A stretch of 33,904 bases of DNA from contig RFJM01000149.1 of the NCBI GenBank assembly GCA_003694905.1, positions 1-33,904 on the forward strand, in the 5' to 3' direction. A program made the translations under genes and the position numbers. This document shows positions 1 through 33,904 of the stretch, piece by piece. The stretch comes from Caldilineae bacterium (GTDB lineage Bacteria > Chloroflexota > Anaerolineae > J102). Under the pieces are notes generated by a model. It was not told where the DNA came from. It was given only the letters and a program-made list of their open reading frames with translations, and did no database searches. How positions within the stretch are numbered: the stretch's first letter is position 1; the number at the start of each line of letters is the position of its first letter.

Positions 1-389
1 GCCGCCGCAATATCGAATTCATCCGGGCCGGCCAGAGCCTTGGCCAGGTTGGCCTCGGCCAGTTTGAGCCCCACCTGCGCTTGTTCCAACGCCAGTTGTA
101 GATCTCGGTCTTCCAGTCGTGCCAGGACCTGGCCCGCCTGCACGTGATCGCCGGGCTCGACCAAGACTTCCTTCACTCGCCCTGTCCCGCGGAAGCTAAG
201 GTTCACCTCTTCCACGGGTTCGATCGAGCCTGTGGCGGAAACGGTTGCCGAGATGTCCCCCTTGCCCACAACATAGACCTCATAATCGGGCGGGGGTGGT
301 TCTTTCTCTTGGGCCGTGGCCTGGTACGCAAACCAGGAGCCGCCAAGAACGACAAGAAGTATGACTAAAGCGATGAGTAATCGACGCAT
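1..389 (-). CDS. Efflux-pump periplasmic adaptor (HlyD/MFP family), N-terminal part; gene continues beyond the left edge
   Basis: Absent from the ORF track because it has no stop inside the window. Reverse-strand translation from the ATG at 389-387 gives MRRLLIALVILLVVLGGSWFAYQATAQEKEPPPPDYEVYVVGKGDISATVSATGSIEPVEEVNLSFRGTGRVKEVLVEPGDHVQAGQVLARLEDRDLQLALEQAQ... This is a signal-anchor helix, then the lipoyl-like hairpin motif and the start of a coiled coil, typical of HlyD/MacA-type adaptors. Confidence 0.75.
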   Translation of the reverse strand, partial: MRRLLIALVILLVVLGGSWFAYQATAQEKEPPPPDYEVYVVGKGDISATVSATGSIEPVEEVNLSFRGTGRVKEVLVEPGDHVQAGQVLARLEDRDLQLALEQAQVGLKLAEANLAKALAGPDEFDIAA

Positions 390-459
390 GGCTGGTTCCA
401 AAGAGTGGTTGGTTGGAGTAGGAAGATGAGAGGCAAAGGAGCAGAGAGGCCGAGGGTGA

Positions 460-1215
460 TCACCCAGCAGGAGACAAGGCGCTGCCCACGAGCACGGGCA
501 ACAGCCGCGCGCCCACACTGATGCCGGCATAAAGCAAGGTCAGGATGAACGCGCCGAAGCCTCCCAGGCGGCCGAGTACGCGCAGCAGCAGATAGACCAG
601 CACCAGATGCCAGAGCGCAAACAAGTCAACCTGGCTCGCCGCAAGATACAAGGGATTACGCTGGTCGGCCGCGACATCGCCGGAGGCGACGAAGTAGGAC
701 AGACCCGGATAGCGAACCATAGCGTTATTGACCGCGGCCCAGGCCGCCTGCAAGAAAGAACGGAGCGCGAAAGGTGTCCAGGTCCAGACCAGGGCCGACC
801 AGAGGCTCCCGGCTTTGATGGGGCCACTGGCGATGGCCGTGCCGAAATAAAGAATGCCAAGGGCCAGAATCCAGCCGGCTACCAGCCCTACCGCCATCGA
901 CACCGTGCCCGACCCCAGCATGAAACCCGGCCGCGTCAGACGCTCAAGCATCGGCCGCGCCGCTTCCACCTGCTCCGGCGGCAGCGTACTCAGCCGAATC
1001 TCGGCCTGTCGTGTAGCCAGCGCGATCTGCTCGTCGAGCGTGATCCAGAGATAGAGAAAGCCACCAAGCAGGCAGAGCAAGGCGGGAAATACCCAACTGC
1101 GGGTGTTGCGCAAACCCACCCGCTGCAGGGCCTGCTTCGGTGCAGCGATCAGGTCGATAAGATTGGTGATGATGTTAGCCGGTTGAATATCTTGTTCCAC
1201 AGTGGTTGTTGTCAT
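460..1215 (-). CDS. Multi-pass membrane protein, Yip1-domain-like
   Basis: 251-aa ORF with a soluble N-terminus (MTTTTVEQDIQPANIITNLIDLIAAPKQALQRV) followed by about five hydrophobic helices. The layout resembles bacterial YIP1-family proteins. It lies upstream of and co-oriented with the adaptor gene at 1-389. The family assignment is by eye only. Confidence 0.55.
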   Translation of the reverse strand: MTTTTVEQDIQPANIITNLIDLIAAPKQALQRVGLRNTRSWVFPALLCLLGGFLYLWITLDEQIALATRQAEIRLSTLPPEQVEAARPMLERLTRPGFMLGSGTVSMAVGLVAGWILALGILYFGTAIASGPIKAGSLWSALVWTWTPFALRSFLQAAWAAVNNAMVRYPGLSYFVASGDVAADQRNPLYLAASQVDLFALWHLVLVYLLLRVLGRLGGFGAFILTLLYAGISVGARLLPVLVGSALSPAG

Positions 1216-1321
1216 TGGGAGATACCTCTAAAGAAACGCAATCGCCGGCGCCTTTATTCATTGCCGACAGTAGCTTCGAAGCCAGACAAAATATTATACC
1301 CTCCCACTTCCGATTCTGTGC

Positions 1322-1408
1322 GAACGTGCGAGCGGGAGAGGGTGCGTTTCAAAACGGGGGCAGCCGGTGTGCCAGGCCGGTAAGGCCCTCCCAAGTTGAA
1401 ACGCGCAC
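1322..1408 (-). repeat. Copy A (short) of a GC-rich structured intergenic repeat family, inverted relative to copies B and C
   Basis: GGGTGCGTTTCAAAACGGGGGCAGCCGGTGTGCCAGGCCGGTAAGG (about 1339-1386) matches the reverse complement of 32703-32748 with about 4 mismatches in 46 nt. The six-frame track shows the same peptide RFKTGAAG(V/T)PGR at both places. A second TGAAACGC motif at about 1397-1404 faces the GCGTTTCA at about 1344-1351, giving an imperfect palindrome. Confidence 0.6.
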
Positions 1409-1657
1409 AACAGGATAGGCAGCGATAAAGCTCGTCAGGCAGGGTATCTCCGCGCTAATCGCGTGTCAGGCTTTCGCCGCGCACAGGATCGCGGGCGGAG
1501 AATGTAGACCGGCTTCCCGGCTTGTCTCTATTGCCCGGCACCACGGCCCGCATACCCCCAAAGCAGTCTCCCAGGCGGCATCCATGATTCCGCCGGCGCA
1601 ACCATCTGCTGCCGCAAAAACCCAGTCGCGAGAGCCATGAAACACGTCCCTCACGAT

Positions 1658-1686
1658 TTGACACACAAACAATTATGAGCGATAAT
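1658..1686 (+). promoter_or_regulatory. Candidate sigma70-type promoter of the tetR-efflux operon
   Basis: TTGACA (1658-1663), a 17-nt spacer, then GATAAT (1681-1686). It sits in a locally AT-rich island about 55 nt upstream of the TetR start codon. Confidence 0.45.
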
Positions 1687-1718
1687 TCAAATATGAAGTT
1701 GGATTCATTTATTGAATT
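1684..1718 (+). promoter_or_regulatory. Inverted repeat overlapping the -10 box; candidate TetR operator
   Basis: AATTCAA (1684-1690) and TTGAATT (1712-1718) are perfect complements separated by 21 nt, between the -10 box and the tetR ATG. TetR regulators commonly autoregulate through palindromic operators. Confidence 0.3.
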
Positions 1719-1739
1719 GCCACTCACCACGATACCGTC

Positions 1740-2378
1740 ATGTCTGCCAAGTCAAGTCTCAGCCGCAGAGAAAGACGACGCCAACGGCGTCGACAACGTC
1801 TGATCGATGCTGCCCGTACCGTCATTGCAGAGAAAGGGGTGAAGGCGTTGACCATCAACGACGTCACCGAGGCTGCCGATGTCGCGGTGGGAAGCTTCTA
1901 CACCTACTTTAAGGACAAGGAGGAGTTGCTGGAAGCTGCCATCTGGGAAGACCTGCAGCGCCTGGCCGTTCCCCGAGATGAGCAACTCCTATCAAGACCA
2001 CCGCTGGAACGGGCCACCATCATGTTGCACGAGGCCTACGCGTTTGTCGAAGAGCATCGTCCTTTGATGCGTGCCGTGTTCGGGGCGGGCCACACGGCCG
2101 AGCATTTCCAGCGCGGGCTGGAGCTGATCAGAGAGCGGGTCAGGTACGGGCTCGAGAACGAGCCGATGATCCCCAAAGAGGATGTGCCCTGGTTGACAGC
2201 CCTGGCCTCGGGCATGATCGCCGGGGGGATCTTGTTCCTGCTGAACCATCCCGAGGTGAGCGCAGAAGAGATGACCCGGCACACGTTGCGCTTTCTCAGC
2301 CCACTGGGTGTCATTTTCCAGCAGGAAAGTGGCGAGAAGAAGGGCACAGACCGTCGTCAGGGCCTGAAGGAAGCATGA
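1740..2378 (+). CDS. TetR/AcrR-family transcriptional regulator
   Basis: The N-terminal HTH signature RLIDAARTVIAEKGVKALTINDVTEAADVAVGSFYTYFKDKEELL is classic TetR_N. The length is 212 aa. It sits first in the efflux operon. Confidence 0.9.
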   Translation: MSAKSSLSRRERRRQRRRQRLIDAARTVIAEKGVKALTINDVTEAADVAVGSFYTYFKDKEELLEAAIWEDLQRLAVPRDEQLLSRPPLERATIMLHEAYAFVEEHRPLMRAVFGAGHTAEHFQRGLELIRERVRYGLENEPMIPKEDVPWLTALASGMIAGGILFLLNHPEVSAEEMTRHTLRFLSPLGVIFQQESGEKKGTDRRQGLKEA

Positions 2379-2418
2379 GGATGCATCATCACTCTGGCCT
2401 GGTGTGGAGTAAGCAGCT

Positions 2419-3516
2419 ATGTCGGTAAGTCGGCTGTGGGCCATCATGCGTAAGGAGTTCCGGCATGTCCAGCGGGATCGGCGCCTTTTTTTCCTGGTGA
2501 TCGTGTCGCCTACTATCATGCTGCTGGCTTTCGCCTACCTATTCTCCTTTGATGCCACGACGACGCGTCTGATTCTGCTGGATCGAGATCACTCGCCCCA
2601 ATCACGCGCCCTGGTACAGGCCATCGCCACGGATCCCGATCTGGTCATCGTAGGTGAGGCGGTCAGTCAAGAGGAACTGCGGCGGGCAATCCGGGCCGGC
2701 CGTGTGAAACTGGCACTGGTGATACCCCCGGACTTCGGCGCCACACTGGCTGCGGGCCGCCAGGCCCAGGTACTGTTGCAAGGAGACGGTGCCGATCCCA
2801 TCAACTCGAGCATCGAAATGGCGGCTCTGGCCGCGCGATTGCAGGAATGGGCCCAGGCCTATCAGCCCCGAACCTTGATAGCACCGGTCGAGGTGCGTAC
2901 GCTGGTCTGGTACAACCCCGATCTCAAATCCAGCGACAGCATGGTACCTGCGCTTCTGGCCGTTGTGCTCATCCTCCCGGCCATGGCCGTGGGGCTCGCC
3001 GTCACCCGCGAAAAGGAGCTGGGCAGCTTCGAGAGCCTGGCCACAACGCCCGTGCGAGCCAGCGAATACATCTTGGGCAAGCTTATCCCCTACATCATCT
3101 ACGGGCTGGTGGGCGCGGCGCTGGCCATTGCCGTCTCGCTCTTCTGGTTTCATGTGCCTTTACGCGGCAGCGTGCTTGCTCTGGCTGTGCTCACGGCCAT
3201 TTATCTGTGGGCGAGTCTGGGTATCAGCATCTTCATCGCGGGATTTCTCTCCACGCAGAGTACGGCCCTGCGTGCCATCCTTTTGATCTTCCTGGTACCC
3301 AGCTTCTTCCTGACGGGCATTGTCATCCCTATCGATGAACAGGCCCGGCTGACGGCCAACTCGCTGCCGGCCACCCATTTTGTGGCCATCAGTCGCGGGC
3401 TCTTCCTCAAGGGCCTGAGCTGGCAGGCCCTGGGCCCCCACGTCTTTGCCCTGCTGGTCATGGGCACCTTCTCGGTTGCGGGTGCCATTCTCACCTTTCA
3501 CAAGCGCGTTCGCTGA
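2419..3516 (+). CDS. ABC-2 type transporter permease (YbhS/YbhR-like)
   Basis: N-terminal motif AIMRKEFRHVQRDRRLFFLVIVSPTIMLLAF, a large extracytoplasmic segment of about 150 aa, then about five C-terminal TM helices. This is the ABC2_membrane topology. Confidence 0.85.
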   Translation: MSVSRLWAIMRKEFRHVQRDRRLFFLVIVSPTIMLLAFAYLFSFDATTTRLILLDRDHSPQSRALVQAIATDPDLVIVGEAVSQEELRRAIRAGRVKLALVIPPDFGATLAAGRQAQVLLQGDGADPINSSIEMAALAARLQEWAQAYQPRTLIAPVEVRTLVWYNPDLKSSDSMVPALLAVVLILPAMAVGLAVTREKELGSFESLATTPVRASEYILGKLIPYIIYGLVGAALAIAVSLFWFHVPLRGSVLALAVLTAIYLWASLGISIFIAGFLSTQSTALRAILLIFLVPSFFLTGIVIPIDEQARLTANSLPATHFVAISRGLFLKGLSWQALGPHVFALLVMGTFSVAGAILTFHKRVR

Positions 3517-3523
3517 CTTCACC

Positions 3524-4636
3524 ATGCTTCGCCAAATCACAAACCTGGCCTGGAAAGAGCTTCTGCAGTTGCGGCGTGACCGTTTCCTTATTCTCTTTCT
3601 GATCCTGGCGCCCTCACTGCAACTGATCCTTATCTCGCGCAATACCGCGCAGGGACTAAAGGACCTGCCCGTGGCGGTACTCGACCAGAGCCGCACGGCC
3701 ATCAGCCGCGAGATTGTCCATGCGCTGGACAATACCCGCGAGTTGAAGATCGCGTATTATCCCGACAACCGCCGCCAGTTGAACGATCTGCTCCTGAGCG
3801 GAGACGCCAAAGTTGCGGTGGTGATCCCCCCGGACTTCAGCCGCTCCTTTTTCCGCACGACCGAAACAGCCCAGATTCAGGCCCTGGCCGACGGCACGAA
3901 CATCCTCATCGGCAGCAATGCCGGCGCGGTGGTGGAAGGGGTGATTGGACAGGTGGTCAAACGCCATTTTGGCACCCGCGTCTCGGCTTCGCTAGGCGGC
4001 ATCCAGGTCGAGACCAGTGCCCTGTTCAACCCCGCCATCAACTATCAATGGTTCGCCATCCCCTCCACACTGGCCTTCATCACCTACCAGGTGGCACTGG
4101 TCATTGCGGCTACCGGTTTCGTACGCGAGAAGGAACTGGGCACCATGGAGCAGCTCATCATCACCCCCATTCGCAAGTTCGAGCTGATCCTGGGCAAGGC
4201 CCTGCCGGCAATACTGTTGGGGATCTTCAACTTCCTGCTGTTGATGGCCGTGCAGACCTATGGCTATGGGATTCCCTTGCGCGGGGACTTTTCTCTGCTG
4301 TTGGGCATTGCGGTGATCTTTGTCACCGCCATCGTGGCTCAGGGCACGGTCATTTCCGTCCTGACCCAGAGCCAGCAGCAGGCGGTACTGCTGGTATTCC
4401 TCTTCGCCATTTTCGAAGTCACCATCAGCGGCTACCTGGTGCCGCTGGAGAACATGCCCCTGATCATGCGCGCTCTGGCGGAGATCTCCGCGCTCCAACA
4501 CTTCATGACCGTGATGCGGGCCGTGGCCCTGCGGGGTGCCGACCTGAGTATGATTTGGCAGCATGTACTGGCCATCGTCGCCTTTGGCGCGGGCATGCTT
4601 CTCGTCGCCTGGAATCGCCTGACCCGAACCGTGTAG
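3524..4636 (+). CDS. ABC-2 type transporter permease (second paralog)
   Basis: The start was moved to the ATG at 3524 (MLRQITNLAWKELLQLRRDRFLILFLILAP), 8 nt after the previous stop. The track ORF start at 3446 would overlap the upstream gene. Same topology as the preceding permease. Confidence 0.85.
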   Translation: MLRQITNLAWKELLQLRRDRFLILFLILAPSLQLILISRNTAQGLKDLPVAVLDQSRTAISREIVHALDNTRELKIAYYPDNRRQLNDLLLSGDAKVAVVIPPDFSRSFFRTTETAQIQALADGTNILIGSNAGAVVEGVIGQVVKRHFGTRVSASLGGIQVETSALFNPAINYQWFAIPSTLAFITYQVALVIAATGFVREKELGTMEQLIITPIRKFELILGKALPAILLGIFNFLLLMAVQTYGYGIPLRGDFSLLLGIAVIFVTAIVAQGTVISVLTQSQQQAVLLVFLFAIFEVTISGYLVPLENMPLIMRALAEISALQHFMTVMRAVALRGADLSMIWQHVLAIVAFGAGMLLVAWNRLTRTV

Positions 4637-4640
4637 TGCC

Positions 4641-5561
4641 ATGTCTGCGATTGTCGCCTCTCACCTCCATCGTCGTTTCGGACAGGTCGAAGCCGTGGTC
4701 GATCTCAGCCTCGCCGTCGAGGATGGGGAGATCTACGGTCTCATCGGGCCGGACGGCGCCGGCAAGACGACCACCTTGCGCATGCTGGCGGCCGTACTCA
4801 AGCCCACGGGCGGCACTGCCACCGTGGCCGGCTACGACGTCGTCCGCCAATCGGAACGCCTGCGTCGGCTGGTGGGCTACATGCCCCAGCACTTCAGCCT
4901 TTACGGCGACCTTTCGGTCATGGAAAACCTGACCTTTTTCGCGGACATCTTCGGTGTGCGCGGTCGCGAACGCCGCGAACGCATCGAACGGCTGTTGCAC
5001 TTCGCACAGTTGGAGGCGTTCACCGGACGGGCTGCGGCTCATCTCTCCGGCGGCATGAAGAAGAAGCTGGCCCTGGCCTGTTGCCTGATTCATCGTCCCC
5101 AAGTGTTGCTGTTGGATGAACCCACCAACGGGGTGGATCCGGTAAGCCGACGCGAGTTCTGGGACATTCTTGGCGACCTGCATCTCGAGGGAGTCACCAT
5201 CCTCGTCACCACGCCCTACATGGATGAAGCCGAGCGGTGTAACCAGGTGGGGCTCATGCATGCCGGTCGTATCATACGCCAGGGTGCACCCGCCGAGTTG
5301 CGCAGCCTGACGCCCGGTGTGATGCTGGCCGTGTATACACCCCACCTGCTGCAGGCCGAGGCCGTGCTGCCCGAGGCTCCGGGCTACCTGGCACACCAGG
5401 TCTACGGCGACCGCGTGCACGTCTTCTTGCAGGAGGAGCATGCCGACCCCTCCCGCCTGCAAGAGTTCCTGCGCGCCCGCGACATCGTCGTGCAACTGGT
5501 ACGCCGCGATACGCCGCGGCTGGAAGAAGCATTTGTCCATCTCATGAGCCGGGAATCGTGA
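4641..5561 (+). CDS. ABC transporter ATP-binding protein
   Basis: Walker A GPDGAGKTT, Q-loop, signature LSGGMKKKL, Walker B LLLLDEPTNGVD. Confidence 0.93.
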   Translation: MSAIVASHLHRRFGQVEAVVDLSLAVEDGEIYGLIGPDGAGKTTTLRMLAAVLKPTGGTATVAGYDVVRQSERLRRLVGYMPQHFSLYGDLSVMENLTFFADIFGVRGRERRERIERLLHFAQLEAFTGRAAAHLSGGMKKKLALACCLIHRPQVLLLDEPTNGVDPVSRREFWDILGDLHLEGVTILVTTPYMDEAERCNQVGLMHAGRIIRQGAPAELRSLTPGVMLAVYTPHLLQAEAVLPEAPGYLAHQVYGDRVHVFLQEEHADPSRLQEFLRARDIVVQLVRRDTPRLEEAFVHLMSRES

Positions 5562-5571
5562 AGGAATCACT

Positions 5572-6537
5572 ATGGCATCAGCCGTTGTTGTCGTTGAGAA
5601 TCTGACCAAGAAGTTCGGCGACTTTACTGCCGTGGATCATATTACCTTCCAGGTGCAACGTGGTGAGATCTTCGGTTTCCTGGGCCCCAACGGCTCGGGT
5701 AAGACCACCACCATCCGCATGCTACTGGGCATTCTGCCCCCCACCGCGGGAGAGATGCGCGTGCTGGATATCGACGTAGCCCGCAGGCCCCAGGATATTG
5801 CCCGTCGCGTGGGCTACATGAGCCAGAAGTTCAGTCTCTATCCCGACCTGACCGTGGACGAAAACCTGACCTTCTACGGCCGCACATACGGTCTGCATGG
5901 CAGGCGCTTGCGCCGGCGCAAACAGGAGGTGTTGGAACTGATCGAGTTGGATGCCATCCGCTCGCAGCTCACCGCCAATCTCTCCGGTGGCTGGCAACAG
6001 CGCCTGGCGCTGGGTGCCGCCATCCTCCATCAGCCCGAGTTGCTCTTTCTCGATGAGCCGACCGCGGGGGTGGATCCGGTCAGTCGGCGCAATTTCTGGC
6101 GCCTGCTCTATACACTGGCCGATAGAGGAGCCACCATCTTCGTGACCACCCACTACATGGAAGAGGCCGAACAGTGCCACCGGCTGGCGTTCATCCATCG
6201 CGGTCGCCTGATCGCAGACGGCGCGCCGGCAAAAATCAAGCAGGAACGCATGCCCGGCGAAGTCCTGGAGATCATCTGCGACCATCCTCAGCGGGCTTTG
6301 CAGGCCTTGCGCCAGGCCGGGTTGGCCGACGTGGCTCTTTACGGCGAGCGCCTGCACGCGGCGGCACCGAACCTCGCCGCGCGGACTCAGGAGATCGAAG
6401 ATTTGCTACTCCAGGCGGAAGCGGGACCGCGAACCATTCGCGTGATCCCGCCCTCCCTCGAGGACGTGTTCATCGCCAATGTACGTCAATCTCATGTCTC
6501 CCCGGCCCAGACCGGGGACGGAGGTTCTGCTGAATGA
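5572..6537 (+). CDS. ABC transporter ATP-binding protein (second paralog)
   Basis: Walker A GPNGSGKTT, signature LSGGWQQRL, Walker B LLFLDEPTAGVD, H-loop TTHYMEEA. Confidence 0.93.
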   Translation: MASAVVVVENLTKKFGDFTAVDHITFQVQRGEIFGFLGPNGSGKTTTIRMLLGILPPTAGEMRVLDIDVARRPQDIARRVGYMSQKFSLYPDLTVDENLTFYGRTYGLHGRRLRRRKQEVLELIELDAIRSQLTANLSGGWQQRLALGAAILHQPELLFLDEPTAGVDPVSRRNFWRLLYTLADRGATIFVTTHYMEEAEQCHRLAFIHRGRLIADGAPAKIKQERMPGEVLEIICDHPQRALQALRQAGLADVALYGERLHAAAPNLAARTQEIEDLLLQAEAGPRTIRVIPPSLEDVFIANVRQSHVSPAQTGDGGSAE

Positions 6538-7859
6538 GAAAACAGATGCTTTCCCTGTCGCTGCTGGTTCTGGCCCTTTTTCTGGGCGGGTGCCAGACGC
6601 GACTTCCCGTGCGTACATCCCAGCGTGCTGCTCCCACGCGCCTGACCGGTTTTCTGGAAGCGGGCGACATCGATGTGGCCTTCGAAACCGGCGGGCGCAT
6701 CGCCGAAATCCTGGTGGACGAGGGCGAGTCGGTGACATCCGGCCAGCTGCTGGCGCGCCTGGACGACAGCCTGCTGGCATTGCAACTGGCCGCGGCCAGG
6801 GCCGATGTGGTCGAGGCAGAAGCCAAGCTGGCCCAACTGCAGGCAGCAGTGCGACCGGTGGATGTAAAGCTGGCCGAGGCTCGCGTACAGTATGCCGAAG
6901 TAGCGCTGGAAGCCGCCGAACAGGCTCTGGCCGACGCTATTGCCCTGCGCGATAACCCCCAGCAACTGGATCTGGAGATCGCCCAGGCGCAGGCCGAGTG
7001 GGAAGAGGCCAAGGCCCACGCGCGTGCAGCCCGCCATCAGGCCGAGGCCGCGGATCTCAATGCCCAGATGTGGGGCGCCATCGCACAGGACCTGGGCAAG
7101 GGTATTCAGGTTCCCCTGCCGGGCGGTGGGATGACTACGGTGGCTGCACCCGCCGACAAGGTGGCCTATGCCAATCAGCAATGGAACCTGGCCAACCAGG
7201 CCGCGTGGCGAGCCTGGCAGGACGCGTACGCCGCCGAGGCAAATGTTGAACTGGCCGCAGCCAAGTTGAAGGACCTGAAAAACACGCGCGCCAACCCTCT
7301 CGAAGCCGAGGCACGTGTGGTCGAAGCCACCAACGCCCGCGACGAAGCCAAAGCGGCCCTCGTACAGGCTCAGGCCGCGCTGGATGCCGTCAAGGCCGGC
7401 CCGACTTCCGCCCAGCTTCGCGCCGCCGAGGCCGCGGTTGAGCAGGCCCAGAGCAGGGTCGAGGCCCTGAGATTGCGCCTGGAGCAGACCCGCCTCTATG
7501 CTCCGGCCGACGGTGCGATCGCCACGCGATTCTACGCCCCCGGCGAGGTGGTGGCCGCAGGTGAGCCCGTGTTCGACCTGCAGCCACCCCATTATCTCGA
7601 GATCACCGTGTATGTACCTGCCTCGATGTTGGACGCCATCGGCCTGGGCCAGAGCTACCCCATCCGGGTGGATACCGCGCCCGGACGCGAGTTTGAGGCC
7701 GTGGTCCTGCATATCAATGATGAACCCGAATACACCCTGCGTCAGGCGCAGAATGTGGCCGAACGTGAAGCCATGGTCTACGCCGTGCGCCTGCGCATCG
7801 ACAACCCCGACCCGGCGCTGCGGCCGGGCATGCCGGCAGACGTTATCCTGGAGGATTGA
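6534..7859 (+). CDS. HlyD-family periplasmic adaptor, probable lipoprotein
   Basis: The start overlaps the upstream stop (ATGA). Lipobox-like LFLGGC follows a hydrophobic signal. Lipoyl-like hairpin GRIAEILVDEGESVTSGQLLARLDD, a long Ala/Gln/Glu coiled coil, and a C-terminal beta-barrel ending LRPGMPADVIL. Confidence 0.85.
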   Translation: MRKQMLSLSLLVLALFLGGCQTRLPVRTSQRAAPTRLTGFLEAGDIDVAFETGGRIAEILVDEGESVTSGQLLARLDDSLLALQLAAARADVVEAEAKLAQLQAAVRPVDVKLAEARVQYAEVALEAAEQALADAIALRDNPQQLDLEIAQAQAEWEEAKAHARAARHQAEAADLNAQMWGAIAQDLGKGIQVPLPGGGMTTVAAPADKVAYANQQWNLANQAAWRAWQDAYAAEANVELAAAKLKDLKNTRANPLEAEARVVEATNARDEAKAALVQAQAALDAVKAGPTSAQLRAAEAAVEQAQSRVEALRLRLEQTRLYAPADGAIATRFYAPGEVVAAGEPVFDLQPPHYLEITVYVPASMLDAIGLGQSYPIRVDTAPGREFEAVVLHINDEPEYTLRQAQNVAEREAMVYAVRLRIDNPDPALRPGMPADVILED

Positions 7860-7938
7860 GTCGCCTGACCGACTCCGACCTATCTGCTGCCGCGAGCCAC
7901 TGCAGCCCGTGTGATTCGCAAACATTGCCGAGAAACCC

Positions 7939-9267
7939 ATGAGCAAACTCCTTTCGTCTCTCATCGTCCTCCTCCTGGCCCTGGTGATCCTCGCCGTCGG
8001 GGCGCTGATACTGGTGCCCCGGCAAGTGACAGAACTGTGGGCCGCGTATGCCCTGCCACCCGAACCGCTGAACCGAGCCCTGGCCCTGGTCCGGCGCGCG
8101 GCCGTGCGGCCCGACAACAGCGTGCGCCTATACGGCACCCTGGAAGCGCCGGAAAGCTTCGCCATGAGCGAAATCGAGGGCCGGGTCTCGAGTATCCTGG
8201 TAGAGGAAGGACAATACGTCGAGGCCGGTACCCCTCTGCTGGAATTGGACCCCACCATCATCGCCGGGGAGGTGGCCGCGGCGGAAGAAGCCGTGCAGAC
8301 GGCACGTGCCGCGCGGCAGGCCGCAGCCGAGCCCCCCTCACCCACCCAGATCGCGGTAGCCGATAGCGCTGTAGCCGCCGCCGAAACCCGCCTCCAGAAC
8401 GCACAGCGCAGTCTGGAAGATGCCCGCAAGACATTGAAAGAACAGCAGGCGCTCACGGCCCAGATCCACCAGATCGAAGCGCTGATCCCGGCAGCCGAGG
8501 CTGCGGTCAGCCGGGCCGAGGCCGGCGTCAAACAGGCCGACATCCTGCTGGAAAGCGTGCGTGGAGATGGGTCGCGCGAAGGTCAGTTCCAGCAGGCCAT
8601 GTATGAGCGCCAGAAAGCGGCTGCGCAAGCCGAAGTGGAAGCGGCCAAGGCCAATCTGGCGGGCCTGAAACGCAGCCTGACCCTGTTGCGCAGGATGCGC
8701 CGCAATCCCCTGGCGGACCTGGCCAGGGTGCACCAGGCCGAGTACGAAGTACGCCTGGCAGAGGCCGCGCTGGCCGTGGCCAGAGCCGAACGTGACGTTG
8801 CCGCGGCTCCCCCCTCGAAGGAAACTATCGCCGTGGCCGATGCCCAGGTTCTCAAGGCAGAAGCCGCGCTCGACCTGACACGCTGGCAACTGGAACATCT
8901 CACCGTACGGGCACCCATGTCCGGCCGGATCCTTGCCCGCATGGTCGAGCCGGGCGAAACGGTACGGCCCGGCTTGCCTCTGTTTGATATCGCCAACCTG
9001 GAAACCATGGAAGTGCAGGTGTACGTGGCGCTGCAGGACCTGCCCCGCATTCGGCTTGGCGACGAATTGCCGGTGATTATCGAGGCGCTGCCCGAGCGGT
9101 CTTTCCGGGGAACCGTGTTCTACATCGCCCCGGAAGCGCAATTCCGCCCCTCTAACGTGCTCAACCCGGACGATCGGGGGGACATGGTGTTTCTGGTCAA
9201 GCTACGCATCGCCAACCCCGACGGTGTGCTAAAGCCCGGCATGCCGGCCGATGTGCTATTGAAATAG
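7939..9267 (+). CDS. HlyD-family periplasmic adaptor (second paralog, signal-anchored)
   Basis: N-terminal TM LSSLIVLLLALVILAVGALILV, hairpin GRVSSILVEEGQYVEAGTPLLELD, long coiled coil, C-terminal LKPGMPADVLL matching the previous gene. Confidence 0.85.
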   Translation: MSKLLSSLIVLLLALVILAVGALILVPRQVTELWAAYALPPEPLNRALALVRRAAVRPDNSVRLYGTLEAPESFAMSEIEGRVSSILVEEGQYVEAGTPLLELDPTIIAGEVAAAEEAVQTARAARQAAAEPPSPTQIAVADSAVAAAETRLQNAQRSLEDARKTLKEQQALTAQIHQIEALIPAAEAAVSRAEAGVKQADILLESVRGDGSREGQFQQAMYERQKAAAQAEVEAAKANLAGLKRSLTLLRRMRRNPLADLARVHQAEYEVRLAEAALAVARAERDVAAAPPSKETIAVADAQVLKAEAALDLTRWQLEHLTVRAPMSGRILARMVEPGETVRPGLPLFDIANLETMEVQVYVALQDLPRIRLGDELPVIIEALPERSFRGTVFYIAPEAQFRPSNVLNPDDRGDMVFLVKLRIANPDGVLKPGMPADVLLK

Positions 9268-9442
9268 CGCCGCAGTCGGCTCTGTCCTCCGGCGATGTGG
9301 GCGATACCATGGCAGTCGCCCGTCCTGCGTCCGGCAGCCCCGCCGACATCCGACACCGAATCCGCCGCGGGAAGTGTAACCCGCATCAGCCACCCTGCAT
9401 CCAACATGATCGGACTACCCCGGAAACTGAAGGAGGACATGA

Positions 9443-9655
9443 ATGCCCATCTACGAATTCGCCTGTCAAAACTGTGCCACGCCCTTTGAGAAATTCGTGC
9501 GTAGCTTCAGCGCTGTCGAGGCGGTCAAATGTCCGGAATGCGGTAGCGCCGACGTGGAGCGGCAAGTCTCCACTTTTGCCAGTCATGTCAAGGGCGGCAG
9601 TTCTGCCTACGCCTCCGGCACGACAGGCAGTACCTGTTCCACGGGCGGCTTGTGA
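9443..9655 (+). CDS. FmdB-family zinc-ribbon protein (CxxC...CxxC)
   Basis: MPIYEFACQNCATPFEKFV...VKCPECGSADVERQVS is the canonical FmdB/CxxC_CxxC_SSSS signature. AGGAGG (9431-9436) lies 6 nt upstream of the ATG. Confidence 0.8.
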   Translation: MPIYEFACQNCATPFEKFVRSFSAVEAVKCPECGSADVERQVSTFASHVKGGSSAYASGTTGSTCSTGGL

Positions 9656-10014
9656 GGCATCCCGCGCTAGATCGACCGTGAGTCGATATGGATGCTCGAA
9701 GCAGGTATCACGGGCAGTTGCCCGTAAATAGGGATGAGAAGCCTGCAGCTCCGCCCGCGCAGGAAGCCAAGGACATGACGAGTGGAACGCGACGCATGAA
9801 GTTCCAACGCTTCCCGCTGTACGAACGCAGGTGCCTCGTCTGACATCGACCGCGCAAACCTTTGCCGGCAACGCACTTTTCGAAGGAGGTCATCGCCTGG
9901 CGGTGGCCCTCTTCGCGTGAGGAGCTTGTGGAGCGCTCGCCCTTTGCTTACAATTGACCTATGCGGCCACAGCTCTTGCGGTTAGCGAAACGGTTTCATC
10001 CTGGAGGTAACGCA

Positions 10015-11010
10015 ATGCGTGCTCAGATCTTGCGCCATCCGGCCCCGATCGAGAACCGGCCCCTACAACCGGCCGATTTGCCCATCCCCACACTTGGTCC
10101 CGGCCAGGTGCGACTACGGGTCAAAGCCTGCGGCGTATGCCACACCGACCTGCACACGGTGGAGGGAGATTTGCCTTTACCCAGATTGCCGGTGGTGCCC
10201 GGTCATCAAGTTGTGGGAGAGGTTGACGCACTGGGCGAGGGGGTGACGGAGTTCGAGCCGGGCCAGCGCCTGGGGGTGGTGTGGCTTTACCGCACCTGCG
10301 GGGAATGCGATTACTGTCGCAGCGGGCGCGAGAACCTGTGCGAGCGGGCCCTGTTCACCGGCTACAGCGTGGACGGCGGTTACGCCGAATACATGGTTGT
10401 CGACGCGGCTTTCGCCTATGCCATCCCCGTCTCGTTGCCCGACGAACAGGTCACGCCTCTGCTGTGTGGAGGCGTGATCGGCTATCGGGCCTTGAAGCTT
10501 TCGGAAGTGAAGCCGGGGCAGGTGTTGGGGCTTTACGGATTCGGCAACTCGGCACATATCACGATTCAGGTAGCTCGGCACTGGAATTGCCGCGTGTTTG
10601 TGTTCACCCGTAGCGCAGGCCACCAGGAGCATGCGCGAGAGTTGGGTGCAGCCTGGGTAGGCGGGCCGGCCGATACGCCGCCGGAAGGACTGGATGCGGC
10701 CATCATTTTCGCGCCGGCCGGTGAACTCGTGCCAACCGCCCTGCGGGTGCTGAAGCCCGGCGGCACCATCGCGCTGGCAGGCATACATATGTCGTCCATT
10801 CCCGAGATGCCCTACAGCCTGCTCTATCGCGAGCGCACGGTGCGTAGCGTGGCCAACAGCACCCGCCAAGATGCTCGTGAGCTGTTGGAGCTGGCAGCGG
10901 AGATTCCGATTCGTACCGACGTCACCGTTTTTCCCCTGGAGCAGGCCAACGAGGTGTTGCTGGCCATGAAAGAGAGCCGCTTCAAAGGGGACGCCGTGCT
11001 GGTCCCCTGA
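10015..11010 (+). CDS. Zinc-dependent alcohol dehydrogenase (MDR superfamily)
   Basis: The start was moved to the ATG at 10015, preceded by GGAGG. Catalytic-zinc motif CGVCHTDLH...PGHQVVGEV, structural-zinc motif CGECDYCRSGRENLC, Rossmann GLYGFGNSAH. Confidence 0.9.
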   Translation: MRAQILRHPAPIENRPLQPADLPIPTLGPGQVRLRVKACGVCHTDLHTVEGDLPLPRLPVVPGHQVVGEVDALGEGVTEFEPGQRLGVVWLYRTCGECDYCRSGRENLCERALFTGYSVDGGYAEYMVVDAAFAYAIPVSLPDEQVTPLLCGGVIGYRALKLSEVKPGQVLGLYGFGNSAHITIQVARHWNCRVFVFTRSAGHQEHARELGAAWVGGPADTPPEGLDAAIIFAPAGELVPTALRVLKPGGTIALAGIHMSSIPEMPYSLLYRERTVRSVANSTRQDARELLELAAEIPIRTDVTVFPLEQANEVLLAMKESRFKGDAVLVP

Positions 11011-11084
11011 GGGGCAAGACACGAGAGGGCCTGCCCCCTTGGGCTCGCCAGGCGGGACCGCCTGCCCGCGGCCTGTTGCCGCCG

Positions 11085-11200
11085 CCGGTCAGTACCGGTC
11101 GCTCCGGTTGGCGACGGCCACGCGACCCCTCTCCCTCGCGGGCGTGGTACGTGGGGGCTGATGGTAAGCGGCCCAACAGCCCCCAAGATGAAACGCGCCG
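11085..11200 (+). repeat. Diverged copy D of the intergenic repeat family
   Basis: CCGGTCAGTACCGGTCGCTCCGG...GCGACCCCTCTCCCTCGCGGGCGTGG resembles the CCGGCGTACCGGCTGCCCCCG...GCACCC(T/C)CTCCCGCTCGC segment of copies A and C. CCCCAAGATGAAACGCGCC resembles CCCAAGTTGAAACGCGCAC of copy A. Alignment by eye, low similarity. Confidence 0.3.
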
Positions 11201-11289
11201 ACCAACTCCTCGGGATTTCTCCTCCTCGCGCGGAGACCGTATAATGCAACGGTGTATGCCCGATATCTTCGACGGATTCAAGCTTTTCG

Positions 11290-11493
11290 ATGAACCAACC
11301 TCTCTCTCCAGAAGTACGCGAATTGGCCCAGCAGGCCCGGCAGGTCCACGCCCGCCTGGAGGAACTCTGGGCGGACGAAGGCGTGGACCAGCTGTCCATC
11401 TTCCTCGATCCCGACATTTACTCGGTGCTGAGCGAGATCAAAGAGCTCAGTCTCAACTTCATCCGGCAGGTCGCGGCCCTGGCAGGCGACTGA
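11290..11493 (+). CDS. Small hypothetical protein (67 aa)
   Basis: The ORF has GC-rich third codon positions and sits 26 nt upstream of obg. A TATAAT lies at about 11233-11238. No recognisable motif. An antisense ORF (11278-11517) competes for the same DNA. Confidence 0.45.
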   Translation: MNQPLSPEVRELAQQARQVHARLEELWADEGVDQLSIFLDPDIYSVLSEIKELSLNFIRQVAALAGD

Positions 11494-11519
11494 ACCCGAC
11501 CGGCTAGCGCGCCCCACCC

Positions 11520-12788
11520 ATGTTTGCAGACGAAGTCAAGATCTATGTCAAAGGCGGCGACGGCGGCAACGGCGTCGTCGCCTTTCGCCGCGAGAAGTAC
11601 GTGCCGCGTGGTGGCCCCGCGGGCGGCAACGGCGGCAGGGGTGGAGACGTGTATCTTGTGGCCAGCCCGCAGCACAACACCCTCTACCACTTCACCAAGA
11701 AGGTGCACTTCAAGGCGGGGCGCGGTGGGCACGGTGGGGGCAGCAACAAGCAGGGCGCCAGGGGTGAGGATATCGAAGTGCCTGTTGCCCCCGGCACGGT
11801 GGTGTACGATGCCGAGACCGGCGCTTTTCTGGGCGAACTCCTGGAACCGGGCGAGAGGCTGTTGGTGGCACGCGGAGGGCGCGGCGGCCGGGGCAATGCC
11901 GCCTTTCGCTCCTCCACCAATCAGGCACCGCGCCTGGCCGAAAAGGGGGAGCCGGGCGAGGAACGCTGGCTGCGTCTCGAGCTGAAGCTCATCGCCGACG
12001 TGGGCATCATCGGCGTGCCCAATGCCGGCAAGAGCACACTGCTCTCGGTGGTCACCCGCGCCAGGCCCAAGATCGCCGACTATCCCTTCACCACCCTCGT
12101 CCCTAACCTGGGCGTGGCCGTGGTAGACTATCAGGACATCGTTCTGGCCGATATCCCCGGTCTTATCGAAGGCGCCCACAGCGGAGCGGGTCTGGGGCTC
12201 ACTTTCCTGCGACATATCGAGCGCACACGCCTGCTGGTACACATGCTCAACGGCCTCAGCCCCGACCCCGTGGGCGACTACCACGCCATCAACCAGGAAC
12301 TGGAGCTCTTCAATCCCTATCTGGCGGACAAGGAGCAGATCGTCGTCTTCAACAAGATGGACCTGCCGGAGGTGCGCGAGCGCTGGCCCGAGGTGAAAGA
12401 AGCGCTGGCTGCCCTGGGTGTCGGCGCCCTGCCCGTCAGCGCAGCCACCGGTGAGAACGTGGAGCAGTTGATGCAGCGCGTTGCGGCCCGGCTCCAGGTT
12501 ATACCCCGGCCCCAACGTAGCGAAGCGCCCGTCATCTACACACCGGAAGACGAGAATGCCTTCACCATCGAGCGCAAGCCGGAAGGGTGGATCGTGCGAG
12601 GCAAGCGCATCGAGCGCGCGGTGGCCATGACCAACTGGGATTACTACGAAGCCGTGCTGCGTTTTCAGCGCATCCTGGAAGCCATGGGCATCACCCGTGC
12701 CTTGGAGGAAGCCGGCATTCAGGAAGGAGACACGGTATTCATCGGCGACTACGACCTGACCTGGAGCAACGATTACGTCATCGAGTAG
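11520..12788 (+). CDS. obgE: GTPase Obg/CgtA
   Basis: N-terminal Gly-rich Obg fold [45 protein letters not shown]1 [10 protein letters not shown]3 [10 protein letters not shown]4 NKMD. C-terminal OCT-like domain. Confidence 0.95.
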
Positions 12789-12844
12789 GTAGCGGGTCCG
12801 GCCTCCGGATTCTCCTTCTCTCACCCCAAGCGAGCACAAAAGTC

Positions 12845-13465
12845 ATGCTTCGATACGGCATTCTCGGCGGTACCTTTGACCCTGTACACATGGGGCACTT
12901 GATTCTGGCCGAGACCGCGCGCGACACGTTGCGGCTGGACAAAGTCTACTTTGTTCCCGCGGCCGACCCGCCCCACAAACACGGGCAGGTCATTGCCCGC
13001 GCCGAGGACCGCCTGGCCATGCTCAAGCTCGCTCTGAAAGACAACCCCGGCTTCTACATCTCCCTCATCGATCTGGAGCGCCCCGGCCCCCACTACACTG
13101 CCGATATGGTGGCTCTCATGCGCGAGCGAGTGGAACCGGAGGTGGAGTTGTGGTTCCTGATGGGGCTGGACTCTCTCATCGACTTCCCCAACTGGCACGA
13201 GCCGGAGCGCATCCGCAATCTGGCCAGGCTGGCCGCAGCCACGCGGCCCGGCTACGTGATCGACTGGACACCGCTGGAGAAAGCGTTGCCCGGCATTATT
13301 CACGAGGTGACGCTGCTGCCCATGCCGGGTGTGAGCATCTCGTCCAACAATCTGCGTCGCAAGGTACAGCACGGAAGCAGCATTCGCTATCTCGTCCCCG
13401 AGGCAGTCCGGCAGTACATCCTCGGCCACGATTTGTATCGCGGGGAAGCGACAGCCGGGGAATGA
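12845..13465 (+). CDS. nadD: Nicotinate-nucleotide adenylyltransferase
   Basis: The start was set at the ATG at 12845 (MLRYGILGGTFDPVHMGHL). This is the GGTFDPxHxGH nucleotidyltransferase motif, with ISSNNLR near the C-terminus. The obg-nadD synteny is common. Confidence 0.9.
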   Translation: MLRYGILGGTFDPVHMGHLILAETARDTLRLDKVYFVPAADPPHKHGQVIARAEDRLAMLKLALKDNPGFYISLIDLERPGPHYTADMVALMRERVEPEVELWFLMGLDSLIDFPNWHEPERIRNLARLAAATRPGYVIDWTPLEKALPGIIHEVTLLPMPGVSISSNNLRRKVQHGSSIRYLVPEAVRQYILGHDLYRGEATAGE

Positions 13466-13603
13466 AGAGGAGTGGGTGAGGGTTGGTCTTGGGTTGACGA
13501 AAAGTTGATCCCTTCGGGTAATACAAATCGCGCTCCGTTTCGGGTAGATTGACTGCATACGCTCACAACGCGGGCATTCATATCTTCTCAATTGGAGGCA
13601 GTC

Positions 13604-15007
13604 ATGATCTCGAACACCCGTAGACGCCTGTGGATCCTGTCATTGGTTGCGGTTGGCACCCTTGCCTTTGCCCAGACCGCGTTCGCCGCGCAGGACCCCG
13701 ATCCTGTGGACCTGGCGACCAATATCGACGTCATCTGGGTCTTGGTGGCGGCGTTCCTGGTCTTCTTCATGCAGGCCGGTTTTGCCATGGTAGAAAGCGG
13801 TTTCAGCCGGGCCAAGAACGCAGCCAACCTGTTAATGAAAAATCTCATGGACTTTGCCGTCGGCTCCCTGCTCTTCTTTGCCGTCGGCTTCGCTCTCATG
13901 TTCGGAACCGACACCCTGGGTTTGATCGGGCGGGACGGTTTTTTCCTGAGCACGGTGGGTTTTGGGCCCGATAGCAGCATGCAGTGGGCCTTCTTCCTCT
14001 TCCAGCTTATGTTTGCCGCGGCTGCGGCTACCATTGTCTCGGGTGCAGTGGCCGAACGCCTGAAATTTTCCGCCTACCTGGTCTACAGCGTGGTGATATC
14101 CGCGTTTGTGTATCCCGTTTCCGGCCACTGGGTGTGGGGAGGCGGCTGGCTATCGCAACTGGGCTTCATCGACTTCGCCGGTTCTACGGTGGTGCACAGT
14201 GTTGGCGGCTGGGCCGGGCTGGCAGGTGCGATTGTGCTGGGGCCCCGCATCGGCAAGTTCAACAAGGATGGCAGCAGCAACGTGATTCCGGGCCACAGCC
14301 TGACTCTGGCCGCCCTGGGCGTGTTTATCCTCTGGTTCGGTTGGTTTGGCTTCAACCCCGGCAGCACCGTCAGCGGACAGAACCCCGGTATCAGCTACAT
14401 CGCCGTCACCACGAATCTGGCCGCGGCGGCGGCCGCGGTCTCCGCTCTGCTCATCAACTGGTTCAAGACCGGACGCCCCTCCACCGAAATGGCCCTGAAC
14501 GGTGCCCTGGGCGGGCTGGTGGCCATCACCGCGGGCACGGCCAGCGTCACCCCCACAGGCGCGCTGCTCATCGGGCTGATTGCCGGTGGGGTGTTGGTCT
14601 TCGCGCTGGACTTCGTCGAGCGGGTGCTCAAAGTGGATGATCCCGTGGGCGCGGTGGCGGTCCACGGCTTCAACGGCGTGTGGGGAACCCTGGCCGTGGG
14701 CCTGTTTGCTTCGCCCGCGGCGGGCCAGCTCACGGCCATGGGCGATGTGGCCGGGCTCTTCTATGGCGGTGGGTTTGCCCAGTTGGGCGTGCAGGCCCTG
14801 GGTACGGGTGTCATCGGCCTCTGGGCTTTCGGTCTCGCTTTTCTCCTCTTCAAGGTCTGTGATCTCACCTTCGGCATCCGCATCAGTCCGCAAGAAGAGC
14901 TGGAGGGTCTGGACATCTCCGAGCACGGTACCACCAGCTACCCCGAGTTCGGCTCTACGGTCAGCGCCAAACCCGCTACGCGTCTCGCTCCCAACACCAC
15001 CATCTAG
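13604..15007 (+). CDS. amt: Ammonium transporter (Amt family) with signal peptide
   Basis: The ATG at 13604 lies 5 nt after GGAGG. Amt signatures are DVIWVLVAAFLVFFMQAGFAMVESG, DFAGSTVVHSVGGWAGLAGA and AVHGFNGVWGTLAVGLF. About 11 TM helices. Confidence 0.93.
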   Translation: MISNTRRRLWILSLVAVGTLAFAQTAFAAQDPDPVDLATNIDVIWVLVAAFLVFFMQAGFAMVESGFSRAKNAANLLMKNLMDFAVGSLLFFAVGFALMFGTDTLGLIGRDGFFLSTVGFGPDSSMQWAFFLFQLMFAAAAATIVSGAVAERLKFSAYLVYSVVISAFVYPVSGHWVWGGGWLSQLGFIDFAGSTVVHSVGGWAGLAGAIVLGPRIGKFNKDGSSNVIPGHSLTLAALGVFILWFGWFGFNPGSTVSGQNPGISYIAVTTNLAAAAAAVSALLINWFKTGRPSTEMALNGALGGLVAITAGTASVTPTGALLIGLIAGGVLVFALDFVERVLKVDDPVGAVAVHGFNGVWGTLAVGLFASPAAGQLTAMGDVAGLFYGGGFAQLGVQALGTGVIGLWAFGLAFLLFKVCDLTFGIRISPQEELEGLDISEHGTTSYPEFGSTVSAKPATRLAPNTTI

Positions 15008-15033
15008 GCGGCAGCGGCAGAGCGAGACGCCAC

Positions 15034-15062
15034 GTGGTCCGCGCCCCCTTTTCACGGACCAC
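15034..15062 (+). other. Intergenic hairpin between amt and the unknown gene
   Basis: GTGGTCCG (15034-15041) pairs perfectly with CGGACCAC (15055-15062), with a 13-nt loop. No convincing T-tract follows, so it is not called a terminator. Confidence 0.3.
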
Positions 15063-15090
15063 ACCTTCACTTCTGCCCGAAGGAGACGCC

Positions 15091-16071
15091 ATGAAACTTT
15101 CCCTTTTTCTCAACGCCGAAGAGGAACAGGCCACCATTCCCTACATCCTCGCCGTTTCCCTGGTCGATGAGGTCATTCTTCCCCACAACCGCTTCCTGGT
15201 ACCGGTCTATCGAGAATCCGATTCGGACAATGCCTCTCTGCTGGCCATCGAGATCTGCGGCATGCGCCTGGAAGCCAGGGAAGCCGAAGCCCTCCTGCCC
15301 CCTGCGGCGCGGTTGCTGGACGGTCTGATCAACATGGCCCGGCTGCCTACCTATGTCTTCATCGCCGCTCCCTCCAGGCAGATCTTCCCGGTCTACACCG
15401 TCGGCGATGAAGTCTTCGCCACGACGCCGGGCGGCCCGGTATTCCGCCATGTTGAGCTGGCGAATGTACGGCAGTATCTCGGCGACTACCTCCACGGTGT
15501 GGCCGTGCTGGGCAGCGGCCAGCGGGAGGAGAAACTGCACGTGCGCGGCGTCGATACCAATACCCTGGGTCTGATCCGGCCCTCTTTCTACCTGAAGAAA
15601 CGCGTGCCCGGCGAGGATGAATTCTGGGCACCGGTGTTTCTCTCTCTCGACGGCCGCGAGTTCTATACCTACGCAGCCAGCGCCCGCCGTGCAGCCCCGG
15701 TCGACAACGGCCACGGCGTCCTCGCCTTGCACGAGCTCGTAGCCCAGGCCCTTATCGACGACGGCCGCCTGCATGATCCCCTCGATTTGCGTCCCGACCG
15801 CCTCTTCCCGGACATGGCCGGCCGGGTACTGGAGGAACTCGTGCCCCAACCCTATCGCCTAACGTTCCGCACCCTGCCCGAGCAGGCACTCGAAACGCTG
15901 GCCGTATACAAGAACGGCAAGATGTACGCGACGCTGGAACATCGCCGTAGCGAAGACCGCTACAATCTCTACTTCGGCGCGGACCCCGCCGACCTGCGCG
16001 AGCGCATGGCTTTCGACCTGGTGCGCCGCGGCAAAATCTCCGACCCCGCGGCCGTCGAACTCGTCGTCTGA
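15091..16071 (+). CDS. Hypothetical cytoplasmic protein (326 aa), no recognisable domain
   Basis: The ATG at 15091 is preceded by AAGGAG. Coding-like codon bias, no TM segments or known motifs. It sits between amt and glnA. Confidence 0.7.
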   Translation: MKLSLFLNAEEEQATIPYILAVSLVDEVILPHNRFLVPVYRESDSDNASLLAIEICGMRLEAREAEALLPPAARLLDGLINMARLPTYVFIAAPSRQIFPVYTVGDEVFATTPGGPVFRHVELANVRQYLGDYLHGVAVLGSGQREEKLHVRGVDTNTLGLIRPSFYLKKRVPGEDEFWAPVFLSLDGREFYTYAASARRAAPVDNGHGVLALHELVAQALIDDGRLHDPLDLRPDRLFPDMAGRVLEELVPQPYRLTFRTLPEQALETLAVYKNGKMYATLEHRRSEDRYNLYFGADPADLRERMAFDLVRRGKISDPAAVELVV

Positions 16072-16127
16072 GCGCTGTCCTGTGGGGCTCACAAGACCCG
16101 TTCTGCCGAGAGACGTGGTCGCAGCGG

Positions 16128-16161
16128 GGGTGAATATGATCCATTTGGGTCATATTCACCC
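16128..16161. promoter_or_regulatory. 34-bp near-perfect palindrome upstream of glnA (operator candidate, or terminator of the preceding gene)
   Basis: GGGTGAATATGA (16128-16139) and TCATATTCACCC (16150-16161) are perfect complements. Extending inward gives 15 of 16 matching positions per arm. It is AT-rich in a GC-rich context and lies about 105 nt upstream of the glnA ATG. TTCTCTTTC follows it. Confidence 0.5.
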
Positions 16162-16266
16162 TTCTCTTTCGGCGGTAGACTACGAATAGTTTACCCAAAC
16201 GGGTACCATCCGTCTCTATCCCTTATCCTATCCCAGGTAATTCTCTGCAAAAGGAGTCACCCAGAA

Positions 16267-17670
<1,404 letters not shown>

Positions 17671-17737
17671 TCTTTTGCACCGGCGCCTTCTCTCAGAGCC
17701 TGTGCCGGGCCCCGCCGGAACGTCCCGGTAGCATTCC

Positions 17738-17777
17738 AAAAGCCTCGCGTGGCGAAAACGCTGCCGCGAGGCTTTTG
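17738..17777 (+). terminator. Rho-independent terminator of glnA
   Basis: AAAAGCCTCGCG (17738-17749) pairs with CGCGAGGCTTTT (17765-17776), and the stem runs into a T-tract. Confidence 0.75.
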
Positions 17778-17832
17778 TGATCGCACCCGTGTCTGCCTCT
17801 CTCACCAGAGCTTGATATAATAGGAGACAACC

Positions 17833-17860
17833 GTCGGCTTTCTGTGCCGACCTTTTTTCC
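17833..17860 (+). terminator. Terminator-like hairpin plus T-tract immediately upstream of the kinase start codon
   Basis: GTCGGC (17833-17838), a 7-nt loop, GCCGAC (17846-17851), then CTTTTTTCC. It lies between an extended -10-like TGATATAAT (17813-17821) and the ATG at 17866. Confidence 0.45.
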
Positions 17861-17865
17861 AGGCC

Positions 17866-20094
17866 ATGAACGCAACTCCTGCTCTTTCTCTGGAAGATGT
17901 CCTGCGGCGTCTCAACCGCATCGGTGCCGCCATCAATGCGCTGGGCGACGAAGCGACCGTCGAGACCACCCTGCGTCTAATCGTGGAAAACGCCACCGAG
18001 GTGGTGCCGGGCTCTTCCGCGGTCATCTACACCTACGATGGTGAACGCGGGGCTTTCGATGCATCCTCGCGCGTGGCCGTCGGCGAACTGGCAACGCCTA
18101 TGCCCGGCGATGAGCCGCGAGCCGAAGGTATGGGCATGCGCGCCATCCGCCAGAAGCGGCGCATCCTTTCTTACGAAGATACCGACATCTCGTTGCACCA
18201 GGTCAAGTCGCAGCAGGGCGCGCGGGTGGTGGCCTGCTATCCTCTCATCGTCTCCGAGCAGCCGGTGGGTGTGCTCTACGTCTATCTGCCCACCCAACGG
18301 CCCTTCACCCCCACCGAACTGCTCATGCTGGACAACTTCGTCAACCTGGCAGCCATGGCCATCAACCAGGCCCGTCAGATGAACGAGGTGCGTCGCTATC
18401 TGGAACGCAAGGAAGAGGAGCTGAAAAGACTGAGACAGGCAGACTTCCTGATCTCATCACGCCTGGGTTTACAGGAAACCCTGGAAGCGATTCTGCAAAT
18501 GGCGTTAGAGGTCACGGGGGCACGCTACGGCATTCTGCGGCTGAAGGAACGCAACGCCGATGTACTGGTCACGCGAGCCATCGCCGGCGATGACCTGGGC
18601 CGGCCCGCGGTCGAAGCCCTGCCTATCAACACCACCAGCATCACCGGCTGGGTGGCGAAGTATCGCCAGCCGCTCTGCATTGCCGATGTCCACAGCGGCC
18701 CCTGGGCTCGCATCTACTATCCGCTCGACCACGAGATGGAAATGCGTTCCGAGCTGGCCGTGCCTTTGTTGGGCGCAGGTGGTCGCCTGGAAGGTGTCAT
18801 CAATCTCGAGAGTCCCGAGATTGGGGCCTTTAGCGAGGACGACAGCCTGCTCCTGCAATCGCTCGCCACTCAGGCGGTTATCGCCCTGCAGGAGATCCGG
18901 CTTCTGGATGCACTGCTCGAACTCTCCGAACGGCTGCTCACGGCTTCGGACCAGGAATTCTTCGACCATCTGGTGACCCTGACCTGCGACCTGCTCAACG
19001 CGCCGGTCTCGGCTCTCTGGACGGTGGAAGGGGAGGAACTGATCTTGCGCAGCAGCAATGGCGGCTTTCGCCGCGGCCAGCGCATCCCCCTGCATGCCAG
19101 TCTGACAGGGGAAGCTGTGTTGCAACGCCGCCTGGTCACCGCCGAGGACCTGCGTTCGGATCCGCGTTTCCGGCACGGGGAGCTTGCCCGTACCCAGGGC
19201 TGGACCCAGGCCCTCATCGCTCCCCTGGCAGCAGATGAGACCAGCACACCTGTGGGTGCCCTCAGCGTCTACAACACTACCAATGACGACTCGGCCTTTG
19301 CCGCCACCGATTGGGACAAGAAAGTGCTCACGGCGTTGGCCCACCATGCCGCGCTGGCCGTGCAGAATGCCCGGCGCAAAGAGGCTCTGCTGCAGGCGCA
19401 GGAACAACAGGCTGCAGCCGAAACCTTCGCGGCCATGGGCGATATCGCTGCCAATCTGCTGCACCGGCTTAACAACAAGATCGGAACCATCCCCGTGCGG
19501 GTGGAAGGTATCCAGGACAAGAGCGCAGCGGTGCTGGCTGCCGACCCCTATCTGGCCCGGAATCTGGCCGAAATCGAGCGCAGCGCCGTGGAAGCCATGG
19601 AAACCCTGCGCGACAGCCTCTCCTATCTGCGTCCTTTTCATCTTGCCCCGGTAGATGTCGCTGCCGTAGTCCGGCAGGCGCTGGATACCCTGGATGTACC
19701 GCAGGGGATCCGTATCGAGACGGACAACCTGGTGGATCTGCCCCCGGTTACGGCCGGACGCGAACGCCTGGTACTGGTGTTCGTCAATCTGCTGGAGAAT
19801 GCCATCACAGCCATGCAGGGAGAGGGCACCATCACCATCCGGGCCGAGCCACTCGGGCATCGGCTGGAGATCCGCGTCTCGGACACGGGGCCAGGCATCC
19901 CGCCCGAACTACAAGACCGCATTTTCGATTTCAACTATTCGGGCGCCAAGCGTGCGTCGGGCAAGCTGGGCTTTGGTCTGTGGTGGGTTCGCACCATCAT
20001 GGCCCGGTTCGGTGGCGGGATTTCGGTGCAAAGCGATGGCCGGCACGGGACGACATTCATCCTCACCTTGCCTCTGAGCCAGACGGAGCCATGA
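17866..20094 (+). CDS. Cytoplasmic sensor histidine kinase with three GAF-like domains
   Basis: No TM segments. There are three successive modules of about 150-170 aa with GAF-like patterns (for example [25 protein letters not shown]...[21 protein letters not shown]). The dimerisation/His region is [13 protein letters not shown]. ATPase motifs are [19 protein letters not shown] and [10 protein letters not shown]. Confidence 0.9.
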
Positions 20095-21152
20095 CGATGC
20101 AACGCCGCCCCCGCGCTCTCGTGGTCGAAGATGACAGGTCCTGGCAACAGATCCTGGCCGAATTGCTGGGCGACGCCGGACTGACGGTAGACTTGGCCGA
20201 CACCTACGAAACCGCACTGACGGCAATCAAGGCTGCGCCGCACCGCGTGGCGGTCGTTGACCTGTCGTTGAGCGGCCGCAATCCCCACAATCAGGACGGC
20301 CTGCTGGTACTGGAAGCTATTGGGCGACACGATCCCGGCTGTATCCCCGTGCTGCTCACCGGTTTCGCTACGGTCGAGATTGCGGTTCGCGCCTTGCGGG
20401 AACTGAACGCCTACACCTGCCTGCGCAAAGAGCTCTTTCGTCGCGCCCAATTCCGCGAGCTCATCCGAGAAATCCTGGCCGAACCTTTGCTTGAGAAGGA
20501 GGACGCTGCCGCTGCCCTACCGAGTACGGCGAAAGCCGAAACGTCTGCCGCCGGTCCGGCCACAGAAGGCGCGCATGTGTTGGTGGTGGAAGACGATGCC
20601 GGCTGGGCCGGTATTCTGACGGAATTGCTGAGCGACGAAGGACATCGGACGACGGTAGCCCGTAGCTACGGCGAGGCATTGGGACATCTGCAACGGCAGC
20701 CCTACGATTTACTGGTGGTCGATCTGTCGCTGGCCAGTTCGCTGGCACCCGGCGACAACAGCGACGGTATGCGTCTACTCGCCTTCGGCCGCGATGCGGG
20801 AATCCCGACATTGGTGGTCAGTGGCATGGCCACACCTGACGATACCGAACGGGTCTACCGGGAGTTCGAAGCTTTTGCCTTTCTGGAAAAACAGGCCTTC
20901 GACCGCGGTACTTTCCGCCAGGTGGTGCGGGCAGCCCTGGCCTCCCGGCCCGCAGCCGGGGCGCTGGCACTGCTGACCGACCGCGAACGGCAGGTGCTCG
21001 ACTGTCTTGTGCGGGGTATGAGCAACAAGGAAATTGCTCGGGAACTGGTCATCTCCCCCAATACGGTCAAACGTCATCTCAAGGCTATTTACACCAAGCT
21101 GGAAGTCAACTCTCGTGCCGCGGCCGTGGCAAAGGCGATGGAGGCGCAGTAA
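20091..21152 (+). CDS. Response regulator with two tandem receiver domains and a LuxR/GerE-type HTH
   Basis: The start ATG at 20091 overlaps the kinase stop (ATGA). REC1 has ALVVEDD...VAVVDLSL...VLLTG...LRK. REC2 has VLVVEDD...LLVVDLSL...LVVSG...LEK. The C-terminus [45 protein letters not shown] is a GerE HTH. Confidence 0.9.
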
Positions 21153-21315
21153 CCCGGAGCCTTCGGAACCGCCTTCTACCCGCGCCAGGCCGCAGCAACA
21201 CCGCCCGGTAAACCGAGGCGACGATCGGCGGTTGGGTGTGGCCGCAGGTACAGACGAATCCGTGATTGGCCCGTAAGCGCGGCCACAGCCAACCGGACAA
21301 CCACGCACTGCTTCG

Positions 21316-21525
21316 GCTTGCCGGGCGGTGCTGTATCGCCGCGTTGCGGCGACAGGCTGGAAAGCCTGTCCCACATGCAGCGCTGCCCGAGAAGCTGAAA
21401 CCCCGGCCGCCCGTTTCGGTGGCCGAGGCCGCAGATGCGGGGGCGCTCTCCCGCACCCCCTTGCAGGGGAGACTCTTACCAGCCCGGCGCACCGACTGTC
21501 CCCCTCGTTTTGAAACACACCCCGA
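21316..21525 (+). repeat. Copy B (long) of the GC-rich structured intergenic repeat family
   Basis: GAGAAGCTGAAACCCCGGCCGCCCGTTTCGGTGGCCGAGGCCGCAGATGCGGGGG...CCCGGCGCACCGACTGTCCCCCTCGTTTTGAAACACACCCC aligns block by block with 32633-32748. The track peptides show it: ETGGRGFSFS occurs in the minus-strand ORFs of both loci. It contains the hairpins ACAGGCTggaaAGCCTGT and TGCGGG...CCCGCA. Confidence 0.65.
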
Positions 21526-21538
21526 AGCCGGCTTCGAT

Positions 21539-21568
21539 TTGACACAGCGCGCGGCCCAGGGCTATACT
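21539..21568 (+). promoter_or_regulatory. Candidate sigma70-type promoter of secDF
   Basis: TTGACA (21539-21544), an 18-nt spacer, then TATACT (21563-21568), about 80 nt upstream of the secD ATG and directly downstream of repeat copy B. Confidence 0.5.
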
Positions 21569-21648
21569 CGGTTGGTTCACCACAACACAGAACAGATCCT
21601 CATCCTCGCGGGTGTGCAAGGTCTGTTTGGTCTTCTTGAGGCAGTTTC

Positions 21649-23058
21649 ATGCAGACACGGAACAACATCATTCTCGTACTCATCATCCTTCTGATTGCCC
21701 TGGCAACTTATATTGCCCTCCCCATCCAACATGTCGACTGGCTGAAGTCCACCATCGCCCGCCACCAGAACCCCGAAAAGGCGTTGGAGCTAAAGCTGGG
21801 CCTCGACCTGCAAGGGGGGACGCAAGTACAGCTCGAGCCGGACGTCAGTGGCGACCGCACCTTCACGCCCGAAGACATCGACAAGGCAAAGGTGATCATC
21901 GAACGTCGTGTCAACGGGCTGGGTGTCACCGAACCCCTGGTACAGACCAGCGGCGAGCGCATCATCGTGGCCCTACCGGGTGTGGATAATCCCGACCAGG
22001 CTATCGAGACCCTGCGCGGCACAGGTCAGCTGGAATTCGTCGATCTATCTACGGCGCCGCCGACCCTCGGGGCCGGCGATACCATCGTGACCTCCCTTTC
22101 CGCGGGCGAGGTGACCACCGACACGGTTGTCTACCCCACCGTCCTGACCGGGGACTATCTTCGCTCGGCCGACGTCACCCTCAGTTCGCAAACCCAGAAG
22201 CCCATCATCGCCTTTGAATTCAAGCCCGAGGGAGCCAAGATCTTCGAAGAACACACTCGCGCCCACGTCGGCGACCGGCTGGCCATCGTAATGGATAAAA
22301 CTATCCTCTCGGCGCCTGTGATCAATGCCGTCATCAGCGACCGGGGCATCATCGAGGGCGACTTCACCCTGGAAGAGGCCCGCAATCTGGCCATCCAAAT
22401 GCAGTACGGCGCACTGCCCGTGCCCCTAAAGGTTGCCGATGTACGCACGGTGGGGCCTTCCCTGGGGCAGGATTCCGTGGATTCCAGCATCAAGGCCGGG
22501 ATCATCGGTGTCATCGTGGTTCTGCTCTTCATGCTCATCTACTACCGCCTGCCCGGCTTCCTGGCCGACCTGGCTTTGCTCAGTTTCGTCGCTCTCAACC
22601 TGGCCGTCTACAAGCTCATCCCCGTCACGCTCACCCTTCCCGGCATCGCCGGTTTCCTGCTAACAACAGGCATGGCAGTCGATGCCAACATCCTCATCTT
22701 CGAACGCATGCGGGAGGAACTGCGCGCCGGGCGCTCCCTGACCAATGCCATCGAGGCAGGATTCTCTCGTGCCTGGACCTCTATTCTGGATTCCAACCTG
22801 TCGACCATTCTCACCGCTTTCATCCTGATGTATTTTGGGTCTAACTTCGGTGCCTCTATGGTTCAGGGTTTCGCGGTCACGCTGCTCATCGGTGTGCTCA
22901 TCTCCATGTTCACGGCCGTATTGGTCACCCGCACCCTCATGCGCTTTGTAGTAGGCCACTTTGGCCGGGCTCTGAGCCCGCATCTGCGCCTCTTCGGCGT
23001 CAGCCGCCTGCAGCGTGACATGAGCCAGGCGGCTCGGGTCTCGGTGCAGGCCCGCTGA
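21649..23058 (+). CDS. secD: Protein translocase subunit SecD
   Basis: N-terminal TM, large periplasmic domain (LGLDLQGGTQV, ERRVNGLGVTEPLVQ), and a C-terminal 5-TM bundle with GIAGFLLTTGMAVDANILIFERMREE. Confidence 0.93.
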   Translation: MQTRNNIILVLIILLIALATYIALPIQHVDWLKSTIARHQNPEKALELKLGLDLQGGTQVQLEPDVSGDRTFTPEDIDKAKVIIERRVNGLGVTEPLVQTSGERIIVALPGVDNPDQAIETLRGTGQLEFVDLSTAPPTLGAGDTIVTSLSAGEVTTDTVVYPTVLTGDYLRSADVTLSSQTQKPIIAFEFKPEGAKIFEEHTRAHVGDRLAIVMDKTILSAPVINAVISDRGIIEGDFTLEEARNLAIQMQYGALPVPLKVADVRTVGPSLGQDSVDSSIKAGIIGVIVVLLFMLIYYRLPGFLADLALLSFVALNLAVYKLIPVTLTLPGIAGFLLTTGMAVDANILIFERMREELRAGRSLTNAIEAGFSRAWTSILDSNLSTILTAFILMYFGSNFGASMVQGFAVTLLIGVLISMFTAVLVTRTLMRFVVGHFGRALSPHLRLFGVSRLQRDMSQAARVSVQAR

Positions 23059-23101
23059 GTTCGCCCTTTCCTCATCCCTCACTTCTACCTTATATCGAGT
23101 C

Positions 23102-24046
23102 ATGTACGAAATCGTTCAACACCGACGCTGGTACTACATCTTCTCAAGCCTGGTCATTCTACCCGGCCTGCTGGCCATGATCTACGCCATCATCACCATT
23201 GGTTCCCCGGTACGTCTATCCATCGACTTCACCGGCGGCACCCTGTGGGAGCTGCGCTTCGACCAGGCGATTCCCCCGGGCGAGATCACGACGACCCTCA
23301 ACGATCTGGGGCTCTCGGATGTGAACGTGAACACCATCGGCGACGATCGCACCTTCGTCATCCGTACCACGCCCATCAGCCCTGAACAAAAACAGGAGAT
23401 CCTCGCGGCCTTGACCGACAAGTTCGGAACCCCCGAAGAACGTCAATTCCGCGCGGTCGGGCCTACCGTCGGCCGGGAGGTGACGCGCACGGCATTTATC
23501 GCCGTGGTCATGGCCTCCCTCGTCATCCTGGGCTTCATCACCTGGGCCTTCCGGCAGGTCACCTATCCCTTCCGTTTCGGTGCGGCAGCCATCATCGCTA
23601 TGCTTCACGATGTGCTGGTGACCGTGGGGGTCTTCTCCATCATGGGCATTTTCGCCGGTTGGGAGGTGGATGCCCTCTTCCTCACGGCCTTGCTGACGGT
23701 CATCGGCTTCTCGGTGCAGGATACCATCGTCGTTTTCGACCGCATTCGCGAGAACAGCCGCCGCCGTCGTGGCGAAGACTTCGAGACCATCGCCAACCGA
23801 TCACTGCTGGAGACGATGCAGCGCTCCATCGCCACCCAGATCAATGCCATGTTTGTCATGATTGCGTTGCTGATCTTCGGCGGTCCCACCATCCGCGAAT
23901 TTTTCGCCACCCTGCTCATCGGGCTGCTCAGCGGCACCTACTCCTCTATCTTCATCGCCACGCCCTTACTGGTGTCGTGGCAGAAAGGCGAGGGCATCTT
24001 CGGCATCTTCGGCCGGGGGCGTACCAGACAGCCGGCTGCGGCCTAA
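23102..24046 (+). CDS. secF: Protein translocase subunit SecF
   Basis: IDFTGGTLWELRF, HDVLVTVGVFS, IGFSVQDTIVVFDRIREN. Typical SecF, immediately after secD. Confidence 0.93.
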   Translation: MYEIVQHRRWYYIFSSLVILPGLLAMIYAIITIGSPVRLSIDFTGGTLWELRFDQAIPPGEITTTLNDLGLSDVNVNTIGDDRTFVIRTTPISPEQKQEILAALTDKFGTPEERQFRAVGPTVGREVTRTAFIAVVMASLVILGFITWAFRQVTYPFRFGAAAIIAMLHDVLVTVGVFSIMGIFAGWEVDALFLTALLTVIGFSVQDTIVVFDRIRENSRRRRGEDFETIANRSLLETMQRSIATQINAMFVMIALLIFGGPTIREFFATLLIGLLSGTYSSIFIATPLLVSWQKGEGIFGIFGRGRTRQPAAA

Positions 24047-24067
24047 ACGCGTTTACTCAGACACAGG

Positions 24068-24094
24068 AACCGGGCGCGTGCCCGGTTTTTCTTT
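24068..24094 (+). terminator. Rho-independent terminator of secDF
   Basis: AACCGGGC (24068-24075), loop GCGT, GCCCGGTT (24080-24087), running into TTTTTCTTT. Confidence 0.7.
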
Positions 24095-24109
24095 GCTGCG
24101 ACTTTCCCC

Positions 24110-25084
24110 ATGCTGGCCCTTCTCCTGCAAAACGGTCATCTCAGACTGGAGACAAGCTACCCCAGACCGATACCGCGTCAGGACGAGGCACTGATACGCG
24201 TGCGCCTGGCGGGCATCTGCGGCACCGATCTGGCCCTGGTCGAGGGCTACAAGGGCGGATACAACGGGGTGCCGGGGCATGAGTATGTGGGAGAGGTGGT
24301 GGAAGCACCGGGAAACGAGGAGTGGGTGGGCCGGCGCGTTGTCGGCGAGATCAATACCGCATGCGGACAATGTGACCGCTGTACCCAGGGCCTGGTTACT
24401 CACTGCAGGGAGCGGCGGGTACTCGGCATCAAGGATTGGGACGGAGCCTTCGCAGAATACCTGGTCAGCCCGCTGAGCCTGCTCCACCGCCCGCCCCCGA
24501 CCGTGCCCGACACGTCCGCCGTTTTCACGGAACCGTTGGCAGCAGCATACGCAGCGCTGCGCGACATGCCAGACGACCTGCGCCAGCGCCCGCCCGCAAC
24601 GTTGCGTATCCTGATCGTCGGAGATGGCAGGCTGGGCCAGTTGCTGGCACGTGTCTTTCAGGCCGAGGGGTATCGACCGCTGCTCCTCGGGCGTCATCCT
24701 TCCAAACTGGCCCTGGCGCGATCGTGTGGCATCGCGACCACTCGACAGATCGACACCTCGGCAGAGTACGACATCGCCGTCGACGCCAGCGGGCGTCCCG
24801 AGACGCTGGCCACGCTTCTCGGCCATGTACGTCCTCGCGGCGCCATCATCCTCAAAACAACGGCCGCCCATCCTGCTTCCCTGGATCTTGCTCCCCTGGT
24901 GGTAAACGAAATACGACTCATCGGCTCGCGTTGCGGCCCCTTCCCCCGCGCACTGACTGCGCTGGAGCAAACACAGATCGACCCTCGGCCGCTCATCAGC
25001 GCAACATATCCTCTTTCCGCAGCTCTGGAGGCTATGGAGCACGCGCGTCGGCCGGACGCGATCAAGGTATTGCTACAGCCTTAG
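24110..25084 (+). CDS. Zinc-binding dehydrogenase (MDR family, threonine/sorbitol dehydrogenase-like)
   Basis: GICGTDLALVEG...PGHEYVGEVV catalytic-zinc motif, CGQCDRCTQGLVTHC structural-zinc lobe, Rossmann ILIVGDGRLG. Confidence 0.85.
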   Translation: MLALLLQNGHLRLETSYPRPIPRQDEALIRVRLAGICGTDLALVEGYKGGYNGVPGHEYVGEVVEAPGNEEWVGRRVVGEINTACGQCDRCTQGLVTHCRERRVLGIKDWDGAFAEYLVSPLSLLHRPPPTVPDTSAVFTEPLAAAYAALRDMPDDLRQRPPATLRILIVGDGRLGQLLARVFQAEGYRPLLLGRHPSKLALARSCGIATTRQIDTSAEYDIAVDASGRPETLATLLGHVRPRGAIILKTTAAHPASLDLAPLVVNEIRLIGSRCGPFPRALTALEQTQIDPRPLISATYPLSAALEAMEHARRPDAIKVLLQP

Positions 25085-25146
25085 CCCCGTGGCCGTGGTA
25101 GAGCCGATCTCGCGGCCACCTCTATCTTCTCCCATCCCCTGTCTCA

Positions 25147-25185
25147 TGCTATAATCTCGTTTTGCCGCGCCGAGGTTTCGGCGCG
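25147..25185 (+). promoter_or_regulatory. Extended -10-like box plus a stable leader hairpin upstream of the FG-GAP protein gene
   Basis: TGCTATAAT (25147-25155), followed by the hairpin CGCGCCGA (25166-25173), loop GGTT, TCGGCGCG (25178-25185). No T-tract follows. Confidence 0.35.
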
Positions 25186-25223
25186 CAATCCAATCCATGT
25201 CAATGAGGAGACCCAGTCCGATC

Positions 25224-27557
25224 ATGCGTACACGCTTAAAGATTCCCGTCCTTCTGACCATTTTGGTCCTGGTATTGCTCTCGTTGGGGACGGCTGTGCC
25301 CGGTGCTGCCCCGGCGGCCAAAGCCCAGACCGTACCCGACGACGAAATCGCTTATGTGGATTCTGCGTCCCGCATACAGATCATCGATCCCTACACCGCA
25401 CCCGGGCAGACCTCCTTCACCTGGACCTCGCCCACAGGTGGTTGGACCGACCTGGCCGTGTCCGACGTCAACGCCGACGGTGTCGATGAGATCGTAGCCA
25501 TCGGCGGCAACAAGGTCCAGCTCCTGGCCCCCTACACCCCGCCCGGCACCACCCCACCCTCCTTCTCTCAAACCATTGCCGGCGGCTTCCAGTACACCCT
25601 TGTTTCGACCGGCGACTTTGTACCGGGTGATGGTGGCCGCGACGAGATCCTGGTTCAGCGCACCGACTTCTTGTCGGACAACGGTTACAGCATCCAGATC
25701 TACGATGGTGATGCCAGCGGCACCAACTGGACCACCGTCTACAACGCCTTCTTCGGCATCGAGTGGCTGCGCCTGGAAGGTGGTGACATCGACGGCCTGG
25801 AAGGGGATGAGCTGGTCATGATGCGCAACGGCCCCGCCAACAACCGTGACAAGCGCATCAAGATCTTGAAGTATAACCCCGCCGATCCCAGCAATCGCTG
25901 GGTGACCATCTTCGAGAATACATACAACTTCCCCTGGGTCGATCTGGAACTGGGCAACACCCACACCAACAACGGCGCTCTGGATGAGATCGTCACTACC
26001 CGGTCGGGCGTGCTGGGACAGCTTGCCTCCTATCTCGTATTCCAGTATTCGGCCAACCAGCTCCACGACGCGCCCAATGGGCAGGGCAAGTACTTCCCCT
26101 ACTGGCAGGACATCGCCACCGGTGACGTGAACAACAGCGGCGATGACGAGGTCTTCCTGATTCGCGATCCCCAGCAGGATGGCGGCATCTCCATGATCGG
26201 CCTTAACTACGGCGCCGACTCCTTCCCCGCAGCCTGGTCCAGCCCCGGCATTCAGTTAGGGAGGACCTTGCAGGTGGTGGAGATGGGTGATGTCGACGGC
26301 GACCAGAAAGCCGAGGTGGTCGTCGCCCGGCCCGGCAGCTATCGCATCTACACCCAGCCGGAATTGAACACCGGCCATGGCGGCGATCAGTCGGCATCCT
26401 TCCGCTCTCCCATTGCTCTGAAGTTGGGGAACTTCGACGGTTCCGGTATCACTTCTGAGCCTCAGCGCCTGGCCGTGAGCACCACCTCGATGCAGTTCAC
26501 CATGACGCGCGGCGGCCCCAATCCTCCCTCCCAGACCTTCCAGGTGACCAACGCCGGCGGCGGTGGACCCATTGCCTATGCCGTCACCCGCGTGATCGAC
26601 GGCGACTGGCTGCAAGTGACCCCCTTCAACGGCGCTACCCCGCAGACCCACACGGTGAGCATCAACGGTGCAGGCCTCAATCCCGGTATCTACGACGGGG
26701 TGATCCTGGTCACGGCCGAAGATCCCGCGGTAGAGGACAGCCCGCAGCAGATCCAGGTGCGGCTCATTGTGGAGGCCACCGGCCCCATCCTCAGTGTATC
26801 GCCCACCAGCATCAGCTTCACCATGAATTTCGGCGGCCTGGTCCCCGATCCCGTGCAGCTCTCCATCCGCAACGTCGGGGATGGGGGTGCCCAGAACTAC
26901 ACGCTGAACGTGACCACCAGCGACGGCGGCAGCTGGCTTAAGACCAGCAAGACCAGCGGTCAGACCGATGACACCGTGGCCGTCTCGGTCGATCCTAACA
27001 ACCTGCGCTCCGGCTCCTACAGTGGCACCATCCAGGTGAATGCCGGCAATATCGAGGGCAGTCCCTTTAGTGTCCCGGTATTCCTGACCATTATCCCCAC
27101 CGGGATGGAGGTCACCCCCTCCTCCATGATGATGCAGGCTCACATCGGTCTGCCCTCGCCCCGCAGCAACATCGAAATCAACCAGTCGGCTGCCGGCAGC
27201 GGTGCCATTCACTGGTACGCCTATGCCGTACCCGCCGGAGACTGGCAGGCCGCCATGGCGGCTCTGGCGGAAGGTGATGTGAAGGTCCTTCAGGATGAAA
27301 GCGGATACACGTTCGTCTCGCCGGACGGCCTCGAACGCCAGGTCAGCTACCTGCCCTGGGTCTACCTTACCCCCGACAATGGCATCACCCCCAGCGTCAC
27401 CCAGGTCTCCTTCGACATGGACACGATTCCCGTGGGCGAACACCGCGTGACCATCATCATCGACGGTGGCCCCGGTACACCCAACCGCTTCCAGGGCGTT
27501 GACTTGCGCGTGCTCGTCAACGACGGCGGTGTCTGGCTTCCCCAGATCTTCCGCTGA
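25224..27557 (+). CDS. Secreted protein: FG-GAP/VCBS-like beta-propeller followed by tandem BACON/Ig-like domains
   Basis: Signal peptide MRTRLKIPVLLTILVLVLLSLGTAVPGAAPAAKAQ (alternative in-frame starts at 25197 and 25203). At least six D-x-(N/D)-x-D-G-x-(D/E)-E-(I/V) type repeats (DVNADGVDEIV, GDGGRDEILV, GDIDGLEGDELV, NNGALDEIV, GDVNNSGDDEVF, GDVDGDQKAEVV). These are followed by two clear homologous modules of about 95 aa (LAVSTTSMQFTMTRGG...GIYDGVILVTA and LSVSPTSISFTMNFGG...GSYSGTIQVNA) and a third, more diverged module. Confidence 0.8.
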   Translation: MRTRLKIPVLLTILVLVLLSLGTAVPGAAPAAKAQTVPDDEIAYVDSASRIQIIDPYTAPGQTSFTWTSPTGGWTDLAVSDVNADGVDEIVAIGGNKVQLLAPYTPPGTTPPSFSQTIAGGFQYTLVSTGDFVPGDGGRDEILVQRTDFLSDNGYSIQIYDGDASGTNWTTVYNAFFGIEWLRLEGGDIDGLEGDELVMMRNGPANNRDKRIKILKYNPADPSNRWVTIFENTYNFPWVDLELGNTHTNNGALDEIVTTRSGVLGQLASYLVFQYSANQLHDAPNGQGKYFPYWQDIATGDVNNSGDDEVFLIRDPQQDGGISMIGLNYGADSFPAAWSSPGIQLGRTLQVVEMGDVDGDQKAEVVVARPGSYRIYTQPELNTGHGGDQSASFRSPIALKLGNFDGSGITSEPQRLAVSTTSMQFTMTRGGPNPPSQTFQVTNAGGGGPIAYAVTRVIDGDWLQVTPFNGATPQTHTVSINGAGLNPGIYDGVILVTAEDPAVEDSPQQIQVRLIVEATGPILSVSPTSISFTMNFGGLVPDPVQLSIRNVGDGGAQNYTLNVTTSDGGSWLKTSKTSGQTDDTVAVSVDPNNLRSGSYSGTIQVNAGNIEGSPFSVPVFLTIIPTGMEVTPSSMMMQAHIGLPSPRSNIEINQSAAGSGAIHWYAYAVPAGDWQAAMAALAEGDVKVLQDESGYTFVSPDGLERQVSYLPWVYLTPDNGITPSVTQVSFDMDTIPVGEHRVTIIIDGGPGTPNRFQGVDLRVLVNDGGVWLPQIFR

Positions 27558-27581
27558 TCCCGCTCTCAAACCTCAACGCAG

Positions 27582-27611
27582 ACCCCGGCTTCGTGCCGGG
27601 GTTTGTTTTTT
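27582..27611 (+). terminator. Rho-independent terminator
   Basis: ACCCCGGC (27582-27589), loop TTCGT, GCCGGGGT (27595-27602), then TTGTTTTTT. Confidence 0.75.
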
Positions 27612-27696
27612 CTCCTGCTTCGGAATGGGCACTCATACATGTTGGCGGCAGGAAAGCCCGGCAGCACCGCAAGGCGAGGCCATCGGAATTGACATG

Positions 27697-28461
27697 TTAG
27701 CGAAACATGTCCAACTCGCGCGGACGCAGCAGATCGGCCAGACGCCCCTCCCCCGCGCGATAGGGCGCGCCCCGCACATGGATGACCGGTGCGCCCTCGT
27801 CGGCACCACCTTGCAACAGCGAAGCCGCTGCCGCCAGCTCGTCGGCCGTTCCCAGTACCGTGACTTCCAGCGTGCGGCCGAAGAGATCACCCTCGCCTCT
27901 GCGGTCGCTTAGGGGCAGCAGACCGGCCACACCAATGGCTACCCCCACCGTCCCCAACCGCCAGGCACGCCCGTGGCTGTCGTTAATCACCACGGCGATA
28001 TCGGCGCCGGTCGCCTTGCGCCAGCGTTCGCGCAGTGCCCTTGCCGTGCCGTCGGGATCTCGCGGCAGCAACAGCACCAGTTCGCGGTCCGCGGCCGTGT
28101 TGGAATGATCGATCCCTGCATTGGCGCACACAAACCCCAGTCGATGCTCCACCACGATCAGTCCCGTGCGGATGCGCAGTACCTCCCGCGACTCTTCCAA
28201 GATGAGTTGTACCAGCCGCGGGTCCTTGGCACAGGCGCGTGCGACCTCGCGGGCAGCAGGCGATACCCGCACCTGTCGCAGGTCACGGTAGCGTCCTTCA
28301 GCCTTGGAGACGATCTTCGACGCCAGAACCAGCACATCGCCGTCTTGCAGATGGATGTGGCAGCGGGCAAGAGCTTCCAGCACCAGCGCGGCCAGATCGT
28401 CTCCCGGCTGCACGAGGGGGAAATCGGGTAGGGCGGTCAGGATGAGTTGGGGGGAGAACAT
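27697..28461 (-). CDS. cofE: Coenzyme F420-0:L-glutamate ligase (CofE / FbiB N-terminal domain type)
   Basis: The start was set at the ATG at 28461-28459 (MFSPQLILTALPDFPLVQPGDDLAALVLEAL). Motifs are DGDVLVLASKIVSKAEGR, GFVCANAGIDHSN, VVINDSHGRAWRLGTVGVAIGVAG and ADELAAAASLL. The 486-aa track ORF extends upstream through the divergent promoter region, which is implausible. Confidence 0.88.
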   Translation of the reverse strand: MFSPQLILTALPDFPLVQPGDDLAALVLEALARCHIHLQDGDVLVLASKIVSKAEGRYRDLRQVRVSPAAREVARACAKDPRLVQLILEESREVLRIRTGLIVVEHRLGFVCANAGIDHSNTAADRELVLLLPRDPDGTARALRERWRKATGADIAVVINDSHGRAWRLGTVGVAIGVAGLLPLSDRRGEGDLFGRTLEVTVLGTADELAAAASLLQGGADEGAPVIHVRGAPYRAGEGRLADLLRPRELDMFR

Positions 28462-28639
28462 GATAGGAGAGACCGGCGGAATAGGATGGCCGCGAGTATA
28501 GCACGATGTCGCGTCTGCTCGCGAACGCCGGAGCACGGCAACCACATGTGATCCGGCATCCCGGCACTTCAGCCTGCCGGGCATGGCAGCGTTGCCCGGA
28601 AACTGTTGGCACGCATGCGCCCCGCCGGATCCCACGGGC

Positions 28640-28668
28640 TTGGAGGCACGCGCGGCCGATCGTATAAT
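28640..28668 (+). promoter_or_regulatory. Candidate promoter of the LarA-like/tag/ycxB-like/methyltransferase operon
   Basis: TTGGAG (28640-28645), a 17-nt spacer, then TATAAT (28663-28668), 37 nt upstream of the ATG at 28705. Confidence 0.4.
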
Positions 28669-28704
28669 GAACCCGGGCCCCTTCATCCCATCTGTCTTCG
28701 TGCC

Positions 28705-30240
28705 ATGACCATCACCGTCACCGTTCATCTGCACAACGCCTTGCGCCGCCGCACTCCGGCCGGCTGGCAGAACCGACTTTCGTTGACTCTGCCGGCCCAC
28801 GCGGCCGTGCGCGAGTTGATCGAACGATTGCAGCTCGACTTTCCGCGCGAAGCCCTGCTGGTGGTCGTCGACAGGCGAGCCGTATCCGAAGATCACCTCT
28901 TGCAAGACGGGGATGTAGTGCATCTCCTCCCCGCCCTGTCCGGGGGGAGCGCGCGGCATTCCTATACCATTCCTTACGGTCGCGGCGAGCTCTCTTTCAG
29001 CCTGCCTGTGCCGGCCGAGATCCTGTCTCCTCGCCGCACACCGGCAGCCCGCGATCCCCTCTCCGTTGTGCGCGCAGCCTTGGCGGACCCCGTAGGCGAT
29101 GTGAGTCTGGCGGACTTCGTTCACGCACGACGGGTGGCAATTGCCGTCAGCGATCAAACCAGGCCCGTTCCCTACCGGTACCTGCTACCTCCCCTTTTCG
29201 CTACCCTGGCGGCTCTGGGCATCGCCGATGAGCGCATCATGCTCATCATCGCCAACGGCGCTCATCCTCCCATGCCGCCGGCACGTTTTCGTGCTCAGGT
29301 GCATCTGAGCGAGAACATCGCAGTAGTCAGCCACGACTGCGACGACACGGTCAACCTGGTCTATTGCGGCGAGACCGCGGCCGGCACACCGGTGTGGGTC
29401 AACCGCCACTTCCACGAGGCAGACCTGCGCATCGTCGTAGGCAACATAGAGCCACACCAGTTTCAGGGCTATTCGGGCGGCGCCAAAGGCGCGGCCATCG
29501 GCCTGGCCGGCCGCGAAACCATCGATGCCAACCACAGCCTGATGACCCATCCTGATGCACAATTGGGGCGCTATGATGATAACCCCGCCCGCCAGGATGT
29601 CGAGGCCATCGGCCGTGCTATGGGCATCCACTTCGCACTCAACGCCATTCTAAATCAAGACAAACAACTGGTGAGCGCCCTGGCCGGTGAACCAATTGCT
29701 GTCATGCGTGCCGGCATACCACAGGTTGGCGCCGCCTGCCAGGTTCGTGTCGAGCATCCCTTTGATCTGGTCGTCGCCTCACCGGGCGGCCATCCCAAAG
29801 ACATCAACCTCTATCAGGCTCAAAAAGCGCTGGCCCACGCTGCGCTGGTGACTCGGGACGGCGGCTTTGTCATTCTGGTAGCAGCCTGTCCGCAGGGTAC
29901 GGGCAGTCCCGAGTTCGAAACGTGGGTTCGGCAACGCCATTCGTTGCAGGATGTTTTGTCCACCTTTGCGGCCGAAGGATTCCGCGTGGGGCCCCACAAG
30001 GCCGTACAATTGGCCCGCGACGCCCGTCGCGTACAGGTGCGCCTCGTCTCGGAAATGGAGCCGGCTCAGGTACGCAGCCTGTTGCTGACCCCCGCGCCCG
30101 ATCTGGACTCGGCCCTGCGCGAGGCCCTGACCGCGCTCCCTTCCCGTCCACGTATCGCCATCATGCCCCAGGCAAGTGCCACCGCCCCCATCCTGGACGC
30201 CGCCCGGCCGGCCTCCCTTTCCCATCCTTTGAGCGCATGA
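28705..30240 (+). CDS. Fusion protein: N-terminal ThiS/MoaD-like beta-grasp domain (ends SGG) plus a LarA-family (DUF2088, nickel-pincer-nucleotide dependent 2-hydroxyacid racemase/epimerase-like) domain
   Basis: The start was set at the ATG at 28705. Residues 1-81 (MTITVTVHLHNALRRRTPAGWQNRLSLTLPAHAAVRELIERLQLDFPREALLVVVDRRAVSEDHLLQDGDVVHLLPALSGG) look like a sulfur-carrier protein. The remainder carries the LarA motifs SDQTRPVP, ANGAHPP, IEPHQFQGYSGGAKG, DANHS and GGHPKDINLYQAQKA. Confidence 0.85.
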   Translation: MTITVTVHLHNALRRRTPAGWQNRLSLTLPAHAAVRELIERLQLDFPREALLVVVDRRAVSEDHLLQDGDVVHLLPALSGGSARHSYTIPYGRGELSFSLPVPAEILSPRRTPAARDPLSVVRAALADPVGDVSLADFVHARRVAIAVSDQTRPVPYRYLLPPLFATLAALGIADERIMLIIANGAHPPMPPARFRAQVHLSENIAVVSHDCDDTVNLVYCGETAAGTPVWVNRHFHEADLRIVVGNIEPHQFQGYSGGAKGAAIGLAGRETIDANHSLMTHPDAQLGRYDDNPARQDVEAIGRAMGIHFALNAILNQDKQLVSALAGEPIAVMRAGIPQVGAACQVRVEHPFDLVVASPGGHPKDINLYQAQKALAHAALVTRDGGFVILVAACPQGTGSPEFETWVRQRHSLQDVLSTFAAEGFRVGPHKAVQLARDARRVQVRLVSEMEPAQVRSLLLTPAPDLDSALREALTALPSRPRIAIMPQASATAPILDAARPASLSHPLSA

Positions 30241-30815
30241 CCCTACAACGCTGTCCCTGGGCAGGTTCAGATCCCCTCTACATCGCCTACCACGACGAAG
30301 AGTGGGGTGTCCCACTCCACGATGACCGCAAGCTCTTCGAATTCCTCGTCCTGGAAGGGGCTCAGGCCGGTCTGAGCTGGCTGACCATCTTACGCAAGCG
30401 CGAGCACTATCGCAAGGTTTTCGCCGGGTTCCAGCCGGACGCTGTGGCCGCGTTCGACGAGGCGATGATCGCTCAACTCCTGGCCGATCCGGGCATCATT
30501 CGCAACCGGCTCAAGGTCCAGGCCGCAGTGCAGAACGCCCGCGCCTTTCTGAAGATCCAAAGTCAGTACGGCAGTTTCGACGCCTACATCTGGCAGTTCG
30601 TCGACGGCAAGGTCATCCAGAATGCCTGGACTTCCCTCGAACAAATTCCGACAGAAACGCCCATCTCGCGGGCGATGAGCCGCGACCTGAAACAACGCGG
30701 CTTCAAATTCGTCGGGCCTACGATCTGCTATGCCTTCATGCAGGCCGTAGGCATGGTAAACGACCACCTCGTCTCCTGTTTTCGCCATTCCGTTCTAGCG
30801 ACTATGCCGCCATGA
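30237..30815 (+). CDS. tag: DNA-3-methyladenine glycosylase I
   Basis: The start ATG at 30237 overlaps the upstream stop (ATGA). RCPWAGSDPLYIAYHDEEWGVPLHDDRKLFEFLVLEGAQAGLSWLTILRKRE and the C-terminal NDHLVSCF are the canonical Tag signature, including the Cys/His zinc ligands. Confidence 0.92.
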   Translation: MTLQRCPWAGSDPLYIAYHDEEWGVPLHDDRKLFEFLVLEGAQAGLSWLTILRKREHYRKVFAGFQPDAVAAFDEAMIAQLLADPGIIRNRLKVQAAVQNARAFLKIQSQYGSFDAYIWQFVDGKVIQNAWTSLEQIPTETPISRAMSRDLKQRGFKFVGPTICYAFMQAVGMVNDHLVSCFRHSVLATMPP

Positions 30816-31405
30816 CCCGTATCGAGTTTGCCGGCCACTACGACGAGGCCATCTTCCTGACGGCCTTACGCTGCCACTACCGTCCTTTACGCCGTGCTAC
30901 CTGGGTGTTGTTGGGGATGGTGGCACTGCTCGACGCGGCCGCCTGTCTTGCGGCAGAGAGCTTCGCCGATGCACTTTCCTGGCTGGTGCCATCGCTGATC
31001 GTCGTGGCGGCACTGATCTACTTCCTTTATCTCCCGCGCCGGCAGGCACGCATCATGGCCCGATCGCCTCTGGCCCGCAGCCGTATCAGCGGCGATGCCG
31101 ACGGCCACCGCCTGTCCATGACAGGCGAGACCCTGCAAGCCCAGATATCCTGGCATGACTTCCGCGCCTACACGCTTGCCGCGGATCTCGTCTTGCTCTA
31201 TCACGGCAAGAATGCGTTCAACATCATCCCTCGTCGCTGGTTTGGCGACGAAAGAGCCTGGGATGAGTTTCTGAGTTTGATGCAAACGGGCATCGCCGCA
31301 GACAAAGAGAGCGTCCCCTTTCGACTGACGTGGTGGCAGTGGTTGCTGTTGCTGGTGGCGGTATTGCTTCTGCTGGCTCTCTTTCTCCCCCCGCTCCTTT
31401 CCTGA
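30812..31405 (+). CDS. YcxB-like membrane protein
   Basis: The start overlaps the tag stop (ATGA). Two central TM helices are followed by ISWHDFRAYTLAADLVLLYHGKNAFNIIPRRWF, which resembles the YcxB-like C-terminal domain. An extra C-terminal TM follows (WWQWLLLLVAVLLLLALFL). Confidence 0.6.
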   Translation: MTRIEFAGHYDEAIFLTALRCHYRPLRRATWVLLGMVALLDAAACLAAESFADALSWLVPSLIVVAALIYFLYLPRRQARIMARSPLARSRISGDADGHRLSMTGETLQAQISWHDFRAYTLAADLVLLYHGKNAFNIIPRRWFGDERAWDEFLSLMQTGIAADKESVPFRLTWWQWLLLLVAVLLLLALFLPPLLS

Positions 31406-31414
31406 AACGCAAGC

Positions 31415-32305
31415 ATGACCAAGAAGTCCAGGCGTCGTACCCATACCTCTGCCTTCGGCTCTCGGGGGCGCATCAGCCATGATGCCAGCCGCTTCTACAA
31501 CAGTCGTCTGTACGACCACCATCCGGAGATCGATGAAGACGGGCCCTACCGGGAAAACAGGATCCCTGCTGCAGTGTTGGACACCGTCATCCGGGGGGAC
31601 AGTCGGCACATGCGCGAACTTCCCGACTGCTCCGTGCATCTGATGGTGACTTCGCCGCCTTACAATGCCCGCAAGAGCTATGACGAAGATCTGACCCTGG
31701 AGGAGTATCTGGATTTGCTGCGCGCGGTTTTCCGCGAGACTTATCGGGTGCTGACGCCGGGAGGCAGGGCCTGTGTCAACGTGGCCAATCTGGGCCGTAA
31801 GCCCTACATTCCCTTGAGCGCTTTCGTCACGCAGATCATGTTGGAAGAAGGGTTTCTGATGCGCGGGGAGATCATCTGGGACAAAGGGTCGAGCGCGGGC
31901 TCATCGACTGCCTGGGGGAGCTGGTGTTCGGCTACCAATCCCACCATCCGCGACGTCCACGAGTACATCCTTCTCTTTTCAAAACAGCGCTTTCGCTTGC
32001 AACGCCGGGACAGGGAAAGTACCATCAGCCGTGATGACTTCCTGGAAGCCACCAAGAGCATCTGGCGCTTCCCAACGGAGTCGGCGCGGCGGGTAGGGCA
32101 TCCTGCCCCGTTCCCGGTGGAACTACCCAGACGGCTTATCGAGCTGTACACCTTTGCCGGGGATGTGGTGCTGGACCCCTTCATGGGTAGCGGTTCCACG
32201 GCCCTGGCGGCCCTGCAAACGGGCCGGCACTTCGTGGGCTACGAGATCGACGAGACATATGTGGCGCTGGCTCGTGCACGCATCGCTGCAGCCACGACGA
32301 CCTGA
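31415..32305 (+). CDS. DNA methyltransferase, N4/N6 family (beta-class order; SPPY motif suggests N4-cytosine specificity)
   Basis: Motif IV LMVTSPPY (SPPY codons at 31652-31663) precedes HPAPFPVELPRRLI and motif I VVLDPFMGSGSTALAA. This is typical of the PF01555-type N6_N4 MTase family. No restriction endonuclease candidate lies nearby. Confidence 0.9.
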   Translation: MTKKSRRRTHTSAFGSRGRISHDASRFYNSRLYDHHPEIDEDGPYRENRIPAAVLDTVIRGDSRHMRELPDCSVHLMVTSPPYNARKSYDEDLTLEEYLDLLRAVFRETYRVLTPGGRACVNVANLGRKPYIPLSAFVTQIMLEEGFLMRGEIIWDKGSSAGSSTAWGSWCSATNPTIRDVHEYILLFSKQRFRLQRRDRESTISRDDFLEATKSIWRFPTESARRVGHPAPFPVELPRRLIELYTFAGDVVLDPFMGSGSTALAALQTGRHFVGYEIDETYVALARARIAAATTT

Positions 32306-32587
32306 TCGGATGGCCTGGCATATTCCCTCGCGGGTTAAGACGATCGCTAAGTACACGTCCGGAAACAAGCCCCCCCTTTTGCCAGTCATTGGCTTATTTC
32401 GGGCCGGCCTCCAATAGCCGTCGACGAAAAGTCAGCCGGCCGCAGGCCCGCGGCCAGAGGTCGGCCTCTGACTCACAGGACCCACAGAGTCCGAGCTTGC
32501 TCGGATGACGCCACAACCAAGGAGGGAAGTGATCTTTAGGCGCCTACTCAGCCTAGCCCTCACCCCCATCACGAGACTACGACAAAC

Positions 32588-32750
32588 CGGTTAGCAGGCC
32601 GTGCTGCTACCGCCTGACTGCGGCGAGCTCTGTCTGAGAAGCTAAAACCTCGGCCGCCTGTCTCGCCGGCCGACGTCGCAGATGCGGGGACGCCCCCGCC
32701 CCTCACCGGCCCGGCGTACCGGCTGCCCCCGTTTTGAAACGCACCCCCTG
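32588..32750 (+). repeat. Copy C (long) of the GC-rich structured intergenic repeat family
   Basis: It aligns with copy B over about 160 nt: GCCGTGCTGCTACCGCCTGACTGCGGCGAG / GAGAAGCTAAAACCTCGGCCGCC...GCAGATGCGGGGA...CCGGCGTACCGGCTGCCCCCGTTTTGAAACGCACCCCC. Its last 46 nt or so align with the reverse complement of copy A. It contains the hairpin GCGGGGacgcCCCCGC. Confidence 0.65.
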
Positions 32751-32761
32751 ACACACGACGG

Positions 32762-32790
32762 TTGACATGGCCCCTGAAGCGCTATATGAT
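32762..32790 (+). promoter_or_regulatory. Candidate sigma70-type promoter of the downstream membrane-protein gene
   Basis: TTGACA (32762-32767), a 17-nt spacer, then TATGAT (32785-32790), about 40 nt upstream of the ATG at 32829 and directly downstream of repeat copy C. Confidence 0.5.
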
Positions 32791-32828
32791 CTCTTTGCCC
32801 ATTCCCCGATGCTGTGGCGCGCTCTACC

Positions 32829-33904
32829 ATGAATCCAGGCTACTCCTCCCCGGCTTCGGACACGTGGGAGACAGCAGAGATCCCGGCGAGCGAACACCCG
32901 GACTACTCGGCGCTCGTGGACAGCCGCTGGCTGAAAGACGTGCTGCGTCCCTTGCTCATCGCCATCATGAGCACAAGCCTGTTGCTGGGACCGGTGGCGC
33001 TGGGGAGGATGATCACGCAGGAGGAACGGTATTATCTGCTGTTGCCTTTCTGTTTCGGGGTGGCGCTCGAAGCCGTCTATACCCGCAACTGGCTGGCACA
33101 ACCGCATCTGCGCCGGCATCGGGATGTCCGCATCCAGGTAGGCGAGTTGTCGCTCTGGCTGGTGGTGTTGAGGCTGCTTACCTGGTACATTCGCGGACAG
33201 GTAATCGATCTGGCGGCCGTGAGGGCCTGGCTCTACGAACCGGGCAGTTTTTTCGACCTGCTCTTCCTCTTCGGCATCTTGATGACGGTAGTCGTGTGGA
33301 AATTTGCGGGTCTGATTGCAGGCATATTCATCGACCTGGGCCTGCGGCCGGATGAACTGGTAGACTACAAGGCCGCGCATCGCGAGCGGGCCTGGGTGCA
33401 GGCGTTGCCCGTGGATCGGCAGGCCTTGTTGGAGCAGTATGTCGAGCTGTGGATGTGGGGTGGTGTGCTGCTCGTCTTCACGGCAGCGGTGGGCCGGGTG
33501 CGGTTCGAACCACAGCCCGGCAAGCTCATCGGCTTGCGCACGCTCGGTCTGGGGCCGGATCTCATCCTGGCCCTGGTATCCTATTATCTCGTCGGGCTGG
33601 TGCTCCTCAGCCAGGGGCGGCTGGCACAGCTGCGCGCACGCTGGCACCGCGAAGGCACCCCCGGCATCGCCCAGGTCGCCCGGCGCTGGAACCGATACGC
33701 CCTGCTGGCCATTTTCGGCATCGGCCTGCTGGCTTCTCTGCTGCCCTTTGGCTCTACCTATGGGCTGGCTCTGATTATCGGGGCGGTGATCCAGGCGGTG
33801 CTCTTTCTCTATTTCCTCGTTTTTGCACTGATTACGGGTCTACTCTCATTCTTGCTGGGACTGTTCGGTGTGGCGCCACCGCCGACGGCCCCGTCCCCCC
33901 AACC
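32829..33904 (+). CDS. Multi-pass membrane protein, N-terminal part; gene runs off the right edge
   Basis: Absent from the ORF track because it has no stop inside the window. Translation from the ATG at 32829 reads MNPGYSSPASDTWETAEIPASEHPDYSALVDSRWLKDVLRPLLIAIMSTSLLLGPVALGRMI...LALIIGAVIQAVLFLYFLVFALITGLLSFLLGLFGV. There is no stop for 358 codons, third positions are GC-rich, and there are several clear TM helices. It supersedes the track ORFs 32762-33355 (+) and 32703-33647 (-). Confidence 0.7.
   Translation, partial: MNPGYSSPASDTWETAEIPASEHPDYSALVDSRWLKDVLRPLLIAIMSTSLLLGPVALGRMITQEERYYLLLPFCFGVALEAVYTRNWLAQPHLRRHRDVRIQVGELSLWLVVLRLLTWYIRGQVIDLAAVRAWLYEPGSFFDLLFLFGILMTVVVWKFAGLIAGIFIDLGLRPDELVDYKAAHRERAWVQALPVDRQALLEQYVELWMWGGVLLVFTAAVGRVRFEPQPGKLIGLRTLGLGPDLILALVSYYLVGLVLLSQGRLAQLRARWHREGTPGIAQVARRWNRYALLAIFGIGLLASLLPFGSTYGLALIIGAVIQAVLFLYFLVFALITGLLSFLLGLFGVAPPPTAPSPQ

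Follow-up and report, generated by a model that had tools for sequence, protein, structure and literature searches.

The Amt-GlnK pair has served for over two decades as the paradigm of how prokaryotes control ammonium uptake. In the genome, glnK is found paired with amtB (PMC3831643). The 33,904-nt stretch of Caldilineae bacterium DNA analysed here (hereafter the window) contains an ammonium transporter gene in a different setting, followed first by an open reading frame for a 326-aa protein (hereafter X) and then by glnA. If X takes the slot beside amt that usually belongs to glnK, what is its role? The original prediction, made from the letters of the window, regarded X as a candidate nitrogen regulator or as an accessory factor of Amt or glutamine synthetase (GS), with the implication that it stands in for PII. 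These proposals are considered below in the light of the distribution of X, its predicted structure, its gene neighbours and its fusions to Amt.

The amt-X-glnA locus

The coordinates of the open reading frame between amt and glnA were confirmed, as was the GAF-rich two-component system 3' of the cluster, in which Pfam recognises a three-GAF histidine kinase and then a LuxR/GerE regulator with two receivers. The locus comprises the following features.

13604 to 15007, forward strand: amt, ammonium transporter gene (PF00909, E 4.7e-134), with its ATG at 13604 and a GGAGG Shine-Dalgarno sequence
14980 to 15062, forward strand: structured amt-X spacer with two predicted hairpins
15091 to 16071, forward strand: X, with its ATG at 15091, a 326-aa predicted cytoplasmic protein of a new family with four predicted beta-meander-plus-helix modules
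16128 to 16161, no strand assigned: 34-bp palindrome within the X-glnA spacer
16267 to 17670, forward strand: glnA, type I glutamine synthetase (PF03951 and PF00120, E 7e-132)
17866 to 20094, forward strand: histidine kinase with three GAF domains (Pfam GAF/GAF_2 in three stretches, and HATPase_c)
20094 to 21152, forward strand: response regulator with two receivers and a LuxR/GerE DNA-binding domain (Pfam Response_reg in two stretches, and GerE)

The X frame is open from 15034 to 16071 on the forward strand and encodes 326 aa from the ATG at 15091. This is the real start, since a Shine-Dalgarno sequence (AAGGAGA) lies 4 nt 5' of it and the equivalent M-K/N-h-x-L forms the N-terminus of all X homologues in the alignment. 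The Amt of the window has a signal-peptide-like N-terminus and a cytoplasmic C-terminal tail (...EELEGLDISEHGTTSYPEFGSTVSAKPATRLAPNTTI). At the 3' end of the cluster, the kinase stop codon is overlapped by the start of the response regulator gene.

The gaps on either side of X measure 83 nt (amt-X) and 195 nt (X-glnA). As RNA, the region around the first of these (14972-15095) is predicted to fold with -46.2 kcal/mol (z = -3.9 relative to shuffles), and the first hairpin spans the amt stop codon. For the palindrome in the X-glnA spacer, an extended hairpin of very high stability is predicted, with a U-rich stretch 3' of it (z = -6.3). Its core, ATATGAyCCAttTGGGTa, is kept in L005 and L013, the two closest relatives in which the five-gene cluster also occurs, and both carry it twice; the window has a single copy, and the exact pattern was not found in the other loci. 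Candidate roles for the palindrome are those of an operator, perhaps bound by the LuxR-type regulator encoded downstream, and of a terminator or antiterminator. Given the 195-nt spacer and this strong palindrome, X and glnA may be transcribed separately in the window. No sigma-70-like promoter was found between positions 13300 and 18000.

A Chloroflexota family without a known fold

The earlier observation that X carries no recognisable motif extends to the family libraries, with no Pfam-A 2025 family at E<=1 and no NCBIfam 20.0 family at E<=10. A profile of the X family likewise found no match among PDB sequences (best E 1.5). Relatives are nevertheless readily found: a word-indexed search of 5.8 billion proteins returned 295 homologues at E<=1e-3, about 320 aa long and 45-62% identical, with E-values down to 1e-124. 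All are unnamed or "hypothetical", and every named source is a member of the Chloroflexota (Caldilineales, Anaerolineae or "Chloroflexi bacterium"). HMMER, run exhaustively against 1.84 billion cluster representatives, yielded only 69 X clusters, including remote subfamilies that are 25-31% identical. When each GTDB species was represented by one genome, 80 X loci were recovered, again all in Chloroflexota. These loci come, among others, from the cultured strain Herpetosiphon aurantiacus DSM 785 and from metagenome-assembled genomes assigned to Caldilinea aerophila. The family is thus small and lineage-restricted. In an even sample of Chloroflexota species, X is present in 6 of 301 genomes, so most Amt-bearing relatives can do without it. 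Four loci have tandem paralogues in the order amt-X1-X2-glnA (L036, L040, L047 and L051), and the second copy of L036 aligns with the X family with an hhalign E-value of 4e-62.

An initial AlphaFold model of X, built from 25 sequences (pLDDT 83, pTM 0.63), was superseded by one based on 102 aligned sequences, among them members of a subfamily with about 25% identity to X. The second model has a pLDDT of 94.4 and a pTM of 0.88, with no segment below pLDDT 50. With 295 homologues and a model of this confidence, X is a real conserved gene and more than a chance reading frame. About 20 strands and 5-6 helices are predicted, arranged in four beta-meander-plus-helix modules (approximately residues 1-84, 85-146, 147-226 and 227-326), among which a P-[VI]-[YF] strand motif recurs. 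Significant similarity links modules 1 and 3, where FxVPVY pairs with FWAPVF (hhalign E 3e-4); the remaining pairs can be aligned in register, though below significance.

Foldseek found no solved structure at E<1e-3 in the PDB for either model. The best PDB match of the 102-sequence model has an E-value of 4e-3, with TM-scores of at most 0.19 and an rmsd above 15 A, and no neighbour was found in BFVD (best E 0.024). No enzymatic fold was detected in either database, and, as modelled, X represents a structurally new family without a known fold. Within the Amt-linked X family as defined in this analysis, the window protein has the length of about 320 aa, the four modules, the P-[VI]-[YF] motif and the residues G57, P86 and P181. 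No description of this family was found in the literature searched.

Linkage to amt and glutamine synthetase

Of 83 X loci examined, 4 are cut by contig ends and were excluded. In 72 of the 79 informative loci, amt lies directly 5' of X on the same strand. The amt-X spacer has a median length of 93 nt and a range of 12-354 nt; in L098, a locus of a remote subfamily, it is 2 nt. A GS gene follows directly 3' of X in at least 49 of 77 loci: Pfam recognises a GS catalytic domain in the downstream gene of 48, and L001, where the glnA start overlaps the X stop, is a further case. These GS genes belong to two classes, 32 being type III (GSIII_N) and 17 type I; that one slot is filled by two non-orthologous classes points strongly to a functional link. 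The survey shows that linkage of X to amt and to a GS gene, which the original prediction had raised as a question for gene-neighbourhood analysis, is conserved. As a general caveat on the amt-X-glnA linkage, co-transcribed genes need not interact.

The arrangement extends to remote relatives. Subfamily B of the Anaerolineaceae is about 25% identical to the window protein and includes an amt-X-glnA locus (L098) as well as two loci (L099 and L100) in which amt-X-glnA is followed by a GAF kinase and a response regulator/GerE gene, the same five-gene cluster as in the window. A GAF kinase and then a LuxR/GerE regulator also follow amt-X-glnA in L005 and L013.

Amt-X fusions, membrane anchors and the Amt tail

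A truncated protein (P0182) consists of the last Amt helices and tail, then a linker and then an X domain. With this protein alone as query, a metagenome scan recovered contigs in which the two parts are fused. In four of these (L089, L090, L091 and L092) one continuous reading frame of 746-831 aa covers both Amt and X, and tblastn places adjoining Amt and X parts in L089-L093. The Pfam Amt domain is complete in L089, L090 and L092 (positions 1-399 of 399, E about 1e-124). In L089, it is followed by a Pro/Ala/Thr-rich linker and then by an X-like domain that aligns with the X family over 241 columns (hhalign probability 97.6%, E 4.7e-12). The fusion was recovered on contigs with 78-99% identity to P0182 in several metagenome projects, which rules out an assembly error. 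It is limited to one narrow clade of about 70% GC. An 858-aa frame containing Amt (G038) was rejected as a fusion: the extra length is a GC-rich run-on 5' of the real start, and the Amt C-terminus is normal.

The C-terminus of AmtB is cytoplasmic. With this topology, the fused X domain has to act on the cytoplasmic side, each Amt subunit having its own X. Other X proteins are membrane-anchored variants: P0164, P0168 and P0178 each begin with a transmembrane helix, after which come basic residues and then a linker, and by the positive-inside rule this places X in the cytoplasm at the membrane.

The Amt proteins encoded next to X share an unusual C-terminus, ...EELEGLD-ISEHGTxSYPEFG, followed by 10-25 more residues. 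Of 66 X-linked Amts, 63 have YPE[FY], as against 0 of 15 control Amts, the controls being taken from X-negative Chloroflexota, from the second Amt paralogue of X-positive Herpetosiphon and from GlnK-linked copies. The second Amt of the X-positive Herpetosiphon genomes ends in ...HGEVAYRMG, and the GlnK-linked copies in L019, L072 and L087 are without YPE[FY]. Three X-negative controls have looser relatives of the tail (AYPNF or AYPDL), so SYPEFG is characteristic of X-linked Amts rather than exclusive to them. In the window, X lies 3' of an amt whose product ends ...SEHGTTSYPEFGSTVSAKPATRLAPNTTI, with the H-G-x-x-S-Y-P-E-F-G sequence and a short tail.

PII and other alternative roles

Is X a functional replacement for GlnK, sensing nitrogen status and plugging or gating Amt after an ammonium upshift in PII-less Chloroflexota? 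Several observations are in keeping with this. X occupies the usual glnK position after amt, and a search with PF00543 found no PII in the window, as first noted, nor elsewhere in the 3.78-Mb, 572-contig, 81%-complete assembly; the same search detected PII in 13 of 14 control genomes. GlnE is also absent from the window genome. Among 50 X-bearing genomes, 43 have no canonical PII: 18 have weak PII-like matches (22-34 bits) and 25 have none, with a canonical PII (>=85 bits) in the other 7. In L019 and L072 the PII gene adjoins a second, different amt.

A strict anticorrelation between X and PII was nevertheless rejected. In the 301-genome sample, Amt is present in 214 genomes and a canonical PII in about 75 of these, regardless of X; about two thirds of the Amt-bearing genomes thus have none, and Amt without PII is the norm in Chloroflexota with or without X. 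Moreover, glnK and X share operons: glnK adjoins X in three loci of a distant subfamily, namely in amt-glnK-X-glnA (L087), in amt-glnK-X-flotillin-glnA with overlapping genes (L121) and in glnK-X-flotillin-glnA, where the contig begins inside glnK (L122). Such adjacency argues that the two have complementary rather than redundant functions, and that X is an additional component, the window lineage having the same cluster without glnK. X is also unrelated to PII in sequence or fold. PF00543, which does detect the true PII proteins of these three loci, gives no match to X at E<=1 (326 aa, compared to about 112 aa for PII), and no PII chain is among the 50 Foldseek matches listed for the X model. 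Neither polar nor ligand-binding residues are conserved across the X superfamily; PII proteins, for their part, form trimers that bind ATP/ADP and 2-oxoglutarate. The implied substitution of X for PII is therefore not upheld, and we regard it as unlikely.

A second alternative is that X acts mainly on GS, as an inhibitor, activator or assembly factor, and that its adjacency to amt merely reflects a shared nitrogen-regulated operon. The frequency of GS genes of either class directly 3' of X, and the overlap of the two genes in L001, would suit such a role, as would three Caldilinea loci (L029, L031 and L037) in which X remains with glnA and amt is absent. However, a factor acting on GS alone would not readily account for fusion to Amt or for membrane anchoring, and the Amt tail co-varies with X. 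X also stays beside amt where no GS gene is nearby, as in Herpetosiphon aurantiacus (L080), in L057, L058 and L060, and in the fusion contigs. Furthermore, type I and type III GS have little common surface outside the catalytic domain. A role directed mainly at GS is thus rather improbable.

In seven loci from several subfamilies, a Band_7/flotillin gene lies directly 3' of X. Four have the order amt-X-flotillin-glnA (L123, L010, L012 and L088), one has NhaP-amt-(membrane-anchored X)-flotillin (L085), and the others are L121 and L122. NfeD proteins are operon partners of SPFH/flotillin genes, and many consist of an N-terminal membrane helix and a beta-rich soluble domain, as do some X proteins. 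X could accordingly be pictured as a positional analogue of NfeD, a flotillin-associated adaptor that recruits Amt into flotillin microdomains, with nitrogen regulation as a secondary effect. Yet most loci, including the window, have no adjoining flotillin gene, linkage to amt and GS is far commoner than linkage to flotillin, and Pfam scans with the NfeD C-terminal OB-fold profile (PF01957) gave no match in the window protein (P0001) or in the membrane-anchored P0164. This makes a primary flotillin adaptor quite improbable.

The pattern of conservation bears on whether X could be an enzyme. Only G57, P86 and P181 are invariant in the superfamily alignment, and P38, Y51, L79, Y88, P100, Y102, L159 and L213 are nearly so. 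The superfamily thus conserves residues of structural type (Gly, Pro, aromatic and Leu) and none of catalytic type, which argues against an enzyme. A nitrogen-metabolism enzyme with an undescribed fold, though in keeping with the metabolic gene cluster and with the Arg, Lys, Cys and His residues that are invariant at many positions in the core subfamily (CGF, TTPGGPVFRH, LHVRG and YLKKR), is very improbable, since those polar residues are lost in remote subfamilies with the same gene context, X is built of repeat modules, and no enzyme fold was matched in the PDB or BFVD. The loss of these residues instead favours a binding or scaffold protein, one whose surface may co-evolve with its partners.

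A proposed role for X

Each of the four alternatives (PII substitute, GS factor, NfeD-like adaptor and enzyme) fits fewer observations than a role as Amt partner. In sequence comparisons, X shows the classical hallmarks of a physical partner, namely deep adjacency, gene fusions, membrane anchors and a co-varying Amt tail, and it probably joins the ammonium-uptake machinery as a new physical partner. Of the roles first suggested, that of an accessory factor of Amt or GS has the best support, and it is strengthened by the Amt-X fusions and the co-varying tail; a stand-in for PII is unlikely. On balance we lean towards X being a non-enzymatic cytoplasmic adaptor or regulator, the dedicated partner of one Amt paralogue, which would dock on it and couple uptake to assimilation.

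How might such a partner work? One X per Amt subunit would dock from the cytoplasmic side, probably via the lineage-specific C-terminal SYPEFG tail. The docked protein, as adaptor or regulator, could then couple ammonium entry to assimilation by the neighbouring glutamine synthetase, and in some lineages GlnK and a flotillin scaffold in the membrane may act with it. From these comparisons we infer that X binds Amt, and likewise where it binds, any contact it makes with GS or flotillin, and the outcome, be it gating, activation or channelling.

The most economical history of the locus has amt-glnK-X-flotillin-glnA as the likely ancestral cluster, from which the window lineage has lost glnK and flotillin. 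This lineage retains amt-X-glnA and the GAF kinase/LuxR regulator pair. A more far-reaching proposal can be offered only tentatively. X and flotillin, with or without GlnK, might form a membrane-bound Amt-X-flotillin-GS complex that passes incoming ammonia directly to GS. In PII-less lineages such as that of the window, X and the GAF kinase/LuxR regulator might constitute a complete PII-independent nitrogen-control module. X would then found a structurally new class of transporter-docking proteins.

Neither the family libraries nor the literature searched contain another dedicated, genomically coupled Amt partner. X is thus new as a protein family and would be new as a type of Amt partner, its putative function being drawn from comparative evidence. 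If the proposal is correct, X represents a new fold and a new mode of Amt regulation or of metabolic coupling to glutamine synthetase. It would also offer an entry point to nitrogen control in Chloroflexota, where most Amt-bearing genomes have no PII. These bacteria are abundant in wastewater, soils and sediments. The loci with flotillin could, in addition, provide what is possibly the first link between bacterial flotillins and nitrogen assimilation.

Comparison with known systems

Four known systems offer points of comparison. Like the PII proteins GlnK and GlnB, X is encoded beside amt, is predicted to be cytoplasmic and would, as part of nitrogen control, presumably work on the Amt trimer from its cytoplasmic side. 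However, it is not homologous to them: the model, with its different secondary structure, does not have the ferredoxin-like beta-alpha-beta-beta-alpha-beta fold and T-loop of PII, nor does it give a fold match. X further differs in coexisting with glnK in the same cluster and in having no conserved ligand-binding residues.

The likeness to NfeD lies in the position of X immediately 5' of a flotillin gene in seven loci and in the variants that join a membrane helix to a beta-rich domain. X is, however, much larger, with four modules and no NfeD match, and the flotillin neighbour is absent for most X.

A looser resemblance is to proteins assembled from small PH-like, SH3 or Tudor beta modules with a helix cap. 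The weak top Foldseek matches of X are multi-domain proteins built in this way, including Grb2, the PH-PH region of FARP2, the PH-PTB region of IRS-1 and the tandem Tudor domains of 53BP1. All have E-values above 1e-3, TM-scores of at most 0.22 and rmsd values above 12 A, and are to be read as a hint at the style of architecture rather than as a fold assignment.

Finally, Ks-Amt5 of Kuenenia is an Amt-histidine-kinase sensor, in which a cytoplasmic signalling domain is fused to Amt. The X domain differs in being no kinase or known signalling domain, and X is a separate protein in most genomes, but the Amt-X fusions L089-L092 follow the same plan of a complete Amt joined to a C-terminal cytoplasmic domain.

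Conservation of the regulatory pair and flanking genes

The kinase and regulator genes that follow glnA in the window's five-gene cluster (amt, the gene for the 326-aa protein X, glnA, GAF kinase and LuxR regulator) are also retained in L099 and L100, two distant Anaerolineaceae loci. Because this pair is conserved where X is only ~25% identical, the cluster is judged to be ancient. The relevant genes are as follows:

Window 17866-21152, L099 8834-12171 and L100 8830-12240: GAF histidine kinase and response regulator/LuxR pair
L003 5455-6060, L029 5141-5749 and L031 2570-3172: response-regulator/ANTAR (RNA-binding antiterminator) genes
Window 11520-12788: Obg-type GTPase, assigned by eye from the translation only
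Window, ending at 13465: nicotinate-nucleotide adenylyltransferase-like gene, assigned likewise

In the window the start of the regulator overlaps the kinase stop codon (about 20092-20096), and the cluster may constitute a PII-independent two-component system for nitrogen. The region 5' of the cluster (11520-13465) carries housekeeping genes, on a by-eye reading of translations only. ANTAR-type response-regulator genes border the cluster in several lineages, which suggests that amt, X and glnA are under antitermination control there. Immediately 3' of glnA, L003 encodes a 1268-aa protein (10745-14551) that combines ACT domains with duplicated nucleotidyltransferase regions of the GlnE/GlnD type; no PII gene was found near it in the surrounding genome region.

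Intergenic elements

Both spacers flanking X contain structured elements:

Window 14980-15062: two stable hairpins, amt-X spacer (RNA fold z = -3.9)
Window 16128-16161: 34-bp palindrome, X-glnA spacer

The amt stop codon lies within the first hairpin, whose 10-bp arms are perfect (GCGTCTCGCT/AGCGAGACGC). The palindrome core, ATATGAyCCAttTGGGTa, is kept in L005 and L013, the closest relatives with the same cluster, each of which has a second copy ~45 nt downstream. RNA folding of the region around the palindrome (16100-16185) gives z = -6.3, and UUCUCUUUC follows. The palindrome may serve the downstream LuxR-type regulator as an operator; alternatively, it may act as a terminator/antiterminator.

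Variants of X and possible divergent PII-like proteins

Four loci have a tandem duplicate between X and glnA (L036, at 6998-7966; L040, L047 and L051), and the second copy of L036 aligns to the X family with an hhalign E of 4e-62. The duplication suggests hetero-oligomers or a division of labour. In L088 (2541-3456, G007:C13) the X-like gene, lying between amt and a flotillin gene, is broken into a pair of overlapping ORFs (164 and 148 aa), owing either to a frameshift that makes it a pseudogene or to misassembly. One family member, P0129 (416 aa), bears a ~90-aa C-terminal extension containing a helix-hairpin-helix-like motif (LIEGIGPKIANLLAEKDILTFATLA).

Weak matches to PF00543, the PII family, were obtained in 18 of the 50 X-bearing genomes, at 22-34 bits (e.g., G335:C105:9560-9859 and G324:C5:87919-88215). 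The matching ORFs are mostly ~125-180 aa, with a few of ~300 aa, and may represent a divergent PII-like family, separate from GlnB/GlnK.

Follow-up and report, generated by a model that had tools for sequence, protein, structure and literature searches.

The open reading frame at positions 28705 to 30240 of the forward strand (ATG at 28705, TGA at 30238-30240; 511 codons, 511 amino acids) is a genuine in-frame fusion of a sulfur carrier domain and a LarA domain. It lies in a stretch of 33,904 nucleotides of DNA from a Caldilineae bacterium (Chloroflexota), which was analysed as a whole and is referred to here as the window. The product is tentatively interpreted as a MoaX-like precursor that would be cut after Gly81, releasing a sulfur carrier for the pterin cofactor along with a racemase; such an outcome is quite possible, if somewhat short of probable. 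An earlier note, made from the sequence alone, had offered three options for this protein. Among these the MoaX-like precursor fits best, a purely structural appendage stays in play, and a sulfur route to the nickel-pincer nucleotide (NPN) is the least supported, as nothing specific speaks for it.

The carrier domain comprises residues 1-81 (28705-28947, forward strand) and ends in LPALSGG. The earlier note had recognised here a sulfur-carrier-like beta-grasp domain ending in Gly-Gly, and profile, structural and family comparisons all bear this out. The Pfam ThiS profile (PF02597) gives 35.7 bits over residues 27-81 (gathering score 22.5), the end of the profile coinciding with Gly81, and it scores 32.1 bits in the full-length protein; the moaD and ThiS equivalogs of NCBIfam match below their cut-offs. 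The AlphaFold2 model of residues 1-81, based on an alignment of 45 sequences, has beta-grasp topology with a pLDDT of 91.4 and a pTM of 0.80. In the PDB, the best Foldseek matches are to mycobacterial MoaD (6jc0/6jbz, TM 0.76-0.77), followed by Mth1743, ubiquitin, SUMO and Urm1, P. furiosus MoaD, SAMP1, and TtuB (5ztb). Model and matches together identify a five-stranded beta-grasp fold. AlphaFold2 modelling was limited to the carrier domain. The full-length protein without an alignment gave a pLDDT of 31.8, and in a mixed alignment of fusions, LarA proteins, and carriers, the carriers were misplaced onto the “FSGG” region of LarA in every MAFFT mode tried; full-length modelling was therefore dropped and no claim is made on docking geometry.

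As judged from profiles and identity, the carrier domain is a member of a MoaD family linked to aldehyde:ferredoxin oxidoreductase (AOR). A profile constructed from the two fused domains alone retrieved 57 free-standing proteins, typically of about 80 residues (77-124), with E-values down to 6e-30. The window domain shares 42-59% identity with the free-standing members P0121-P0177, and the AOR-adjacent members retrieved include P0130 (E 4e-15, 49% identity) and P0135. Ser79, Gly80, and Gly81 are invariant in 46 family members, fused and free. A tungsten-type AOR gene immediately precedes the family member in 33 of 41 genome loci; these loci were found with the pattern [VI][NHR][LI][MI]PA[IL]SGG, and since window-like HLLPALSGG falls outside it, the LarA-linked subclade is under-sampled. 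Clustering of the neighbours of 44 loci yielded, besides lineage-specific synteny, a class-III aminotransferase as the only recurrent neighbour of the AOR-carrier pairs, and no recurrent E1, JAMM, or MoaE gene. It has been observed that 58-65% of the free-standing members continue beyond the invariant Gly-Gly for 1-45 residues or more. Part of these tails could be gene-calling or assembly noise. If the family does use a C-terminal thiocarboxylate, post-Gly-Gly residues must be routinely removed in these organisms.

AOR-linked MoaD genes are a published class with a proposed role in tungsten-cofactor synthesis (Iyer 2006, PMC1779556), and co-expression of the MoaD-like aorD and aorE raises AOR activity (PMC6365974, PMC9295118). 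Genes of this class (Iyer, Burroughs, Aravind 2006), among them aorD/aorE of Aromatoleum aromaticum, sit directly beside tungsten AOR genes and encode small MoaD-like proteins, whereas the window carrier is covalently joined to LarA and has no adjacent AOR. Its family resembles this class in AOR adjacency and MoaD type. In a neighbour-joining tree of carriers, the window domain groups with those of three related loci, L001, L002, and the AOR-linked, basal L013; these LarA-linked carriers form a clade of their own with the common motifs GWQNR and DRRAV.

Residues 87-511 (28963-30237, forward strand) are predicted to be a complete LarAH5-type, NPN-dependent 2-hydroxyacid racemase with its cofactor and catalytic residues intact. 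Both domains of the enzyme are present, namely Lar_N (28975-29565, forward strand, residues 91-287; 184 bits) and LarA_C (29758-30171, forward strand, residues 352-489; 62 bits), and the NCBIfam equivalog for LarAH5 malate racemase (NF052595) scores 515.1 bits against a cut-off of 462. The closest solved structure is that of the malate racemase Mar2 (6d6z). The counterparts of His108, His174, Lys184, His200, and the Tyr-Gln-x-x-Lys box, which had been picked out by eye, all align to the L. plantarum LarA structure 5huq. In this alignment D72, R75, H108, H174, and K184 of 5huq correspond to D150, R153, H187, H251, and K261 of the window protein, and H200, Y294, Q295, and K298 correspond to H277, Y370, Q371, and K374. 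The residues serving NPN and nickel (Lys184, His200), the catalytic pair (His108, His174), and those contacting the substrate carboxylate (Arg75, Tyr294, Gln295, Lys298) are thus kept, and none of them varies among the homologues compared. Likeness to LarAH5/Mar1 and LarAH6/Mar2 lies in the C-terminal 425 residues, which exceed the LarAH5 cut-off and keep the NPN and catalytic residues. Conversely, the LarA homologues described so far, like nearly all of the 120 top matches, are proteins of about 420 residues lacking the N-terminal domain that the window protein has.

The LarAH5-like genes of Chloroflexota often adjoin AOR genes, and an AOR gene is found in the flanks of 17 of 80 LarAH5-like metagenome loci. 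The neighbours of this clade suggest a role in sulfosugar or sugar-acid metabolism rather than in that of malate. Sulfolactate, or another 2-hydroxyacid arising from aldehyde oxidation, is a candidate substrate of the Chloroflexota “malate racemase-like” branch of LarA.

Between the two domains the protein reads GG-SARHS-YTIPYG. The codons of Gly80 and Gly81, GGG GGG, form a run of six G at 28942-28947 (forward strand), where processing and activation are predicted to take place, and the five-residue linker SARHS occupies 28948-28962 (forward strand). The frame is open past Gly81 with no stop, and its continuation from Gly-Gly into a complete LarA enzyme, as the earlier note had described it, is confirmed by the Lar_N, LarA_C, and LarAH5 matches. 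The public record RME84725.1 (“nickel-dependent lactate racemase”, 541 residues) begins at an ATG located 30 codons upstream of 28705. Its start is probably too long, as ATG 28705 agrees with the N-terminus of the carrier family, MxVTVHLH. The extra N-terminal domain goes unmentioned in that record.

The junction sits exactly on a homopolymer run, a type of sequence prone to errors, and this concern was already raised in the earlier note; an indel in the G6 run might have falsely merged two separate frames during sequencing or assembly. This is so improbable as to be negligible. An independently assembled Logan contig (L139, SRR7905022) differs by a single synonymous SNP in 1766 bp and has the identical G6 run. 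L001 also contains this fusion, at 60% identity; there the junction reads tccgggggagaagaa, the linker EEHTG equals SARHS in length, and the junction DNA differs and contains a run of five G. Furthermore, the window LarA frame has no start codon before Val102, and the carrier frame, if shifted, would overrun by about 50 extra codons before a stop, as read from the sequence. Programmed slippage at the G6 run was considered and rejected as well, for neither shifted frame has a stop near Gly-Gly and there is no G6 run in L001. No frameshift is needed to account for the fusion, because in the closest unfused relative the two genes already share one frame.

This relative, L054, carries ...LLPALSGG followed by TAA-ATC-ATG and LarA, in the frame and with the five-codon spacing of the fusion. 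Its stop-Ile-Met takes the place of Ser-Ala-Arg in the window protein, the whole linker standing where L054 has stop-Ile-Met-Ala-Ile, and its LarA is sister to the window LarA with 99% bootstrap. In L002, the carrier and LarA genes are adjacent and in frame across a gap of 12 nucleotides, and L013 and a further locus, L035, have the orders AOR-thrC-ThiS-LarA and AOR-ThiS-LarA. From these comparisons the fusion is seen to have arisen by loss of the stop codon between adjacent genes of an AOR/LarA cluster that shared one frame; with the stop lost, the start of the second gene would no longer be needed. Descent from the stop-Ile-Met spacing readily accounts for the equal linker length of both fusions. 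With such an origin, the fusion does not clearly point to a novel way of supplying sulfur to the nickel cofactor.

The architecture is rare, being apparent in two lineages, and can be regarded as a variant of a known fusion type. A search of 5.8 billion proteins returned fusions as two of the 120 best homologues listed, and at least two events of fusion or fission took place. The LarA-superfamily literature searched holds no mention of a ThiS/MoaD domain joined to LarA, in agreement with the earlier note, in which the architecture was thought to be undescribed. A junction-peptide search with residues 40-130 of both fusions against the 5.8-billion-protein index found nothing, the query's own protein included, and is uninformative on the number of fusions. 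A profile search of 1.84 billion representatives gave 197 carriers at E<=1e-10, the top 150 all being short except P0239; this search cannot count fusions, because fused proteins hide within LarA clusters formed at 50% identity. P0239 (326 residues) was rejected as a further fusion. Its carrier is followed by a low-complexity stretch and an aldehyde-dehydrogenase-like C-terminal fragment, and it is probably a chimera.

The precursor reading would proceed as follows. Residues 1-81 would fold as a beta-grasp domain with a flexible ...LPALSGG tail, and a peptidase encoded elsewhere, of JAMM/MPN+ type or similar, would cut after Gly81. A free Gly-Gly C-terminus could be obtained only by proteolysis, since Gly81 is peptide-bonded to Ser82 in the primary product. 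The freed carrier would then be adenylated and thiocarboxylated by a MoeB/ThiF-like E1, and its thiocarboxylate would provide the dithiolene sulfur for the tungsto- or molybdopterin of AOR. The LarA domain, freed from Ser82 onwards, may racemise malate or a similar small 2-hydroxyacid in an NPN-dependent manner. All the fusion would do is keep two products of a single cluster expressed in a 1:1 ratio. We infer from these comparisons that the precursor is cleaved after Gly81 and that the carrier is thiocarboxylated and serves the pterin cofactor, and the racemase substrate is likewise inferred.

There are precedents for this kind of processing. MoaX needs cleavage between Gly82 and Ser83 to be active (PMC4326299); the MoaD-MoaE fusion of D. 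radiodurans is cleaved by DRJAMM (PMC8832034). In both MoaX of M. tuberculosis and the D. radiodurans protein, an N-terminal MoaD is followed right after Gly-Gly by the product of a neighbouring gene, as here, and the Gly82|Ser83 junction of MoaX has its equivalent in Gly81|Ser82. The partner differs, being MoaE, the direct catalytic partner of the carrier, in the MoaX type and an NPN-dependent LarA racemase in the window. An NPN-dependent racemase is not known to need a sulfur carrier.

Besides these precedents, the MoaX-like precursor draws support from the AOR linkage of the family, from that of LarA itself, and from the published AOR-linked MoaD class, from the frequency of post-Gly-Gly tails among free-standing members, and from the constraint on the carrier domain. 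Indeed, ten of ten family-invariant positions are retained in both fusions, and the fused carrier domains of the window and L001 share 56% identity as compared with 60% for their LarA domains. Against it, no peptidase, E1, MoaE, or AOR gene occurs in the 34-kb window, and no E1 or JAMM gene recurs beside AOR-ThiS pairs. The LarA-linked clade stays with LarA even where the available flanks contain no AOR, so the carrier could have a LarA-specific role, and a protease may have difficult access to Gly81, which is only five residues ahead of the first conserved segment of LarA. Alternatively, the fusion might stay uncleaved, the beta-grasp domain being non-catalytic (an adaptor docking AOR or another partner, an aid to solubility or oligomerisation, or a ligand binder) and its Gly-Gly merely inherited. 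The very short linker, whose exact length is kept in both fusion lineages, and the lack of a protease gene nearby in the window are consistent with this, as are the wide reuse of beta-grasp domains as adaptors and ligand binders (PMC1949818) and the reported MoaD-AOR fusion of Azoarcus, in which MoaD is C-terminal (PMC1779556). In addition, Gly-Gly is blocked in most free-standing members, and the family might need no free C-terminus at all. The invariance of Ser79, Gly80, and Gly81 would nevertheless be difficult to account for if the C-terminus underwent neither chemistry nor processing, the equal linkers find a simpler explanation in the ancestral spacing, and the closest relatives are two separate proteins. 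On balance, an uncleaved fusion is considered rather unlikely.

It is less likely again that the fusion is a neutral accident, a point mutation having removed the stop so that LarA works regardless and the carrier is decaying baggage. One stop-to-sense mutation in an ancestor resembling L054 would suffice, the architecture is very rare among the best homologues listed, and the window gene sits amid unrelated housekeeping genes (cofE, tag). Speaking against decay are two fused lineages, 60% identical overall, which retain every family-invariant residue, carriers that diverged no faster than LarA, and a confident model of the carrier domain.

The option that the carrier serves the nickel-pincer cofactor, listed first in the earlier note, loses ground to the AOR linkage of the family, the stop-loss origin, and the absence of larB, larC, and larE at the fused and adjacent loci, as far as their flanks reach. 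The carrier thiocarboxylate would feed a [4Fe-4S] LarE, as TtuB feeds TtuA, or repair the thioacids of NPN. The [4Fe-4S] LarE is mechanistically TtuA-like, and the physiological donor to Thermus TtuA is the ThiS/MoaD-like thiocarboxylate TtuB (PMC9283937), itself among the structural matches of the carrier domain; a distinct carrier subclade adjoins or is fused with LarA without an adjacent AOR, and fusion or fission took place at least twice. TtuB-TtuA is a mechanistic analogy only, in which a ThiS/MoaD-like carrier supplies a PP-loop [4Fe-4S] enzyme of the LarE type (PMC9283937), whereas the carrier of the window has no linked LarE. It is associated with LarA, a cofactor user, and not with the cofactor makers LarE, LarB, and LarC, and the family overall goes with AOR. 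Moreover, the 80 closest LarAH5-like metagenome loci all lack a carrier gene directly upstream, so LarAH5-like enzymes generally manage without one. Service to the nickel cofactor is very unlikely. More improbable by a little is its specific version, drawn by analogy, in which the LarA-linked subclade (window, L001, L002, L054) would have been recruited from tungsten-cofactor duty, its post-Gly81 thiocarboxylate serving a [4Fe-4S] LarE or the re-sulfuration of damaged NPN.

Taken together, the fused gene and its unfused relatives place an NPN (nickel) racemase, a MoaD-like carrier, and a tungsten AOR in a common neighbourhood, which offers a starting point for finding the substrate of the large uncharacterised Chloroflexota “malate racemase-like” branch of LarA. 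If the MoaX-like precursor is real, the MoaX principle, by which an N-terminal ubiquitin-like carrier of a polyprotein is released at Gly-Gly, reaches a non-cognate partner, and a widespread Gly-Gly-processing activity in Chloroflexota is hinted at. Should the carrier serve NPN instead, the in vivo sulfur source of [4Fe-4S] LarE enzymes would be explained, and in the case of recruitment, nickel-pincer cofactor biosynthesis would have its first ubiquitin-like sulfur carrier.

As regards the genomic surroundings, no larB, larC, larE, ThiF/MoeB, MoaE, JAMM, or AOR (AFOR_N/AFOR_C) gene was found among the approximately 30 open reading frames scanned in the 34-kb window, in line with the earlier note for the lar, E1-like, and JAMM genes. 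AOR adjacency is seen in the relatives L013 and L035. No lar biosynthesis gene is seen in the window or in the flanks of L013 and L035, the contigs of L001, L002, and L054 being nearly flankless. The upstream neighbour is the divergent cofE (F420-0:gamma-glutamyl ligase; 27697-28449, reverse strand), separated from the fusion gene by 255 nucleotides. In this leader nothing rose above noise for Moco, NiCo, or other riboswitch families, Rfam gave no match at gathering scores across the whole window, and no consensus sigma-70 promoter was called upstream of the fusion gene. A TATAAT is visible by eye at about 28663-28668. Downstream, tag (DNA-3-methyladenine glycosylase I; 30237-30815, forward strand) begins with an ATG that overlaps the TGA of the fusion gene (ATGA), and the two genes are therefore probably co-transcribed and translationally coupled.

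The fusion gene encodes 511 residues, from an ATG at 28705 to a TGA at 30240 on the forward strand; its G6 run (28942-28947) forms codons 80 and 81 (Gly80-Gly81), and the frame is open straight through it. In Pfam, residues 27/28-81, taken as an isolated domain, match ThiS (PF02597) with 35.7 bits (gathering score, 22.5 bits), the profile ending exactly at Gly81, and Lar_N and LarA_C cover residues 91-287 and 352-489. In NCBIfam, the C-terminal part passes the cut-off of the LarAH5 "malate racemase" equivalog (515 vs 462 bits), and the moaD and ThiS models match the N-terminal part only below their cut-offs. The AlphaFold2 model of residues 1-81, obtained with a family alignment of 45 sequences, has a pLDDT of 91.4 and the strand-strand-helix-strand-strand-strand order of a beta-grasp fold, with a disordered C-terminal tip; its top PDB matches are mycobacterial MoaD (6jc0, 6jbz), Mth1743, ubiquitin/SUMO/Urm1, P. 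furiosus MoaD, SAMP1, and TtuB. The malate racemase Mar2 (6d6z) is the nearest solved structure to the LarA domain. Alignment to L. plantarum LarA (5huq) shows that all nine residues mapped (D72, R75, H108, H174, K184, H200, Y294, Q295, and K298) are present, as D150, R153, H187, H251, K261, H277, Y370, Q371, and K374 of the window protein. Both halves belong to known families, and the earlier note, which had described a beta-grasp sulfur carrier ending in Gly-Gly and a LarA enzyme with intact catalytic and nickel-pincer nucleotide (NPN) residues, is right in all details that could be checked (domains, Gly-Gly junction, LarA residues, and absent genes).

The fusion is genuine, and a frameshift artefact at the G6 run is excluded on four grounds. 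An independently assembled Logan contig (L139, from SRR7905022) encodes the identical protein with the same G6 run and matches the window over 1766 bp but for one synonymous SNP. A second fusion, P0002 on contig L001, has the same architecture and is 60% identical; its junction DNA (TCC GGG GGA GAA GAA) is unlike that of the window, and its linker is of equal length. The in-frame passage across Gly-Gly, as originally read from the window, is borne out by these two contigs. The nearest LarA relative is the unfused P0003 (69% identical), whose contig L054 reads ...HLLPALSGG-TAA-ATC-ATG-GCC-ATC-TAC..., with the carrier and LarA genes sharing a frame. Stop-Ile-Met-Ala-Ile occupies the same five positions as Ser-Ala-Arg-His-Ser in the window; one stop-to-sense substitution would suffice for the fusion and no frameshift is necessary. 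Lastly, the first start codon in the LarA frame of the window comes no earlier than Val102, so that a separate LarA product is impossible.

A profile from the two fused carrier domains alone retrieved 57 free-standing proteins (P0121-P0177), typically of about 80 aa (77-124 aa) and 36-59% identical, and an exhaustive profile search of 1.84 billion representatives gave 197 family members at E<=1e-10. The family signature is VTVHLHTILQRQTP...LQDGDxVNLMPAISGG; its invariant residues T6, V7, L9, H10, L13, L66, P76, S79, G80, and G81 are kept in both fusions, and the Ser-Gly-Gly end is invariant in 46 of 46 aligned members, whether fused, tailed, or free. Between 58 and 65% of the free-standing carriers continue for 1 to >45 residues past Gly-Gly, in tails of no conserved sequence, and 35-42% end exactly there. 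The first-strand His10 (motif VTVHLHT, window residues 6-13) is invariant in the free-standing proteins and in the genome-scan loci L007-L047; we know of no conserved histidine at this position in classical MoaD or ThiS. The representative search also returned P0239 (326 aa), in which the carrier domain (residues 1-79) gives way to low-complexity sequence and the C-terminal region resembles, by eye, an aldehyde-dehydrogenase fragment; it probably results from a frameshift or a chimeric gene call and is then no true fusion.

Scanning a single genome for each GTDB species, with a search pattern that under-samples window-like carriers, gave 47 loci, of which 41 match the family strongly. These are mostly from Chloroflexota, with some from NC10/Methylomirabilis and Holophagaceae and one from a Baltobacteraceae MAG. 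A gene of the tungsten-type aldehyde:ferredoxin oxidoreductase (AOR) family (~580 aa) lies directly upstream of the carrier on the same strand in 33 of the 41, often with a class-III aminotransferase gene ahead of AOR (17 loci). A MoaD gene linked to AOR has been proposed to make molybdopterin for the tungsten cofactor (PMC1779556). The MoaD-like aorD/aorE of Aromatoleum are considered tungsten-cofactor maturation factors, and AOR activity was higher when these genes were added to the expression plasmid (PMC6365974, PMC9295118).

Carrier and LarA genes are adjoining yet separate in four loci: L054 (carrier, 3-nt gap, LarA), L002 (thrC-like gene, carrier ending in GGNA, 12-nt gap, LarA), L013 (TAL/FSA aldolase, GFO/IDH/MocA, AOR, threonine-synthase-like gene, carrier, LarA), and L035 (AOR, carrier, LarAH6-like LarA). 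In a neighbour-joining carrier tree (~80 columns, without bootstrap), the window, L001, and L002 cluster, with L013 basal to them; the GWQNR and DRRAV motifs are shared within this group and absent from the rest of the family. In the LarA tree, also neighbour-joining, the window and the unfused P0003 are sisters (99% bootstrap) and the fusion P0002 falls outside that pair, so that fusion or fission occurred at least twice. The fusion is most simply explained by loss of the stop codon between neighbouring genes. On L001, the fusion gene is immediately preceded by a tyrosine recombinase gene, and the start of a second, convergent LarA homologue (2861-3088, reverse strand) lies 160 bp downstream.

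Carrier-LarA adjacency is uncommon: the 80 closest LarAH5-like loci in JGI metagenomes all lack a carrier gene immediately upstream. An AOR gene occurs in the short flanks of 17 of these 80 (L055-L134). Where at least 1.5 kb downstream is available, 10 of 46 LarAH5-like loci have a same-strand AOR within 2.5 kb, followed in 4 of the 10 by a more divergent MoaD-like ORF ending exactly in Gly-Gly. LarA, AOR, and a MoaD-like carrier recur as members of one neighbourhood whose order is variable, and the window gene is its extreme case, with the carrier welded to LarA and no AOR within the 34-kb window. The fusion is real and conserved, and it connects a nickel enzyme with the gene cluster of a tungsten enzyme. 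The AOR gene comes immediately after LarA in L081 and L098 (4-nt overlap in the latter), and a threonine-synthase-like PALP gene adjoins LarA in seven of the metagenome loci. Chloroflexota LarAH5-like loci (L111, L102, L135, L013, and L136/L137) have nearby a GH31 fragment, TAL/FSA aldolase, ComA (phosphosulfolactate synthase), an altronate/galactarate-dehydratase-like protein, PF03601 membrane proteins, AOR, and a MoaD-like ORF. Judged by gene content, these neighbourhoods look like sulfosugar, sulfolactate, or sugar-acid catabolism, and from this context the "malate racemase-like" Chloroflexota enzymes might racemise sulfolactate or another AOR product; none of the papers found connects nickel-pincer enzymes with sulfolactate.

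Thiocarboxylate formation requires a free C-terminal glycine, and therefore the fusion protein as translated cannot act as a carrier; if the family does use C-terminal chemistry, these organisms must routinely remove the tails past Gly-Gly. MoaX of M. tuberculosis is cleaved between Gly82 and Ser83, a step needed for its function (PMC4326299), and DRJAMM cuts the Deinococcus MoaD-MoaE fusion (PMC8832034); the window junction is likewise Gly-Ser (Gly81/Ser82). Among the three meanings offered in the earlier note, a MoaX-like precursor is favoured because of these precedents, the invariant Ser-Gly-Gly, and the common tails. Its processing would yield a LarA-type racemase and a sulfur carrier for the pterin cofactor, a reading to which we tentatively give somewhat less than an even chance. 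Against it, the window contains no protease, E1, or AOR gene, neither protease nor E1 recurs beside the AOR-carrier pairs among the neighbours of the genome-scan loci, and the linker is short; the main rival is an uncleaved fusion in which the carrier domain serves as an adaptor. Delivery of sulfur by the carrier to the nickel-pincer cofactor is plausible in chemical terms, as the [4Fe-4S] LarE resembles TtuA, whose sulfur source is the TtuB thiocarboxylate (PMC9283937), and the LarA-linked carrier subclade lends it slight support. However, it is LarA, rather than LarE, B, or C, to which the carrier is linked, its family is AOR-linked, and most LarAH5-like enzymes have no carrier, which makes this route improbable.

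MoaD/ThiS domains fused to an operon partner are already known (MoaD-MoaE, ThiS-ThiG, ThiS-sulfite reductase, and MoaD-AOR; PMC1779556). Their combination with LarA/DUF2088, which had been suspected to be undescribed, goes unmentioned both in that survey and in the LarA-superfamily papers searched, and only two protein clusters have this architecture among the 120 top homologues listed from a database of 5.8 billion proteins. The fusion is rare.

In GenBank the protein is RME84725.1 (Caldilineae bacterium MAG; 541 aa), labelled "nickel-dependent lactate racemase" and starting 30 codons upstream (28615-28704); the ATG at 28705 is supported by the carrier family alignment and by L001. A TATAAT-like hexamer lies at ~28663-28668, within the annotated extension. 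A Pfam scan of the ~30 ORFs spanning the window identified a Yip1-domain protein, a TetR regulator, ABC-2 transporters, HlyD-like proteins, two alcohol dehydrogenases, Obg, AmtB, GlnA, a GAF-domain histidine kinase with a LuxR-type regulator, SecD/SecF, an FG-GAP/BACON protein, cofE, tag, ycxB, and a DNA methyltransferase. It detected no lar biosynthesis genes, E1, MoaE, JAMM protease, or AOR, in agreement with the first reading, which had seen no larB, larC, larE, E1, or JAMM. The fusion-gene stop overlaps the start of tag (DNA-3-methyladenine glycosylase I) in an ATGA at 30237-30240, which suggests co-transcription with unrelated housekeeping genes (tag, ycxB-like, and an N6/N4 DNA methyltransferase). 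Two genes upstream of the fusion gene, past cofE, a 786-aa protein (25197-27557, forward strand) with FG-GAP and BACON-like repeats is apparently secreted or membrane-anchored, judging by eye from a hydrophobic N-terminal stretch. A 345-aa ORF with no Pfam match (15034-16071, forward strand) lies between amtB (13592-15007) and glnA (16267-17670), the usual place of a PII (glnB/glnK) gene.

Follow-up and report, generated by a model that had tools for sequence, protein, structure and literature searches.

Two long copies of a repeat in the stretch of DNA analysed here (33,904 nucleotides in all; the window) each end shortly upstream of a near-consensus promoter and point towards it, which raises the question of whether the repeat brings the promoter, regulates it, or selects it as a place to insert. 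An initial annotation had put forward these possibilities, namely that the element carries an outward-facing promoter, that it serves as an upstream activator or UP-like module, or that it inserts preferentially just upstream of promoters. The window is contig C290 of a MAG from the Caldilineales (Chloroflexota), whose assembly (G000) comprises 3.78 Mb in 572 contigs, with 62.5% G+C and an estimated completeness of 81%.

[quoted passage not shown] The Mutator-like transposases of prokaryotes were defined by Guérillot et al. 2014 (PMC3942029), who reported insertion upstream of sigma-A promoters for p-MULT 3 (TnGBS/ISLre2) and p-MULT 4 (the ISKra4 group); the ISAzba1 and ISMich2 lineages also belong to p-MULT 4. 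TnGBS is found 15–17 bp upstream of the promoter, the distance from its right inverted repeat being most often 16 bp; in these elements the inverted repeats measure 18–39 bp and have a terminal C, and the duplications measure 8–9 bp (PMC3942029). In the ISKra4 group, elements whose two repeats are near-symmetrical have promoters on either side, the orientation being fixed where the repeats are asymmetrical, and contact with the polymerase initiation complex has been proposed by analogy with Ty3 (PMC3942029). A signature motif of the transposase between its domains N1 and N2, with a conserved Asp, has been linked to promoter targeting (PMC3942029).

Our analyses lead us to conclude, with a probability that we put at a little under nine in ten, that the repeats are MITEs mobilised by an ISKra4-family transposase, which inserts them at a fixed distance upstream of pre-existing sigma-A promoters. 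The promoter-directed specificity of this transposase group is taken from the literature (PMC3942029), and the anatomy of the family, its duplications, promoter register, gene context, replication in other genomes and link to a transposase come from the present analysis.

Three copies of the repeat in the window

Copy C is a 5'-truncated MITE, the right ~155 nt of which occupy 32591..32746 on the plus strand, as delimited by alignment and by blastn to other copies, which covers query positions 52-208 of 32540-32760. Its right terminal inverted repeat, GCTGCCCCCGTTTTGAAACGCACCC, lies at 32722-32746 (plus strand) and no left inverted repeat is present in the sequence upstream of the copy. A non-conserved gap of 15 nt (32747..32761, plus strand), of which the first 9 nt sit where the duplication is found in intact copies, leads to a sigma-70-type promoter match, TTGACA-N17-TATGAT (32762..32790, plus strand), with the -35 starting at +16 from the repeat end. 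The geometry initially described for this copy is accurate: GAAAC at 32736-32740, 21 nt, TTGACA at 32762-32767, 17 nt and TATGAT at 32785-32790. The gene called downstream (32829..33899, plus strand) has its ATG 39 nt after the -10 and runs past the window end; a Pfam scan of this gene returned no family.

Copy B is a full-length MITE of 289 bp (21234..21522, plus strand, from alignments), in which the left inverted repeat (GGGTGTG at 21234) has decayed and the right one, ending at 21522, is intact; no target duplication is recognisable on its flanks. The promoter match that follows, TTGACA-N18-TATACT (21539..21568, plus strand), has its -35 starting at +17 from the repeat end, and here also the earlier reading is exact, with GAAAC at 21512-21516, 22 nt, TTGACA at 21539-21544, 18 nt and TATACT at 21563-21568, upstream of secD (21649-23058, recognised by its SecD domains). 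In the regions of copies B and C, a consensus scanner found a single promoter-like site each, with 11/12 consensus matches, compared to 0.0-0.1 sites in shuffled sequence. The gene upstream of copy B (20097-21152) encodes a response-regulator receiver domain and a LuxR/GerE-type HTH; copy B lies between the 3' end of this gene and the secD promoter, a tandem and not a divergent context. The 15-16 nt that separate copy B from its -35 (21523-21537) contain a near-perfect palindrome, CCGAAGCCGGCTTCG, which the scanner calls as a weak, minus-strand terminator-like hairpin and which is probably due to chance.

Copy A is an inverted remnant of ~50 nt from the right end of the MITE (1340..1392, minus strand), identified as an inverted match, at 90%, to 32701-32749 and also by blastn, with its inverted repeat at 1340-1364. 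As had been noted, this inverted copy is accompanied by a minus-strand TATAAT (read from 1298 to 1293) with no acceptable -35. The hexamer (1293..1298, minus strand) lies at +42 from the repeat end, where +40/+41 is usual, and upstream of the minus-strand gene at 460-1215; the consensus promoter scan called no promoter at the expected place.

The repeat is an abundant MITE family

When the three window copies were used as blastn queries, they matched well over a hundred contigs of their own assembly, which contains ~212 loci and 218 recognisable ends of the repeat, amounting to 0.86% of the sequence. Alignment of 29 long copies, extended upstream, defined a unit of ~290 bp bounded by terminal inverted repeats of ~25 nt (GGGTGYGTTTCAA…/…TTGAAACRCACCC), with GGGTGYGTTTCAATTTGGGGGCAGC as the left terminus and GCTGCCCCTATTTTGAAACGCACCC as the right. 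The motif GGGTGYGTTTCAAWWTRGGGGCAGC is found at both ends, ~20/25 positions are complementary and the repeats terminate in ...CACCC, thus possessing the terminal C required by PMC3942029. Complete copies range from 175 to 297 bp; shorter families of ~175 bp share the termini of the main ~290-bp family but not its interior. The 29-copy alignment indicates no coding capacity, the unit being rich in GC and hairpins and having no conserved frame. In the host assembly, 11 complete copies are flanked by 9-bp target-site duplications that abut the inverted repeats, six of them exact and five with 1-2 mismatches. A target-site duplication of fixed length, inverted repeats, small size without an ORF and dispersal in multiple copies are characters by which MITEs are recognised, and all four are seen here; the repeat is a MITE family, with a main form of ~290 bp and shorter forms of ~175 bp.

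The initial annotation had singled out the imperfectly palindromic core GTTTTGAAAC as a possible protein-binding site. Since the 29-copy alignment places the repeat boundaries there, this core is part of the right inverted repeat, and the suggestion holds in a modified sense: it is a likely, predicted binding site, as the portion of a terminal inverted repeat that a transposase would recognise.

Several further features of the family were observed. An Rfam scan of the whole window at gathering thresholds gave zero matches, hence the repeat is not a described RNA family. Internal hairpins, for example GACAGGCTGGAAAGCCTGTC with its GGAA loop (copy B, 21337-21365), retain their pairing in other copies through paired changes (GGCCGGAAAGCCGGTC, GGCTCGAAAGC and others), which suggests a conserved single-strand fold of RNA or DNA inside the MITE. 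Among the MITE hits, 76 reach a contig end in the 572-contig assembly; the family is a major cause of contig breaks in its own assembly, and any autonomous copy in this genome is probably unassembled. Approximately ten copies possess an identical extra 37 nt, GACTCGGTTCTAAAGTCTGTTGGTGGCAGAAGGAGGG, outside the left inverted repeat, and left-type ends extended in this way occur on contigs C40, C51, C90, C118, C425, C427, C428, C445, C490 and C495. The extension shifts the register, such that (at least on C445 and C490) the promoter-like site is found ~5 nt past the extension and not at +17.

Promoters lie in register with the repeat ends

For a genome-wide view, flanks were aligned at the last C of the repeat and positions counted from the repeat end; promoters were scored with a standard -35/-10 weight matrix including a small bonus for TGn, and a score of at least 10 within 60 nt was considered positive. 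Across 216 flanks of at least 60 nt, only two features stand out from an even base composition, T-T-(G) at +16..+19 and an A/T block at +40..+46. Among the 214 flanks of sufficient length for scoring, promoter-positive ends number 132/214 (62%), compared to 2.6% of random windows and 9% of gene-upstream windows (-150..-50), and a strong match within 60 nt is absent at the other 38%. The tabulation of distance and orientation for all copies, which the initial annotation had proposed as a check, revealed not random spacing but a sharp peak: in 98/132 positive ends the -35 starts at +16 (27), +17 (54) or +18 (17). A promoter at +14..+20 was found for 112/214 ends (52%) against 0.3% of random windows, a more than 100-fold enrichment, with the mode at +17 corresponding to a 16-bp gap. 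Guérillot et al. took a sigma-A promoter 13-17 bp from the junction at >20% of sites as their criterion for such specificity (PMC3942029), and the corresponding share here is this 52%, with the -35 at +14..+20.

The register does not depend on the matrix. TTG occurs at +16..18 in 94/214 ends and in 10/214 at a control offset, and TAnnnT at +38..48 in 114 ends and in 13 at a control offset. The consensus of the 112 promoter-positive flanks is TTG (99/92/93%) followed by A C A, a spacer of 17 (72 flanks) or 18 (29 flanks) and TGnTAnAAT. The extended -10 TGn is enriched far beyond its small scoring bonus (G 71%, T 52%), which argues that the promoters are real; they presumably also fire.

Such a pattern might in principle arise from random intergenic insertion followed by purging of genic insertions, with copies merely piling up near promoters. 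MITEs are commonly intergenic, and our own gene calls, made by a codon-usage method (3335 genes), class 88% of the assembly as coding. Against this, gene-upstream windows reach the promoter score in only 9% of cases and their matches display no peak of position; base-pair precision, repeated hits into the same 9 bp and the strict orientation of copies in a related genome, the latter two described below, are impossible from purifying selection alone. We give this account, which the position histogram contradicts, a probability close to nil.

The promoter is the target and not the cargo

Promoter-positive ends are closely tied to genes: 103/108 face the 5' end of a gene that reads away from the repeat, at a median of 139 nt to the start codon. 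In this genome a promoter is found at 50/73 R-type ends and at 19/51 L-type ends. Among the 11 complete copies with a clean duplication, ten have a promoter on exactly one side (at the R-type end in six, at the opposite end in four) and none has promoters on both sides. The eight complete copies with two-sided promoters all lack a duplication, and they may be explained by recombination between copies that had inserted in opposite senses. A palindromic target consisting of back-to-back divergent promoters was also considered and was rejected, given that no copy with an intact duplication has promoters on both sides.

The 9-bp duplication directly abuts the inverted repeat and the -35 starts 7 bp beyond the duplication, and both the 16 nt that precede the -35 and the spacer between the hexamers are unrelated from copy to copy. 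A promoter-bearing insertion sequence or Correia-type element would be expected to have its hexamers inside the transposed unit and conserved between copies, which is not the pattern seen here. The hexamers are external to the transposed unit, and the promoter is the target of the element, not its cargo. Elements that abut one another bear on the same point: they are separated by a spacer of 7-9 nt and by no other spacing from 0 to 41 nt in this assembly (and likewise in G010, a relative described below), and where the left end is extended the spacer consists of the 37-nt extension plus 5 or 9 nt. Such a spacer of 7-9 nt is what a second insertion into the same 9 bp leaves behind.

These observations speak strongly against the proposal in the initial annotation that the element carries an outward promoter. 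Some insertion sequences have such a promoter at their end and supply it to whichever gene is downstream. Correia elements of Neisseria and other promoter-bearing MITEs are likewise short, high-copy, intergenic and bounded by inverted repeats, and can affect adjacent genes; Correia-type elements supply promoter parts from within the element, whereas the whole promoter is here host DNA outside the target duplication. That promoter matches follow many ends, sometimes both ends of one copy, and that the inverted repeat contains a -35-like TTGAAA, would be compatible with an outward promoter. However, the -35 and -10 are external to the 9-bp duplication, even near-identical elements show no relationship in the 16 nt ahead of the -35 or in the 17-nt spacer, and A/T enrichment is absent at +10..+15, where the -10 partner of TTGAAA would sit. 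The probability of a promoter supplied by the element is accordingly close to nil in our estimation. A hybrid promoter, combining TTGAAA of the repeat as -35 with a -10 in host DNA, was rejected on the same absence of an A/T signal at +10..+15.

The register recurs in related genomes

Comparison of the full-length MITE with 40 relatives showed that the termini are shared but the body is not; the 290-bp body was found only in the host genome, which is the sole genome of its genus in the comparison. The terminus pattern occurs in 17/28 genomes of the order and a reversed control pattern in none. In a genome of a different genus (G043) the -35 falls at +15..19 in 15/37 ends, ten of them at +17. 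Among public records, a promoter in register follows 9/24 of the terminus matches found in Anaerolineae/Caldilineales MAGs, compared to 0/56 chance matches in other phyla.

The most informative relative is G010, in which 14 copies are near-identical, 13 of them being 214 bp long and the other 282 bp. Their 9-bp duplications are exact at default boundaries in 12/14 and ambiguous by 1-3 nt in the other two. The best promoter match within 60 nt lies at +15..19 for 12/14 copies at the GGGTGCGTTTCAAAAATGGGGC end and for 0/14 at the other end, and, near-identical though the elements themselves are, neither the 16 nt leading up to the -35 nor the 17-nt spacers of different copies are related. The same orientation noted initially in the window is thus strict in this young family, while in the host genome it is only the bias towards R-type ends described above. 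When the joined flanks of one G010 insertion were used to search 11 sibling genomes for an empty site, no orthologous intergenic match was found. The G010 elements, and those of G009, were also considered as possible autonomous insertion sequences, and were rejected as such, both being MITEs of ~215 bp.

The G010 copies bear on a further explanation, in which the spacing is kept by selection and insertion need not be targeted: the element end would act as an UP-like A/T tract, as an activator site at about -62, or as an insulator or terminator against read-through. Positions of about -68 to -59 would be occupied by the A/T-rich TATTTTGAAA of the inverted repeat, GC hairpins are plentiful in the element, and a regulatory function could coexist with targeted insertion. 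Yet the position histogram shows one narrow peak at +16..18 and no further peaks displaced by a helical turn, and the 14 G010 copies, being near-identical and hence recent, are already in register; since these copies are young, their promoters cannot come from selection after insertion. An autonomous insertion sequence, presented in the following section, has the same register, and the published specificity of the transposases accounts for the spacing without any selection (PMC3942029). Selection as the source of the spacing is improbable in the light of these results, although an UP-like or activator role as a secondary effect of insertion is possible. Targeted insertion, the third option in the initial annotation, is instead what the register evidence supports, and it is also a published property of the transposase family.

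A putative parent insertion sequence

Coding sequence associated with these termini was identified in several relatives. In G018, several contigs start inside a repeated coding sequence, the stop codon of which lies within the same inverted repeat as that of the MITE; over its last 63 aa the encoded protein is matched by the C-terminal part of NF033572, a model of ISKra4-family transposases (E 3.6e-12), and TTGACA is found at +17 past the inverted repeat on both contigs that were read. In a family search across the order, G009, G016 and G042 also proved to have ISKra4-type genes immediately adjacent to terminus-pattern hits, with the inverted repeat following the C-terminus of the transposase. 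On contig C65 of G016 there is a complete insertion sequence of 1495 bp with these inverted repeats and a perfect 9-bp duplication, GAGTCAATC.

The transposase of this element (region L025, 149-1511) is divided between two overlapping frames, 149-532 and 504-1511, and the split reflects either a programmed frameshift or a dead copy. The main frame matches NF033572 with an E value of 3.7e-48 (164.7 bits) and the N-terminal frame with 34.8 bits, both scores being below the 205-bit cut-off because the gene is split. The match to the ISLre2 model is far weaker (E 6e-16 against 3.7e-48), and family assignment here means these NCBIfam family model scores. Judged by such matches, the inverted repeats are those of a predicted ISKra4-family transposase element in related genomes.

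A search of the host assembly (81% complete) with NF033572 gave zero hits, and a loose inverted-repeat regex for an autonomous copy in this genome produced mostly false positives and nothing usable. Absence of such a gene from a MAG at this level of completeness is common for repeated elements. As the host assembly has no transposase gene, the link to a parent rests on relatives in other genera.

Discussion

Each feature of the elements of PMC3942029 that we tested is found in the MITE family. The closest resemblance is to the ISKra4 group (p-MULT 4; ISKra2/4/5/6 and others), with which the MITEs share repeats of 18-39 bp ending in C, a 9-bp duplication, a -35 approximately 16 bp from the junction and promoters at either end where the repeats are similar; Chloroflexi, the phylum of the present host, is among the phyla named in PMC3942029. 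The differences are of scale and coding content: the present elements are non-coding MITEs of 175-290 bp at ~200 copies as opposed to insertion sequences of 1.4 kb and more, and no transposase gene is present in the MITEs' own assembly. Promoters accompany about half to two thirds of the sites, which comfortably exceeds the 20% criterion of PMC3942029. That paper makes no mention of MITEs, and our search of the literature returned no description of MITEs of the ISKra4 family, nor of promoter-directed MITE spread.

TnGBS/ISLre2 elements are comparable in their position 15-17 bp upstream of sigma-A promoters, in the dependence of orientation on repeat asymmetry and in duplications of 8-9 bp, and the strict orientation in G010 is similar; they differ in belonging to a separate transposase lineage, in having published hosts that are mainly Firmicutes and, for TnGBS, in being large conjugative elements. 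Ty3 of yeast attains a fixed distance from the transcription start by tethering to the initiation machinery, and the same mechanism has been proposed for the bacterial elements. Ty3 differs in using a retroviral-type integrase at RNA polymerase III genes in a eukaryote, without homology, and so offers a mechanistic analogy only, which is unproven in bacteria.

We envisage that a Mutator-like DDE transposase of the ISKra4 family would mobilise the non-autonomous MITEs by making a 9-bp staggered cut, the proximal edge of which would lie 7 bp upstream of a sigma-A -35, leaving the element end 16 bp (range 15-17) upstream of that hexamer. Pre-existing host promoters would serve as the landing marks and would not be brought by the element, and recognition may well proceed through contact with the RNA polymerase initiation complex.

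Promoter-directed insertion was already known for full-size insertion sequences and conjugative elements with Mutator-like transposases; the present case shows that the same process also drives non-coding MITEs to hundreds of copies in Caldilineales. The repeat is a high-copy new example of known promoter-directed insertion, not a new principle, and, its geometry being explained by a known transposition specificity, annotating it as regulatory or as carrying a promoter would be inappropriate. It is conceivable, though we regard it as unlikely, that beyond their targeted insertion the MITEs have been recruited to serve about a hundred promoters as a common upstream module, either as an insulator or terminator of read-through or as a shared protein-binding site near -62 that ties the genes into one response.

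For the host lineage, the ends of the MITEs constitute a natural map of sigma-A promoters, precise to a base or two, in uncultured Chloroflexota. More than 100 ends, each pointing at a promoter, supply this lineage with a promoter consensus, TTGACA-N17-TGnTAnAAT. They also provide many naturally occurring target sites on which to test how a transposase finds promoters, and such a map could help in asking whether it is the -35/-10 DNA or the bound polymerase that targeting recognises.
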